64,000 nt of DNA from Candidatus Bathyarchaeota archaeon (GTDB taxonomy: Archaea > Thermoproteota > Bathyarchaeia > Bathyarchaeales > Bathycorpusculaceae). Made by a program: the position numbers and the translations under genes. Positions 1 to 64,000 of this stretch are shown here, one piece after another (the first letter of the stretch is position 1; each line of letters begins with the position of its first letter). The notes beneath the pieces are model-generated. The model saw only the letters and a list, made by a program, of their open reading frames with translations, had not been told where the DNA came from and made no database searches. The DNA lies in the NCBI GenBank assembly GCA_963811105.1, contig CAWEPZ010000011.1, positions 192,001 to 256,000 of the forward strand, given 5' to 3'.

Positions 1-602
1 ATTGGCGTTTGATAAGCACCCAATATAGCCACTGCTTTTTCCCTTCCAATACTTGGCAAACTGGCAACAAAATAAATTTGAGAATCCGACAATGTCTCGC
101 ATTTTTTAAAAGCATGGACTACAGGACTCCTTTTTTCAACAATTTGTTCTTGCCGAGCGGCTGCATAAAGAAAATCTATTGTTTCTTTGTAAGAAGAAGT
201 GTTAACGAGGGAGACACCATTCTTCGCCAAGTTAAACATAGCGCCCCAAACTGCGCTGGGTTGAATATTACTGTATTTGTAAATGATTGGCAAGTATCCT
301 TCAAGCACGACAAGTGATTTTGGGTAAGCATCTTTAAGTGTGAAAATCTGTTCAAAAAGGTATCGTCTTGTCAAAGTGTAAACAAAATCGCTAACGGTCT
401 TGCGTTCAACAGCACATTCGTCTGAGAGAATGTAATCGCCCTTCTCAAGTTTTTGAGTTTTAACGTTAACGCCCCTTTCAATTAGACCTTTAACGATTTT
501 TTCTGCACTGCTTGCTTCACGACTATCCACTATTATTGTCGGTTCTTCACCTTTCTTCTTCTTTTCATTAATGAAGGGAACCAACGTTTCAGCACCAGAC
601 AT
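1..602 (-). CDS. xpf: XPF/ERCC4-family structure-specific endonuclease, short crenarchaeal type; runs off the window's left edge
   Basis: Not in the ORF track. Manual translation from ATG at 602: MSGAETLVPF...IIVDSRE...GDYILSDECAVERKT...LPSIGREKA, giving the ERCC4 VDxRE, GDY and ERKx motifs and a C-terminal HhH. Confidence 0.9.
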   Translation of the reverse strand, partial: MSGAETLVPFINEKKKKGEEPTIIVDSREASSAEKIVKGLIERGVNVKTQKLEKGDYILSDECAVERKTVSDFVYTLTRRYLFEQIFTLKDAYPKSLVVLEGYLPIIYKYSNIQPSAVWGAMFNLAKNGVSLVNTSSYKETIDFLYAAARQEQIVEKRSPVVHAFKKCETLSDSQIYFVASLPSIGREKAVAILGAYQTP

Positions 603-749
603 ATCCTCAACTCTTTGTAGCTAAACCATGGTTGCATGTTTATTTTATTTGTGTTTCCCAAAAATACGAATTATTAATAAAATAAAATGCTATTTTGCTA
701 ATTGGAAAATTCTGAAAATTCCCTAATTTCAAATAAGAAATTGAAGATT

Positions 750-935
750 TTAGGAGATTGTTATTCGACCTTGTTTATATCTTTTTAAGAATAATGGTTT
801 GTTTGCTTCTTTGCGCCTAGTTTCTAAGGGCGTGTCTTTCAATAACTTATTCAAAGGGTTTCTATGCAAACGTTCCCTTTTAGTCCCGTAAATGTTCTCG
901 GGAGTCAATCCGGATTTCTTATATTGGTAACCCAT
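750..935 (-). CDS. Possible small basic hypothetical protein (61 aa)
   Basis: ATG at 935 within ORF 750..995; Lys/Arg-rich; co-oriented between tuf and xpf; no recognised motif. Confidence 0.3.
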   Translation of the reverse strand: MGYQYKKSGLTPENIYGTKRERLHRNPLNKLLKDTPLETRRKEANKPLFLKRYKQGRITIS

Positions 936-1130
936 AAACCCTTCAGGTAACCAGTCAGAAACAAAAAATATATGCAAATGTGATTGTAAAACCACGGCAA
1001 CAAAAGTTGATTATTTTAAATGAAACGTGCTAAAAAAAATTACAAATTTTACATTGAGTTTGAAAATAACAAATTTATTCTTTAAAGTTAGTAAAGAAAA
1101 TAATCAAACAAAAAATAAAATGGCAGGGGC

Positions 1131-2435
1131 TTATGGTCCCTTTTTCGTGACTTCTTTGATGACGCCTGCTGCTACTGTTGTGCCCATGTCTCTTACTGCG
1201 AATCGGCCTAGCTCTGGAAAGTCCGTGTAAGCTTCAACTGCGATTGGGTGCAGTGGCTCCATTCGGACCCATGCTGCGTCGCCTGTTTTGAGGAAACTCG
1301 GGTGTTCTTCGGTGACTTGGCCTGTTCGTGGGTCTATTTTCTTTATAAGTTCTGTAAATTTGCATGCGATTTGTCCAGTGTGGTAGTGGAGTACTGGCGT
1401 ATATCCTGCTGCAATGGCGGTCGGGTGATATATAACGATAATTTGTCCGATGAATTCCTTAGCTACCGTTGGTGGATTGTCTGTAGTTCCTGCAACGTCT
1501 CCTCGGTGGATGTCGGTTTTTGCGATACCTCGAACGTTCATGCCGATGTTGTCGCCTGGTTCAGCAAATGGGATTACTGTGTGGTGCATTTCCAAGGATT
1601 TAAGTTCGCCTGTTTTGTTGCTTGGCATGAAAATTAGAGTTTGTCCAGGTTTGAGAATGCCTGTTTCAACTCTGCCAACTGGAACAGTGCCGATTCCTGT
1701 GATGCTGTAAACGTCTTGAATTGGTACGCGTAAGGGCTTGTTAGTTGGTTTAACGGGTATCTCCAGTAAATCTAGTCCTTCCATTAAGGTTGGGCCATTA
1801 TACCAAGGTAACTTTTCGGATTTCTTGATTAGGTTTTCGCCTGTCCAGCCTGATGTGGGTATGAAGTTTATTTTGTCAACTTTGAAGCCGACCATTCGGA
1901 GCATTCTTGAAACTTCATTCTTTATCTCTTCATACCTTTCTTTGCTGTAGTTAACGGATATATCATCCTGTTTGTTAACCGCAACAATTAGTTGGCGAAT
2001 ACCTAAAGTGAATGCTAAGAAGGCGTGCTCTCGGGTTTGACCGCCTGCACCAATGCCTGCTTCAAATTCGCCTTTTTTAGCTGAGACGAAGAGTATGGCA
2101 GCATCAGCTTGGCTTGCGCCTGTAATCATGTTTTTGACGAAGTCTCTGTGTCCTGGTGCATCGATGACTGTGTAGTTGAATTTTTTAGTTTGGAATTGGA
2201 GAAATCGAAGATCAATTGTTACTCCTCGCTCTCGTTCTTCCTTAAGGTTGTCTAGTACCCAGGCGAATTTGAATGTGCCTTTGCCCATTTTTTCGGCTTC
2301 TTCTTCGAAGGCTTTGATTGTCCGCTCGTCAATTGCGCCTGATAAGTATAGTAAGTGCCCTGTAGTTGTGGATTTTCCAGCGTCAACGTGCCCCATGATG
2401 ATTATATTTAAGTGGGGTTTGTCTGATTTACTCAT
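1131..2435 (-). CDS. tuf: Translation elongation factor EF-1 alpha
   Basis: [31 protein letters not shown]-terminal GRFAVRDMG. Confidence 0.98.
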
Positions 2436-2646
2436 TTTTTCATCCTCAATTAATTTTACCTAATTTTATGAATTCGTTAACACATCAGTTCGTCCAATTA
2501 TTTTAAGTTTATGTGTCCTTTCCACACGGAAATACGACTAAAAAACATCACAGTTTCGAAAAACCAGACTGAAAACATTAAACTCACCATTTCAGTTCAA
2601 AAGCTTTCTGCACACAATTTATTATCCTTGAATCATATGGCATTTC

Positions 2647-3309
2647 ATGAGTGAAAACTACAAAATGGCTGAGGGCATTTCGGTTGTTACAACAACCTGG
2701 AATGAAAAAGAAAACATTAAGGAACTAATCCAAAGAGTTAGGTCAGTGCTTACAGGTTTTCCCCATGAAATAATTGTTGTTGACGATAGCTCAACTGATG
2801 GAACACTGGAAATAGCGAAAAATTATGCAGACGTCGCAATTAGAAAAGCCCGAGAAGGGCAAACCAAAGGCTTACTGTATGGAATGCAATTAGCCAAGTT
2901 CCCCATAATAGTAACTATCGACTCTGACTTAGAAAATGACCCCGAATTCATACCAGCACTTATCAAAAAACTCAACGAATTTGATGTAGTTGTAGCATCA
3001 AGAACAGTTCTTCCCAGATTCTCAGAAAAGCTTGCCTCAAAAACAATAGGCAAATCATTTAGAATTTACGATTTCTTCTCAAATTATCGCGCTTATAAAA
3101 AAGAAACAATTTTCAAATACAAGTTGAAAGCCGGAGAAACCTTTGGCGCTGAATTACTGGTTATAGCCAAAAAGAATGGTTTTAAGATTGGACAAGTATT
3201 GTATGAGCCTCCGCCGAGGCGGAGTAAACCCCGCATTGGCGGAACTGTTAGAGCTAACCTTAGGATATTAACGGCTTTGTTGAAGGCTTATGCAATGTAT
3301 AAGTTTTAG
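2647..3309 (+). CDS. Glycosyltransferase family 2 (DPM1-like)
   Basis: TWNEKENI, EIIVVDDSSTDGT, TIDSDLE (DxD). Confidence 0.9.
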   Translation: MSENYKMAEGISVVTTTWNEKENIKELIQRVRSVLTGFPHEIIVVDDSSTDGTLEIAKNYADVAIRKAREGQTKGLLYGMQLAKFPIIVTIDSDLENDPEFIPALIKKLNEFDVVVASRTVLPRFSEKLASKTIGKSFRIYDFFSNYRAYKKETIFKYKLKAGETFGAELLVIAKKNGFKIGQVLYEPPPRRSKPRIGGTVRANLRILTALLKAYAMYKF

Positions 3310-3422
3310 ATAATCTTGGTTAAGACTTATTTCCATCAGTTCAGTTGCTTAAGAAAAGTTACTACTATGTTTTTAATGAGGTAACCGGAGGCTTTAGAAA
3401 AGTTTCTCTAAAGTAGACCCAA

Positions 3423-3809
3423 TTATTTGTGTTCAATTAGCTCAATTAGCGTTCCGTCAGGATCTTCAACAAAAGCGATTGTCAATCCAGGTGCTAATTG
3501 GAAAGGCTCATCAGTTACCGTAACATTTTCCTTCACCATAGCTGCAAGAGTCTTATTCATATCTGAAACTTCAAAACCTAAATGATCAAACAACCGATTT
3601 TCAAACTCAGGCTGACTAAATTTCTTTTGATCCCTTAAAAAAGTTAATTCAAGCGTACAACCCTTACCCTCTTCATCTCGAAGAAAAGCGATTTCAGCGT
3701 TGTTTCGTTTAATTTCGCGTCTGCTCAACAGTTTCAAGCCCAAGAATTTATCATAAAAATCTATGGATTTTTCCATATTACTAGTTCGAATGCTTACATG
3801 AACAAACAT
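3423..3809 (-). CDS. VOC/glyoxalase family protein (lactoylglutathione lyase-like)
   Basis: HVSIRT..MEKSIDFY, LELT, DHLGFEV, AFVEDPDGTLIELIE; ATG at 3809 preferred. Confidence 0.9.
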   Translation of the reverse strand: MFVHVSIRTSNMEKSIDFYDKFLGLKLLSRREIKRNNAEIAFLRDEEGKGCTLELTFLRDQKKFSQPEFENRLFDHLGFEVSDMNKTLAAMVKENVTVTDEPFQLAPGLTIAFVEDPDGTLIELIEHK

Positions 3810-3856
3810 TGTTTTTACCTGAACTTTCAACGTACAACTTTATTATAATCCTTTTT

Positions 3857-4273
3857 CTAAGCAGTCTTTTCATCCAAGGTTTTGTTCACAAGCGCATCTG
3901 CCCGCTCAATGTAAGTATTAGTTCTCAAAACATTGACAAAACTGGTTTTCTTAAAACAGCGCTTCAATTCTTGCGCTTTACGCCAAAGTTTCTGTAACTC
4001 AGAATTTCGTACCCTGTATTCGCCTTTGAGCTGTTTTCCAACTAACTCACTGTCAAGGTAGCAAACAACCTCTTCGATTTTTATGGAGATAGCAAATTCC
4101 AGTGCAGCTATCAACGCATTATACTCTGCCTGATTGTTTGTATTTACCCCGATGAAGCGTGAATCCGCTTTTATGACTTCGCCTGTTTCGGTTAATGCTA
4201 AATAAGCTATGGCTGCAGGTCCAGGGTTTCCTCTTGCGCCGCCATCAGAGTATAGCATTAATCGCTTAAGCAT
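3857..4273 (-). CDS. rnhA: Ribonuclease HI family protein
   Basis: YSDGGARGNPGPA, TNNQAEYNALI, DSELV, ADALVN. Confidence 0.9.
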   Translation of the reverse strand: MLKRLMLYSDGGARGNPGPAAIAYLALTETGEVIKADSRFIGVNTNNQAEYNALIAALEFAISIKIEEVVCYLDSELVGKQLKGEYRVRNSELQKLWRKAQELKRCFKKTSFVNVLRTNTYIERADALVNKTLDEKTA

Positions 4274-4390
4274 TTTTAAGCCGCTTCTTATTCATGCTAT
4301 ATCGGACTTCGTTATTTAAAGGGTTAAGATGCTTGCGTTATTTCAATAATAGTTTCCAAAAAGGCCTTGCTAAAGTACACTCGTATGGTC

Positions 4391-4854
4391 ACAGGCGTTG
4401 ATGCAGCTGCAATAGGCATTTCACATGACGCATACAAATTCAAAGTCAGGCAAAACTAGACCTTTAACGATTGAAAACTATTAGCCAAAAAAGCAGCATT
4501 CCACTTATTTTGCATGGCGCAACAAAGGCGCCAAGCTCCATACTTGAAAAAGCAGTCAAATATGGAGCTACGCTAGAGTTCGCTAAAGGAGGATCAGAAC
4601 ACCAGCTTCAACAAGCCATTAATCTCGGAGTTGCAAAAATAAACATTGACACTGACCTGCGTTTAGTTTTCACGGCAACAATTCGAGAAGTTTTAACCAA
4701 TTCGCCGAAAGAATTTGACCCAAGAAAAATCGTTACCCCAGCCGAAGACGCTATGAAGGAAGTAGCTAAAGGAAAAATGCGTCCATTTGGAAGTTCAGGA
4801 AAAGCCCAAACTACCAAATTCCTAAAAGTCTTTTTCATTCTTTTATTTTATTGA
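4391..4854 (+). pseudogene. Class II fructose-1,6-bisphosphate aldolase, C-terminal remnant
   Basis: TGVDAAAIGISHDAYKFK at 4391-4444, then frameshift/stop, then PLILHGA...GVAKINIDTDLRL...FDPRK...GSSGKA; N-terminal half absent. Confidence 0.85.
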
Positions 4855-5223
4855 TTCCTTCAAGGCTGAGAAGTAGGAGAGAACCTGTTGGATTTGCTCT
4901 TGAGACATGGATAGAACAGTTTTTACTGCTTCCTTCTGCTTTGGTGAGGAAGAAACCGAAATTGTTGCTAAAGCATAATCTAAACTTGTGAATAGTAGCT
5001 CCCATGGAATACTAACCCGTTTACCCTTCAGATTATATAGGGCAAGAACGAATGCACTGGCCCTGCTTAAGCCATCTTTGAAAGATTGAATGGTTTGACC
5101 AAGAGTTATGTTATCGTAATCCTCTCCGCCCAGAAAACTCCTTATTACTGCGTAATTTTGCTCTAAATTTTGGATTTCAACAAAAAGATCTTGCTTTATT
5201 CTTGCTTCAGTATTATCTTGCAT
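4843..5223 (-). CDS. Hypothetical protein (helical)
   Basis: 126-aa ATG ORF preceded by AGGAG SD-like sequence. Confidence 0.7.
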   Translation of the reverse strand: MQDNTEARIKQDLFVEIQNLEQNYAVIRSFLGGEDYDNITLGQTIQSFKDGLSRASAFVLALYNLKGKRVSIPWELLFTSLDYALATISVSSSPKQKEAVKTVLSMSQEQIQQVLSYFSALKESIK

Positions 5224-5373
5224 AATGCATCGTTCTCCTGTATGTATAAATCAAGTACATAAGACTTCTTTCTACTTGGCAACTTTTTGCTCTATCAAAC
5301 GGTTTTTGCATCTGTATAATTCTGCCGCTTAAAAGCAAAACTCTTAATAGCCAATAATTTAATCTCAAGTTTC

Positions 5374-8256
5374 ATGAGCCAAACCAAGCAAATCGAGCAG
5401 AAATGGCAAGCCAAATGGGAAAACGCGCACATTTTTGAGGCTGATCCTGACCCAAAAAGGCCGAAAAAGATGGTTACTTTTCCCTATCCGTACATGAACG
5501 GCCCCCTGCATGTTGGGCACGCCTTTACGGCTTCGAGGGTTGATGCCTATGCCCGGTTCAAGCGTATGCAGGGTTATAATGTGCTTTGGCCTTGGGCTTG
5601 GCATTGGACTGGCCAACCACTGCTTGGCGCTAGCCAACGCGTTGCGAGAGGCGATCAAGAGTATATTCGGGTTCTTAGAGAAGTTGACGGAGTTCCCGAA
5701 GCTGAACTAAAAAAGTTTGTCGATCCCCTCTACATGGCGCAATATTACACTGACGAGGGACGTTTAGCCGTTAAAAGCATCGGTTTCTCAGTGGATTGGC
5801 GCCGTGAATTCACCACCATAATGCCTACTTACCAAAAATTTATCGAGTGGCAATACAAAAACCTCAAAGAAAAAGGCTATGTCACACGGGGAACACACCC
5901 AGTAATTTGGTGTCCCAAAGACCAAAGCCCAACAGGCGACCATGACCGCCAAGTAGGCGAGGGCGTCACTCCAGAAGAATACACATTAATAAAATTCAAA
6001 CTGGATGAGAACACGTTTTTGCCAGCTGCAACGTTTCGCCCAGAAACAATCTATGGCATAACTAACATTTGGATAAATCCAGACGCCAACTACGTTGAAG
6101 CAACCGTGAATGGTGAAAACTGGATAATCAGTCAAGAAGCCGCAGAGAAACTCAAAGAGCAAGAAAAGAAAGTACAAGTAAAACGATGTTTCAAGGGAAA
6201 AGAATTTATTGGGAAGATTTTTGAGAATCCTCTTACCAATGAAAAGTTTCCGATTTTGCCAGGCTGGTTTGTTGATCCTAAAACGGCTACCGGCGTTGTT
6301 TATAGTGTTCCTGCCCATGCGCCATATGATTGGCTAGCATTGAAGGATCTGCAGGAGAAGCCTGAGGTCCTAGCGGAGTTTGAAATGGACCCTCAGATAG
6401 TTAAGCAAATCAAACCAGTATCAATTATCAAAGTGGAAGGGTTTGGCGAATACCCAGCGGTTGAAATAGTTCAGCAAATGGGCATTAAAGACCAGCATGA
6501 CCCCAAAGCAGACGAGGCAACCAAGGCCCTTTACAAAAAAGAGTTTCATGGTGGAATCCTAAAGGAAAACTGTGGGCTATACGCCGGAAAAACCGTGCGA
6601 GAAGTGAAAGAAATAATTATCAAAGATTTTCGCATCCAGGGCGTTGCTGACATCATGTTTGATTTATCCGAACAAGTTGTTTGCCGATGCATGACTCAAT
6701 GCATAGTAAAGATTCTCTCAGATCAGTGGTTTCTAAACTATAGCGACCCAGAGTGGAAGGCGAAAGCGAAAGAAGCAGTAACTCAAATGGCGATTTATCC
6801 TGACTCAGCCAGACAATCCTTTTACACAGTTATTGATTGGCTAAGGGAATGGGCTTGCGCAAGAACCACCGGGTTCGGAACCCCATTGCCTTGGGGGAAA
6901 GGCTGGATAGTTGAGACGCTCAGCGACTCGACTATCTATATGGCTTTTTATACCATAAACAAGCATATAAAACAAAATAATATCAAATCTGAATCTTTAA
7001 CGCCTGAAATCTTCGACTATGTCTTCTATGGCAAAGGCAACCCAGCCCAACTTGAAAACATAGTTGGAATAAACGCTTCCTTGCTTGAAGCAATGCGGAG
7101 CGAGTTTTCATATTGGTATCCCTTTGACTTAAGAAACTCCGCCAAAGAGCTTGTTCCAAACCATCTGAGCTTCTGTATCTTCCACCATGCTGCTCTATTT
7201 CCGCCTGAATTGTGGCCTCAGGCCATAGGGGTAAACGGTATGCTAATGGTAGAAGGCAAACAGATGCACAAGAGCAAAGGGAACTTTATCACAATGAAAG
7301 GAGCTATCGAAAAATATGGCGCCGATGCCACACGCTGCGCATTGCTACTGGGTGCTGAAGGTATGGATGACCCAGACTGGCGAGCAGAAAACGTAAACGA
7401 CCTGAAAGGTAAGTTTGAAGCACTATCAAATTTCGTAAGCGGAATCATTGCTACATCGAAAACCGAAGAAGACACGACGCTAGAGAGATGGCTTGAAGGT
7501 AAACTACAGCATCGAATAAAAGAAGTCACATCTAGCTTAGATGAGCTCAAAACGCGCACGGCTTTGCAGGTTGCGTTGTTTGAAACTTGGAATGACCTAC
7601 GCTGGTACATTCAGCGCAAAGGAAATACAGACTCTGAAGCACTGGCGGGAGTTGTTAAGGTTTGGCTTAAAATGCTTGCCCCATTTGCACCGTTTACATG
7701 CGAGGAACTCTGGAGTCAAACTGGCGAGAAGGGTTTCATTAGCCTTGCACCATGGCCAGTATTTGACGAAGCAAAAGTGAATGTAGTAGCAGAGGAGCAG
7801 GAAAACTTAGTCATCGACGTTATGTCAGATACCGCCAACATTTTGAAAGCTATGAAAATATCGCCTAAACAAATATACTACTATACAGCTGCACCATGGA
7901 AATTACAGATATACCTGAAAATTCTGGAGAAAACTATAGCTGGCGAAGCAAAAATTAACGAGCTGATGAAAGAATTCTCTTTTGACAAGGATTTGAAGCC
8001 ACATATGAAGGACATTGCAGGTTTAGTTCCAAAAGTAATCAGGGGTTTAGCTAAGCTGCCTAGTGAAAGAAAAGCCAACATACTGAAAATAAGAACTGTG
8101 GATGAAAACGCAATACTGCAATCTGCACAAGCATTTTTCAAAGAACGTTTCAATACGGAAGTAACAATTTACAATGAAAATGACAAAAACCGATATGACC
8201 CGAAAAATCGTTCTGCGATGGCTTTGCCCCTTCAACCAGCAATATACATAGAGTAA
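5374..8256 (+). CDS. leuS: Leucine--tRNA ligase (archaeal type)
   Basis: FPYPYMNGPLHVGH (HIGH), DWRREFTT, ATFRPET, VYSVPAHAPYD, QMHKSKGN (KMSKS variant). Confidence 0.97.
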   Translation: MSQTKQIEQKWQAKWENAHIFEADPDPKRPKKMVTFPYPYMNGPLHVGHAFTASRVDAYARFKRMQGYNVLWPWAWHWTGQPLLGASQRVARGDQEYIRVLREVDGVPEAELKKFVDPLYMAQYYTDEGRLAVKSIGFSVDWRREFTTIMPTYQKFIEWQYKNLKEKGYVTRGTHPVIWCPKDQSPTGDHDRQVGEGVTPEEYTLIKFKLDENTFLPAATFRPETIYGITNIWINPDANYVEATVNGENWIISQEAAEKLKEQEKKVQVKRCFKGKEFIGKIFENPLTNEKFPILPGWFVDPKTATGVVYSVPAHAPYDWLALKDLQEKPEVLAEFEMDPQIVKQIKPVSIIKVEGFGEYPAVEIVQQMGIKDQHDPKADEATKALYKKEFHGGILKENCGLYAGKTVREVKEIIIKDFRIQGVADIMFDLSEQVVCRCMTQCIVKILSDQWFLNYSDPEWKAKAKEAVTQMAIYPDSARQSFYTVIDWLREWACARTTGFGTPLPWGKGWIVETLSDSTIYMAFYTINKHIKQNNIKSESLTPEIFDYVFYGKGNPAQLENIVGINASLLEAMRSEFSYWYPFDLRNSAKELVPNHLSFCIFHHAALFPPELWPQAIGVNGMLMVEGKQMHKSKGNFITMKGAIEKYGADATRCALLLGAEGMDDPDWRAENVNDLKGKFEALSNFVSGIIATSKTEEDTTLERWLEGKLQHRIKEVTSSLDELKTRTALQVALFETWNDLRWYIQRKGNTDSEALAGVVKVWLKMLAPFAPFTCEELWSQTGEKGFISLAPWPVFDEAKVNVVAEEQENLVIDVMSDTANILKAMKISPKQIYYYTAAPWKLQIYLKILEKTIAGEAKINELMKEFSFDKDLKPHMKDIAGLVPKVIRGLAKLPSERKANILKIRTVDENAILQSAQAFFKERFNTEVTIYNENDKNRYDPKNRSAMALPLQPAIYIE

Positions 8257-8381
8257 CTGCAAAATCATTTTTACGCCTTTCTAACATTTGAAATTTAATA
8301 AACATGAAACTAATTAAGCACACGCAAACAAGAAACTAAAAAAAGCCATGATCATTTCGCCCAAAAGAGGAAGTTATTCTA

Positions 8382-9341
8382 ATGGTTAAACTTAATCACA
8401 GCTTAACTTACGAAATAAAACCGATTTCTCCCTACAACTTTGACCTCACGATCAGAAAGCCTGCAGGCTGGCCGTTATTTACGCCTCTAGAAGTTTATGA
8501 TAAAAGTACCCTCTGGACAGCGGTATTTCTAAATAATACTCTCACCGGATTAAAGCTCACCTCCAGAGGCACCACAAAAAATCCGCTTGTAGAAGCAAAA
8601 ATGTTCCTCGAAAATAAACCCTCAGAATCTCTTGACAAAATAAAAAAGACACTTGACCACCTCATTGGCGCGGACGACGACCTGCATGAATTTTACAAAC
8701 TTGCAGAGAAAGACCCAATTCTAAAATTTGTAGTCGCAGATTTACAGGGCATGCATAGTACATCATCTGGAGACACTGTGTTTCCTGATGCAATTCTAGC
8801 CATACTTCTGCAAATGGCCCCGCTTAAGAGAAGCAACGAAATGATAAACTGCGTCATTACCAAATACGGCAAGAAAGCAGAGTTTGACCGCAGAACAATC
8901 TATGTTTGGCCCACGCCACAAGCGCTTGCTAATTTAAATCCAGCATTGTTTGCTAAAGACTGCAAAATCGGCTATAGGGCAAAACGAATCGTTAAGCTTG
9001 CGGAGAAACTTGCGAAAGAAGGTTTTCCTTCTTTGCAAGAGCTGGAGCAATTAAGTTCTGAAGAAGCAAAAAAGAAGCTTCTGGAACTTCCAGGCATAGG
9101 CGATTATTCTGCCGACATCATAAATCCGCACGGCGGTTTCCCAATAGACGTCTGGTCTGCTGAGGTTTTTGGCAAATTGTTCTTTGGCAAGGAGCCAGAG
9201 AACAACAGGGAAGCTGTCGAAGAAGTAAAGAAGGAAGGAATCTTGAGGTGGGGCAAGTGGTCTTGGATGGCTTTCTTCTACATAGTGCAAGACCTTGAAA
9301 ACCTGTCCAAAAGGTTGAGTGTAAAACTTAGGCTGACTTGA
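8382..9341 (+). CDS. HhH-GPD DNA glycosylase (AlkA/OGG-like)
   Basis: IGYRAKRI, LLELPGIGDYSAD, FPIDVW. Confidence 0.85.
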   Translation: MVKLNHSLTYEIKPISPYNFDLTIRKPAGWPLFTPLEVYDKSTLWTAVFLNNTLTGLKLTSRGTTKNPLVEAKMFLENKPSESLDKIKKTLDHLIGADDDLHEFYKLAEKDPILKFVVADLQGMHSTSSGDTVFPDAILAILLQMAPLKRSNEMINCVITKYGKKAEFDRRTIYVWPTPQALANLNPALFAKDCKIGYRAKRIVKLAEKLAKEGFPSLQELEQLSSEEAKKKLLELPGIGDYSADIINPHGGFPIDVWSAEVFGKLFFGKEPENNREAVEEVKKEGILRWGKWSWMAFFYIVQDLENLSKRLSVKLRLT

Positions 9342-9389
9342 ATTGTTTAGAAAACAGTCTCATTTACCAAAAGCCTTTTTACTAGTTCT

Positions 9390-9788
9390 CTAGCTGCTTG
9401 CTTCTTGGGGCTCTTCTCGGTTCTTCAGTTTCTCTTCAAGAAGCATCAGCAATTCCTGAGGTTTCACAGGCTTAACCAAATAAGCATCCGCACCTTCATC
9501 AAGCGCTTTAACGCCAGTTTCTAACGATGGAAAACCTGTAATCATTATTTTTACTGTGTGCTGGAGCTGTTTTTTAAGCTTGGCAAGCAGATCTGTTCCA
9601 TCCATGTCTGGAAGTCTAATGTCAACCAAAGCCAAGTCGTAATGGCGACTTTCGGCTTTTTCCATTGCTTCTTTGCCAGTTTCTGCAACGTCAATTTCAT
9701 ATCCGCTTTTTTGGAGAATTCGAGTGAACGTTCGAAGTATTGACTTGTCATCGTCAACAACAAGTATTGTTTTTTTAGTCGCTGCCAT
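9390..9788 (-). CDS. Stand-alone response regulator receiver domain
   Basis: ILVVDDD, DLALVDIRLPDMDG, MITG, AYLVKPV. Confidence 0.93.
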   Translation of the reverse strand: MAATKKTILVVDDDKSILRTFTRILQKSGYEIDVAETGKEAMEKAESRHYDLALVDIRLPDMDGTDLLAKLKKQLQHTVKIMITGFPSLETGVKALDEGADAYLVKPVKPQELLMLLEEKLKNREEPQEASS

Positions 9789-10168
9789 TTAAATCATTAC
9801 ATCCTCAATTGAATAGAGATGGCTTTCTTACCCTCGTTTAAGGTATTGATAAGCCCTTAAATTATTGCAACCATTAAAGCAAACACATGCTTGATTGGAA
9901 TGCAACAAAGATATCGACCCTACTTGGATATTTTAAGAAATGATTTTCGAGACTAATAAACGCTACCCCATTGACAAATTCTCCTAAAAAACAGATTAAA
10001 ACAAGATTGTAAACTTTCGATTGCTTTCTTTGTTTTGAAAAATAAGGCAAACTCGCTTATGCGTTATGCTGCAATCATTATCCAAATTTAGATTACGCCC
10101 TGGTCTAGTTTGCAATAAGGTTATTAAAAGGAAAAATCTTTTGAATAACTTAAGTCTGGAAGAGCTAG

Positions 10169-11623
10169 ATGTCCGAGCCTTTTTCCTATAAAATTAATGC
10201 TGAAATCCCACTTACCTACATGCAAAAACTATTCGATTACATATATAATCATTATTTGGTTCCTCAAAAACAAAAATTTACAGACCTTAACAGAGAGAAA
10301 TCATCTCAAGGAGACTATCTATCTTACATAATTATTGACAAGCAGGGAAAACAACTTCTTAAAGTTGAAGTTAGAAGCGGAATTCCTATTGAACTAAAAC
10401 TAACGCCAATTGACCCAACAGTTTCTCCTCAAGTCATTGAAGAGGCAAAGCAGGATATTATCATTTCAAGTCAAATCTTCCGCGAAAACAATAGAAAAGC
10501 CACAGTTTATTTTGCGTGGAGAGAAGGAGAACAAATAATTCCAGAAGCATATACAAAACCCGAAAAATCTTTCAACCGCCTCTTCCTGGAAACACAAGTG
10601 CTCTTTTTCCTCGTTTTCATCATTTTCGGCGTTGGAATTATTATTCCATTAACAGCGTTTTATCCTTCATGGATTTGGGTTGCGCCAATACTCCTAATTT
10701 TCATACAATTCATTTTTGTCGTGTATTCCAATAACTTTATCGCCAGAACAGCTGACTGGAAAATCACCAAAGATAACCCTACAATACATCTCTTGGAATA
10801 TTCTCTGCCAGTGAGCGAAGAAGCAGACTTAAAAAAGACGTATTCCAGAGAGCAGCTTTTAGCCGTAAAGAAAGAGATTTACGACGAAGTATTGTCTAAA
10901 CATGGCCAAGTCGATCCTTTAGCAGCTCAACAAGTCTTCCTAAACCATGGCATTCCCTGTCAGTTGGAAAACTTGAAATCTAAAAAAGTTAATGTCTACG
11001 AGATTGTTAAAAACATTGCTGACCGATTCAGTTTTCCGATGCCTAAAATTGTGGTTTCAAACACTATGATTCCTAACGCTGCAGCCTCCGGACCAAGTCC
11101 AAGCCGGGGGTTGGTTATGATAACCACGGGTCTTCTGGTTCAGCTTGAAGAGGATGAGATTCTAGGTATTTTAGGTCATGAGTTTGGCCACCTGAAAGGC
11201 AGAGACTCACTGATCCTATATGGCATGGTTTCCGTACAGTACCTTTTTCAATTCTACGTGCTGTTTCAATTTTTTCCCTTCATTCTCTCACCATTGCCGT
11301 TTCTAATTTACTTCTGGGGAGTCATGGTACTGATTTTCTTCATTGCAAAATTCCTTGAAGCCCGAGCAGATTTGATTTCCGCAATTATGGTCGGTTCGCC
11401 ACAAATTTTAGCTGGTTCTCTTGAAAAAATTGGTTTTCAACGGCTGTTGTATGAGCGAACGCCTTCTTTCCGTTTTCAAGAATGGCTAGGTTTAGATAAT
11501 CACCCGCCAATTTACTTCAGAGTAGCTATGCTTGAGAAACTTGGACCTGAAAAGATTAAGCATCCACTGTTAAAGTCGATAAAGGATGTTACCAAAGGAT
11601 TCATCGCTACATTGAAAAGCTAA
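10169..11623 (+). CDS. M48 (HtpX-like) membrane zinc metalloprotease with N-terminal extension
   Basis: PNAAASG, ITTGLL, HEFGH, EARAD, HPPIYFR; several TM segments. Confidence 0.9.
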   Translation: MSEPFSYKINAEIPLTYMQKLFDYIYNHYLVPQKQKFTDLNREKSSQGDYLSYIIIDKQGKQLLKVEVRSGIPIELKLTPIDPTVSPQVIEEAKQDIIISSQIFRENNRKATVYFAWREGEQIIPEAYTKPEKSFNRLFLETQVLFFLVFIIFGVGIIIPLTAFYPSWIWVAPILLIFIQFIFVVYSNNFIARTADWKITKDNPTIHLLEYSLPVSEEADLKKTYSREQLLAVKKEIYDEVLSKHGQVDPLAAQQVFLNHGIPCQLENLKSKKVNVYEIVKNIADRFSFPMPKIVVSNTMIPNAAASGPSPSRGLVMITTGLLVQLEEDEILGILGHEFGHLKGRDSLILYGMVSVQYLFQFYVLFQFFPFILSPLPFLIYFWGVMVLIFFIAKFLEARADLISAIMVGSPQILAGSLEKIGFQRLLYERTPSFRFQEWLGLDNHPPIYFRVAMLEKLGPEKIKHPLLKSIKDVTKGFIATLKS

Positions 11624-11712
11624 ACAGCTGGCAGTTCATAATCCCAATTTGCTAGAAATCCTTATCCGTCTCTTCCAGTTTTAAATCAAATGATTTTTGG
11701 AGTTGCGTTTGC

Positions 11713-11911
11713 TTGAGTTATTCCATCCAGCTAATTAGTCCAGAAGAAAAGGACAGGCTTTTTGAAGCCTATGATGCCAGATTGCTTTATACTAGCAAAG
11801 CGGAAAATTTACGGATTCTGCATCAAATTACTGACAGAATCCGAGAACACAACAGGAACTCCGCAAGCTACTCAAGAGGAGATTCGCAAAGCTCTTTACC
11901 TGAAAAAATAG
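11713..11911 (+). pseudogene. Frameshifted, internally deleted remnant of a conserved archaeal protein (resembles the HPr-kinase-like / 'aldolase'-annotated family)
   Basis: MSYSIQLISPEEKDRLFEAYDARLLYTSKAE, then a one-base frameshift to IYGFCIKLLTESE joined to NTTGTPQATQEEIRKALYLKK*. Family assignment is from recall only. Confidence 0.55.
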
Positions 11912-11974
11912 GTTATCTATCAAAAGAATAATAAAGCTATACAGACGAGTTACCTCAGCCTTGAAGGAGGAAAA

Positions 11975-13270
11975 TTGTTGAAGCTAATTTACGTTGCAAT
12001 AGACGGCATGGGAGATTTACCAATCAAGAGTTTAGGCGATAAAACACCCTTGGAAGCCGCTGTAACTCCAGATATGGATGATCTGGCCAAAAATGGCAAA
12101 ATTGGCTTAATGTACTCTGTTAAGAAAGGTGTTGCACCTGAGAGTGATGTCGCTGTTATTTCACTTTTAGGTTATGACCCTTTTAAATACAGCACAGGCA
12201 GAGGAGTAATCGAAGCCGTTGGCGCAGGGTTGAAAATGCAAGATGGCGATTTAGCTTTAAGATGCAACTTTGCCACATTAGGTCAAGGAAAAACCATAAT
12301 TGACCGCCGAGTGGCAAGAAGCCTCACAACAGATGAAGCTACGGAGCTAACTAAGGCTGCCAACAAACAAGTTAAGCTTGAATCTTACCCTGCAACATTT
12401 GAGTTTCGCAACACGCAGGGGCATAGAGCAGTCTTGTTGATAAAAAGTAAAGCCAAACCTCTTTCAAGCAACATAACAAACAGCGACCCAGCTTACATAG
12501 TAGTTAACGGTCTCGGTGTTGCGCAAGCTAAGGTTGAAATGGTGCTAAAAACCTGCGAACCCACCGATAATACAGATGCAGCGAAAATTTCAGCTGGCTT
12601 AGTAAATGAGTTTATAGAGAAAACTCACAAGCTTTGGGACAGCCACCCGATAAATGCAAAGCGTACGGCTGAGAGCAAACTTAAGGCAAACGTTGTTCTT
12701 ACCAGAGACGCAGGACACCTTTTACCCAAGTTCTTCAATATCAACGAACGGTACCACGTTAATTTTGCCTGTTTAGCTGATATGCAAGCTGAAAGGGGCA
12801 TTGCGCAACTGGCAGGAATGGATTCGATGCTTTTGCCGCCGCCTTCGGGCAACCTACAGAAAGACTGCGAATTACGCGTTAAAACCCTACTCGCCGTGCT
12901 TCCCAAACATGACTGCTTCTACATTCACCTTAAAGGTCCAGATGAGCCAGGACACGATGGAAACTGCACATTAAAAACTCAGATTATCTCAATCATAGAC
13001 AAGGACTTCTTTGGTCCCCTACTAAAGCAGATTTCCTTAAAAGACAATCTTATCTGCATAACAACTGACCATGCCACGCCCTGTTCGCTAAAAGTTCACA
13101 GCGACACACCTGTGCCGGTGCTGATTTCAGGTGCTGAAGTAAAGGGCAACGGTATAGCGGTAAAGTTCTGTGAGAAAGAGTGTGCCAAAGGAAGCTTAGG
13201 AACGCTGGAACGCGGATGCGAATTATTGCCAAAACTTATGACTCTAATTAAAAGAAGCCAACAGCAATAA
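11975..13270 (+). CDS. apgM: 2,3-bisphosphoglycerate-independent phosphoglycerate mutase (archaeal type)
   Basis: IDGMGD, KTPLEAA, ESDVA, GRGVIEA, HLKGPDEPGHDG, TTDHATP, HSDTPVP. Confidence 0.92.
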   Translation: MLKLIYVAIDGMGDLPIKSLGDKTPLEAAVTPDMDDLAKNGKIGLMYSVKKGVAPESDVAVISLLGYDPFKYSTGRGVIEAVGAGLKMQDGDLALRCNFATLGQGKTIIDRRVARSLTTDEATELTKAANKQVKLESYPATFEFRNTQGHRAVLLIKSKAKPLSSNITNSDPAYIVVNGLGVAQAKVEMVLKTCEPTDNTDAAKISAGLVNEFIEKTHKLWDSHPINAKRTAESKLKANVVLTRDAGHLLPKFFNINERYHVNFACLADMQAERGIAQLAGMDSMLLPPPSGNLQKDCELRVKTLLAVLPKHDCFYIHLKGPDEPGHDGNCTLKTQIISIIDKDFFGPLLKQISLKDNLICITTDHATPCSLKVHSDTPVPVLISGAEVKGNGIAVKFCEKECAKGSLGTLERGCELLPKLMTLIKRSQQQ

Positions 13271-13322
13271 TTTTGCTTTCCTTTTTTCAACAATACTTAA
13301 TTGGGAAATAACGCTATTTTTA

Positions 13323-13796
13323 ATGGGAGCTTTATGGTTTCTGTATTTCAGATAGATCTTGTTTTTCAAGCTTCGATTTTTTGATATTCTCGCAGTGGGT
13401 ATGGCAGTTGAGCGTAAACATAAGATTAAGTGGCATGCTCAATTGATGTTGGCGACTCTTGTGTTAAATATTGTTTCGTTTTTGGCTGTGATGGGTCCTG
13501 CATGCGATAATGTTGGAGATGGAGTAGTGGGCACTTTAGGCATCGTAGCGATGCGGCACGTCGGTTCTGGCGGTTTAGCTTTGATTTTGAGTTTCTAGGT
13601 TGTTGGTTCTTGGTTATCATCGCCACTGCTGATGCCATCGTTAAAGATCAGTTGTTATGGTGCTTTGAACAAGAAGCTTATGTGGGCTGTTCTTTAACTT
13701 TGGCTTTCTTCGCTTGATTTTAGGGTTTTTTCCCTTATGCTCCGATTAATACAGGGATGTTTGGCAGCTTTCCCATTATTCAAGGTGGCGATTAGG
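13323..13796 (+). pseudogene. Degraded small membrane protein (DUF420-like)
   Basis: Hydrophobic segments such as KHKIKWHAQLMLATLVLNIVSFL spread over several frames with stops. Confidence 0.5.
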
Positions 13797-13867
13797 TTTA
13801 GAGCAAAAAGTAAGATGTGTCCTTTAATAAAAGAGGGTGCAATAGGTTAACAGCTGTGAAATAAGAA

Positions 13868-14209
13868 ATGGCTTACTTGCGGATAGAAAAAGAAAACCTC
13901 GAAGTTTTATATTCACTTAAGGCGATTTGGGAAACGATACCCAAAGTGGTAGATTCACTTAATTGGAAAATCGAAGAGGCCGACGATGCTACGAATCATC
14001 TTAAGGTTAAGACTAAAGGGGGATTCATATCTTATCCGTCAATGATAAGAATCGATTTGTCTGTTATAGATGAGAAAACCACGAGGTTGATAGTGGAAGC
14101 TGAGACTCCGGTAACAACAATTACGGCCGTCGCGGATTACGGCAGGACAAGGGAACGCGTTGACCAGTTTGTTGTTGCACTTGCCAAGCTGATGGAAAGT
14201 AACAAATAA
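13868..14209 (+). CDS. Hypothetical protein
   Basis: 113-aa ATG ORF with globular composition. Confidence 0.75.
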   Translation: MAYLRIEKENLEVLYSLKAIWETIPKVVDSLNWKIEEADDATNHLKVKTKGGFISYPSMIRIDLSVIDEKTTRLIVEAETPVTTITAVADYGRTRERVDQFVVALAKLMESNK

Positions 14210-14318
14210 AACGTATATTGCCCAAGTATTTGTGACCTGCGCAAAAGACAGCTTCATTTAATTCTATTAAGAACGAAAGTTATATGACTGCTTTGGTCAC
14301 ATTAAAACAACACAAACA

Positions 14319-14735
14319 GTGTACTTTATGAGTAACAAGCATCCTTCACTCATTTACAAAGGCAGAAGCATAGGTGTCCTAATTTTAACCGTTGCGCAGC
14401 TGCTTATCGGAGCAATCCACATCCTGTTTGGTTTCCTGCTTCTCAGATCCGAAGGGTCAATTCTGAAAGCAACCATTGCCTACGATATTTACACAGTGGC
14501 TTTCGGGATATTGGTTTTGGTTTTTGGATGGCTTATTTGGCAGGGCAAAAAAACTGGCTGGGTCGGCACCGTGGCAGTTTCTGTATTCGTTAGCATCGCC
14601 GACGCCTTGGCGGTTCTTGGTTTACCAAGTATCCCCGGAATCCCAACGTTTGCAGCACCAACTGAGATAATATACAGCTTGTTTGTCGTAATCTACTTGT
14701 TGCAACCACATGTTAGGAAAAAATACGGGCTATAA
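14319..14735 (+). CDS. Hypothetical membrane protein (about 4 TM)
   Basis: Four hydrophobic stretches; ends IYLLQPHVRKKY. Confidence 0.75.
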   Translation: MYFMSNKHPSLIYKGRSIGVLILTVAQLLIGAIHILFGFLLLRSEGSILKATIAYDIYTVAFGILVLVFGWLIWQGKKTGWVGTVAVSVFVSIADALAVLGLPSIPGIPTFAAPTEIIYSLFVVIYLLQPHVRKKYGL

Positions 14736-14736
14736 G

Positions 14737-15402
14737 TTAAGGAATTGTCGCATTGTTGGCGAACCCTCGGCTTTCCCAATAGCCAAGGTAGTTTACGTTG
14801 TCTGTTAATTCAATTTTTGTTAGCCATTTTATCCATTTGTAACCGTATTGGCTTTCGGCTACTAGTTGAAAAGGGAAGCCTCGTTCTGGTGGGATTGTTA
14901 AATTGTTCATTTTATAGGCTATCATTATGTTTTTGCCGGTTAAGTAACTAAGTGGAAGAGCGGTTGAATAATTATCGGCTGCATAAAATATCGCTGCGGC
15001 TGCACTACTTTTAATGCCTGCTTGCTGTAGCAAGTCGGTTACAAGGAAGCCTTCCCATAGAATTGTCGCTGTCCAACCTTCTATGCAATGGATAGTTACA
15101 ACTTTTTGGTATTTCTGAAAAATATTGAGAACATCGTCATAAGAGTACTGAATTGTTTTGTTTACCAATCCAGTTATGGTGAGCTTGTACGTTGAGACGT
15201 TGATGTATTGTGTTCCCGCAATGTTGTTTTCAATAACATTACTAATTGAAGATAGGTTCTCGCCTTGATAATTTCTTATTTCCGTCGGATATAGGTTCTT
15301 TGGTTGAATTTGCAAATAAACGCCTATCCAAAGCGCCATAAGTAACAGCATAGTGACGAGAAAAACGACAATCCAAACTCGATAACGCTTCACTCTTTCC
15401 AT
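14737..15402 (-). CDS. Molybdopterin-dependent oxidoreductase (sulfite oxidase/MsrP-like catalytic domain) with N-terminal membrane anchor
   Basis: TIHCIEGW, W.G, IAYKMN, ERGFPFQLV, YGYKWIKWL, GYWESRG. Confidence 0.88.
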   Translation of the reverse strand: MERVKRYRVWIVVFLVTMLLLMALWIGVYLQIQPKNLYPTEIRNYQGENLSSISNVIENNIAGTQYINVSTYKLTITGLVNKTIQYSYDDVLNIFQKYQKVVTIHCIEGWTATILWEGFLVTDLLQQAGIKSSAAAAIFYAADNYSTALPLSYLTGKNIMIAYKMNNLTIPPERGFPFQLVAESQYGYKWIKWLTKIELTDNVNYLGYWESRGFANNATIP

Positions 15403-15504
15403 TAAAAAACCAACTAAAGAAAAAGCGAAAGAACCTTTAAAACTTACCGACTAAGCCAAAGAAACAAACAGATGAACCAAACTCAGATTTTTTTTCTTCA
15501 ATCC

Positions 15505-16257
15505 CTAAAAATAGGTTGAAGGTTTTTTCATCCAATCATGAGCAAAAATCTCTGCTTCCCCACTTTCAATACCCGCGACAATCTTTTTTGCTACAAATTC
15601 CGCCGTATCTGGTTCAAATGGTGCCCCTTCATATTCGCCTTCTTCCTCTTGAGCGCCTTCTTCTTCAATAAGAGGAGGCTTGATTGTGTTTTCTTCAAAA
15701 TCTGTACTAGTGATGTAGGGGTACATGACTGAGACGGCTATGTTGTCTTTTTTGAGCTCTTCACGCGCGGTCAGACTTATGTGAGAGAGCGCCCGCTTCA
15801 GCGAGCTATAGATGCTCATTCCTGGCAAATACATCAGCGCCAACCCTGAACTTATGTTAATGATTGATCCTTCGCCCTGTTTGCGCATGAGGGGGATAAC
15901 TTGCTGCATGGCAACAACTGGACCTAAAAAGTCAAGGTTGAATATGCAGTGAATTATGTCAACGTCAATTCTCTCAATTGTTGCGTCATAGCCTTGCCCC
16001 GCGTTGTTGACTAAAATGTCAATTCTTCCAAAGTGTTCGTGCACCTGCTTAATCATACGTTCAACGTCTTCAACTTTAGAAATGTCTGCAACAACTGCAA
16101 TCGAATCAGGCAATTCCTTGGCAAGCATCTCAAGCTTCTCTTTTGAACGCGCAACCAAAGCCAGGTTGGCGCCTTTAATAGAAAGAAGCTTTGCCGTTGC
16201 TAAGCCGATGCCGCCCGATGCGCCAGTAACAATTGCAACTTTTCCCTTGACATCCAT
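15505..16257 (-). CDS. Short-chain dehydrogenase/reductase
   Basis: TGASGGIG, DILVNNAG, NISS, YSSLK (YxxxK). Confidence 0.93.
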   Translation of the reverse strand: MDVKGKVAIVTGASGGIGLATAKLLSIKGANLALVARSKEKLEMLAKELPDSIAVVADISKVEDVERMIKQVHEHFGRIDILVNNAGQGYDATIERIDVDIIHCIFNLDFLGPVVAMQQVIPLMRKQGEGSIINISSGLALMYLPGMSIYSSLKRALSHISLTAREELKKDNIAVSVMYPYITSTDFEENTIKPPLIEEEGAQEEEGEYEGAPFEPDTAEFVAKKIVAGIESGEAEIFAHDWMKKPSTYF

Positions 16258-16268
16258 TAAAATCAGCC

Positions 16269-16847
16269 TTAGTCAATTCGTTTGAGGACCACTGCTGGAT
16301 GCTTCGGAGGCGCCTTCGGAAAACCGCCCTTAGGATAGCCAAAGATGATTGCGGCATGGACATCATAATCCTCAGGTACGCCCAGACCGCTTTTAATGTT
16401 AGGCTCATTAGCAGTAGGAACGGCGGTGCCTATCCAACAACTTCCTATGCCAAGTGTATAGGCGGCAAGCATCATGTTTTGCGCTGCCATAGAACAGTCA
16501 TAAACCGCGTAGACAGATTTAACTCCAGAAACAAAAACCAGCAGAGGCGCATTGTAGAAAATATTGTATTTTGGATCAGATAACCGTTTTTTTAAGCCCA
16601 CTAAACCTTCGTCGCCTACGTCAGGCAACATTCGAATTAATGCGGTTTTCGCCAAGTCGGACAGGCGTTTCATTTCTGCTTTGTTTGTGACAATTGTGAA
16701 TTTCCATGGTTGAACATTAATTGCGGAAGGCGCGTAAGTTGCAGCTTCAAGCATAGTTTCGAGCGCTGAATCAGGTACAGCTTTATCTTCATAACTGCGA
16801 ATTGCTCGCCTAGATCTTAATGTTTCAATAACAGGATCCTTACTCAT
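16269..16847 (-). CDS. Nitroreductase family protein
   Basis: RRAIRSY, APSAINVQPWKF, AAQNMMLAAYTLGIGSCWIG. Confidence 0.93.
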   Translation of the reverse strand: MSKDPVIETLRSRRAIRSYEDKAVPDSALETMLEAATYAPSAINVQPWKFTIVTNKAEMKRLSDLAKTALIRMLPDVGDEGLVGLKKRLSDPKYNIFYNAPLLVFVSGVKSVYAVYDCSMAAQNMMLAAYTLGIGSCWIGTAVPTANEPNIKSGLGVPEDYDVHAAIIFGYPKGGFPKAPPKHPAVVLKRID

Positions 16848-16971
16848 AAAATTCGCCGCTTATAGGAAATCAATGAGATTTATAAAAACAATTCTCTAAG
16901 CTAACACCTACTTTGCCCAAAAATAGTCCAAAAAAAGATAGCCCCCTTTTCTAAACTTATTAAAATCGAAA

Positions 16972-17382
16972 TTACATGGCTTTGTCTCGAAGGGTGTTAA
17001 AATAAGAGGGCAAGCTTTCAATGCAGGCAATATTTCTGCCAACCAAAGCTTGCAAATCACTCCAAAATCGCATATCCACTTTGACTTTTGCCCTCTCCAA
17101 GTTACTCTTTAGACGCATTGTGCCTTCTTTGCCCCTTCGGTCAAAATCTAGAAGAAGAATAACATCGGACGCACCAAGTTTTTCTATTTCCGCCCCTGCT
17201 TGCAGAAAAGATTTGCCGCCAGTTTTCACAGTTATAACCCTGCCCATGATACCTAACTCTCGGAGGGCTAATTCGTCTTTTTTGCCCTCGACAATCACAA
17301 GTTTACCCTTCACTGACTCCTCTGTCAACTTGGCAATGATTTGTAGGATTTTTTCCTCTTTGTCTCTAAGCCTGGTTGACAA
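16972..17382 (-). CDS. Small TOPRIM-domain protein
   Basis: VIVEGKKD, ILLLDFDRRG. Confidence 0.88.
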   Translation of the reverse strand: MSTRLRDKEEKILQIIAKLTEESVKGKLVIVEGKKDELALRELGIMGRVITVKTGGKSFLQAGAEIEKLGASDVILLLDFDRRGKEGTMRLKSNLERAKVKVDMRFWSDLQALVGRNIACIESLPSYFNTLRDKAM

Positions 17383-17387
17383 AACCG

Positions 17388-18476
17388 CTACCTTGTAATC
17401 TTAGCCTGCCGCACCGTCTCTAAACAAGCCTTAGCCTCACCATTATTAGCAAAGTACAGCCTAACAGGTTCCAATATAGCTGCAAGCTCAATTGCCACCC
17501 CATTTTTTAAGTCCATAGGATGTAGCTTACCATTGCAATATGCAGTTTCGAGTTCTTGGAAGCTTTGGTATTCGATGTTTGCGCCGAATTTTGCAGGGCG
17601 TTCAATCTTGAAACAGGGCTTTTCACGGAATATGATGTATTTGCAGATGTCGAGCACTGGGTTGAATCTGACGATTCGCTCCGGACAGAAAGCTCTGCAC
17701 ATCTTCTGTTTAATTTCCTCCGGTGAATCATAGATGAAAATGCAGGTTTGAGGTTTGCTCTTTGACATTTTTGCTGAGGCAACTGCTTCTTTCTCTTGAC
17801 CCTCAGGAATAGGCCAAATTGCAGGCTTCTCTAACCCCTGCAGTAAATGGTGATGCGCGCAGACGGGTTTCCAGCAACCGATTTTTTCGCCTACCTCCCT
17901 CGCAACCATGTTTGCTTTGCGTTGGTCCATGCCCAACTGACAAATTTTGACTTTCATCTCAAAAATGTCAGCAACTTGCATTGGCGTGTAGAGGTAATCT
18001 GAAACGTAATGAGCTTCGCCTTCTTTTCTCCCCGCGATTTCGAGGGTTCTTGTAGTTCTGGCTAAAGTTAGGTTTTTGGAAATTATAACCGTTTTAGCCC
18101 AATAATCGATATCTTTGTAGAGCTCGTCTGAGTAAATGAATTCAACCTTGTCTTCAGGTACGCCTAGAGCAAGCCATGAATGTCGGAAAAGGTCAGCGGC
18201 TTTGCGTATGAGAGTTAAGTCGCCGCCTAGCTTGTTGTTCAACCATGCGTGCCACGTAGCTAAAAACGCTTTGAAATGCACGCCTGCCTCGGCGAAATCT
18301 TTCATTTTGTAAGCGCAGATAACGCCTGTTCCCAAATGTGCTAAACCAGATGGCTCCCAGCCGTTGTAGGCGATGGGATGGTCTTCCGCTTCAAAAAGTT
18401 GGCGTAGGTCATCGGGTGTGATAACTTCCTCAGTTGGCGGTCTGCAGATTAGCTCAATTTTCTTCTCTATGTCCAA
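17388..18476 (-). CDS. tyrS: Tyrosine--tRNA ligase
   Basis: YNGWEPSGLAHLG, YTPMQVADI, GMDQRK, KMSKS, LHPMDLK. Confidence 0.95.
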   Translation of the reverse strand: MDIEKKIELICRPPTEEVITPDDLRQLFEAEDHPIAYNGWEPSGLAHLGTGVICAYKMKDFAEAGVHFKAFLATWHAWLNNKLGGDLTLIRKAADLFRHSWLALGVPEDKVEFIYSDELYKDIDYWAKTVIISKNLTLARTTRTLEIAGRKEGEAHYVSDYLYTPMQVADIFEMKVKICQLGMDQRKANMVAREVGEKIGCWKPVCAHHHLLQGLEKPAIWPIPEGQEKEAVASAKMSKSKPQTCIFIYDSPEEIKQKMCRAFCPERIVRFNPVLDICKYIIFREKPCFKIERPAKFGANIEYQSFQELETAYCNGKLHPMDLKNGVAIELAAILEPVRLYFANNGEAKACLETVRQAKITR

Positions 18477-18523
18477 GTGCTCTCATCTTCCTGTGCTTCC
18501 TAGCTTTAATGTGGTTGTTGAAC

Positions 18524-18805
18524 TTAAAAATCTAGTTTGAGTTTCTTGATTTCATAAGGCTTAGGTTTTAATTTTTTGGTCAAACGTATCATGTATTTTT
18601 TCTCATCTATTTTTTTTATACGACTGTCAATCAGCCCCTGTTTTACCGCTTCGGTTATGACCTGGTTGAAAGAAACGGGTTGAATGTTTGCGGTTTTCTT
18701 ATTGGTGATGATTATCCAGATTTCATGGTACTTGTTATTATTTTCTTTGAGAAACTGGGCAAGATCTGGGAGACTTTCTGGTTCAAAAGTTACTGGTTCA
18801 ACCAT
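18524..18805 (-). CDS. Hypothetical protein resembling the N-terminal part of YdeI/OmdA-like proteins
   Basis: EIWIIITNKK...EAVKQGLIDSRIKKIDEKKYMIRLT resembles the YdeI EALCFGWID...RFTPR segment. Confidence 0.6.
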   Translation of the reverse strand: MVEPVTFEPESLPDLAQFLKENNNKYHEIWIIITNKKTANIQPVSFNQVITEAVKQGLIDSRIKKIDEKKYMIRLTKKLKPKPYEIKKLKLDF

Positions 18806-18826
18806 AATATTGCACTTACCTTTTTT

Positions 18827-19040
18827 GCGGGCTGTTGTCTCCCAAGTAACCTAACACTTGACCGCATAGCTGAGCGTTGCTTTTAGCTTGGCCAAGTTCT
18901 CTCGGCTTGGGATTTTATTTCGCCCGTGCCTCACCTGTTCCATAATTGGGTAGAACCCTATCGTCATAGGTGCAAGATTTGTGTTTCTTGCGTTCCCTCT
19001 GTTGAGTCCGTCGTTATGGGTGCTCGATTTTGGTGAGGCA
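18827..19040. ncRNA. Candidate structured non-coding RNA/element with two adjacent multi-helix domains
   Basis: Eight complementary segments found by eye, e.g. TCCCAAG/CTTGGGA, TGCCTCACC/GGTGAGGCA, GCAAGA/TCTTGC; GC-richer than the flanks. Confidence 0.5.
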
Positions 19041-19151
19041 ATAAAAATAGGTGTGGAGTGTTGGTTAAATGTTGCTGTATAATTACTTTCGTTCTTCGGA
19101 GATTCTAAGTTGAGATTTTGAAACAAAAAAAGGAATGGGTTGTTTATTGGG

Positions 19152-19868
19152 TTATTTGAAGAATTTCCAAACTATAGCTGCTATGATTCCGCCGATTATT
19201 GGTGCAACCCAAAAGACCCAAAGTTGACTCAGCGCTGTTCCTTGTACGAAGAGTGCTGGTCCTAGGCTTCTCGCAGGGTTGACTGATGTGCCGTCGATAG
19301 GTATTGCTACAAGGTGAACTAGTACGATGGTTAAGCCGATCGCTATTCCAGCGAATCCTTTAGGTACCCTTTCATGAGTTGAACCGTGAACGACAAGTAC
19401 GAATATGAAGGTCAAAACGATTTCAGCTATAAGCACAGATATTAAAGAATAACTGCTGTAACTGTTTGCGCCTAATCCAATGGCAGATAAGCTATAATTT
19501 GAGTTCCCACTTACTATTGCGTAAAGTATGCCTGCACCTATTACTGCACCGAGACACTGGAAAACAATGTAGAAAACGGTGTCCTTAACACTTATTTTTC
19601 CTGCGATAAGCATTGAGATTGAAACCGCGGGATTTATGTGACATCCGGAGACGCTGCCTATGGCGTAAACCATTGCTAGCACTGCAAGACCGAAAGCAAA
19701 AGCAATCCCAATATATTGACCTGCAATAACTGCGCTTCCGCAACCCATTAGCACTAGAACCATGGTACCAATCAGTTCGGCTGCATATTTTTTAATCGAC
19801 ATGATTTGAGGTGTGGCTGGAGGAGGTTGTGCTACTTCTGTAAGCTTCTTTTCTACTTCTTCACTCAT
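19152..19868 (-). CDS. aqpZ: Aquaporin (MIP family, AqpZ-like)
   Basis: SGCHINPAV and GTSVNPARS (two NPA motifs). Confidence 0.93.
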   Translation of the reverse strand: MSEEVEKKLTEVAQPPPATPQIMSIKKYAAELIGTMVLVLMGCGSAVIAGQYIGIAFAFGLAVLAMVYAIGSVSGCHINPAVSISMLIAGKISVKDTVFYIVFQCLGAVIGAGILYAIVSGNSNYSLSAIGLGANSYSSYSLISVLIAEIVLTFIFVLVVHGSTHERVPKGFAGIAIGLTIVLVHLVAIPIDGTSVNPARSLGPALFVQGTALSQLWVFWVAPIIGGIIAAIVWKFFK

Positions 19869-19951
19869 TTTTATTTCCCCTAAACGGTCAAGGTTCTACC
19901 TTTCAGCTTATAATATTTTCCATCAACAAAGCGCTAACTATGAAAAAGCAC

Positions 19952-21232
19952 TTATAATTTATCGCTTGCTGAAATATCCATCATCATAAGTCCAGAAACC
20001 ATTTTGGGGTAGAAATCCGTACTTTTCTCAGGCAAGAGTTCATGCTGCTGTGCAATTTCCACAACTGTTCTCGCGTTAACCGGATTAACAAGAAAAGCAA
20101 TGCTGGCTTCGCCGCGATTAACTTTATCAACTGCTTCTTTTGTCCAGCGGGCGTAAAGGATTGTATCATCAAGGTTTAGTTCGCCTGTTTTTAAGACAAA
20201 TTTGAAGACGATATCGCGTAGAATTACCACATCGAAGGTTTTTGTTTCTTTTGACACGTTCTCATTTATGAAGTCGAAGACTACTTTGTCATGTTTAAGA
20301 GTTAAACCGTAAGCTTTCGAGCCATCATAAACGCAGAATGCATGCTGGTTGACGCGGCTTTTTAGGTAGTTTTCTAAAGCCTCTGCGGTCTTATTTTTTA
20401 TTTCTGTTAAATCAAAGAAGCGTCTGAGCTCTTGCACAACTTCAGGTGTGAGTTTGAATCCTTTCAACAGCCTATGCGTGGGCAAAACCACTAAACCTTC
20501 CTCTTCAACAGGCACCATGTAGCTCATGTGAAAATTAAACGCTGAACCCTCTGTCCAGTCGCCTTGATTGCGCATTTCATTTCGATACTCCAAGGCGCTC
20601 TCGTAACGGTGATGTCCGTCCGTAATCACCATGCTTTTGTCTGCAAATTCAGCTTGAAGTTGCCGAATTTTCTCTGGGTCAACAACCCGCCACACTGTAT
20701 GGGTAACGTTTAGTGAATCTGTAACTTGTAGTGACGGCTTTGCCTTAGCTGCATCCTGCAGAAAAGCAATGGTTTTGCGTTCTGAATCGGAGTAAATTAA
20801 GAATACAGGCTCAAGGTCTTTTTGGACTGCGCGCAACATGTTGAGGCGGTCTGCTTTGGGTGCTTTGTAGGTGCCTTCATGGGGAAACACCATGTTTTCG
20901 TCATAATTGTAGAGGCGCAGGGCAGCAATTACGCCCGTGCGCTCGTGTTTTTTGCCTTCCAATATGAATTCTTGGCGTGAAATAAAAATCGCTGGCTCCG
21001 TATCCTTTAGCATTATGCCTTCTTCTAGCCATTGCTTGATACGTTGCTTTGCCATTTCATACTTGTTTGTCTCAATGGGCAAGATTAGTCTGCAGTAGTT
21101 GTAGGGTGATTTATGGTAGTATTCCTTCTGCAATTCAGAATCTATTTTGTCATATGGCTGCGTTATGAGCTTTTCAGGGTCGCCAGCTTTCTTAGTGTAA
21201 CGTATGGCTTTGAAGGGTCTAATGTCAACCAA
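19952..21232 (-). CDS. DUF1015 family protein
   Basis: DIRPFKAIRY, QPYDKI, FPHEGT, ITDGHHRYE, LPTHRL, KSTDFYPK; TTG start at 21232 preferred. Confidence 0.88.
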   Translation of the reverse strand: MVDIRPFKAIRYTKKAGDPEKLITQPYDKIDSELQKEYYHKSPYNYCRLILPIETNKYEMAKQRIKQWLEEGIMLKDTEPAIFISRQEFILEGKKHERTGVIAALRLYNYDENMVFPHEGTYKAPKADRLNMLRAVQKDLEPVFLIYSDSERKTIAFLQDAAKAKPSLQVTDSLNVTHTVWRVVDPEKIRQLQAEFADKSMVITDGHHRYESALEYRNEMRNQGDWTEGSAFNFHMSYMVPVEEEGLVVLPTHRLLKGFKLTPEVVQELRRFFDLTEIKNKTAEALENYLKSRVNQHAFCVYDGSKAYGLTLKHDKVVFDFINENVSKETKTFDVVILRDIVFKFVLKTGELNLDDTILYARWTKEAVDKVNRGEASIAFLVNPVNARTVVEIAQQHELLPEKSTDFYPKMVSGLMMMDISASDKL

Positions 21233-21242
21233 ATGTTTCAGC

Positions 21243-22142
21243 TCACACAACTTTTTCCAACGCAGCAATAACTGCCTTTGCTACTTGAACACTGGCTTTT
21301 AGTTGAGCCTCGTACGTTTGAGCTCCCATATGGGGTGTCGCGATCACGTTGTTTAGCTTAAGTAATTTGCTATCGTTGGGCGGCTCCTCCTCAAAAACAT
21401 CTAACGCGGCACCCTTCACTTTCCCAACTGTTAGGGCATTATAGAGGGCTTCTTGATCCACTACTCCGCCGCGGGAGCAATCAACCAGCATGACACCATC
21501 TTTCATTAGGTTGAATTGTTTTGTTGAAATCAAATGGTAAGTGTGTGGCGTCAGGGGTACGTGTATGGTGATGTAGTCTGCTTGCGGAAGCATCTCATCC
21601 AGAGGTACAAAGCGGTCAAAAACGCATTCTTCAACAGGCAATACCTTCATGCCCAATGATATGGCTAGGCGCTCAACTGTTTTGCCTATGTAGCCGCAGC
21701 CGATTATGCCTAGGGTTTTGCCGTTGACTTCTGTGCCGATTAAGTCTTCCTTTTCCCATTTTCCTTCCCGCATGCTTATGGTCCCTTGTACGATGTTTCT
21801 TGAAAGCGCCAGCAGGTAGCCTATTGTTAATTCTGCAACGCTCATGTAGGAGACATGCGGAGTGTTAATGAGGGTGATGCCAAGGCGTCTAGCTTTTTCG
21901 AAGTCAATATTATCTAAACCCTCACCTGCTCGCCCTATAACTTTGAGCTTTTTGGCGTTATCTAAGAGTGCCCCTTTGACTTTGGTGGCTGACCGCACAA
22001 TCAAAACGTCGTAGTCGCCGATGATTTTGGGAAGCTCCGCTTTTGGCTTATCCCAAGCTTCAGTGACATGGTAGCCTTTCTTCTCAAGAATTTTTATGCC
22101 TTCATCGAATATTTTGTCACTTATGAGGATTTTGTAGGTCAC
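21243..22142 (-). CDS. serA: D-3-phosphoglycerate dehydrogenase-like 2-hydroxyacid dehydrogenase
   Basis: LIVRSATKV, GRAGEGLDNID, GIIGCGYIG, HVPLT, DVFEEEP, TPHMGAQT; GTG overlaps the upstream TGA. Confidence 0.85.
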   Translation of the reverse strand: MTYKILISDKIFDEGIKILEKKGYHVTEAWDKPKAELPKIIGDYDVLIVRSATKVKGALLDNAKKLKVIGRAGEGLDNIDFEKARRLGITLINTPHVSYMSVAELTIGYLLALSRNIVQGTISMREGKWEKEDLIGTEVNGKTLGIIGCGYIGKTVERLAISLGMKVLPVEECVFDRFVPLDEMLPQADYITIHVPLTPHTYHLISTKQFNLMKDGVMLVDCSRGGVVDQEALYNALTVGKVKGAALDVFEEEPPNDSKLLKLNNVIATPHMGAQTYEAQLKASVQVAKAVIAALEKVV

Positions 22143-23215
22143 TTTAATCCCCAAATATCATCAATTAATTGTGTAACTGTCTTGATTCCTGAAACATTCC
22201 ATTCGCCCATATGTCCAATGCGGAAGGTTTTCTCAGCTATTTTACCATAACCGCCCGAAATTAAGTAGCCTTTTTCGCCCAATTTCTGATTTAGTTCTTT
22301 GACGTTTTTGCCTAACGTGTTTTGTATGCAGCTCACTGTTATTGACTCATAACCTGGTTCTGAGAACATTGCGAAATGCTTCTTTGCCCACTGCTGAGTA
22401 TACTCTGCCATATCTAAATGCCGTCTGTAGACGCCGTCATAGGTTTCCTCTAGCAGAAGATCAATGCGTTTGTTTAGGGCATATAGTAGCGGTATGCATG
22501 GTGTAAAGGGTGTTTGGTGCTTCTTTTCGAATTCGAAGATTTCAACCATGTCAGTGTACCCGCCTCTGTTAGGCACCTGTTTAGCCCTCTCAATTGCTCG
22601 CTCATTAACAAGTGCAATAGCTAAGCCTGGTGGCAGCGCGAAGCATTTTTGGGTTGAGCCGAAAATTATGTCGCAGTCAATTTCTGATGGGATAAGCTTG
22701 TCGCCTCCTAATGAGGAAACAGCATCAACGCAAAAAATAACTTCTGGGTGTTTTTTTTTGACTAATTTGCCGATTTCTGCCACTGGACTTCGCACGCCAG
22801 TGGAGGTTTCGTTTTGGCAAACCAGCAAAGTGTCGTATTCGTCATTGTCTAGTTTTTCAGCAACTATCTCTGGTTTAACAGCTTTACTCCATTCAAAGTT
22901 TAAAACATCTGTTTCCTTGCCGCATGCTTTTATGGTGTCAGCTGCTCTCTGTGCAAAAGCGCCGTTGACGCATGCTAAAGCCTTCTGTTTAACAACGCTG
23001 CGGCCAATAATGTCAAACCATAATGTACCCGAACTGGTGGTTATAGCGGGTTTAGTGTCGGCTTGCAACTCGAAATACATCGTGAGTTTATCGGTTATTC
23101 CACCATAGAGTTCAGAGAATTCCTTTTCTCTGTGACCTATCAATGGGTGGGTTTGCTCGTTGAGCATCTCTTGGCTGACTTCGGTTGGGCCAGGAATCAA
23201 GAGTTTCTTGTGCAT
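22139..23215 (-). CDS. Class V PLP aminotransferase (phosphoserine / serine-pyruvate aminotransferase-like)
   Basis: LLIPGPT, GHR, NETSTGV, VDAVSS, STQKCFALPPG, FRIGHMG. Confidence 0.9.
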   Translation of the reverse strand: MHKKLLIPGPTEVSQEMLNEQTHPLIGHREKEFSELYGGITDKLTMYFELQADTKPAITTSSGTLWFDIIGRSVVKQKALACVNGAFAQRAADTIKACGKETDVLNFEWSKAVKPEIVAEKLDNDEYDTLLVCQNETSTGVRSPVAEIGKLVKKKHPEVIFCVDAVSSLGGDKLIPSEIDCDIIFGSTQKCFALPPGLAIALVNERAIERAKQVPNRGGYTDMVEIFEFEKKHQTPFTPCIPLLYALNKRIDLLLEETYDGVYRRHLDMAEYTQQWAKKHFAMFSEPGYESITVSCIQNTLGKNVKELNQKLGEKGYLISGGYGKIAEKTFRIGHMGEWNVSGIKTVTQLIDDIWGLK

Positions 23216-23507
23216 ACCTAAACCTTCCAGCAAGAAGGTTAAACAATTAAAATATAAGGGTTATGCGCAAAAAAAAGTGTCTTTTTGTCTTCTACAGGGA
23301 AAAAATCTTTTACTAGGCGGGCAGACATGTCAATGCCATTTGTCTTGATGAAGGCTTATCTTGAGGAAGTAAAAAATCTCGAAAAAAAGTTAATTGACTT
23401 TATGAAAAAGTTGAAATTTTCACTATTTTATTTTCAATTATCCATTTTTGGAATATATCAAGAATCGTAATCTACTTTTTTAAATATTCACAGCAGCTCA
23501 CTATTCA

Positions 23508-23876
23508 ATGGAGAAAGAAGAAGGCTTTCATTTGATTAAGACAGAGGTCATTCTAAGTTTTCTGCTTGTGCTTATGGGAACAATAGACTGCTTTACTACA
23601 GTTCTAGGCGTATTATACTCGGGCGCTTCCGAGTTAAACCCATTCATGGCACGCATAGTTAGCACAAACATTGGAGCTTTTCTAGCAGTCAAAATCTTGG
23701 CGACAGCACTCATAGCATTAACTTATGTTATTGCAAATAAGACGTTAATGAAAACCCAAAACAAAACTACCGAATCTTTCAAGATCTCCTACAAATTACT
23801 TAAAGTTGGCTACGGCGGCATCATCGCATTTCTTAGTATAGTTGTAGCAAACAATCTGATTATTTTGTTAACATAA
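23508..23876 (+). CDS. DUF5658-like small membrane protein
   Basis: D..TT..G...GASELNPFM motif; C-terminal VVANNL. Confidence 0.75.
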   Translation: MEKEEGFHLIKTEVILSFLLVLMGTIDCFTTVLGVLYSGASELNPFMARIVSTNIGAFLAVKILATALIALTYVIANKTLMKTQNKTTESFKISYKLLKVGYGGIIAFLSIVVANNLIILLT

Positions 23877-24042
23877 GAATCAAAAATCTGCATGTTTGTT
23901 ACTAATTCAATATCCTGATGCGCTATCTTCGCTTAGCAATGATAATAAAATATTTAAGCTCCTTACAACTAGATTGACACATGGAGAATTAAGAAACGCT
24001 TAACTGTTCCAACCCATAATACAATCAGGTCGAGAGAGGAAA

Positions 24043-24588
24043 ATGAAATTCGCTTTATTCCGCAAACCCAAAAAGCAACCCGAACCCGAAAAATCAGCTG
24101 AGTCTAAAGAAGGGCCAAAAGCAGACACCGCAGTTGCCCCTGAAGAATCAAAAATGGAAACAACCGCAACCCAACAAGAACCGACCTCAGCAGCAGAAAC
24201 TCAACCAAAGCCTGAACCAGCAATAGTGACAACACAAGAAACCGCTATGCCACCAGTAAAGCAGAAACTAGAAGCAGTTGAGTCAACAAGCAAAACTTAC
24301 CTCAAAGCGATGCCTCTTAAAGAATTAACCGATATAGAAAATGTTAAAAACGAAGTTAGAAACGGTAACATCATTATTTTGCGAGTTACTCCTCTTGCAA
24401 CCAAAAACATAGAGGAAGTAAAAAACGCGGTGAACCAACTCTATGAATTTGCTGAATCAAGTGGCGGAGACATTGCACGTTTAGGTGAAGAGCGAGTCGT
24501 TATCTGTCCGAAAAATATTAGGATTTGGAGAGAGAAGACGATAGCTCAAAATGATTCTTTACCTACAACTGCGCCTACAGCAGCCTAA
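24043..24588 (+). CDS. sepF: Cell division protein SepF with long low-complexity N-terminus
   Basis: EVRNGNIIIL, GGDIARLGEERVVICP. Confidence 0.85.
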   Translation: MKFALFRKPKKQPEPEKSAESKEGPKADTAVAPEESKMETTATQQEPTSAAETQPKPEPAIVTTQETAMPPVKQKLEAVESTSKTYLKAMPLKELTDIENVKNEVRNGNIIILRVTPLATKNIEEVKNAVNQLYEFAESSGGDIARLGEERVVICPKNIRIWREKTIAQNDSLPTTAPTAA

Positions 24589-26500
24589 AAGTTTCTAATA
24601 TTGCTGGAACAACTGTGTTTATACCTGCTTTGTTGTCTAAATAGTTAGCGAAGGTCATGGTTTTCTGTTTTTCACCATGGACAACAAAGATGCGTTCAGG
24701 TTTAGGTGTCAAATGCGTTAGGTAATTAACAAGTTGTCGCCTGTCTGAGTGCCCGGAAAAGCCTTCGATTGACTCATTTTGCATCTTGACTGAGAGTGCC
24801 GCCATTTTGCCTTCATTATCCATCATTGTGACTTCACCTACGCCTTTCTGCACGCGTTTACCCATGGTACCTTCAATTTGGTAGCTCACAAAGATTATGG
24901 TGTTTCTCTCATCGCTTGCCCAGCTTTTGAAGTACTCTATTACTGGTCCACCTTCAAGCATACCTGATGTGGCAAGGACGATGCATGGTTCTCCTTCAAT
25001 GATACTTTGCCTAACGCTGGGATGCTCCACGATAGTGAAGTAATCGCTTTGGAACGGGTTGATTCCTTCATGCAAGATACTGTGGCGAACTTCTCTACCC
25101 AGATATTCTGGGTAAGCGGTGTGGATGGCTGTTGCTTCGCTAATCATGCCTTCGATGAATACTGGTGCTTCCTTCATTAAACCGCGTTTCATATAGCCAT
25201 CGATTATGAGCATGATTTCTTGGGCCCTACCTACTGCGGGCACTGGAATTAGGACTTTGCCTTTTCGCTCTAAAGTCTGGTTTATTACGCGGGTCATAGC
25301 TTCTTCAGCTTCAATTCGGGAAGGCATAACATCATCCGAGCCACCATATGTGCTTTCTGTGATCACTGTTTCAATTCGTGGAAACTCGGTCGTAGCAGCT
25401 TCGAGCAGCATGGTTCGGGCAAACTTGTAGTCGCTTGTGTAAACAATGTTATGTAAGCCTTCGCCAATATGCAAGTGCACCATTGCGCCCCCTAAAATGT
25501 GTCCGGAATTATGAAGCGTTAAACGAATGTCAGGTGCAATGTCGGTAACTACACCATACCTTAGAGGGATTGTATGCAAAACACATTCGCGAACATCCTT
25601 TTGATCGTAGTAAGGTGTAACGCCCTGTTTTCCGGCCACATCTAAATAATCCAATTGAAGCATAGTCATCAAATTGGATGTTGGTGCCGTACAGTAAATT
25701 GGTCCATCATAACCATACTTGTATAGGAACGGCGCTAAACCGCAATGATCAAGGTGAGCATGACTAATAACAACGGCATCTAAAGAATCAATTTGGAACT
25801 CTGGACAATCGAAACGTGGAAACGACTCAAAAGGCCTGTTTGAACCAGGATTAATACCGCAATCCAACAATACGCTGCTTTCTCGAGTCTTAACAAGGAA
25901 TGCTGAACGTCCAACCTCTTGTGCTCCACCAAGAACTGTCATGCGTATGTCGCCAACATCGTAGCTTTTTGGTCTAAAGATTCTCTCGCCCACAGTTCGA
26001 AGGATACGTTCTCTCTCTTTACTTTCCGAATGTAGGTAATGACGCATATGAGTAACAATTTTGGACTTAATCGGAGGGCTACGTAGAACATGAGGGCGCC
26101 ACTTGGTTTTTTTTATTATTTCTTGTAAAACGGCTCCATTTCGTCCGATGACTAAACCTGGTTTTTTAGTTTCAATTATTATTTCGCCGAGACTTGGGTC
26201 AAAGTTTATGTCGGTAATTTCTGCTTCAGCAGGGATTATTTCTCGGGCGACTTTTTCAGCCTCGACTTCGGGCATTCTGACTGAGGGGTCGGGGCGTATG
26301 ACGATTCTTTTTCGGATTACACCAACGATTTCTGCCACTATGCCGCTTTGTTCAACTAAAATCTCTGGCTTCTTAGTGTAAACAGCGAGCATTGGTCCTT
26401 CATATTCAATTCTTGTAACCTCTGCTTCTCTGGGTACTTTCTGCAAAATGAATTGAGTAATTTCTATCTTATCTTTCTCTTTCTCTTGACTTCTCGCCAC
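24575..26500 (-). CDS. Beta-CASP ribonuclease aCPSF1 (FttA)
   Basis: N-terminal KH domains (EYEGP, KPGLVIG), LGGAQEVGRS, SHAHLDH, GFSGHSD. Confidence 0.96.
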   Translation of the reverse strand: MARSQEKEKDKIEITQFILQKVPREAEVTRIEYEGPMLAVYTKKPEILVEQSGIVAEIVGVIRKRIVIRPDPSVRMPEVEAEKVAREIIPAEAEITDINFDPSLGEIIIETKKPGLVIGRNGAVLQEIIKKTKWRPHVLRSPPIKSKIVTHMRHYLHSESKERERILRTVGERIFRPKSYDVGDIRMTVLGGAQEVGRSAFLVKTRESSVLLDCGINPGSNRPFESFPRFDCPEFQIDSLDAVVISHAHLDHCGLAPFLYKYGYDGPIYCTAPTSNLMTMLQLDYLDVAGKQGVTPYYDQKDVRECVLHTIPLRYGVVTDIAPDIRLTLHNSGHILGGAMVHLHIGEGLHNIVYTSDYKFARTMLLEAATTEFPRIETVITESTYGGSDDVMPSRIEAEEAMTRVINQTLERKGKVLIPVPAVGRAQEIMLIIDGYMKRGLMKEAPVFIEGMISEATAIHTAYPEYLGREVRHSILHEGINPFQSDYFTIVEHPSVRQSIIEGEPCIVLATSGMLEGGPVIEYFKSWASDERNTIIFVSYQIEGTMGKRVQKGVGEVTMMDNEGKMAALSVKMQNESIEGFSGHSDRRQLVNYLTHLTPKPERIFVVHGEKQKTMTFANYLDNKAGINTVVPAILETFRLL

Positions 26501-26505
26501 AGTAT

Positions 26506-27150
26506 TTAACTTCCCACATTGAGGAGTTTGCTTTTTTCTTCAGCTGATAATTCCCGGTAACCTTTGTCGTCGATTACAATGATATTGTAACTGTTGCCGC
26601 TTGCTACATCACGTTTCATTGCTGCGTTAACAGCTTTTGCAATCGTTGGTAACGCCTCGGCAATAGTCATGTCTTCTCGGTAGTTATCCTCAAGAATACC
26701 GTAAGCAATCGGTGAACCAGAACCTGTTGAAACCGATTTCTCCTCATTTAGACTTCCAAATGGATCCAAATTGAAGACATGGGGGCCTGTTTCATCAACA
26801 CCGCCAACTAGAACCTGAGTTGCCAGAGGTATGTAGCGAGCGGAAAAAAGCAAGTTTGCAACGAGTCTTGCTGCTGAACTAACCGGCATTGGCCTGTTTA
26901 AATTTATTTTGTAGAGCTTCGCGTTAGCTGTGAGAATGTCAACTACGCGTTGTGCATCTGCCACAGTTCCAGCTATGGTCATGCCTAGATGGTCATCAAT
27001 CTGGTAGACTTTTTTCCCGAATTTGTGGGCAACGTAGAAACCCATGGTTACTCGTGTATCAGAAGCTAAAATCACGCCATCTTTGCAGACGACGCCAATC
27101 GTAGTTGTTCCTTTAAGTACTAATTGACTAGCTATATTATTTTGTGACAT
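26506..27150 (-). CDS. psmB: Proteasome subunit beta
   Basis: KG/TTTIGVV processing site, AGTVADAQ, TGSGS, RDVASG; conserved neighbour of aCPSF1. Confidence 0.96.
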   Translation of the reverse strand: MSQNNIASQLVLKGTTTIGVVCKDGVILASDTRVTMGFYVAHKFGKKVYQIDDHLGMTIAGTVADAQRVVDILTANAKLYKINLNRPMPVSSAARLVANLLFSARYIPLATQVLVGGVDETGPHVFNLDPFGSLNEEKSVSTGSGSPIAYGILEDNYREDMTIAEALPTIAKAVNAAMKRDVASGNSYNIIVIDDKGYRELSAEEKSKLLNVGS

Positions 27151-27829
27151 AGTCTTGATGCTCCCTAAAACTTCAATTGCGGAATGCCATCCACTAGGAA
27201 GTAGCATCATGATATCTTTCCGAGAGATTTATTAATATTTCGCCCAGTGGTTCTGGTAACTTCAGGATATTTCGCTCAGATGTATTTGTAGTTAACGGTA
27301 GTTAGATGAACTTTTATTTAAGCCGTACCCCCATAGAAAAGACTGAGAAAATCAAGCATTAAAGAATTATAAATTAGATCGTTTGAGCGTTATTTTGTTT
27401 TAAGTGGTCAAAGCTGTCAGCCTTTACTCGCGAGATTGGAGGACTGAGAGGAAAAAACTTCATACAACTTTAACCGATTCCTATTCAACCAAGTTAGCTT
27501 AAAAGTTTTGCCCCGAGTTGCTACTGTTGAGTCATTTGCGGTTGAGAGCCATAAAAAACAGAAAACTAGGCTTAAAAATATAGTTGATGTATTATCGTTA
27601 GGAATTACATTTCTTCAAACGATTTTTTCCGTTATTTGGTAAAAAAGCCCTTTTGTGCGATATTTGTCCCCTACCATTAGGACTAAAAACTAAAGACCGA
27701 TAAGGGCAATACCCAAAAATTGAAGAAGATAGCTGCTTCACAACAGTTAGCACAGGAAGTTTTGTCTTGCCAATTTGCAAAAAGTGCCTGGCGGTTGTAC
27801 ATTAGACGTTGGTTCAGAATTCTTTACTA

Positions 27830-27842
27830 AAGCTTTTTAGGG
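27830..27842 (+). promoter_or_regulatory. Putative BRE/TATA promoter of queT-queC
   Basis: AAGCTTTTTAGGG about 25-30 nt upstream of the structured leader. Confidence 0.45.
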
Positions 27843-27864
27843 AACTCTCGAATTTTAGAGGGCA

Positions 27865-27933
27865 ATCGGCGGGTGAGTGGAGTCTCCTACCCGTTCCGCC
27901 AACCAAAAATAAAACCCGGGAGTAGGGAGAAAA
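27865..27933 (+). promoter_or_regulatory. Candidate preQ0/preQ1-type riboswitch (SD-sequestering pseudoknot) in the 5' UTR of queT-queC
   Basis: P1 GGCGGG(27868-73)/TCCGCC(27895-900); loop segment TCTCCTAC pairs with GTAGGGAGA (27922-30, the SD); A-rich linker AAAAATAAAAC. Confidence 0.6.
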
Positions 27934-28437
27934 ATGAACTTAAATCTGCATACGAAAGATTTAGCTTTAATTGCGGTATATGCGGCGCTTTATGCAACGC
28001 TTGTTGTTGTTCTTGGAGGTATCTCTTATGGGCCTATTCAGGTTCGCGTTGCAGATTCAATGGTTGCCGCCGTTCCCTTACTCGGTATAGCTGGAGTTTT
28101 AGGTCACACATTTGGAGTATTCATTGGAAACATTTTCTCTTCAGCCGGTCCCATCGACCTTCTTAACACCATTCCATCTTTTGTCATGTCTTTTGTCGTC
28201 TACTATGTTTATGAACACTCTAAGAATAACTACAGTGTAATCGCAACTTGTGTAGCTTACTCAGTTGTCTTAGGCACAACGGTAGGATGGATGCTATCTT
28301 ACCTATACGGATTGCCACTACTGCTTACAATCGCTTACGTAGCGACAGGAAACGTCGTAGCAACTGTCTTGATTGGATGGCCCGTATTTATTGTTCTTAA
28401 AAGATCTGGGATTTTCGGAAAACAGTTTGGAAACTAA
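27934..28437 (+). CDS. queT: QueT-family 7-deazaguanine (preQ0/preQ1) transporter
   Basis: ALIAVYAALY, ISYGPIQVRVAD, GVFIGNIFS..GPID; directly upstream of queC. Confidence 0.88.
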   Translation: MNLNLHTKDLALIAVYAALYATLVVVLGGISYGPIQVRVADSMVAAVPLLGIAGVLGHTFGVFIGNIFSSAGPIDLLNTIPSFVMSFVVYYVYEHSKNNYSVIATCVAYSVVLGTTVGWMLSYLYGLPLLLTIAYVATGNVVATVLIGWPVFIVLKRSGIFGKQFGN

Positions 28438-28460
28438 TAAATAGAAAGGTAGGAAAACGT

Positions 28461-29117
28461 ATGAATCCAACAAAAAAATGCATCATTATTCTCAGCGGTG
28501 GTCCAGATTCAGCCGTAGTTGCGTACTGGGCAAAAAAAGAAGGCTATCAGTTGTTCCCTATAACTTTTAATTATGGCCAAATTGCCGTAAAAGAAACAGC
28601 GGCAGCACAAAAAATCGCAGAAAGCCTTGGTACTAAGACGAAAAACGTCGACCTGTCAGCTTTGAAAACAGTTTTCGGCAATGTAACCTCGCTCTGCAAC
28701 ACCAACATCCCCCTAACCTCTGAGTTCAGCCAACCCATAATTGTTCCTTTCAGAAATGCGATTTTCCTCTCAGTAGCGGTTTCTTATTCGGTTTCGGTTG
28801 GATCTGACAAGATTTTTTATGGCGCGCATGGCTCAGACGAACCTTTCTACCCTGACTGTAGACGAGAATTCTACGAAGCGTTTGAAAAAGCGGCAATGTT
28901 AGGTACAGGTGAGAGCATCAGTATCCAAGCTCCGTTCAGCGGCAAACGCAAATCCGACGTCATCAAGAAAGGCGCTGAACTCGGCGTCCCACTCGAGTTC
29001 ACTTGGTCCTGTTACCGTAATGCTGAGAAGCACTGTGGCATATGCGAGTCATGTGTGAACCGCAAAAAAGCCTTCCAAGAATCAGGCATACTAGATTTAA
29101 CAAATTATGAAGTATAG
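28461..29117 (+). CDS. queC: 7-cyano-7-deazaguanine (preQ0) synthase
   Basis: LSGGPDS, FNYGQ, VPFRNAIFLS, YPDCR, TWSCY...CGICESC..R. Confidence 0.95.
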   Translation: MNPTKKCIIILSGGPDSAVVAYWAKKEGYQLFPITFNYGQIAVKETAAAQKIAESLGTKTKNVDLSALKTVFGNVTSLCNTNIPLTSEFSQPIIVPFRNAIFLSVAVSYSVSVGSDKIFYGAHGSDEPFYPDCRREFYEAFEKAAMLGTGESISIQAPFSGKRKSDVIKKGAELGVPLEFTWSCYRNAEKHCGICESCVNRKKAFQESGILDLTNYEV

Positions 29118-29286
29118 TTTCAAGAGAAACGTGGGGCGGAAAAGCAGTGTTTTAGCTTTTCATTATGTCTAAGAATTAGAAGAGCAGAGCATCCAATTTA
29201 GGTTGAACATAACTAAAAATGAAACAAAATCTCTTTGATAATCAAATCTATCATAAAATTCATTTCTGATTTAGGAGCAAACGGTT

Positions 29287-29839
29287 ATGGATGTATATGA
29301 AGCACCCATTCATGAAAGACGCTCAATTCGAGCCTTCATAGACAAACCAGTTTTTAGAGAAAAGCTTGAAAAAATCCTTGAAGCAGGTAGACTGGCTCCC
29401 TCAGCCAGAATTTTGAGCTTTGGCATTTTGTTGCAATGAGGGATAGCGATAGTAGAAAAGTCCTCTCTAAAGGTCTATATGCAAAGTTCCTCACCCAAGT
29501 GCCGCTTGTAATTGTGACGTGCGGTGACAAAAAAGCCTCGCCTGACTGGTATGCAATGGAGGTAGCTTTAGCTGTTGAAAACATGATTTCAACTGCCGTT
29601 AGAGAAGAATTAGGCACCTGCTGCGTAGGAAGCTTCGGCGGAAAAGAAATCAAGGAACCATTAAAGCTCCTGAAAACTTTGAAGTGCTCTTACTTTTAGC
29701 GGTATGTTATGTAGGAGAAAAACTTGATTTATCAAGCAACCTTTTGAATCTTGTAAGTTCAAGAAAAAAGTTAGACGAAGTTGCCAACGAAGAAACATTT
29801 GGTGAGCCTTTAGTACTTCAAAAAGTTCCAGAGCTCTAA
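29287..29839 (+). pseudogene. Frameshifted nitroreductase
   Basis: MDVYEA / frameshift / [10 protein letters not shown]...[10 protein letters not shown] / frameshift / ...ALAVENMISTAVREELGTCCVGSF, with further breaks. Confidence 0.8.
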
Positions 29840-30897
29840 AGCAATGTCTTTTGTTTTTCCAATGAGATCAAACTTGATACTCTCACGCCGATAAGTCTAA
29901 CTTTCTGGTTCTTCTGCAGGTAAGGGGCAAGTTGTTCCCTCGCGTTTTTTTGAAGGTCATAGAGACGGTTAGTTAAGAAGGGCAAAGTTTTGCTTTTGGT
30001 GTGAGTTTCAAAATGTTCAAAACGAATTTTCAAGGTAACAGTTTTGAAAAGTAAATTTTGACTTTCTGTTTCTTTTTGTACCTCAACGCAAAGGTCATCT
30101 AAAGCTTGCAAAATGACAGCAGCATCAGAGGTGTCTTCTTCGAAAGTTGTTTCATGGCTTACACTTTTAACGCCCACACGCTCTTCTACTTCGCTTTTGT
30201 CAATGCCTTTGGCCATCAAATGCATTTGCCAACCCATCACCCCAAAAATTGATGTCAATGATGATGCATCATACTCTGCCAAGTCACCTATGGTATTCAC
30301 CCCAAGCTCTTTCAGTTTAGCTTCAGTCTTTCGTCCTACCCACAGCAGCTTGCGCACAGGCAGTGGCGCTAAAAACACTTCTACTTCTTCATCTCTGACA
30401 ACTGTTAAGCCGTCAGGCTTCTGAAAATCACTCGCGACTTTAGCTACAAGCTTGTTGGGGCCAACACCTATTGAGCAAGTAAGATTTTCCTTTTCTCTAA
30501 TCTCCTGCTTAATCTGCCGAGCCAAAAATTCAGCTTCAACGTAATCTTTAACCTTGCTTGTTACATCCAAAAATGCCTCATCAATTCCCCACTGTTCAAA
30601 ATTTTCCGAGTATTTGCGAGCTATTTCCATAATTTCACTAGAAACTCTGATGTACAATGGAAAATCTGGTGGCAAAAAAACCGCTTCTGGACAAAACCGC
30701 CAAGCCTGTGAGATGGGCATACCTGAGCGCACACCGGCTTTTCTGGCGATATAATTGCTCGTGCTAACGACGCCTCTACCTTTACCCTGTTTAGGGTCAG
30801 CGCCGACAATCACAGGTTTGCTTTTGATTTCTGGGCGCTCTCGCTCCTCAACAGCAGTGTAAAAATGATCCATATCCAAGTGAAAAATTATCCTCGT
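29836..30897 (-). CDS. dinB: DNA polymerase IV (DinB)
   Basis: RIIFHLDMDHFY, STSNYIAR..GVRSGMP, GIDEAFLD, NKLVAKVASDFQKPDG, VRLIGV. Start placed at ACG 30897 (see findings); the ORF track uses TTG 30879. Confidence 0.93.
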   Translation of the reverse strand, partial: TRIIFHLDMDHFYTAVEERERPEIKSKPVIVGADPKQGKGRGVVSTSNYIARKAGVRSGMPISQAWRFCPEAVFLPPDFPLYIRVSSEIMEIARKYSENFEQWGIDEAFLDVTSKVKDYVEAEFLARQIKQEIREKENLTCSIGVGPNKLVAKVASDFQKPDGLTVVRDEEVEVFLAPLPVRKLLWVGRKTEAKLKELGVNTIGDLAEYDASSLTSIFGVMGWQMHLMAKGIDKSEVEERVGVKSVSHETTFEEDTSDAAVILQALDDLCVEVQKETESQNLLFKTVTLKIRFEHFETHTKSKTLPFLTNRLYDLQKNAREQLAPYLQKNQKVRLIGVRVSSLISLEKQKTLL

Positions 30898-31133
30898 GAC
30901 GATGTCACCCGCGCATATCTTTCCCTTTTTCTACCTCTTTGATAATTAGGTGTTTATTGCCTAAAATATGTCTCCAATCAAATGGGTTTCAATGCCGACG
31001 GAATTACGGATCTCTAATGAGCAGAACCCTGTATCTATTGTTTTATTTTTCTCGCTTTATGTTACATGTCTCTCTTTTTTATTAACAGCATTGTAAGTGT
31101 TTAGAAACTTGCGACTTATCCGAAAATTATGTA

Positions 31134-31249
31134 TTGACGGGTCCCGGATTGTTAACTCGGCGCGGAGCTGAAAATATTCCTTATCTGGGTAAGGGGGATA
31201 TTTTTTGGAGAGGGGCTTTTTCCGCGTTTTGTTACGCCTGACTCGCCAA
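31134..31249. ncRNA. Candidate long-hairpin RNA/element
   Basis: Nested stems TTGACGGGTC/GACTCGCCAA, TAAC/GTTA, GGCGCGGAG/TTCCGCGTT, AAAATATTCC/GGGATATTTT. Confidence 0.4.
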
Positions 31250-31441
31250 TTACTGTGTCTTTTTCAAGGCACTGATAACATCTAAGTCCAAAATTGCTAA
31301 TAAGAACTTGTGACTGTATTGGCACATCTACAGCTCCTGCAAGCCAATATTAAGGAAAGCAGAGCGAAGTAAGCAACAAAAAAATCTGCACTTGCCGAGC
31401 CAATGTTTTTCTACCTCACAAAAAGAAATGAGGTTTTCAAG

Positions 31442-32227
31442 TTAGTCTTCAGCCTCTTTCCAGTCGGATTCAAAACTTTTTTTTATCACGCCTATGAGGT
31501 TGCTGTTGTTTGTCCAAAGAGAAGGGTTTTCGCCTAATCCGCCTTCTTTGGAGGTGGTAATCAAAGCTTCTTTGTCATCGGACATTATGAAGTGATTCAA
31601 AGGTTCACGATGAAATTTTATATGAACAGACGTGCCATCGATGAGTTTCTGCACTTTTTCTTTGAGCAAACCGTCCGGGCTATCTCCTTCAAAAATCAGG
31701 TAAATCTGACTGCCTTTCTTTATTGCCTGCCTGCATTCTTCAGAAAACTGAGACAAAGTCGGAATTATCCTTGCCTTATCTGCAACCAAAGACACTTCTT
31801 TTCTTGAGTTTCTAATCAATTCTGAAGTTTTTGCCAAAATCGCCTTTTTTTCTGCTATCAATATGTAGATGCTTTCTTCCCCAGGAAGCGGGAGTTTCCA
31901 ATCCTTAAGAGACAACTTTTGGACCCTACTTCTCATCCCCGTTAAACGGTCATCAGATCTGTTTTTTTCTTCGGCCACCAGTAAGCTTAATGCATCCGAA
32001 ATGGGAGTTGCTCTGATCTCAGCTGGTTTTCCCAGTAATCTTTCGATTAGGCCCATTTTTTCAAGGCTAGGCAGGATTTTGTAGACGTCTTCTCTGCGCA
32101 CTTTTGAAAACTTCGCTAACTGTGAAACAGTAGTTTTTTCCAGTTTAAGTACAGCTAGATACACCCTTGCTTGATTAAGACTCAAACCCAGACCAAGTAG
32201 TAGGTCGGTGTTTTCGTCATTAGACAT
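31442..32227 (-). CDS. TrmB-family transcriptional regulator
   Basis: LGLSLNQARVYLAVL...VRREDVYKILPSLEKMGLI wHTH; C-terminal D.KEAL...LWTN...F...W domain. Confidence 0.88.
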   Translation of the reverse strand: MSNDENTDLLLGLGLSLNQARVYLAVLKLEKTTVSQLAKFSKVRREDVYKILPSLEKMGLIERLLGKPAEIRATPISDALSLLVAEEKNRSDDRLTGMRSRVQKLSLKDWKLPLPGEESIYILIAEKKAILAKTSELIRNSRKEVSLVADKARIIPTLSQFSEECRQAIKKGSQIYLIFEGDSPDGLLKEKVQKLIDGTSVHIKFHREPLNHFIMSDDKEALITTSKEGGLGENPSLWTNNSNLIGVIKKSFESDWKEAED

Positions 32228-32409
32228 TCAGAATCCCGATTGGTACTTTGTACCTATTTGTATTTAAGAATTTCTTTGCTTTCGCAAACTTGGCAGCTGT
32301 CTTGAGTTTGTAACAGAAAGCTTGACTGATAGAGAGAGACAGATTGATAGACTTTAGGCAGGCACGAGGGTGAGTGAGAGAGTTAGTAGTAGCAAGTGTA
32401 TGCGTTCGC

Positions 32410-32430
32410 AGAGAGAGAGAGAGAGAGAGA
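32410..32430 (+). repeat. (GA)10 dinucleotide microsatellite
   Basis: A followed by ten perfect GA units; shorter AGAGAGAGA near 32331. Confidence 0.9.
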
Positions 32431-32568
32431 AAAAGATTAAGTTTTAGCCCAATTGTTAGAACAATTTGTCCGAATAATCAAAAAGTGGTATTTTTTGAAA
32501 GAAACTGTTTGTCTTTACGCTAATCAGATTTGAGATTGGAATTCTTAAGCGCGTTCAATTACATAACA

Positions 32569-32812
32569 GTCAAAATCTTGTTTCTGTGCAGTTGTTGGTT
32601 AGAGTTGTGCTGTATGCTGTTCTAGTGAATGATTGTGATGTGGATATGTTTTTTGAAGTCTTCGTAGACTGATTTGTTTGTGTATCTTAGAACTATTGTA
32701 AGGATGTCTTTGAGTCCTACTGTTGACCAGTGCATCCACTTATGCTTGCAGCGTTTTGAGACTTCTCCCATAACCGCTCAATTCTGTTAGTAGTGTAGGG
32801 TATCTTAATGTC
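32569..32812 (-). mobile_element. ISH6-like transposase C-terminal remnant with terminal IR-like end
   Basis: Minus strand reads DIKIPYTTNRIERL / frameshift / GEVSKRCKHKWMHWSTVGLKDILTIVLRY; end motif GTCAAAATCTTG at 32569. Confidence 0.75.
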
Positions 32813-33217
32813 GAGCTCTTAACAGAAAAAAAGTCAATGCGGTCTATTGCAAAGATTATGTGTAAATCCCTTATGGCTGTGCGGTTGAAAGCATCTTGCT
32901 TAAGCTTAGAAGAAGATAATGGGAGTGAAAATAACACGCCATTATCTTCTACCCTCATGAAGTTAGTTTTGCCCGATGAGTTGCCTTCAATTGAGGAAAA
33001 ACTCAAGACCTTAGTTGGCGCCTTGCAGCGGCTTGAATCGGGCAAATTGAATAGAATTGGTGTTTTTCGTTTACGAACAATCATTCAGGGCGTGAAAGTG
33101 TACCAGGAGCTCATAGCGCAATATGTCGATTATAGGGGGCTTGAGGCTGAATTGTTAGAATGGAGGGAGAAGTATGCGGACCTTGCAAAAAAATCCACGA
33201 ACCCTCCGGCCAAATAA
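32813..33217 (+). pseudogene. 5'-truncated putative viral protein (HTH plus coiled region, possible terminase small subunit)
   Basis: ELLTEKKSMRSIAKIMCKS..AVR.K...LVLPDELPSIEEKLKTL...YVDYRGLEAEL; N-terminus abuts the IS remnant; overlaps the terminase start. Confidence 0.5.
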
Positions 33218-33560
33218 CTTCATTGATACCCGAGCTAAGACACGCGAGGAAATTGACTCTCTGGAGACCGATAGACTGAGCAAGGTTGAGACGCTTAAGA
33301 CTGATCCGCTTGAATTTTTCTGTCAAATCCTAGGTGTAGAGCCGACAGATTACGAGAAGGAACTTATCGAGCCTTTCCAAAAGAATCAATTTGTGGCTGC
33401 TCGGTGGAGCCGACAATCTGGCAAGAGTTTTACGACGTCTGGAATTTTACTTAATTATGCGCTGGTTAACCCTAATTGATGCATTGGTGTTGTGGTGCCT
33501 AGTTGGCGCCAAACAAAACTTGTTATCCGACGTATTGGGGATTTTGCGAGGCTGGTTGTG
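33174..33560 (+). pseudogene. Phage/virus terminase large subunit, N-terminal ATPase fragment
   Basis: DPLEFFCQILGVEPTDYEKE, Walker A ARWSRQSGKSFT, in-frame TGA at 33477-79, then IGVVVPSWRQTKLVIRRI. Confidence 0.75.
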
Positions 33561-33818
33561 AAGGGAAGTTGCATTCCCCTTACGAATAATTTGATTGAGC
33601 GTTTGATGGGTGAGGTTGCTAAACGCATTAAGCATAGGTGGATGCATTGGAGCACGAAGGGATTGGAGAATCTGCTGAATATCCTTCTGGCAAGGTACTG
33701 CAACAGATGCTTCTACAAAGAAATGAAAGAAAGATACTTAAGCCCAAACATTACACAAATTCAGATTGCGGTAACGTAAGAAAGCTAGCCGATTAAGAGC
33801 CACAACCAAAAATTTGAA
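33561..33818 (+). mobile_element. ISH6-like transposase C-terminal remnant with terminal IR-like end
   Basis: IPLTNNLIERLMGEVAKRIKHRWMHWSTKGLENLLNILLARY; end CACAACCAAAAATTTGAA (33801-33818). Confidence 0.78.
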
Positions 33819-33819
33819 T

Positions 33820-34251
33820 CTATCGAAAGTTGGCCATGTCTATCTCTTGCATTTTTCTCACTAAATGAAATTCAGAGACGTATATTGTGAAAACCATAAT
33901 GAAGCTCATTGCCATTGTCAGTGATAGGCTGCCGTCTTGGCCTCGGAGGGTAAACGTAGCACCTGTTGCCACAGCTACCAAAGCAAATCCCAATGCAAAC
34001 GCCGACAAAGCCGATACCCAAACATTTCTTAACCTTGAGCCATAGCTTAGAATTATACTCGCTAATGTCAAAATTAATATGCCGTCTATTATGTGCGCTG
34101 CGACTTCCGCTCCGCCGGAGTAATTGGCGAAGTTCTGAGGAGTAGTCAGGGGTATTTTGACAAATAAGTTAATATTCATGCCGAGATAGAACTGGATAAA
34201 AATTAAAACAGTTTCAATACCGAGCAGGATTTTAATTAACTTAAAACCCAT
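33820..34251 (-). CDS. Hypothetical membrane protein (about 4 TM)
   Basis: 143 aa; IQFYLGM..NLF; four hydrophobic segments. Confidence 0.75.
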   Translation of the reverse strand: MGFKLIKILLGIETVLIFIQFYLGMNINLFVKIPLTTPQNFANYSGGAEVAAHIIDGILILTLASIILSYGSRLRNVWVSALSAFALGFALVAVATGATFTLRGQDGSLSLTMAMSFIMVFTIYVSEFHLVRKMQEIDMANFR

Positions 34252-34464
34252 AATTATTAGATAGTTAGCACCGTATTATAAGCTTTTACAGAAAACCCTA
34301 AACACTCAAATTATTTGCGATAAAGGAATAATCTTCAGTTTCATAACTATGCAAAAAAAACTGATACAATATGAGTATACGCCATGCATAGGCAAACAAG
34401 ATTTCGGCACACACTGTCATACCGAAAAGCTGCTTCATCAAATATCGCTCAAACACCATCATGG

Positions 34465-37487
<3,023 letters not shown>

Positions 37488-38167
37488 CATAGGTGGTGTT
37501 TGTTTGGCGTTTGGTGAAACAACATTTCGAATATGTATAGTGTGTTGCGTCGTTGTTCTTGTTTGCCTATGCATGGTGTCATTTTGATCTTCGCGCAATG
37601 ACTTGGCGAAGTCTCGTCCACCCTTCACTCCCCATCGACATGGTGAGGAGTTGCATCTCTTTATATGGCATAACCCATATTGCTGAATTGCATTAGAAGC
37701 GGCTTTCACTGATATAAGCATTATGTTGAGACTTATTGAGGTTTATTGTGAGATGATTTCTTGCTTCGGTGTCATTTTTGAGACTTTCTAAACTTCACGT
37801 TTTCACTCGACGTTGGTTAGGTGCCGAGTCGCATGGAATTATAGCTTAAGCAGGCCTTATTCATATAAGGATGACGGCATAATTGGCACACAATATGTAT
37901 TATGTGTTTTAATTAGCACTTTTAAGATTAACGTTTGCTTACATTTATGGATGACTAATTGAATTTTAGCAAGTACCCATCTTGTCACCAATGAGGAATA
38001 AAGAAAATCAACAAATCGTGTAACCGCAGAAAAACCTGCATTTTTGATTTTAGCTTATAGTTTAGATTTTCATGAAACGAGATTATTGACATTGCAGATT
38101 TTTTTAGTAGTAACTTTTATTTGGGTAAGGTTTAATGTGATGGTGTATTCTGGGCTCTTTGGCGGGT

Positions 38168-38244
38168 GCCTCGATAGCTCAGCCCAGTAGAGCGGCTGCC
38201 TTGTAAGCAGCAGGCCGCGGGAGCAAGGCCCGCTCGAGGCTCCA
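38168..38244 (+). tRNA. tRNA-Thr(TGT) with atypical D- and T-loops; CCA encoded
   Basis: Acceptor GCCTCGA/TCGAGGC, D-stem GCTC/GAGC, anticodon stem GCTGC/GCAGC with loop CTTGTAA, T-stem GCGGG/CCCGC with loop AGCAAGG, T73, CCA. Confidence 0.88.
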
Positions 38245-38350
38245 CGAAAATTTTCGTCCATAAGCCCATTAAATTTATTATAGATTTTCAGTAAATCGGG
38301 GTAAGCTTAAATCACAAAACTTCTAAACCAAAAAACAGTACTAAAAAATA

Positions 38351-38590
38351 TTATTCTTCAGGCGCTTCGGGTTCATCGTCCTTTGCGGTTGGGTTTTTGC
38401 CTGTAAGTTTGTATTTACGTGCTTGTGTTTCTATTATTTCGTGCTCGAAAAACTTCTTTATTGATTTGAAGACTTTTTTGCATGGTTCGCCTGTCTTGTC
38501 GGTTATTTCTTGAAGAGTTAGTTCTTTGCCTTCGGCCTTTAGAGTTTGATAGACTTTTTCGTCGGTTTTATTAAGTTTCATATGGATCAC
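38351..38590 (-). CDS. Small winged-helix DNA-binding protein
   Basis: LNKTDEKVYQTL...LTLQEITDKTG...KVFKSIKKFFEHEII. Confidence 0.7.
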   Translation of the reverse strand: MIHMKLNKTDEKVYQTLKAEGKELTLQEITDKTGEPCKKVFKSIKKFFEHEIIETQARKYKLTGKNPTAKDDEPEAPEE

Positions 38591-38704
38591 TGCCTATACT
38601 ATTTCTTTGTGTTATGGTGAAAGGGCTTTTTCAATTTTGCGGTTAAATCTTTAGAGAAAATAGATATCAACTAGAATTTTCAATAGCAAATCAATGTGTC
38701 CGTA

Positions 38705-39043
38705 TTATTTCTTCCCAAAAGTTTCAGGGTTAATCTGCCTATACTTACCATCCTTATCAACTACGTACATATGGAAGTCATATTCGTCGCAGTAATTCTT
38801 AACATCGATATATCGCTGCTTGTTGCCTTCAAACATTTCAGGGGTTACTATTTCACAAATACGAGTTAAACAACCTTTCTTTTCAGCTTGAATATCGGGC
38901 AGGTATCCCTTACCCACCTGAGATGGTTTCTCGTAACCTTCTAAATCCGCTTTAACCGTCCAGCTATCCCGTTTCAATTCGTCGGCAACAGCCCTAACAC
39001 ACACATCAACATTATTCTGACTTAATTTTTTTTTCTCAGTCAT
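38705..39043 (-). CDS. Hypothetical protein (possible PD-(D/E)xK-like fold)
   Basis: 112 aa; W.VKADLEGY..P....YLPDIQAEK...ICEI. Confidence 0.7.
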   Translation of the reverse strand: MTEKKKLSQNNVDVCVRAVADELKRDSWTVKADLEGYEKPSQVGKGYLPDIQAEKKGCLTRICEIVTPEMFEGNKQRYIDVKNYCDEYDFHMYVVDKDGKYRQINPETFGKK

Positions 39044-39110
39044 ATTAATCGCCTGAAAATACTATTGTTTTCCCATTTTATTAATAGTTTGAAAATACCA
39101 TTGCTGTAAA

Positions 39111-40076
39111 TTACTGAGAGCTATTTTCCTCCAAAAACTTGTCTATGAAGACTAGCGGCAGACCAAGCAGCGGAAGCGAGAGCATCCAAAGGTCCAAGTT
39201 ATGCCCCAAAAACCATGCGTACCAGGCACTCCAGAAACTGGTGCTTCCAAAGAAAATCCAAGACAAATAGTTCCAAAGAAAATACATCCCCAAACTCAAA
39301 ACAACCACCCCGACACTTCTCCAACTCACAAAGCCAACATCAACCGATTTTTTAGCAAGGTATGCCGCATAAATTGTCAGAGCAAGAAGCCCGAATAATG
39401 TAACTGCGAAACTGATGAGGTGTTGGGGGTAAACTGTCAAGTAGCTATATCCTTTCACCATTACAGTGTAAACCCAGATGCTTGAGTTAAGCAGCCAAAA
39501 CGTCAAAACGTAAAGTGTCCCCGCAATTAGTGCCCACTTCACAACGCTCCTAAATGGATTGGCAGCGCTGAGCTTGTAAGCCAAAATGAATAGAACAATC
39601 GGCAAAACAATGGATTCCACAAAGCTTGGGACAGCATTTAGAACAAAATTGTTTAAAACTGAGGTTGCGGCGCTATTTCTGGAAATCATCATGAGAACAC
39701 TGCGAACATTTGCACCTGCGCTTGTGCTAAGCCCCAACCAATAGATACCCTCAAAAACGATGACCCAACGCAAAATCTTAAACAGTTTAGCTTTCGATGG
39801 AAAATCTCTCGAAAAATAATATACGACACAGGCTACGGCGATGATACTGGCGACAAAGCGGAAAACGATGCCTATCGTACCTGAAATATCCTCAATGTAA
39901 GTGATAAATGAAAAGGATCTGCCGCGACTCCACTCCCCAATCCACTCCAACGTGAACAAGGCATGAAGCGTAAACAGAAAATATGAGAGCACAACAGCCA
40001 GCAAACCAACTTTTACCGAGGTATTCTTATTCGTCATTAAATCACTGTTCTTAAATGTGAAAGAAAATATCTCCAT
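39111..40076 (-). CDS. Hypothetical polytopic membrane protein
   Basis: 321 aa, about 8 TM segments. Confidence 0.8.
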   Translation of the reverse strand: MEIFSFTFKNSDLMTNKNTSVKVGLLAVVLSYFLFTLHALFTLEWIGEWSRGRSFSFITYIEDISGTIGIVFRFVASIIAVACVVYYFSRDFPSKAKLFKILRWVIVFEGIYWLGLSTSAGANVRSVLMMISRNSAATSVLNNFVLNAVPSFVESIVLPIVLFILAYKLSAANPFRSVVKWALIAGTLYVLTFWLLNSSIWVYTVMVKGYSYLTVYPQHLISFAVTLFGLLALTIYAAYLAKKSVDVGFVSWRSVGVVVLSLGMYFLWNYLSWIFFGSTSFWSAWYAWFLGHNLDLWMLSLPLLGLPLVFIDKFLEENSSQ

Positions 40077-40171
40077 GAATCTTATTACATTTACGGTTAC
40101 TATGAATTAACAACGCAAAACTACACTAATTCTTAAATAATAAAAATTATTATAATAAAAAAGGGTTCTAT

Positions 40172-40405
40172 TTGAAACAAAATAGCGAGCGTAAAACAAG
40201 TTTTCTGATTGCGGTTCAAGGCCTTGGTGCGGTGTTTGTGGGTATCTTCTTAGTGGCTTACTTAGGAGGCATGTTTATGAATCCATCAACAACGGTTCTA
40301 CATTTTGAACCTGTTTTCAGAATTCCGCTCATCGTCTTTGGTGCTGGGCTTCTTGGTCTTGTGTCGATTGGCATTATTCTTGCTGCGTCAAAGCAGCGTT
40401 CTTGA
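40172..40405 (+). CDS. Small 2-TM hypothetical protein
   Basis: 77 aa, two hydrophobic helices. Confidence 0.65.
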   Translation: MKQNSERKTSFLIAVQGLGAVFVGIFLVAYLGGMFMNPSTTVLHFEPVFRIPLIVFGAGLLGLVSIGIILAASKQRS

Positions 40406-40440
40406 TGGTACCAAACTTATATGTTAAGATTAGTTTTTAG

Positions 40441-41076
40441 CTAATTTACTGTTCGCCTTGTTCCATTTTCAAACACATAAACCTCGTTGATGAATGATAG
40501 ATCGCCGTTTTCATACACAAGTGCCGAGCCCATAGGTACAGCGAAAATTTTCTTCTGGCTCGACAGTCGTTGCAACATGTTGTCTCTTTCAAGTTTGTAG
40601 TGGACTTTAAGGGTGAGATCTGCTAAGCCAAGACCATTATCAATAATTTTGACTTTCGAATTGCCGCGGCAGGTAATTACACACGTTTTGCAGAGCACTA
40701 ATGCTCCGGCACTTCTTCCAACAATTACGCCAGTATAATTGCGCAGCAATTCATCTACACCTGTATTTTTGAGGCGTTCTGCAAGAATTGTTACAAGTCC
40801 ACCTGTCAAGTAAATCAAGTTAGAGGTTGCCATTTTTCGAGCGATGGTTTCTTTAGAGTCGGAGTACTCAATAAAATCAATTGATTTTGCACCCAAACTT
40901 ATGAAGTAATCAACCAGGCGCTTACGTTTTTTGTAGCTCATGTCAAATGAGGCTCTTGCCCAAGGAAACACGGCGATAACAGGAGAGCCCCCTGCGTCTT
41001 CGAACGCTTTTTCATTGACTTCCTTTGCACTTCGTTTAAAGACGTTTTCTCCACCTAGAAGATACAGTTTGGGCAT
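40441..41076 (-). CDS. Peptidase S51 (peptidase E / type 1 GATase-like)
   Basis: LYLLGG, IYLTGG, GRSAGA, GLGL, VHY. Confidence 0.88.
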   Translation of the reverse strand: MPKLYLLGGENVFKRSAKEVNEKAFEDAGGSPVIAVFPWARASFDMSYKKRKRLVDYFISLGAKSIDFIEYSDSKETIARKMATSNLIYLTGGLVTILAERLKNTGVDELLRNYTGVIVGRSAGALVLCKTCVITCRGNSKVKIIDNGLGLADLTLKVHYKLERDNMLQRLSSQKKIFAVPMGSALVYENGDLSFINEVYVFENGTRRTVN

Positions 41077-41165
41077 AGAAGCAACAAATTGCAGTGGTGC
41101 CTTAAAAGCGAATGCTGCCTATAGAAAAACAAGGCTTATAACTTTAATCGGACAGTAAGCCAACG

Positions 41166-41393
41166 ATGCAAATGACACCTCAAGGATTTGTCGAGTATAA
41201 ACCCAGAGAATTCTGCCAAGACATCCAATGCCCCATTCAACTTGAGCTAAACAGGCTTGGGGAGAATTCCTCTGCATATGAGGAAACACGACAAAAATGC
41301 AGCAGCACCTGCCTATACACTACATGGCAATTTCACCACTGGTTAATAGAAAAAGGCTACCTAATCCTAAAACCATTCGAAAGAAAAAAATAA
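41166..41393 (+). CDS. Small Cys/His-rich hypothetical protein
   Basis: EFCQDIQCP...C...CLYTTWQFHHWL..KGY. Confidence 0.7.
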   Translation: MQMTPQGFVEYKPREFCQDIQCPIQLELNRLGENSSAYEETRQKCSSTCLYTTWQFHHWLIEKGYLILKPFERKK

Positions 41394-41614
41394 GCAAATA
41401 GGTCTTGCTCCACATATGTCATATTTGAACTAAATTTTCTTTCTTTAAAATTCAAAATCATATGGAAAAACGGCGTTGCGGGGCTGTTATCTCTATATAC
41501 TCCGCGGTGCTCTTGTATTGTTTGTCGGGATTTTTCGAAAGAATATAGCACCCTGTTCCAACTTAGCTTGCGTATATAGGTAATTCTGACATCCAAAATT
41601 GGAAGAGATAAAGT

Positions 41615-42280
41615 TTGAACTACAAAGAACCAGCCATAATTGAGCACTTAGCATTTCTTTCAGTAAAATACTGTGTTTACCTGTCAGAACTCTATCAAGC
41701 ACTAGTTTCTGCAAGAGTAAACGAAAAAGCTACATGTGAAGACCTTACAGTTGAATACCGAGGCACCATAAAACACCAAGTTATATTTCTAATCACAAAA
41801 GGCAGCGCCGTCCTTGTGCAGTTTCGCGTTGCCGAAGAATTTCTCCAGAGAAAAAATATAAGCTTTGAAAGCTGGCTAGATACGGACAAAATACGTAGAC
41901 AATTAGCTAGACAAAACACTACACCTGATTCAACATCAATCAAAAACTTGAGGCATGGAATGAAAAAGGTTACGGTGAAGGGAGAAGTACTCGAAACTCA
42001 AAAACCCCAACTAATCCATACCCAATATGGAAACAGCGTTATGCTTACCAATGTTTGGATTTCAGATGAAACGGGAAAAGTCAAGCTTTGCCTTTGGGGA
42101 GAACAATTAAACTCTCTTGTCCCTGGCGATATAGTGCAAGTTACGCATGGGTCGGTAAGAACGTTCAAAGGAGAAAGACAATTAAGCATTGGAACCCGAG
42201 GAACAGTCAACGTATTGCAGGGAAACACCGCTGGAGATCAAAGAAGAATTTCCCAGAAAACAACTGTTACATTAGACTAA
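41615..42280 (+). CDS. OB-fold ssDNA-binding protein with N-terminal extra domain
   Basis: C-terminal IKNLRHGMKKVTVKGEV...ISDETGKVKLCLWGEQ...GDIVQV...FKGERQLSIG. Confidence 0.82.
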   Translation: MNYKEPAIIEHLAFLSVKYCVYLSELYQALVSARVNEKATCEDLTVEYRGTIKHQVIFLITKGSAVLVQFRVAEEFLQRKNISFESWLDTDKIRRQLARQNTTPDSTSIKNLRHGMKKVTVKGEVLETQKPQLIHTQYGNSVMLTNVWISDETGKVKLCLWGEQLNSLVPGDIVQVTHGSVRTFKGERQLSIGTRGTVNVLQGNTAGDQRRISQKTTVTLD

Positions 42281-42361
42281 ATTCACAATTCTTTAAAATA
42301 GAGCCAAAATAATGTTAGAAGACACTATCAAATGCTTTAGCAATTGGTGTTGATTTTGATA

Positions 42362-42540
42362 GAAGAAGAACAACAATCCGGTGCTATGGGAAGTTATTGT
42401 TCTTCTTCGAAAGAAATAGGACACAGTGTTCACTCCCCATGATCCTTCTTCTTCAAAGCTTGTGAAAGAAGAAGAAACTTACCGGGGTGTACACACTTCT
42501 TCCACTAGGAATACATCTAAGAAGCGTCTTTACTCAGACG
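42362..42540. repeat. Cluster of inverted repeats built on GAAGAA/TTCTTC units
   Basis: GAAGAAGAACAA/TTGTTCTTCTTC, CTTCTTCTTCA/TGAAAGAAGAAG, AGTGTTCACTCC/GGGGTGTACACACT, CGTCT/AGACG. Confidence 0.55.
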
Positions 42541-42636
42541 AAATAATCATGAACAGATACCAATTATTTTTTTTTCATTGATCAAGGATAAAGGTTATCT
42601 AATTCTAAAACCAACAGGTAGCACGGTGATTATATT

Positions 42637-43434
42637 ATGGAGTGGGGAATGAAAAACAGGTTAAGTAGACTTATCCAGAAAGATGGGAAAGCTCTCTTTT
42701 TACCCGTTGACCACGGCTACTTCCAAGGTCCAACGCATGGCCTTGAGAAGCCCGAGGATACAATCAAGCCAATCTACCAATACGCAGACGCAATCATGCT
42801 AACACGCGGTGTGCTTCGCAACTGCATTGATCCAGCAATCGAAAAGCCAATCATCTTGCGAGTTTCAGGAGCAGTAACCGTAGTAGGCGAAGACCTAGCA
42901 AATGAAAGCATAGTTACATCAATTCAGGAAATTCTGCGATTAAACGTCAGTGCAGTTTCAATGTCTGTTTTTGCAGGAACAAAATACGAGAACAAAAGCC
43001 TTAGCAACTTAGCCAAACTTGTTGATGAATGCGAAGATTATGGCGTTCCTGTTATGGCTGTTACCGCGGTTGGAAAAGAACTTGAAAAGAGAGAAGCACG
43101 TTATTTAGCGTTAGTTGCACGAGTTTCAGCTGAAATCGGAGCAAGAGTAGTAAAAACCTATTATTGCAAAGAAAACTTTGAGAAAGTCGTTGATGGATGT
43201 CCAGTACCAGTTGTTATGGCAGGTGGACCAAAAGCTGAAACTCAAAAAGAAGTTTTCGATTTCGTTTACGATGGTATGCAGAAGGGCGCTATAGGTGTTA
43301 ATTTGGGAAGGAACGTTTGGCAAACCGAGAACCCTGTAGCCGCAATAAGGGGACTCCGAGCCATTGTCCACGAAAACTTCACGCCTCAAGAAGCCTTAGA
43401 TCTGTTCAATCAAGTGAAAGCAGGCAAAGCCTAA
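42637..43434 (+). CDS. lsrF: LsrF-type thiolase / class I aldolase family
   Basis: MEWGMKNRLSR, DHGYFQGP, TRGVLR, MAVTAVGKE, VKTYYC, CPVPVVMAGGPK, GRNVWQ. Confidence 0.88.
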   Translation: MEWGMKNRLSRLIQKDGKALFLPVDHGYFQGPTHGLEKPEDTIKPIYQYADAIMLTRGVLRNCIDPAIEKPIILRVSGAVTVVGEDLANESIVTSIQEILRLNVSAVSMSVFAGTKYENKSLSNLAKLVDECEDYGVPVMAVTAVGKELEKREARYLALVARVSAEIGARVVKTYYCKENFEKVVDGCPVPVVMAGGPKAETQKEVFDFVYDGMQKGAIGVNLGRNVWQTENPVAAIRGLRAIVHENFTPQEALDLFNQVKAGKA

Positions 43435-43443
43435 GCTCACCCT

Positions 43444-44484
43444 TTGGTGAATCTGTTGCAGGTCGCCGTCTATTATAATAACCATGACGTTCGAATCCAA
43501 GAAGTGCCCATCCCTCAAATCGGCGATGAGGAGGCTTTGTTGAAGGTTATGGCGAGCGGCATTTGCGGCAGCGATGTTAACGAGTGGTATCGTGTTCCTA
43601 AAGCCCCGATTGTTTTAGGTCATGAAGCATCAGGAGTCATAGAGAAAGTTGGCAGCAAAGTCAGTAGCATTAAGGTGGGTGACAGAGTTTTTGTTTCTCA
43701 TCATGTGCCTTGTTACCAATGTCGTTATTGCAAAAGAGGCATTCACACCGCGTGCCACACATTGCATACAACAAATTATTTTCCAGGCGGCTTCTCACAG
43801 TACATTAGGATACCAAAAATCAACATTGAATTTGGAATCTACAAACTGCCAGATGACATGTCTTTTGAAGAAGGCACATTCATCGAGCCATTAGCATGCG
43901 TCTCGCGGGGGCAACGCTTGGCAGGCTTGCAAGAAAACGATACTGTTCTGATTATCGGCGGGGGCATTGCTGGAATTCTGCATACGCAACTTGCTCACTT
44001 CAAAGGCGTAGAAAACGTAATTGTAGCTGACATTAACCCATACCGGTTGGAGCTTGCCAGAAAATTTGGCGCAACCAATACTCTAAATGCCAAAGAGAAC
44101 CTGCCCCTTCAGTTTAAAGAAGCGAACGAGGGAAGGTTAGCTGACCAAGTTGTCGTCTGCACAGGAGCCACTTCAGCTTGCTTATCGGCGCTGGAGTGCG
44201 TTGAAAGTGGCGGAACAATCCTATTTTTTGCCGTTCCGGACCCGACTGTGAAGTTGCCAATTCCAATAACTCAGTTTTGGAGAAACGAAATTACATTGCG
44301 TACAAGCTATGGTGCGTCACCTAAAGACTTAGAGGATTCGATGAGTATCTTAGCCACAAAACGGCTCAACATAAAAGGCATGATTACTCACAGGTTGAGT
44401 TTGGGTGAGGCGCAGGAAGGTTTCAAGTTGATGACGGAGGCTGGACAATCTTTGAAGGTTATTCTGGAACCTAATCGCCCGTAA
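43444..44484 (+). CDS. Zinc-dependent medium-chain dehydrogenase (sorbitol/iditol DH-like)
   Basis: GICGSD, GHE, CxxCxxC...C, IIGGGIAG. Confidence 0.9.
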   Translation: MVNLLQVAVYYNNHDVRIQEVPIPQIGDEEALLKVMASGICGSDVNEWYRVPKAPIVLGHEASGVIEKVGSKVSSIKVGDRVFVSHHVPCYQCRYCKRGIHTACHTLHTTNYFPGGFSQYIRIPKINIEFGIYKLPDDMSFEEGTFIEPLACVSRGQRLAGLQENDTVLIIGGGIAGILHTQLAHFKGVENVIVADINPYRLELARKFGATNTLNAKENLPLQFKEANEGRLADQVVVCTGATSACLSALECVESGGTILFFAVPDPTVKLPIPITQFWRNEITLRTSYGASPKDLEDSMSILATKRLNIKGMITHRLSLGEAQEGFKLMTEAGQSLKVILEPNRP

Positions 44485-44525
44485 GTCATTAAAAGATAAA
44501 AACATAAACAGACATACAACTAGCC

Positions 44526-45140
44526 ATGCCTGACGTATTTGATGCAATTAAAGAGCGGAGAAGCGTAAGAAAATACCAGGCCAGCACTGTTGCGCCTGAT
44601 CTTGTTGAGGAAATATTGGCAGCGGCTGGCTGGGCTCCTTCAGCACATAATGCGCAACCATGGCGATTCATCATTTTAACTGACGATTCTGTCAAGCGAC
44701 TCTTGGCTGAAGCTATGGCAGAGTCATGGGTTAAAGACATGAATAAAGACGGAATAAACGTTGACTCGAACACTCGGCAGGTTAGAGTCGATAGATTCGC
44801 AACCGCACCCATAATTATTCTTGCATGTTTAACGATGAATGGCATGAATAAATTCTCTGACGAAAAGAGACAGAGGGTTGAGATGGATTTAGCAATGCAA
44901 AGTTTTGGTGCAGCTATGCAAAACATGTTTTTAGCGGCGCAGGCGAAGGGTTTGGGTGCATGCTGGTTTTGCGCACCTGGTTTTTGTAAGGAAACTGTTA
45001 GAAAGGTATTGAAAATTCCCAAGGATGTCGACCCTGAAGCACTTGTTATAATGGGCTATCCAGCAGAGAAACCGCACGTGCCAACGAGAAAACCATTACG
45101 CGATTTTTGTTTTAAAAACAAGTGGGGGCTTAGACTCTAA
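44526..45140 (+). CDS. Nitroreductase family protein (FbiB C-terminal-like)
   Basis: RRSVRKY, WAPSAHNAQPWRF, MQNMFLAA..GLGACWFCAP. Confidence 0.88.
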   Translation: MPDVFDAIKERRSVRKYQASTVAPDLVEEILAAAGWAPSAHNAQPWRFIILTDDSVKRLLAEAMAESWVKDMNKDGINVDSNTRQVRVDRFATAPIIILACLTMNGMNKFSDEKRQRVEMDLAMQSFGAAMQNMFLAAQAKGLGACWFCAPGFCKETVRKVLKIPKDVDPEALVIMGYPAEKPHVPTRKPLRDFCFKNKWGLRL

Positions 45141-45475
45141 GATTTTATCATTGTTAGAAGCATTTTGAACTTTGTTTTCGCCATCAAGGCATGAGGATCG
45201 TTGGCTGGCATAATAGTAACTTCACCTTTTCTTAACTTCAGTGGTTTGCCCGATATGGTAACATCTACTTCGCCATCAAGAACATAAACCAAAGCATCAT
45301 AGGGCGCGGCATGTTCGCTTAAACCTTGATTTTCATCGAAAGCAAAAAGCGTCACAGTTCCCGTTTTCTTGTCAATTAAGGTGCGGCTTACCACAGAGCC
45401 TTCTTGATAATCGATTAAGCCTTCAAGGCTTGAGGTTTTTGCAACGAGCGATTTGGAAGAGAGTTTTTTACTCAA
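45137..45475 (-). CDS. Cupin domain protein
   Basis: TLFAFDENQGLSEH.AP, VLDGE, MPANDPHAL. Confidence 0.88.
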   Translation of the reverse strand: MSKKLSSKSLVAKTSSLEGLIDYQEGSVVSRTLIDKKTGTVTLFAFDENQGLSEHAAPYDALVYVLDGEVDVTISGKPLKLRKGEVTIMPANDPHALMAKTKFKMLLTMIKS

Positions 45476-45873
45476 AGTTTTGCCTCGGTGTATTGCTTGT
45501 CAGGAATAAAATCCATAGAAATCGAGTTTACGCAGTGCCGAGTATTCTTCTCCGTAAAATGTTCACCCATAAATACATGGCCTAAATGGGCGCCGCAGCC
45601 AGCACATTGGATTTCAGTTCGCATTCCATCAGGGTCAGGAAGCTGTTTAACGGCGCCTGGAATTTCCTCGTCAAAGCTGGGCCATCCGCAGTTTGCTTCA
45701 AACTTTTTTTCTGACCTGTAAAGTTGGGCTCCACACCTTTTGCAGACGTAGGTGCCTTTTTGCCAAAAAGCGAAGTATTTACCTGTGAAAGGCATTTCTG
45801 TACCCTTATCCTCGATGACATGCTTCTCTTCTGGAGTAAGCTGCTTAGTGGTATCTCTTTGAGAAGTGGACAT
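45472..45873 (-). CDS. msrB: Peptide-methionine (R)-S-oxide reductase
   Basis: GTE.PFTG, CKRCG, GWPSF, RTEIQCAGCGAHLGHVF, RHCVNS. Confidence 0.95.
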   Translation of the reverse strand: MSTSQRDTTKQLTPEEKHVIEDKGTEMPFTGKYFAFWQKGTYVCKRCGAQLYRSEKKFEANCGWPSFDEEIPGAVKQLPDPDGMRTEIQCAGCGAHLGHVFMGEHFTEKNTRHCVNSISMDFIPDKQYTEAKL

Positions 45874-45979
45874 AATTACCAATTTAACTATGTTTTTGCG
45901 ACCTAAAAAGCATTCTGTCCGAGTGGTGCCGATAAACAAATATAAGCTAAGCTGAATTATTTATTATTGAGGTTCTTCT

Positions 45980-46261
45980 ATGGTTGAAATAAGTAGATTA
46001 TTCTGGAAAAAGGCATTCACTTCGGACAATTTTTTACTTGGCGATGTTGAAAGCGCAGAGTTGGATATGAATACTTGGCAGATTACTAATTTTTTTATTG
46101 GCTTAAGCGATGACGCCGCAAAAAAACTAGGATTCAGGAGACCTTTTCTTGGTAGAGTAGTGATTTGTTTGCCTGTTTCTGCTATCAAAACGTTCCAAGA
46201 CACGGCCATCCTTAACAAAACGAGTGCGGAGCTCCAAGATCTTAAAGAATGCAAAGAATAA
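45980..46261 (+). CDS. PRC-barrel domain protein
   Basis: L..KKAFTSD..LLGDVESAELD..TWQI...LPVSAIK...D.AIL. Confidence 0.78.
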   Translation: MVEISRLFWKKAFTSDNFLLGDVESAELDMNTWQITNFFIGLSDDAAKKLGFRRPFLGRVVICLPVSAIKTFQDTAILNKTSAELQDLKECKE

Positions 46262-46456
46262 TCGTTGCAGATTAATAATGGTCAATTAGAAATTTACTTT
46301 TTTTTCTTAATTCGTATTCTTATATGTAGCAATAGTTATGCCAGCTGCTCATCCCCACCACAGGTGCTTGTTCACTTTCACCCAGCCCTCCACTGCCCCA
46401 ATTAGTCCCATTGTTCGGTTGTTTTAAATAGCCCAAACATACATCATCCATCAAAT

Positions 46457-47521
46457 GTGAACGTAATGAACGAAGACGAAGATGCCCAAACCCAAAAAGA
46501 AGCAGAAGCAACGGAAGAAGATGAATCAGAAAAGCAGCCAAAATATGAGTTCATAGAAGACCTGCCCGGAGTAGGTCCAGCCACAGCTCAAAAACTCAGA
46601 GAGCTCGGCTACCACACGGTAGAATCTTTAGCTATGGCAACATCGCGAGAACTTGACCCTGTAGGAGTAAGTGAGAAGAAAGCCTTCCAAATTATTGAAG
46701 CTGCTCGATCAGCAATCGGGATATCTTTCGTCCGAGCGGATGAACTTTTTAAGAGACGCAAAACTGTCTTGCGGCTAAGCACAGGCAGCAAAGCCATAGA
46801 TAAAATTGTTGATGGCGGTTTAGAAACTCAAACCATAACGGAGTTTTACGGGGAATATGGTAGTGGAAAAAGCCAGATATGCCATCAGCTATGCGTCAAT
46901 GTTCAGTTGCCTCCAGAACGAGGCGGATTAAACGGCGCAGCCCTTTACGTTGATACAGAAAACACTTTCAGGCTTGAACGTATAGTGCAGATGTCTAAGT
47001 TTTTAGGATTAGATCCTGAACAAGTTGTGAAAAACATCATCTATGCGGAAGCATACACTTCAGATCATCAAATGTTTCTTCTTGAAAACGCAGATGAAAT
47101 AATCAAAGCAAACAACGTGAAATTAATAATTGTAGATTCATTAACTGCACATTTCCGAAGTGAATACCTTGGAAGAGAAATGTTAGCTTCAAGACAGCAG
47201 AAACTTAACAAGCACATGCACAAGCTAATCGGTTTAGCCCGAGCGTTCAATGCTGTAGCAGTTGTAACTAACCAAGTGATGGCTAAGCCAGACCAATTCT
47301 TTGGCGACGCAATTCACCCAATCGGCGGAAACATTGTTGGCCATACAAGCCACACACGTATCTATTTGCGAAGGGCGCCACATGGACCTATACGTATTGC
47401 TAGGTTAGTCTCAAGTCCGTATTTGCCGGAGGGAGAGGAAATCCTTAAAGTAACCGAGAACGGAATAGAGGATGTCTCTGAAGAAGAAAAAGCAGAGAAA
47501 GCAAGCAAAAGTCGGCGTTAA
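46457..47521 (+). CDS. radA: DNA repair and recombination protein RadA
   Basis: DLPGVGP HhH, GEYGSGKSQ, DTENTFR, IVDSL..HFRSEY.GR, PIGGNIVGH. Confidence 0.97.
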   Translation: MNVMNEDEDAQTQKEAEATEEDESEKQPKYEFIEDLPGVGPATAQKLRELGYHTVESLAMATSRELDPVGVSEKKAFQIIEAARSAIGISFVRADELFKRRKTVLRLSTGSKAIDKIVDGGLETQTITEFYGEYGSGKSQICHQLCVNVQLPPERGGLNGAALYVDTENTFRLERIVQMSKFLGLDPEQVVKNIIYAEAYTSDHQMFLLENADEIIKANNVKLIIVDSLTAHFRSEYLGREMLASRQQKLNKHMHKLIGLARAFNAVAVVTNQVMAKPDQFFGDAIHPIGGNIVGHTSHTRIYLRRAPHGPIRIARLVSSPYLPEGEEILKVTENGIEDVSEEEKAEKASKSRR

Positions 47522-47523
47522 AT

Positions 47524-47991
47524 ATGCCTATACCCCAAGCCTTGGTTTCACGGTATTTCCAACTTTTGGTTAGCAGGCAATTCACTGAAGCCGAGCGAGA
47601 GTTGGAAAAAGTCAAGCAGAAAATGCAGAAAACAGATTGGAACAGAGGTTATTTCAGAGCATTGTATGGGATGTTTCTATCACGCAAAAATGCGGCAAGC
47701 GACGATTATGCATTCTTTGCCAAATTGGACTTGAGCGACAAGGTAGCATTGACGTCTTATAAAAAAGAATTTCTTAACCACGTTGGCAACGGTTTGCACG
47801 GTGATTTTGATCGCGGATACTTTTCAGCTTGGGCAGAGTGTATGCGCGTCCTAACACGCATGGATATTCCAGGCTCGCAAAGCAGCAATGGAAAGGCGGC
47901 TGAAGAAGAAAAAATAGAGACTCTTAAAAGTGATAGGAGTCAAGCTACTATTGCTAATTTTTTGAACAAACCTAAAACTGATGAAGAATAA
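47524..47991 (+). CDS. Hypothetical protein downstream of radA
   Basis: 155 aa with two W/F.RGYF repeats (WNRGYFRAL, FDRGYFSAW). Confidence 0.75.
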   Translation: MPIPQALVSRYFQLLVSRQFTEAERELEKVKQKMQKTDWNRGYFRALYGMFLSRKNAASDDYAFFAKLDLSDKVALTSYKKEFLNHVGNGLHGDFDRGYFSAWAECMRVLTRMDIPGSQSSNGKAAEEEKIETLKSDRSQATIANFLNKPKTDEE

Positions 47992-48007
47992 TTCTTTAAT
48001 CTATAGG

Positions 48008-48298
48008 TTATGCGATTCTTATAATTGTATAAAATAGGATGAAGAAGGGTAACCATACCATGAAGTACATGAATATAGCTGTACTGAGGATTTTTGATTG
48101 TTTTTCTACTTTGTTTTTGTATACTGCTCTTAAAGGGTAGTAGGATGCTAAGTAAACTACGAGTGCTATTGTTATACAATCAACAAGTATGCTGAGGTCG
48201 TTTGCGGTGCCCAGATAAAAACCTACGACTGCACTTAAAAAGCCTGCAACTAAGGCTAATGCGACACGTATCCAGTAAAGTTGTACTAACGGAGTCAT
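48008..48298 (-). CDS. Three-TM membrane protein, EMC6/Rab5ip-like
   Basis: LYWIRVALALVAGFLS...YFMVWLPFFILFYT pattern; 96 aa. Confidence 0.6.
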   Translation of the reverse strand: MTPLVQLYWIRVALALVAGFLSAVVGFYLGTANDLSILVDCITIALVVYLASYYPLRAVYKNKVEKQSKILSTAIFMYFMVWLPFFILFYTIIRIA

Positions 48299-48473
48299 CT
48301 TAAACGAAATCCTTGGGTGAGTATATTTTATTCTTACTTAAAAAACATGCCTAGATATTAACAGTTTCTGCTTTTCAAAAATCAATTCAGACCCAACTTA
48401 ACTGTTTTTAGGTGAAAGAGTTATTTCATAGTCAAGCCTCTCTATAGAATCCGACTTATGTTGGGTGTAGGAA

Positions 48474-50531
48474 TTGCACAAGAAAGAAATTACAAGCTTC
48501 GACATCGCAGCAGCAATCAGTGAGCTAAAGGGCACAATTACTGATTCCAGAGTTAACAACATCTATCAACTTGATGAAAAAACGTTAGTTTTCAAACTTC
48601 ACAAAACAGACACGTCACCAATACGGCTTGTAATGGAAGCAGGTAGAAGATTACACACCACTAGTTATGCCGAAGAAAATCCCGCTGAACCTCCAGCATT
48701 CTGTATGGCGCTTAGAAAATACCTACGAAATGCCTGGGTAAGTGGTATTGACCAACATGAGTTTGAAAGGATTATAACAGTTACCTTTGGGACAAAAACT
48801 GGTATGTTAAAGCTGGTTTTAGAGCTTTTCGGCGAAGGTAACATCATACTAACAAACGAGCAAAATGTAATTATTCACGCTTTAATCTACAAAAAAATGC
48901 GTGACCGCGACATTCTGCACAACGTAGTTCTTCAGCTTCCGCCTTCAATTAGCAAAAACCCCTTCAAAATAACTATAGAGGAACTGGAGGAAGCCCTCAA
49001 AAACACAGGTGAAACTGAGGTTGTTAGGTCAATAGCACGTTTCTTAGGAGTTGGAGGAGTTTATGCTGAAGAAATTCTTCTCAGATCGGGCGTGGAAAAA
49101 ACCAAGCACTGTAGCACCTTGACAACGGTTGAAGGTAAACGCATTTTTGAAGCGCTTCAAGGTTTGCTCTCAACTATTTCAAACAAACGTTTGGAGCCAT
49201 GCATTGTTCTGAGCGAAGATGGAGATTTCTTGGATGTCGTACCGTTCACACTTAGGCGTTATGAAGGCTACAAAACACAGGAATACAACTCTTTCAATCA
49301 GGCTTTAGATGAGTTTTACCTAAGGGTAACAGTTGCGGAAAGAGCTGTTAACGCTGTTGAAGTTGATAAGATAAAAAAAGAAGCTGAACGTCTTAGACGG
49401 TTGGTTGCCGACCAAGAAAAATCTATAAAAGAAGACACAACCAAGGCGCAGCGGGACAAACTAATCGGCGACACAATTTACGCTCACTTCAGCGAACTAC
49501 AAACATTCAAAGACCAACTTCTAAAAGCCAACGAACAAGGAAAGGAGTGGAATACGATAATTACTGAGGCCTTAGCTACCAAGAAAACGGGCAAAATTCC
49601 TGAAGCTTATATTGAATCGTTTGATGGCAAAAATCTTGCATTGAATCTTTGTATGGACAACCTTCATTTTAGCTTCAGCTTGAGAGATTCACTTTTTGAT
49701 AATGCCAATGTGTATTATGAACGAGGAAAAAAAGCTAAACAAAAATCTGCTGGGGCATTGACAGCGCTGACGGACTCAAAGAAAAAATTGGCGAAAATAG
49801 AGCGTGAACTGCTCGAAGCAGAGAATCTCAAGAGTCTTAAGCCGGCGGAAATTATTGAAGCGCTCTCAAAACGTAAGGCGGAGATGGAAAATAGGGAGTG
49901 GTATGAAAAATTCCGTTGGTTTACCAGTTCCGACGGCTTCTTGGTGGTGGCGGGCAAAGATACTGTGAGCAACGAAGTGCTAGTTAAGAAGTATACAACG
50001 CAGGAGGATGTTGTTTTTCACGCTGAAATCACTGGGGCACCTTTCGTAGTTGTCAAAGCTGAAGGCAAAACCATAAGCGAGCAAACACTCCGCGAAGCAG
50101 GCGAGTATGCGGCATCTTTTTCAAGGGCATGGAGAGAAAACGCAGGTTCAACCGACGTCTACTGGGTAAAGGTAGATCAGCTAAGCAAAAGTGGTCCTTC
50201 AGGAGAATCAGTTCCGCATGGAGCCTTCTTTGTTGTTGGCAAACGAAATTGGACACGAAACGTGCTGCTTAGAACTGCAGTCGGCATAATCATCGATGAT
50301 GAAACCGTCTTTGTTGGTGGATCCGTGGATGCAGTGAAAGCCAAAACCAAAGCATATGTTGTCCTCCTGCCTGGTGACACGCAAGGTAAAGATCTTTTAA
50401 AGCAAATCCTCAAATCACTAATGCTAAAGTTGCCCAAAGAACAAAGAGAAAAAGCCGGCAAGACATCCATTGAGCAAATCAGAGAGTATGTACCCTATAC
50501 TAAGGGAGCAATAAGTCAGAAAATGAATTGA
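48474..50531 (+). CDS. rqcH: Ribosome quality-control protein Rqc2/RqcH (NFACT family)
   Basis: PPAFCMALRKYL, ERII, ELFGEGNIIL, WYEKFRWF.SSDGFLVVAGKD, FHAEITGAP. Confidence 0.93.
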   Translation: MHKKEITSFDIAAAISELKGTITDSRVNNIYQLDEKTLVFKLHKTDTSPIRLVMEAGRRLHTTSYAEENPAEPPAFCMALRKYLRNAWVSGIDQHEFERIITVTFGTKTGMLKLVLELFGEGNIILTNEQNVIIHALIYKKMRDRDILHNVVLQLPPSISKNPFKITIEELEEALKNTGETEVVRSIARFLGVGGVYAEEILLRSGVEKTKHCSTLTTVEGKRIFEALQGLLSTISNKRLEPCIVLSEDGDFLDVVPFTLRRYEGYKTQEYNSFNQALDEFYLRVTVAERAVNAVEVDKIKKEAERLRRLVADQEKSIKEDTTKAQRDKLIGDTIYAHFSELQTFKDQLLKANEQGKEWNTIITEALATKKTGKIPEAYIESFDGKNLALNLCMDNLHFSFSLRDSLFDNANVYYERGKKAKQKSAGALTALTDSKKKLAKIERELLEAENLKSLKPAEIIEALSKRKAEMENREWYEKFRWFTSSDGFLVVAGKDTVSNEVLVKKYTTQEDVVFHAEITGAPFVVVKAEGKTISEQTLREAGEYAASFSRAWRENAGSTDVYWVKVDQLSKSGPSGESVPHGAFFVVGKRNWTRNVLLRTAVGIIIDDETVFVGGSVDAVKAKTKAYVVLLPGDTQGKDLLKQILKSLMLKLPKEQREKAGKTSIEQIREYVPYTKGAISQKMN

Positions 50532-50587
50532 ATAACAAAACTCAATTAGAAAATGAGAGCGCTGTAAAAAACGCTAAGATCTGGGGT

Positions 50588-51097
50588 TTATTTTGCTTTG
50601 TTGGCTTCTGCCGTTTGGAACAGGTTCTTGACAGCTTTCTGTCGGTACTTCTGCGCCAGTGTTTCTGCAGTAACGTAGGTTAAGGCTTCTTCTGGACACC
50701 ATTTGACGCATTGTGGCTCTTTGGTTTCGTTGTCTGTGCAGCTGTTGCATGTGAACACGATTTTCTTTTCTGGGTGCATGTTCATGGCGCCGAATTGGCA
50801 AGCGCTAATACACCATCCGCAGCCGTTGCAGGCTTGTTCGTCAACACGGATTATTCCGCTGTTTTCTTCTTGGCTAAGTGCGTCTCTTGGGCAGGCAGCT
50901 ACGCATGCTGGTTCCTCGCAGTGTCTACAAGTGATTGCCATGTTTATTAATGGACCCATACGCATTGCGCGTATTCGTGACTTGGTTGGGTTGAAGGTTT
51001 TTTCGTTAACCATACTGCAAGCGTACTCGCAGACCAGGCAGCCGATACATTTTTCTGGGTCTGCTGTTACGAATTTTCTGTCTTGTGGGCGTACCAT
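50588..51097 (-). CDS. 4Fe-4S dicluster protein (AOR small subunit-like)
   Basis: CIGCLVCEYAC, CRHCEEPACVAACP, CNGCGWCISACQFG, CNSC...CVKWCP. Confidence 0.92.
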   Translation of the reverse strand: MVRPQDRKFVTADPEKCIGCLVCEYACSMVNEKTFNPTKSRIRAMRMGPLINMAITCRHCEEPACVAACPRDALSQEENSGIIRVDEQACNGCGWCISACQFGAMNMHPEKKIVFTCNSCTDNETKEPQCVKWCPEEALTYVTAETLAQKYRQKAVKNLFQTAEANKAK

Positions 51098-51098
51098 A

Positions 51099-53018
51099 TT
51101 AATTTCCTCCTACAGTTGCTTCTACCGTTTGAGGCTTTGCAATTTGAGCAGCTTTCATTGCGTCTTCAGCAATGTACGCCAAGTCACCGAGGCCTAACTG
51201 TTGCAAGCGCTCAACGGTTGGGATACCGTCAACGGTCCATCCTCGTGAAGCATAGTAATCATCTAAACCAATTGCCATTTCTTCGTCGCTGACACAAACA
51301 CCTTTTGCTGGGCCTTCGTCCGGCACGGGGAAATTCTTTATCTTGTAGGGTACATCATCGAATTTGCGGGTCCCTTTTCCCTCGCGTATGTTGAATAGCC
51401 TTGCCAAGTTTTCGATTCTATCGCCGTCTTTGATCATTTCTTCAACGGTAATTGGGATGCCAGTTGCCAAAGTGTAATAGTTAATCAGATCTTTCCAGCC
51501 GTCATAGTATGTGCCTCTACTGAATTTGCAGACGATAAGTGAGTCAATAATGTTGTACATGTGGCTTTCTTCAGTGATCATTTTGCCTCTGCCTTTCTCA
51601 ATTTTGAAGCGGTTTACTTTGCCTTTAACGTCAGGTGAGTAAGCGCCGTTTCTGAGGTGACATGCGCCTCTGAACGAGACACTAAAGCCAAGTGCAGCAG
51701 TTTTGAGTGTTCGCAGGTCGTAGCCTGGCAGTTCTAAGCCTTTAATGTGGCAAGCGTACTTGTAAGCATCTCCGCCGATTAATTCAGCAGCTCTTGCAAC
51801 TCCTTCTGCAAGTATATTGCCTAGCCAGCCTTCGCGTTTGCCGATTTTGTGAATTATTTGGATCAGGGCTTCAGCGTTTCCGAATTTGAGGTCAATTCCG
51901 TCAGTTTGTTCCTTCGTGATTATGCCGTGCTCATAGAGATCCATTGCGAATGCAACGACAACGCCGATTGATATGCCATCCATGCCGTATTCGTTTACGA
52001 TGCGCATGGCCTCGATTATAGCGTCTAATCTGTCGACGCCGCAGAGTGGTCCCATGCTCCATAGACACTCGAACTCAAGCCTTGAAGTTGAGCCCTTATA
52101 TGGTCCCTCTGGGACAACGCCAATATGGTCACAACGCATACCGCAAGTTGCGCAGCCTACAATTTTCTTAACATAATGCTCATTGAAGTATTCACCGCTG
52201 ACTTTATTTGCGCCTTCAAAAGTAGCATTAGTCCAGTTCCTTGTTGCTAGCGCTGATAACGAGTTGAGGACCAAAACGTTTTCAGGCGTCCCTAAGGTCT
52301 TGTATTTCTTGGTAGATGGACCCTTCATTCTTTCATAAATCATTTTGACAAATTCTTTGAAACCATCAAGGTTTGCAACGTTAACATCATGTGTTCCACG
52401 AACTGCAACTGCCTTAAGGTTCTTTGAGCCCATGACTCCACCCATACCACTTCTTCCAATAGCTCGGAATTCATCATTTATAATGGCTGCAAACCTGCAG
52501 AGTTTCTCTCCTGCCTCGCCAATGGCTGAGACACGGATGTAAAAGTCGCCTAGTTCACTTCGGATTTTGTCATCGGTCTCTTTAACGGAAGCGTTCTTTA
52601 AGTATTCGGCATTTCGGATTTCAACTTTGTCATCGTCTAGCCAAAGGTAGGATAGTTTGGGTGCTTTGCCTTTGATTACCACAGCGTCGTAGCCTGCTCG
52701 TTTCAGGTCTGGACCGAAGAAGCCGTGAGCTTCTGCATTGCCGATACCACCTGTGGCGGGAGATTTGGACACGACGGCGTAGCTGTTGCCGCCCGTTGGC
52801 CCCATCGTGCCGCTGAGTGGACCAGTTAAGTAAATTAACGGGTTATCAGGGTCATAGGGGTCTGTGCCTGGTTTTGAATTGTCAAATAGTAAGCGGATGC
52901 CTAAGCCTATTCCGCCAATGTAGTCTTTAGCCATCGTTTCTGATAATGGCTCTGTTTTTATTTCTCCCGTTGTGAGGTTAACATGTAAAATTTTTCCTGC
53001 GTAAGCAAACATGCTCAT
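51099..53018 (-). CDS. aor: Aldehyde ferredoxin oxidoreductase family (W/Mo-bis-pterin)
   Basis: YIGGIGLG, KSPATG, GRSGMGGVMGSKNLKA, CATCGMRC, YGMDGIS, RGACH, YYASRGW. Confidence 0.95.
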   Translation of the reverse strand: MSMFAYAGKILHVNLTTGEIKTEPLSETMAKDYIGGIGLGIRLLFDNSKPGTDPYDPDNPLIYLTGPLSGTMGPTGGNSYAVVSKSPATGGIGNAEAHGFFGPDLKRAGYDAVVIKGKAPKLSYLWLDDDKVEIRNAEYLKNASVKETDDKIRSELGDFYIRVSAIGEAGEKLCRFAAIINDEFRAIGRSGMGGVMGSKNLKAVAVRGTHDVNVANLDGFKEFVKMIYERMKGPSTKKYKTLGTPENVLVLNSLSALATRNWTNATFEGANKVSGEYFNEHYVKKIVGCATCGMRCDHIGVVPEGPYKGSTSRLEFECLWSMGPLCGVDRLDAIIEAMRIVNEYGMDGISIGVVVAFAMDLYEHGIITKEQTDGIDLKFGNAEALIQIIHKIGKREGWLGNILAEGVARAAELIGGDAYKYACHIKGLELPGYDLRTLKTAALGFSVSFRGACHLRNGAYSPDVKGKVNRFKIEKGRGKMITEESHMYNIIDSLIVCKFSRGTYYDGWKDLINYYTLATGIPITVEEMIKDGDRIENLARLFNIREGKGTRKFDDVPYKIKNFPVPDEGPAKGVCVSDEEMAIGLDDYYASRGWTVDGIPTVERLQQLGLGDLAYIAEDAMKAAQIAKPQTVEATVGGN

Positions 53019-53133
53019 TTTTCCCTCATTGTTATTTAGCTGAGTCATTTGAAAAGTATATTAAGTTAATGGCTAATTTATCTAAAATTTCACGTTTCCC
53101 GCCGACGTGTTTTTAATTGCATAACGCAAGAAA

Positions 53134-54246
53134 ATGAGCGAAAACTTAAAGCAACCATGCACACTTTCTCAATCTAAGGCGAAAAACTTGACCAGAATTA
53201 GCGCTCTTCAGTCAGCAATCAAGGGAAAGTACGACTTCTACGCAGTTTTCAATGGCGTTAACCTAACCTATTTTTCTGGCTTCTCAGGAGCAACCGCTAT
53301 GCTTATCCCCCAGCAAGGCGAAAGCACCCTATACGTTTCATCAGTCAATTATGAACAAGCTAAGGTAGAAACCACCGGCTTAACAGTGCAATTTCTAAAA
53401 CTGGGTGAAAACCCGATGGAAAAAATCGCCAACCAAGCAGCTCCAAACAAACTCGCCATTGACTCGATGCCAATTGAAGCTTGGCGTGCTCTAGTCAAAG
53501 CAATGGGTGACGAAACAAGACTTGAACCTACAAGCAATATCGTCAGGGATTTACGAAAAATCAAAGATAAACAAGAAATTCAGCTGATCCGTGAAGCTTG
53601 CAGTTTAGCAGAAATCGGTATGCAGGTGGCGTTTGAAACTGTCAAGCCAGGCATACAGGAAAAGCAAGTGGCTGCACAAGTCGAGTATGCAATGAGAAAG
53701 AAAGGCTCCGATGGAACAAGCTTTGATACAATAATCGCTTCCGGACCTAACTCGGCTTTTCCCCATGGATCTTGCTCAAACAGAACAATCCGTGAAGGGG
53801 ACTTGATAGTGGTTGATTTAGGCGCGACCTACCGGTTATACCGTTCAGACATGACCCGAACCTTCACCACTGGCAAACCCTCAAAAAAGCAGAGAAAAAT
53901 CTATGAAGCAGTCAAAAGTGCGCAACAAAGAGCCTTCGAGACCATAAAACCAAACATCCAAGCCACACAAGTTGACACTGCAGCAAGGCTGGTAATTGAG
54001 CAAGCTGGTTTTGGCGGGTTTTTTGTTCACAACCTTGGCCACGGCGTGGGGTTGGAAGTTCATGAAGCACCTATTCTGAGTCCCGACAGTAAAGAAATCT
54101 TAGCCGTAGGCAATGTCGTGACGGATGAACCTGGAATTTACCTACCTGGTTATGGAGGAGTAAGAATCGAAGACACTATCTTAGTCAATGAGAGCGGTGC
54201 TGAAAAACTAACAAATGGATTATATTCTTTGGAAAAGAATCGGTGA
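53134..54246 (+). CDS. Xaa-Pro aminopeptidase/prolidase (M24)
   Basis: SAFPHG, DLGA...SDMTRT, HNLGHGVGLEVHE, EPGIY..GYGGVRIED. Confidence 0.93.
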   Translation: MSENLKQPCTLSQSKAKNLTRISALQSAIKGKYDFYAVFNGVNLTYFSGFSGATAMLIPQQGESTLYVSSVNYEQAKVETTGLTVQFLKLGENPMEKIANQAAPNKLAIDSMPIEAWRALVKAMGDETRLEPTSNIVRDLRKIKDKQEIQLIREACSLAEIGMQVAFETVKPGIQEKQVAAQVEYAMRKKGSDGTSFDTIIASGPNSAFPHGSCSNRTIREGDLIVVDLGATYRLYRSDMTRTFTTGKPSKKQRKIYEAVKSAQQRAFETIKPNIQATQVDTAARLVIEQAGFGGFFVHNLGHGVGLEVHEAPILSPDSKEILAVGNVVTDEPGIYLPGYGGVRIEDTILVNESGAEKLTNGLYSLEKNR

Positions 54247-54298
54247 AGCAAGACTAAATAACTTCTTTTTATTTTGTTTAATAGAAGTAATTCTTTTG

Positions 54299-54868
54299 AT
54301 AAGACCTGCAATGGCGCTTGTCGATGTACAGAATGATTTGTTACAGGCCCCCAAATGGTTCAAAGAACAAGAAATGTGATTCCGTCTCTGCAGAGGCTCG
54401 TTGCAGCCGCAATAAAAAATAATGTACCGTTGTCTAAAGCGTTGTGCTCATTATCCCAGGATGTTGAGGTGACCCAGAAATGGGGCGAACACCCCACATA
54501 AGGTACCAAAAGGCGCTGAAGTCATTTTGGAGCTTAAGCCTGACAAAACTAAAGATTATGTCGTAGAGATGCGAACTTGCTGCAGTTTTTACGAGACAGG
54601 CTTAGATCTGCTGTTGAGAATTTTTTACGGTGCCGACGAAATGAAAACGGTGGTTCTTGGCGGTTTACGTACATATATGTGCATTCGTCACAATGCTGCA
54701 GATGCTTTCTTCCGTGGATATCACATAGTAATTCCTAAGGGAGGGTTGGAAGCGTTTACTTTGGAAGAGCAAGAACAAGAACTCAAGTACTTGGAATATG
54801 TTTATGTTGCAAAGATAACGATAGGTAATGGCATAATTAAAGAAATCGTTGATTTGAAACTGGGTTAG
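54299..54868 (+). pseudogene. Frameshifted isochorismatase/cysteine hydrolase
   Basis: IRPAMALVDVQND near 54300, broken frames, then ELKP...SFYETGLDLLLR...YMCIRHNAADAFFRGY. Confidence 0.75.
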
Positions 54869-56019
54869 GTCAAGGTGCTATTCCAATAATATATTGTTGA
54901 GTATCTGCCTGTCACGTTGAATGCGACATCATCGTAGATTATGTCAAGCTGCAAACCGTACCTAGCTACAAGCGCGTTTGTGTTGTATAAAATCAATGTT
55001 GCTTTGCTATCTTCAGGCCAGAGTCCCCAAATGTAATCCTCTTTAATATACGGTGTTCGCCTCATTCCCCACCCGTAGTCAGCAGGCAAAACAAGAGATA
55101 CCTGAGCCTTTTGCACGCCATAGCTTTCACGTGGGTAGGTATTAATGTAGTACCAGAACTGCTTCATAGCTTCAAAATGCTGCTCCGACAGGACACCATA
55201 AACGTTGTTTAATGGGTATATTGGATAGTTGAAGACTAAAACATATTTTGCACCAGCCTGGTAAGAGGACACCATATCACTGTACATTTCAGTTGCGTTT
55301 GGCATGTATGGTGGTTGCTGATACTTCCAGGTAATGATGGTGCCCCAATCTTTTCCCTGCATGTCTGCTGCTCCACGACAGAGCCCAATTTGTCGTGAGT
55401 TGCTTTCGTTCCAGCCTAACTCTGCAAAAACTGTATCGTAGCCTGCTTGGTAATCAAACCAGTAAAGAGCATAATCAGAAATAAACATGGGAACGCCTCG
55501 CCTTTTGGCATCCAATGTGCTGTTAGTTTTAAAGGCAATGTTGTTAACATACTGGTTTGCAGCATCACTGTAGTTGGCGGCGTTGAGGACAGTTTTTTGA
55601 GTTGCGTTTCCTTCGATTTGTTTTCCTCCAAGTTCATCTTGTAAATAGACGCCAAGAAACTTGTCTCCCCAATACTGTTTCGCTGTATCTAGCCATGTCT
55701 GGTGCCAAGGATAAATTATTCGGGAAATGAATGCAAAGTAGACTATGAATTTTAAGTTAGCTTGATCACAATAGTTGCATACTTCGTTTAAGGCGGTTTC
55801 GTTGGTTGTGATGTTCCACGAGTCGATGATAAACACGTTTGTGTAACTTTTTACTTTATCAATCAGCGGCTTAGCCGCTTCAGCTGAAGCTTCACCATAG
55901 GAAACCCCAAAATAGAAATCGGTTGATTTTGCAGTTGAAGCGCTTTGGTTTCCATCAAGGAAGAGCAAGCTTGCCAAAATTGCTGCAATAAGAAGCAAAG
56001 CCATGACTGAGAGTTTCAT
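54865..56019 (-). CDS. Secreted/membrane-anchored hypothetical protein (possible TIM-barrel glycoside hydrolase-like)
   Basis: Signal-like N-terminus from ATG 56019; FLGVYLQDELGG, SDYALYWFDY.AGYD, RGAA...WG.IITW. Confidence 0.75.
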   Translation of the reverse strand: MKLSVMALLLIAAILASLLFLDGNQSASTAKSTDFYFGVSYGEASAEAAKPLIDKVKSYTNVFIIDSWNITTNETALNEVCNYCDQANLKFIVYFAFISRIIYPWHQTWLDTAKQYWGDKFLGVYLQDELGGKQIEGNATQKTVLNAANYSDAANQYVNNIAFKTNSTLDAKRRGVPMFISDYALYWFDYQAGYDTVFAELGWNESNSRQIGLCRGAADMQGKDWGTIITWKYQQPPYMPNATEMYSDMVSSYQAGAKYVLVFNYPIYPLNNVYGVLSEQHFEAMKQFWYYINTYPRESYGVQKAQVSLVLPADYGWGMRRTPYIKEDYIWGLWPEDSKATLILYNTNALVARYGLQLDIIYDDVAFNVTGRYSTIYYWNSTLT

Positions 56020-56045
56020 TTCTATCTTAACAATTAAAGATCGAT

Positions 56046-56309
56046 TTGAGCATAAATGTTTTCCCAAAATTAACAAAAAACAATACCTCAAAAAGAGTGC
56101 AAGGTTGGAACAACAGTTCAAAAATAAAACCAGATAAAACTGTAAAAGCAGTAGCAGTTGTGACGCTTGTTGTTGCAACTGGGGTGATTCTGTCAACACT
56201 ATTCATAAAACAACACTATATCGCTGACGAAATCGCACGAATAGCACTCGCTTGGATAATCTGGACACTGATATTCAACAAACTATGGAAAAAACAAGCT
56301 TTACCATAA
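56046..56309 (+). CDS. Small 2-TM hypothetical protein
   Basis: 87-aa ORF with two hydrophobic helices. Confidence 0.45.
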   Translation: MSINVFPKLTKNNTSKRVQGWNNSSKIKPDKTVKAVAVVTLVVATGVILSTLFIKQHYIADEIARIALAWIIWTLIFNKLWKKQALP

Positions 56310-56344
56310 CCAATCTAAAGCAAAAGGCTACAATTCACCTCGTA

Positions 56345-56854
56345 TTAAGGGTGGTTTTGATGCCAGATTTTACTGTGAATGTAAAGTGAAGCCGCACCAA
56401 CGATGAGTGCTAAGAGGCTCCCCCCAAAAAGCGGAAAAACGAGAAGGCTCCCGTACCGTGCGATTTCTTGCTGCCACTGCCACGGATAAGGTTGATTCCA
56501 AAGTGGCCATGCCCCAATTACTTGGTAAGTAAATCCCAGAGCCGCCAACAATATGGCAACTTGCTCTTTATGGCCACCTTCTTGCGGTTGTATCCCCTTC
56601 ATACTATACGCGCAAAGGATCAGCGTTCCAACCAGGGTAACAGCAAAAAGGACTGGAATTATAAGGCTCCATTGAAGCGCCAAAACGTAGAAGCCCCGAA
56701 AACTGCCCAAGTTGCTATCTATGTTTGTGATAATAAAACATAAGTTAGTTAAGGTGAGAAATGTCAGTGATAAACCGATTGGTAACTGATGTCTCCAAAG
56801 AAACCCGGCCAACTGTCGGGCTTGACTTGTTTGCTTCAGAGTCGCTTCACCCAA
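56345..56854 (-). CDS. Hypothetical membrane protein (start uncertain, downstream of the tRNA)
   Basis: Four hydrophobic segments; the track's start at 56908 lies inside the tRNA and is rejected. Confidence 0.65.
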   Translation of the reverse strand: MGEATLKQTSQARQLAGFLWRHQLPIGLSLTFLTLTNLCFIITNIDSNLGSFRGFYVLALQWSLIIPVLFAVTLVGTLILCAYSMKGIQPQEGGHKEQVAILLAALGFTYQVIGAWPLWNQPYPWQWQQEIARYGSLLVFPLFGGSLLALIVGAASLYIHSKIWHQNHP

Positions 56855-56874
56855 ATAGTTTGCGGACTTTGGAG

Positions 56875-56951
56875 TGGTGGGCCCGAGGAGATTTGAACTC
56901 CTGACCAACAGATTATGAGTCTGGCGCTCTACCTAACTGAGCTACGGGCCC
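56875..56951 (-). tRNA. tRNA-Ile2(CAT), agmatidine type; CCA encoded
   Basis: GGGCCCGTAGCTCAGTTAGGTAGAGCGCCAGACTCATAATCTGTTGGTCAGGAGTTCAAATCTCCTCGGGCCCACCA; GGGCCC acceptor and A73 fit archaeal Ile rather than Met. Confidence 0.88.
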
Positions 56952-57029
56952 ATTTGGTTGCACTCGTAATATTGCTGTTCCAAACAACATTTAAACATTT
57001 TCCGCATTTACACAAACCAACCAAAAGGT

Positions 57030-57890
57030 TCAACGCTGTGTTCTCTCGAAGTGGTACAGGTATTCTTGAGCGTAACCAGCGTACAGTCCAAAGTAGGTTC
57101 TGCCAAAAGCGTTGAGACGCTTATAATCTCCGTCGCTTAAGGAATCTATAGTTAGAAGCCTCTTTACTAGCGGTTCGGGCAGCATGTTGGCGTAGTGATT
57201 TAGAACTACACGCTTAACCCAGATATCAACCGGGAAAGCTTCCATTTTTTCAAGCGAAAAAAGCAGCACGCAATCGGCGACTTTCAAACCAACCCCTGAA
57301 AACTCCAAAAGCTGCTTTCTAGCTTCAAGATAGGTGAGGTTTTTTAAATCTTCAATGTCGAGGTTTTCTTCATGGATTTTCTTGGCTGTTGCTTGCACAT
57401 ATTTGGCCCTATAACCCAAACCACAATCGAGCAAGGCGTTTTCACTTGCAAATGCCAACTTTTCTACTGTTGGGAAAACGTAGAAATCTAAACCGTCAAA
57501 GCACTTCTTTTTCCCAAACTTTTGTGATAGTTTGCTTAGCATTAGCTCGATTGCAGCTATGCTTTTGTAAGTCGCGCAGATAAAGCTGATAAGGCACTCC
57601 CAAGGCACCTGTCGAACTATCCGCAGCCCCTCAAAGCGGCGCAAAGCGGCCTTAACGTAATCATCCCTGCCGATGCATCTGCTAATTTCTATTAAGTTAT
57701 CGTTTAAACCAAAATATTGTTGAACAAACTCTTCGTCTACACCTTCAAACTCCAATTCATCGCCGAATTGACGTATTTTGAGCATGTTCTCGCCGACTAG
57801 TCCATACCACCAGTCACCCATCTTCTTCCAGCGGAAAACCTGCCCGCAGCAGAGTGAAAAATCCAAATCAAACCCGACATCAAGCCTCAT
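57030..57890 (-). CDS. ogg: 8-oxoguanine DNA glycosylase (OGG1-type with N-terminal domain)
   Basis: CGQVFRW, GLRIVRQ.PWECLISFI, GLGYRAKY, GVGLKVADCVLLF, FPVDIW, AGYAQEYL. Confidence 0.9.
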   Translation of the reverse strand: MRLDVGFDLDFSLCCGQVFRWKKMGDWWYGLVGENMLKIRQFGDELEFEGVDEEFVQQYFGLNDNLIEISRCIGRDDYVKAALRRFEGLRIVRQVPWECLISFICATYKSIAAIELMLSKLSQKFGKKKCFDGLDFYVFPTVEKLAFASENALLDCGLGYRAKYVQATAKKIHEENLDIEDLKNLTYLEARKQLLEFSGVGLKVADCVLLFSLEKMEAFPVDIWVKRVVLNHYANMLPEPLVKRLLTIDSLSDGDYKRLNAFGRTYFGLYAGYAQEYLYHFERTQR

Positions 57891-57895
57891 CGCTT

Positions 57896-60004
57896 CTACT
57901 GCTCCATGAACTTTTCGGGCCTAGGCACTTCCAGATGCAAACCTTTTCGTTGGCGTAAATCACTAATAACCTGCAACCCGAGTTTTTGAGGTATCTTTTC
58001 CCAGTGGTCAAAGAATAATTGCCAAAAAGCTCTGCCGGAAGTTGCAGACCTCAGTTCCTTGGAGAACCCGAAGGTTTCTGCGACTGGTATGAAACCACTG
58101 ATAACTGTCAAGAGCCCCTTTTGTTCAAACAAGGTTACTTTGCCGCGTCTGCTTGATAAGATTCTTGAGGATTCGCCGGTTAATTCTGATGCAATAGTTA
58201 TGATTATTCTGTAGATGGGTTCTAATATTATTGGTTGAGCAGTCAAGAATGAACCAAAAATTGCCTTGCTAACTCCCCGCATGACTTCCGTTGACTTAAA
58301 TTCTTCGCCTAACTGCAAATCCTTCAAGTCAACCTTTACATGTCGAATTGGCTCACCACATAACGGACCTGCTTTGCAAGCAAATTCAAAGCCGCCAATA
58401 ATTGCATCCAGAACTTCCTCAGAAACTGGCTCAGTTTTTTTGCTGCAGTCCAAAAGCACGTTACGTTGTTCATCAATTGAAAGAATATCGCCTGGCTCTT
58501 CAATTCCTTGTCCATCGGGTGCTACTTCTACATAGAAAACATTCTGCTTATTGGGGCTTCTTGCCATAGCAACAATGCCATTTTTTTCAACGCTTTCCAT
58601 GTAAACAACCCGCGGTGAAGAAAACGTGACCTCCAGTCCGTAAGTATTTTTAAGTTCATTAATAGCGACTTCGAGATGCAATTCGCCCATCCCGCTTAGT
58701 AAGTACTCTCCCGTTTCGCGGTCCAACCTAACTTTAAGATTTGGATCCTCATTAGCAAGCTTCTCTAAGTTCTCAAGCAAAACGGGGATATCTTGTGGGT
58801 TCCGGGGTTCAACTGCCAAAGTCACAACGGGTTCAGAAACGTAGCTTATGCCTTCAAAAGGAACCATATCAACCTTGTGTGCAAGGTCAATTAGGGTTTC
58901 GCCCGCTTTAACTTCGCCTGACAAAGATAAAGATGCTAAGTTGCCAGCGGGAACCATATTGACTTCTTCCCTAAGTGAACCCATATCAATGGCAACTTGG
59001 GTAACTTCTGTTTCACACAGAGCATCCACAAGATGTAGCCGATTACCCTTCTCTAATTTGCCAGAAAATAATCTGCCAGTGGCAACTGTTCCGCCATTCT
59101 CATCCGAGTGCACGTTAGATACACAGAAAACCGTTGGCCCCTCATCGTTGCATTCGACCAGTGCTTTGCCGATCGGCGAATCAACTTGCCCATCCCAAAT
59201 CTGAGCAATTCTGTACGCTTGAGCTTCTCGTGGGTTCGGCAGTTTGTTGATTGCCATTTCAAAAATTGCTTCGTAAACGGGAACGTTCTTCTGCAGTTTC
59301 GCTTGTTCTCCTTTTGTATAAGCTTCGGTTATGTCTGAGAATTTAACGCCCTTCTGTTTTGCGATATCCATTGTGAAGCCCCAGCCATTCAACGCGGCTC
59401 CGAAAGCCACGTTTCCTGATGATGCATTGATTTTCCATTGGTTTTTGAACGGTCCTTCGCAATAGAGTTCAATGAGGTCATTGAAAGTGCTAATAATGTG
59501 GTCAAGTTTTTTTTGGATTTGCTCTTCGCTGAGATGCAGTTCTGTTATGAGTCGGTCAACTTTATTGATAAAAAGTACAGGCCGAACTCTCTCATACAGT
59601 GCTTGCCTAGTTACGATTTCGGTTTGAGCCATAATCTCCTCAACTGCATCAACAACCACCACTGCACCATCAATAACGCGTAAGGCACGTGTTACTTTAC
59701 CCGTGAAATCGACGTGTCCAGGAGTGTCCACAAGATTGATGATGTATCGACTTGCCTCAATCTTACAAAGCAGAGTTATGTTTGCTGTCTTTATTGTAAT
59801 TTTTCGTTTCTGCTCTTCCTCAAGATAATCAAGCACCCTAGCGGAACCGGCCATTGCTGTAGACAACAAACCCGCACCTGCCAAAAGGGAATCGGCAAGC
59901 GTCGTTTTGCCATGGTCAATATGAGCAATTATGCCTATGTTTCGAATGAGCTCTTTTCTGCTCATAAGCTCTTGAATCTGCTGTATCTGCTTGAATCTCG
60001 GCAT
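57896..60004 (-). CDS. Elongation factor 2 paralogue (aEF-2p) lacking the diphthamide loop
   Basis: AHIDHGKTT, DTPGHVDF, NKVD, GMGELHLE, GPLCGEP, LRSATSGRA; domain IV reads DLQLGEEFKSTEV where H-R-G is expected. Confidence 0.88.
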   Translation of the reverse strand: MPRFKQIQQIQELMSRKELIRNIGIIAHIDHGKTTLADSLLAGAGLLSTAMAGSARVLDYLEEEQKRKITIKTANITLLCKIEASRYIINLVDTPGHVDFTGKVTRALRVIDGAVVVVDAVEEIMAQTEIVTRQALYERVRPVLFINKVDRLITELHLSEEQIQKKLDHIISTFNDLIELYCEGPFKNQWKINASSGNVAFGAALNGWGFTMDIAKQKGVKFSDITEAYTKGEQAKLQKNVPVYEAIFEMAINKLPNPREAQAYRIAQIWDGQVDSPIGKALVECNDEGPTVFCVSNVHSDENGGTVATGRLFSGKLEKGNRLHLVDALCETEVTQVAIDMGSLREEVNMVPAGNLASLSLSGEVKAGETLIDLAHKVDMVPFEGISYVSEPVVTLAVEPRNPQDIPVLLENLEKLANEDPNLKVRLDRETGEYLLSGMGELHLEVAINELKNTYGLEVTFSSPRVVYMESVEKNGIVAMARSPNKQNVFYVEVAPDGQGIEEPGDILSIDEQRNVLLDCSKKTEPVSEEVLDAIIGGFEFACKAGPLCGEPIRHVKVDLKDLQLGEEFKSTEVMRGVSKAIFGSFLTAQPIILEPIYRIIITIASELTGESSRILSSRRGKVTLFEQKGLLTVISGFIPVAETFGFSKELRSATSGRAFWQLFFDHWEKIPQKLGLQVISDLRQRKGLHLEVPRPEKFMEQ

Positions 60005-60225
60005 AGCTATACCAAACAGAATCCCAATAATGGTGTCACACTATTAAAATTTATAACTTCCAAACCACAACCGCGTCGACTTTGTTGTTGTGTTCACGAT
60101 TCCAGTTGAAGCTGCACCAAAAAGCGTTGAGATGGCTAAAACGCCGTGTTTGGTTGACTTGAAATGCAAGACCTAATTTTGAAAGTTGCCTGAGCATATA
60201 GGCGAAACTCGGTCGTGCAATCGCA

Positions 60226-60423
60226 TTATTTTATTATTGTTTGTACTCTGCCTACTTTGCCGTCTGTTAGTCGTACCTTGATTCCGTGTGGATGAGTTGG
60301 GCTGCTCGTTAGGATTTCTTTAACTATGCCCTCCGTTAAGGTGCCGCTGTGTTGGTGCTGCTTTAAGACGATTTTTACGCGGATGCCCGATTTGATTTGG
60401 CTTCTTTGCTGATTAGGCTCCAT
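60226..60423 (-). CDS. YwbE (DUF2196) family protein
   Basis: GTLTEGIVKEILT.S.THPHGIKVRLTDGKVGRV. Confidence 0.9.
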   Translation of the reverse strand: MEPNQQRSQIKSGIRVKIVLKQHQHSGTLTEGIVKEILTSSPTHPHGIKVRLTDGKVGRVQTIIK

Positions 60424-60546
60424 TTGCAGACACGGGTGGTTCGATACTTATAGTTCATTCGGGCAGAAACTGTTATTCCGATTAGGTGAACTAATCTAAT
60501 TAATAATCTCGCTAACGTAGTAATCATCGATTAAAGGAACCGACAA

Positions 60547-61314
60547 ATGAAAAAACCTACAATAATCCCCGTCGACCAGTTGACGGAAGAACCTTACGCT
60601 TCAGTTCTCTGCTTCCCAAATCCCACCGAAGTCGAAGCGCAAAGCCGCATTGAGGAACTGCGTACCCACGGAGTTTCGGCTCTCGAGTTTTCGGGGTCAG
60701 CTAGCGTGTTTGGCGTTGCAGTTCCAGTTTTGGGCAAGGGCTTCGTAGGCATCGTGGTAATCGCACACTTGAACGGGGAAAGGGTAGCTGTCAAAATCCG
60801 AAGAGTAGACGCTGACCGCGCTAACCTGCTTCACGAAGCAGCTATGATAGCCAAAGCGAACATCGTAAATGTAGCGCCGCATCTGGTAGCCACAAGCAAA
60901 AACTTCCTCTTCATGCAACTCATCGATGGCGACCTGCTACCAAACTGGCTAAAAACAAAAAGAGAAAAATCAGCAGTAAGGAAGGTATTGGAGGAAGTTT
61001 TGGAACAGTGCTTTAGGCTGGATGAAGCAGGTTTGGACCACGGGGAACTCAGCAATGCCCCGAAACATCTGCTTTTAGACAAAACGGGTAATGTGTTTAT
61101 TGTTGATTTTGAAACCTCAAGCAGTGAGCGCAGAGTAGCAAATGTTACAGCGGTTTGTCAATACCTTTTTGCAGGAAACAGCAGTGCATCGAAGATTCTA
61201 AGGGAGATTTTTGGGGAAAAGGATAGGTTGGATTTGATTGATGTGATGAGGGCTTACAAGAAAAACAGAACCCGACAAAAATTTGAGAGTTTACTAAAGT
61301 TCTGCCTTTCTTAG
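60547..61314 (+). CDS. Archaeal Ser/Thr protein kinase (RIO/Bud32-like)
   Basis: LGKGFVGIV, VAVKIRR, DHGELS, IVDFE. Confidence 0.85.
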   Translation: MKKPTIIPVDQLTEEPYASVLCFPNPTEVEAQSRIEELRTHGVSALEFSGSASVFGVAVPVLGKGFVGIVVIAHLNGERVAVKIRRVDADRANLLHEAAMIAKANIVNVAPHLVATSKNFLFMQLIDGDLLPNWLKTKREKSAVRKVLEEVLEQCFRLDEAGLDHGELSNAPKHLLLDKTGNVFIVDFETSSSERRVANVTAVCQYLFAGNSSASKILREIFGEKDRLDLIDVMRAYKKNRTRQKFESLLKFCLS

Positions 61315-61318
61315 CACT

Positions 61319-62404
61319 TTAAGCTAAAACTTCATGCAGTCTCTTATGTTCTTTAGCTTGTTTTATTTCCTTGGCTATGCGTCTGCCCATGTACATGTTC
61401 TCGCCATATTTCAGGTAGGCATATGGTGAAGTGCCGATGCCAACGTTTGTTCCCGCGACGATACGGGCTGAGATTTCAAAGGTGAAGATTTTGAGGTCGT
61501 CAGTTATTACAGTTTCCAGGCAGAATGGCCCTATTATTCCCGGGGGCGCCAGTTCCTTGGCTTTTTTGTGGACACTATCGCCCATACGCATCATTTCAGG
61601 CAGCAAAGATTCCCGTAGAACAATAGGGAAGTTGCCAACAACAGTGTACGTTGGATTAACACCTATTTCTAATTGTTCGGCTGCGGGAATTTTGCCGATA
61701 GAATCTACAGCTGACTCGTAACGCCGATCCATGGCTAGAAGTTCAATGTCATCGTTTAGGATTGAGCTGAAGTAGCTGGGGTAAACATTCACGCCTAGCG
61801 CATATTCTTGAAGGTGAATCTGTAGTAAATCTTCCTGCTTAAGCAATCCACGTTTGATTAACTCTTTGAATTTTTTGTAGAAAGCTTCAGGTGAATTTGC
61901 TAAGAAGTATCCGCGTCCACCTTTAGCACCGGGCAATTTGGCGATTACTAAGCGGTCGATGTCTTCGGGAGTTTTGAATGTTTCAGGTAAGCGCAGTCCA
62001 GCTTGGCGAAGCCATTCTTCTTGGGATTTGCGGTTTGCTTCCCAATGAAGTAGTTGCCGGTTTCCAAACATGGGCACAAAGAGGCTGTCAGTTAACTCTT
62101 CTGTACTCAAGTAGGCGGTAAATGAACCGTGGGGTACTAAAACAACGTTTAATTTGCGCAGTTTTTCCTGCATTTTCTCGTTTAGGATTTCAGTGAAGTC
62201 TTTTACTATGATTAACTCGTCAACAAGTGGGTATTTCTGGTACATTATAGCGTCTTTTTCTTTGCAAATACATACAGTACGGAAGCCTTCTTCTTTGGCG
62301 CCTTTGAAAATATTCAGGGAGCTATGTGAGCCCAAGGTGCCGATTGTAATTTTGTTTTGGTCGTATTTGTCAATGATTTTGCCAATGTTCGCATGAGTTA
62401 TCAT
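61319..62404 (-). CDS. purP: PurP family ATP-grasp enzyme (FAICAR synthetase or paralogue)
   Basis: GTLGSHSSL, GAKGGRGYF, DRRYES, VVGNFP..LRESLL, FEISARIVAGTN. Confidence 0.92.
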   Translation of the reverse strand: MITHANIGKIIDKYDQNKITIGTLGSHSSLNIFKGAKEEGFRTVCICKEKDAIMYQKYPLVDELIIVKDFTEILNEKMQEKLRKLNVVLVPHGSFTAYLSTEELTDSLFVPMFGNRQLLHWEANRKSQEEWLRQAGLRLPETFKTPEDIDRLVIAKLPGAKGGRGYFLANSPEAFYKKFKELIKRGLLKQEDLLQIHLQEYALGVNVYPSYFSSILNDDIELLAMDRRYESAVDSIGKIPAAEQLEIGVNPTYTVVGNFPIVLRESLLPEMMRMGDSVHKKAKELAPPGIIGPFCLETVITDDLKIFTFEISARIVAGTNVGIGTSPYAYLKYGENMYMGRRIAKEIKQAKEHKRLHEVLA

Positions 62405-63498
62405 GTTACCACTTCGTCAAGTCTGTTTTTCCTAATTGCGCGTTTTATTTCCATAGCCACGCGTTTACCTGGACCAACTTCGACGCCATACTTATATTTC
62501 ATATAGGGCGAAGTTGGTTCTACACAGGGGCATCCTGGAACTCTGGGGCTAACGTCAAAAACGTAGAAGTCCAAATTCTTAGTAATTGCACCTTGCAAGG
62601 CAAACAAGCCTATCATTCCAGGGGGATACTCTTTTTTGCATGTGTCGACGAATTTTTCAGCTGCTTCAAAGATTTTCTCAATTTGGCTCTCTCGCATGGT
62701 TGCACCCATATGACCGATCTCTATGTTCTGTGTCGAAATATCTAGTTCAAGTTGCTCTTTTGCCGGAAGGTCAAGAACCCCGTCGAGATCAGTTTGGATA
62801 CGTCGATCGAATCCGAGTAGGTCAATGTCGTCATTTAAAGGAGACCAGAAAAGGTTAGCGTTAAACTTCGCACCAATAACGTACTCCTCAATAACAGCGT
62901 GATCGAGTGCTTCCTTGGTTATTATGCCCTTGGCGATACGGTCGCTAGCCATCTTTTTAAATTCAACTGGATTTGATGGGTAGAAAAATGCTCTCTCGAT
63001 AGCTCGTTGCTTTTCTGGAACTTTTACAATTGCTAAACGGTCGATTTCGCTGGGTGACTTGAAGGTTTTTGGTGTTGCTATTCCGGCTTTCTGGAGAAGA
63101 TAGAGTTGGTTTCTCGGAGTGTTACGCTCTTCCGTTCGAAGCATAAGGCGGTTGCCCATAAGAGGTACTGCAAATTTTTGTTCAATTGCTTCGTAGCCCG
63201 CGTACACGCTGAATGAGCGGTTCGGAACGAAAATTGTGTTTAGCTCGGTTAGTTGCTTCACGTTTTCTGGATTATTTATTTCTGAGAATTTGTCTAAGAA
63301 GATAAATTTGTCAAATATGTTTCTGTAATATCTTGCATAGGTTTTTTCTCTGCCATTTTGGCACACAACTACTGTTTTGAACCCTTCCTGTTTGGCTCCT
63401 GAAGCAATTTCAAGAGCGGAGTGTGAACCTAAAACGCCGACGTGAATTTTTTTTGGATTGTAATTGGCTATTGTTTCTTTAATGATATCGTTCATCAT
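62401..63498 (-). CDS. purP: Second PurP-family paralogue
   Basis: GVLGSHSAL, PNRSF, ERAFF, DRRIQTDLDG, EIGH..AT.RES, DVSPRVPG. Confidence 0.88.
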   Translation of the reverse strand: MMNDIIKETIANYNPKKIHVGVLGSHSALEIASGAKQEGFKTVVVCQNGREKTYARYYRNIFDKFIFLDKFSEINNPENVKQLTELNTIFVPNRSFSVYAGYEAIEQKFAVPLMGNRLMLRTEERNTPRNQLYLLQKAGIATPKTFKSPSEIDRLAIVKVPEKQRAIERAFFYPSNPVEFKKMASDRIAKGIITKEALDHAVIEEYVIGAKFNANLFWSPLNDDIDLLGFDRRIQTDLDGVLDLPAKEQLELDISTQNIEIGHMGATMRESQIEKIFEAAEKFVDTCKKEYPPGMIGLFALQGAITKNLDFYVFDVSPRVPGCPCVEPTSPYMKYKYGVEVGPGKRVAMEIKRAIRKNRLDEVVT

Positions 63499-64000
63499 GT
63501 TTTTTCACCCATATACATTTTATAATCCTTAATAACATCTGGAAGCTTGGGCGAGTCAAACATCTTTTTTCCCGTCATTTCGTTTGCTGCCGCCATGTAC
63601 ATTTCGCTAATTACTTTTTTAAGTTGCGAGTCAAGTTTTGGAGGCTGAGACTTGCAAAGTGTTTTCCAATCTTGTACGCCTTTAGCATCTGCCTCTTTTT
63701 TGGCTTGTTCCAAATCGTCATACCAAGCGGTCTTTCTGTAAAATTGCCTCGCAATTTCCTTGCTAACATGAATTCCCTCGAAGGTGAATCTGCATTCGTC
63801 TAATGTGCCAACCACATCAACAATCATTAGGTTCCGTTTTTCGTCGAAAGCTAACTCGATTTTGCCATCCTCGTTGTTTAACCCAGCTTTGGAAGCGACT
63901 TCGCTTATTGTTTCATCCGCGATTAACAGCACTTTTTTAACGTCGGCTAATTCCATGTTTGTTAACCCAGCGATTTTCTGTGCTTCCTGCCACGTCATGT
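63495..64000 (-). CDS. purC: SAICAR synthetase, C-terminal part; runs off the right edge
   Basis: DGKIELA, VDVVGTLDECRF, SKEIARQFY; adjacent to purP genes. Confidence 0.88.
   Translation of the reverse strand, partial: MTWQEAQKIAGLTNMELADVKKVLLIADETISEVASKAGLNNEDGKIELAFDEKRNLMIVDVVGTLDECRFTFEGIHVSKEIARQFYRKTAWYDDLEQAKKEADAKGVQDWKTLCKSQPPKLDSQLKKVISEMYMAAANEMTGKKMFDSPKLPDVIKDYKMYMGEKT

Follow-up and report, generated by a model that had tools for sequence, protein, structure and literature searches.

The DNA between the TATA-like box and the start codon of queT encodes a structured and conserved RNA element, placed at both the promoter and the ribosome-binding site and associated with 7-deazaguanine genes. 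The element occupies positions 27866–27930 (65 nt, plus strand) of the window, that is, the whole 64,000-nt stretch of Bathyarchaeota DNA that was analysed, and is best explained as the leader at the 5′ end of the queT-queC transcript. Its fold is an H-type pseudoknot composed of a helix P1 (GGCGG/CCGCC) and a second helix, S2, in which the loop anti-Shine-Dalgarno (anti-SD) strand UCUCCUACCCG pairs with CGGG..UAGGGAGA. The latter strand holds the Shine-Dalgarno (SD) sequence, and an A-rich linker lies between it and P1. Judging from sequence comparison, we consider it probable that this leader is an archaeal riboswitch of a new class, which would turn translation off in response to a 7-deazaguanine (preQ0/preQ1).

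The sequence elements named in the original prediction are all present: AAGCTTTTTAGG at 27830–27841, GGCGGG at 27868–73, TCCGCC at 27895–900, TCTCCTAC at 27883–90, GTAGGGAGA at 27922–30, the linker AACCAAAAATAAAAC at 27901–15, and the queT ATG at 27934. The TATA-like box of the queT-queC promoter, CTTTTTAG (27833–27840, plus strand), is identified by its sequence and by an A/T peak in homologous loci. In 99 such loci, the A/T fraction reaches its maxima of 0.97 and 0.93 at −28 and −27 from the first motif column (27866), compared with 0.5–0.65 at other positions. From the usual archaeal spacing between TATA box and transcription start site (TSS), the TSS should lie a few nucleotides 5′ of 27866. 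The leader begins at about the TSS that the TATA box, at its fixed position of −28, would set.

At the other end of the leader, the SD lies inside the 3′ strand of the motif, 4–10 nt before the start codon. A called open reading frame (ORF) of at least 60 aa starts between −2 and +28 nt past the motif end in 95 of 100 homologues, mostly at +6 to +12, and a few of these 95 are wrong-frame overlapping picks. The anti-SD strand reads CCUCC in most relatives, letters identical to those at the 3′ end of the genome's own 16S rRNA (...CACCUCCU).

The individual parts of the motif, which is 55–75 nt long as a whole, can be assigned on the plus strand as follows. The 5′ strand of P1, UC-GGCGG (27866–27872, core 27868–27872), pairs with the 3′ strand CCGCC-AA (27896–27902); both are assigned by covariation, and P1 is 5–7 bp long. 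L1, GUGAGUGGAG (27873–27882), begins with an invariant G, U, and G and continues with a segment whose length differs between copies. In A5, the alignment of 100 diverse copies, its columns 8, 9, and 12 are conserved at 100, 100, and 97%, giving the invariant consensus G-U-(R-R)-G, and length varies between columns 16 and 21. The 5′ strand of S2, the anti-SD mimic (27883–27893), pairs with the 3′ strand CGGGAGUAGGGAGA (27917–27930), which includes the SD GGGAG (27925–27929) and is supported by covariation. L2 (27894–27895) is an invariant UU, found in 100 of 100 sequences of A5. L3 (27903–27916) is the A-rich linker, about 8–10 nt in most copies and variable in length, whose 3′ end is an invariant AAA-N-CC; columns 56, 58–60, 62, and 63 are 99–100% conserved in A5 and unpaired in the model. 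Altogether, 24 columns of A5 are at least 97% conserved, and 11 of these (G8, U9, G12, U36, U37, A56, A58–60, C62, and C63) are unpaired and cluster around the helix junction. A 97-aa ORF with a GTG start (27873–28166) overlaps the leader, and a coding explanation was considered and rejected, because L1 and L3 contain indels with lengths not divisible by three, which speaks against a peptide being conserved.

That the leader is more than a chance arrangement follows from comparative evidence, while folding of the single sequence gives no signal. The minimum free energy (MFE) of −23.7 kcal/mol is no better than chance (−23.46 ± 3.21 kcal/mol for shuffled sequences, z = −0.07). The MFE structure is a shifted P1 mixed with a competing hairpin discussed below, unlike the register GGCGG/CCGCC that covariation favors. 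Among relatives whose QueT is 58–96% identical, the leader is better conserved than the coding sequence. When 37 leaders are aligned with MAFFT, 96.6% of the cells are paired and 5 pairs show compensatory change; the inner pair of P1 switches from G-C to C-G in 4 of these 37 close relatives. Slid controls are 43–60% paired, and none of 500 shuffles matches the score, a test that is inflated by the relatedness of the sequences.

The broader alignment A5 gives a similar picture. It is 86.3% paired, with compensatory changes in 13 of 18 pairs (164 cells), in which the counts for S2 come from an alignment that was itself fitted to S2. In P1, 5 of 7 pairs show compensatory changes, and these were not fitted, because P1 was absent from the model structure. 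The covariation score of 0.248 compares with 0.108 for shuffles (0 of 500 reach it, again inflated by relatedness) and at most 0.119 for slid partners. The pairing of loop and tail is also seen without any alignment: the mean duplex energy is −14.8 kcal/mol for cognate pairs, −13.6 kcal/mol for non-cognate pairs, and −8.5 kcal/mol for shuffled tails, and none of 5000 permutations reaches the cognate mean. The helices are not perfectly regular. In the middle of S2, pair 30–72 is unpaired in 63 and pair 32–67 in 49 of the 100 sequences, and the two outer pairs of P1 fail in 49 and 38. RNAalifold on the 100 sequences draws essentially P1 alone; pseudoknots are beyond what it can represent. Taken on both sets of sequences, the covariation of P1 and S2 bears out the predicted architecture of P1, an A-rich linker, and an anti-SD:SD pseudoknot, and in the homologous leaders both helices carry compensatory changes.

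The same prediction held a two-state switch, in which a hairpin formed by GCGGGT/ACCCGT plus GAG/CTC competes with the pseudoknot. This part stands less firmly. The hairpin can form, as its positions are pairable in 98% of cells in 37 sequences and in 93% in 100 sequences, but it shows no compensatory pair in the 37 sequences, and in the 100 sequences 491–496 of 500 shuffles reach each of the five observed covariation measures. Moreover, where P1 exchanges G-C for C-G in a compensatory manner, as in 4 of 37 close relatives, the competing hairpin is broken. It is possible that this hairpin represents the apo conformer. A hairpin within L1 (GUGGG/CCCAC), with a weak signal (7–44 of 500 shuffles reach the observed values), cannot form in relatives with a short L1, such as L022 and L015. 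Neither of these two candidates for an alternative "ON" conformer has covariation support.

The motif is widespread among related archaea. A covariance model (R1) built from the 37 close relatives has one match in the genome of the window, at 27866–27930 (89.3 bits), and matches in 92 of 120 genomes of the same genus and in 119 of 151 genomes of the same order (54 of 63 genera). A second covariance model, R2, matches 95 of 151 genomes of the same class (54 of 79 genera) and 29 of 151 genomes in a sample of the phylum, 16 of them outside the class. Most genomes that carry the motif have a single copy. All genome matches come from Thermoproteota, the sole phylum searched; a pattern scan found the motif in at least 120 metagenome stretches, which carry no taxon.

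The genes that follow the motif are almost always queT(-queC). In the window these are queT (27934–28437, plus strand), encoding a 167-aa ECF-type S component and predicted transporter of a 7-deazaguanine precursor (PF06177, E = 3.6e-21), and queC (28461–29117, plus strand), encoding a 218-aa 7-cyano-7-deazaguanine (preQ0) synthase (PF06508, E = 9.3e-60; TIGR00364, 183.7 bits against a cutoff of 150.3). Of the 95 called first ORFs, 90 are QueT-like; among the other 10 of the 100 loci, QueT is encoded in 8 according to tblastn, and QueC comes first in one (L215). Among metagenome loci, the first ORF is QueT-like in 71 of 80. In one locus (L090), the motif precedes a QueC-family gene, a PTPS-family (QueD-like) gene, and a radical-SAM (QueE-like) gene; its QueC-family gene is split into several ORFs, and the intact copy from L091 was used for the family scan. 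In another (L277), the order is motif, QueE-like, and QueC-like. The predicted link to 7-deazaguanine genes extends across genomes and metagenome loci, with queT and queC, and occasionally queD-like and queE-like genes, downstream. The same set of genes (queCDEF, queT, and yhhQ) is under preQ1 riboswitch control in bacteria (PMC11625349, available text).

Rfam searches are consistent with the suggestion that the element may be a new class. No match to preQ1-I, -II, or -III was obtained over the whole window at the gathering threshold (39 bits for RF00522), and RF00522, RF01054, and RF02680 gave none at E ≤ 10 on positions 27700–28000 or on the 86-nt segment 27855–27940. With more permissive Rfam filters, 13 archaeal motif loci again matched no preQ1 family; the same scan did detect purine and TPP riboswitches and tRNAs, as well as a weak PreQ1 match (21.1 bits) in one Clostridium queT locus.

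Of the known classes, preQ1-I (RF00522) shares the H-type pseudoknot, in which an A-rich tail is followed by the sequence that pairs with the loop of the P1 hairpin. In the motif, P1 and S2 cross and both covary, and L3 contains the invariant A56 and A58–60. The dimensions are different, with an L1 of 13–25 nt and a second helix of up to 11 bp, in contrast to 2–3 nt and 3–4 bp in class I. Translational members of class I likewise include the SD in the second helix, and class I controls queC-type operons and queT (PMC11625349, available text). A clear difference lies in the specificity cytosine, which class I carries in a UC/AC step directly 5′ of the P1 3′ strand (same source, in the text available); at this place the motif has UU in 100 of 100 sequences. 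The C that follows the UU (column 38) base-pairs with column 7 by covariation (GC 96, CG 4). Without the specificity cytosine of class I, no base can be singled out as contacting the ligand. The motif is also archaeal (Thermoproteota), while class I is reported from bacterial phyla.

The motif resembles preQ1-II (RF01054; COG4708/queT motif) in its location in the queT 5′ UTR and in an SD that is wholly buried in a pseudoknot helix with the hairpin loop; GGAGG lies within the S2 3′ strand and the called start mostly 6–12 nt past the motif end. Control by class II is purely translational, and its fold is an HLout pseudoknot with four pairing regions, P1–P4, limited to Bacillota (PMC11625349, available text). 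In contrast, the motif has two covarying helices and different invariant letters, and in most of the 100 sequences its L3 is too short to hold an embedded P4 hairpin. With preQ1-III (RF02680), an anti-SD:SD helix is shared, and the ligand family would be as well. Class III is an HLout pseudoknot with the SD in a P5 helix of its own, more than 40 Å away from the pocket (PMC11625349, available text), whereas the SD helix of the motif belongs to the pseudoknot itself.

The motif combines what is generally expected of a riboswitch, namely a covarying structure, conserved unpaired nucleotides, and association with genes of one pathway. We infer that a free 7-deazaguanine would bind at the junction of P1 and S2. 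The likeliest ligand would be preQ0, which QueC produces and archaeal tRNA-guanine transglycosylase uses as its substrate. Binding would stabilize S2 and keep the SD from the 30S subunit, and sequestration of the SD would lower both precursor import by QueT and synthesis by QueC. S2 is long and strong (about −15 kcal/mol on average) and might therefore form without ligand.

A riboswitch of the same fold could instead sense another purine-like or pathway compound, such as 7-carboxy-7-deazaguanine (CDG, the QueC substrate), guanine, or the archaeosine base, although we regard this as unlikely. In the genome of the window, queC and a gene resembling arcTGT are present, but a clear queE was not found (a QueE-like query gave generic radical-SAM matches, best E = 5.7e-8), and the sole PTPS gene has, on reading by eye, GTP cyclohydrolase-like and pterin genes as neighbors. 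This leaves the free metabolite pool uncertain, and QueT might import CDG for QueC. In addition, with the class-I specificity motif absent, nothing ties the pocket to preQ1 chemistry. However, in relatives the motif also precedes the QueC/PTPS/QueE-like and QueE-like/QueC-like operons, where end-product feedback by preQ0 fits better than sensing of an intermediate, and the known queT/queC riboswitches all sense preQ1 or preQ0 according to the available text of PMC11625349.

Invariant unpaired nucleotides are typical of protein-binding sites too, and the leader could be operated by a regulatory or pathway protein (e.g., one of the tRNA-guanine transglycosylase type or another RNA-binding protein) that binds these letters and locks the SD-sequestering pseudoknot, with no direct binding of a small molecule. 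We consider this rather improbable, since a compact pseudoknot with an A-rich L3 and an invariant junction resembles small-molecule aptamers such as preQ1-I, preQ1-II, and SAM-II. Archaeal riboswitch classes are admittedly few (PMC5473149, available text), but no regulator gene accompanies the motif at the loci read, where queT, queC, queD-like, and queE-like genes lie downstream. Finally, a ligand-independent leader that damps translation constitutively, determines how stable the mRNA is, or serves queT-queC as a thermometer would agree with the strength of S2 by itself and with the lack of covariation support for any alternative conformer, but is very improbable given 11 invariant unpaired letters, an L2 and L3 whose invariance a simple sequestering helix does not need, and a motif found once in its own genome and in most carriers, only before 7-deazaguanine genes.

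The preQ0 riboswitch reading would add to a short list. A 2017 survey reports TPP and fluoride riboswitches as common in archaea and FMN, Mg-I, and guanidine-II as rare (PMC5473149, available text), all of them classes shared with bacteria, and archaea are not mentioned in the available text of the 2024 review of the preQ1 family (PMC11625349). The motif is undescribed in the literature searched on archaeal, preQ0, preQ1, and queT riboswitches, as far as the available portions extend (including PMC5372724, PMC5473149, PMC5737381, PMC11625349, and bioRxiv 10.64898/2026.10.21.760802); it could sit in the motif lists of Weinberg 2017 or in the cluster atlas of the 2026 preprint. The chances seem to us evenly balanced that it is a fourth architecture of 7-deazaguanine-sensing riboswitch, preQ0-selective and class-wide in Bathyarchaeia, and seen only in Thermoproteota, the one phylum covered. 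If so, it would be the first class of riboswitch known from archaea alone, and the pathway to the archaeosine precursor would have its first example of control at the RNA level. Archaea would then have a metabolite-sensing RNA of their own for this precursor, whether evolved or retained. As a fourth solution to the recognition of one small heterocycle it would be useful for comparing RNA folds, and it would provide a compact switch of 55–65 nt that sequesters the SD and comes from organisms difficult to cultivate. The motif also points to queT as a component of 7-deazaguanine salvage in archaea.

A second type of leader occurs in the genus upstream of a QueT paralogue, in six near-identical copies (L027, L028, L030, and L267–L269). 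It gave no match to R1 or R2 and no Rfam match at E ≤ 10, and covariation is lacking because only these six near-identical copies were seen. Both leaders have a ...CCG...AAAAAAC(C)CGG core and a similarly spaced TATA box. The second differs from the motif in lacking a long anti-SD strand and in its loops, a short L1 (UUU) and a long L2 whose last letters ahead of the P1 3′ strand are AC; these loops follow the class-I layout described in the available text of PMC11625349. As part of the same evenly balanced reading, the second leader could be a preQ1-I-like element, separate from the motif, that precedes the queT paralogue.

The QueT gene lies at 27934–28437 of the window (+ strand; PF06177, E 3.6e-21) and is followed by the QueC gene at 28461–29117 (+ strand; PF06508, E 9.3e-60; TIGR00364, 183.7 bits, exceeding the cut-off). 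The leader elements named in the original prediction are confirmed in the window sequence, all on the + strand: a TATA-like AAGCTTTTTAGG (27830–41), the strands of stem P1, GGCGGG (27868–73) and TCCGCC (27895–900), the loop segment UCUCCUAC (27883–90) and its partner GUAGGGAGA (27922–30), an A-rich linker between P1 and the 3' strand of the second helix, S2, and the queT ATG at 27934. The fold predicted for this leader alone is not better than those of shuffles (z −0.07). Therefore, the case for the leader rests on comparison.

Comparison of related sequences supports a predicted H-type pseudoknot. P1 has a 5-bp core (27868–72 with 27896–900) and up to two outer pairs, and S2 pairs the hairpin-loop strand 27883–93 with 27917–30. 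S2 comprises a CCG/CGG part beside P1 and an anti-SD/SD part, with an irregular, bulged middle between them. In a MAFFT alignment of 37 distinct leaders from close relatives, 96.6% of cells are paired and five pairs show compensatory changes; slid controls gave only 43–60% pairing. Shuffle tests, which are inflated by kinship among the sequences in both alignments, reached the observed values in 0 of 500 trials for four of the five measures here, and in an alignment of 100 diverse copies they gave a covariation score of 0.108 (0/500) against the observed 0.248, with slid partners at 0.119 or below. In the latter alignment, 86.3% of cells are paired and 13 of 18 pairs show changes on both sides (164 cells). 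P1 varies as GC, UA, AU and GU at pair 3–42, GC and AU at 4–41, and GC and CG at 7–38 (numbering of the 100-copy alignment). Several pair types occur at the two outer pairs, which are not formed in 49/100 and 38/100 sequences. This covariation is not a fitting artefact, because P1 is absent from the structure of the covariance models. The S2 counts lean to the fitted structure, and pairs 30–72 and 32–67 are not formed in 63/100 and 49/100 sequences. An alignment-free duplex test was therefore added, using 160 distinct sequences with 129 distinct loop/tail combinations. Mean duplex energies were −14.8 kcal/mol for cognate, −13.6 for non-cognate and −8.5 for shuffled tails, and the cognate mean was reached in 0 of 5000 permutations. 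Compensations are also seen by eye in individual loci: CCAG/CUGG with CCUCU/AGAGG (L214), UUUCCGAC/GUCGGAAA (L217), AUCUCC/GGAGAU (L188) and CCACC/GGUGG (L025, L196, L203).

QueT homologues were gathered from relatives, with a match in 50 of 61 genomes, and from MAG records named Bathyarchaeota/Bathyarchaeia. Among relatives, the leader upstream of queT is nearly unchanged; their QueT proteins are just 58–96% identical. The covariance model R1, derived from the 37 leaders, gave a single match in the genome of the window (27866–27930, 89.3 bits) and matched 92/120 genomes of the same genus and 119/151 of the same order (54/63 genera). A second model, R2, built from 100 order-level matches, found the motif in 95/151 genomes of a class sample (54/79 genera) and 29/151 of a phylum sample, 16 of them outside the class (9/15 in family f44, 3/3 in f56, 2/2 in f60 and two weak matches); the samples are draws with many incomplete genomes, in which lack of a match does not mean absence of the motif. 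At least 120 metagenome stretches match the pattern of its invariant core. One relative carries a second intact copy (L067, G023:C2:6256–6823; 92.5 bits), which precedes a decayed queT with two TAG and two TAA internal stops.

A downstream ORF of ≥60 aa could be called for 95 of the 100 order-level matches, and 90 of these 95 first ORFs are QueT-like (phmmer, E≤1e-5). The remaining 10 loci encode QueT in eight cases (tblastn). The order in L215 is motif, QueC, QueT, and the downstream stretch of L210 gave no tblastn match at E≤1e-4. QueC lies inside the fetched stretch at 17/100 order-level loci, and downstream in 16 of 20 lower-scoring genus-level loci and 16 of 27 class- and phylum-level loci. 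One other genus-level locus is without QueC, and the last three, from three genomes of the same genus (L090–L092), have only a distant QueC-like gene (25–34% identical; PF06508, E 1.4e-36 in a scan of the intact L091 copy), reached after a 40-codon ORF. In L090 this gene is broken into several ORFs and followed by PTPS-family (QueD-like) and radical-SAM (QueE-like) genes; in L091 and L092 QueT lies downstream of it. The 40-codon ORF (the first ~130 nt after the motif, TTG start) looks by eye like the N-terminus of QueT and terminates next to the SD of the following gene; possibly it is a remnant serving translational coupling. At 80 metagenome loci, the first ORF is QueT-like in 71, six have no callable ORF (four of these with <100 nt of downstream sequence), and three have other genes. 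Among the three, L277 has a QueE-like and then a QueC-like gene (best NCBIfam matches to five QueE models and TIGR00364, all under cut-offs). In L301, a metagenome contig, the ORF after the motif encodes a multi-pass membrane protein of 245 aa; NCBIfam gave no match and phmmer did not detect it as QueT. This protein may represent another 7-deazaguanine transporter family. From this gene association, the regulon of the motif is therefore the preQ0 synthesis and uptake set, which bacterial preQ1 riboswitches also control according to the available text of a review (PMC11625349). Bacterial loci fetched via QueT carry ordinary known families near queT-like genes: a HEARO RNA (L059, 2180–2389), a purine riboswitch (L058, 966–1065) and a TPP riboswitch (L057, 689–779).

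Conservation of at least 97% is found in 24 columns, 11 of them unpaired in the model: G8, U9 and G12 (L1), U36 and U37 (L2), and A56, A58–60, C62 and C63 (L3 end). These unpaired columns encircle the P1/S2 junction. Across 99 loci, the upstream A/T fraction is highest (0.97) at −28 relative to the start of the motif; in the window, where the motif starts at 27866, this corresponds to TTTTTAGG (27834–41). From the usual TATA–TSS spacing of archaeal promoters, the TSS would lie a few nt upstream of P1. The 3' strand of S2 holds GGAGG (GGGAG in the window), and the 16S rRNA of this genome ends in ...GGAUCACCUCCU; the loop CCUCC therefore mimics the ribosomal anti-SD. Called starts (ATG, GTG or TTG) lie −2 to +28 nt past the motif end, most at +6 to +12, a few being wrong-frame overlapping picks.

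The comparisons establish the pseudoknot fold and the burial of the SD. We propose that a ligand would bind at the P1/S2 junction and stabilize S2, so that the 30S subunit would lose access to the SD and translation of queT-queC would drop. In archaea, preQ0, the QueC product, is put into tRNA by arcTGT, and on this pathway knowledge preQ0 is the most likely candidate ligand. A TGT-family gene (544-aa frame) is present in the genome. A search with a QueE-like query found no clear queE there, and the organism may be dependent on salvage via QueT. The original prediction is partly supported: the structure is upheld, as are its conservation, its association with these genes and its difference from known classes; the ligand and switching are what we infer, and a preQ0/preQ1-type translational riboswitch is a moderately probable reading.

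A competing hairpin had also been predicted. It is pairable in 98% of cells on the 37 sequences and 93% on the 100 sequences but has no compensatory support: each of five observed measures was reached by 491–496 of 500 shuffles, and a P1-compensated G-to-C change disrupts it in 4/37 close relatives. It is a possible apo conformer, because nearly invariant columns are uninformative either way. That the same fold serves a different, related ligand is unlikely. A hairpin tried within L1 is weak and absent from relatives with a short L1.

The suggestion of a possible new class stands: Rfam preQ1-I, II and III gave no match at E≤10 in the window leader, including an 86-nt search, or in 13 archaeal motif loci. 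The scan that included these loci found purine and TPP riboswitches, tRNAs and, upstream of a Clostridium queT, a weak PreQ1 match (21.1 bits). Class I, in the available text of the review, is an H-type pseudoknot in which UC or AC precedes the P1 3' strand, the C pairing with the ligand (PMC11625349). The motif shares this topology and the A-rich L3, but has UU at that step in 100/100 sequences, and the C after UU covaries as a base pair; on these letters, assignment to class I fails. Class II, described there as a Bacillota-only HLout pseudoknot with P1–P4 (PMC11625349), resembles the motif in queT context and full SD burial, whereas the motif is without P4. Class III differs in that, by the same text, its SD helix sits far from the pocket (PMC11625349). 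In its proposed action the motif would resemble a preQ1 riboswitch, yet it belongs to none of the three classes. No description of it was found in the article text searched. The available text of a 2017 survey gives TPP, fluoride, FMN, Mg-I and guanidine-II as classes seen in archaea (PMC5473149), and the word "archaea" is absent from that of the 2024 preQ1 review (PMC11625349). The motif is a candidate new class; its ligand family would be a known one, its domain a new one.

A distinct conserved leader occurs in six genomes of the same genus (L027, L028 and L030, about 1454–1500 in each; L267, L268, L269), before a divergent QueT paralogue (about 29–36% identical). The main motif is missing from most of the six where searched. 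This second leader reads GGUAG-UUU-CCG-UAUAUAAC-CUACC-UUAAAAAAC(C)-CGG and gave no Rfam match at E≤10. It has the preQ1-I layout: UU stands above P1, the P1 3' strand is preceded by AC, and the tail is A-rich. The six copies are near-identical and thus without covariation.

Downstream of queC, a nitroreductase-family gene (29287–29699, + strand) is split into ORFs 29287–29439 and 29436–29699, in different frames that overlap in ATGA; PF00881 matches both halves. A frameshift in a pseudogene, an error of assembly or recoding could each account for the split. By eye, GTP cyclohydrolase-like and pterin-pathway-like genes adjoin the sole PTPS (QueD-type) gene of the genome; the PTPS/TGT loci are G000:C13:65889–69233 (L256) and G000:C3:88332–89303 (L257). 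An LSU rRNA gene (34464–37489, − strand) is without an adjacent SSU rRNA gene, and the sole SSU match of the assembly is on a different contig (G000:C2:605162–606656); the rRNA genes of this genome appear unlinked.
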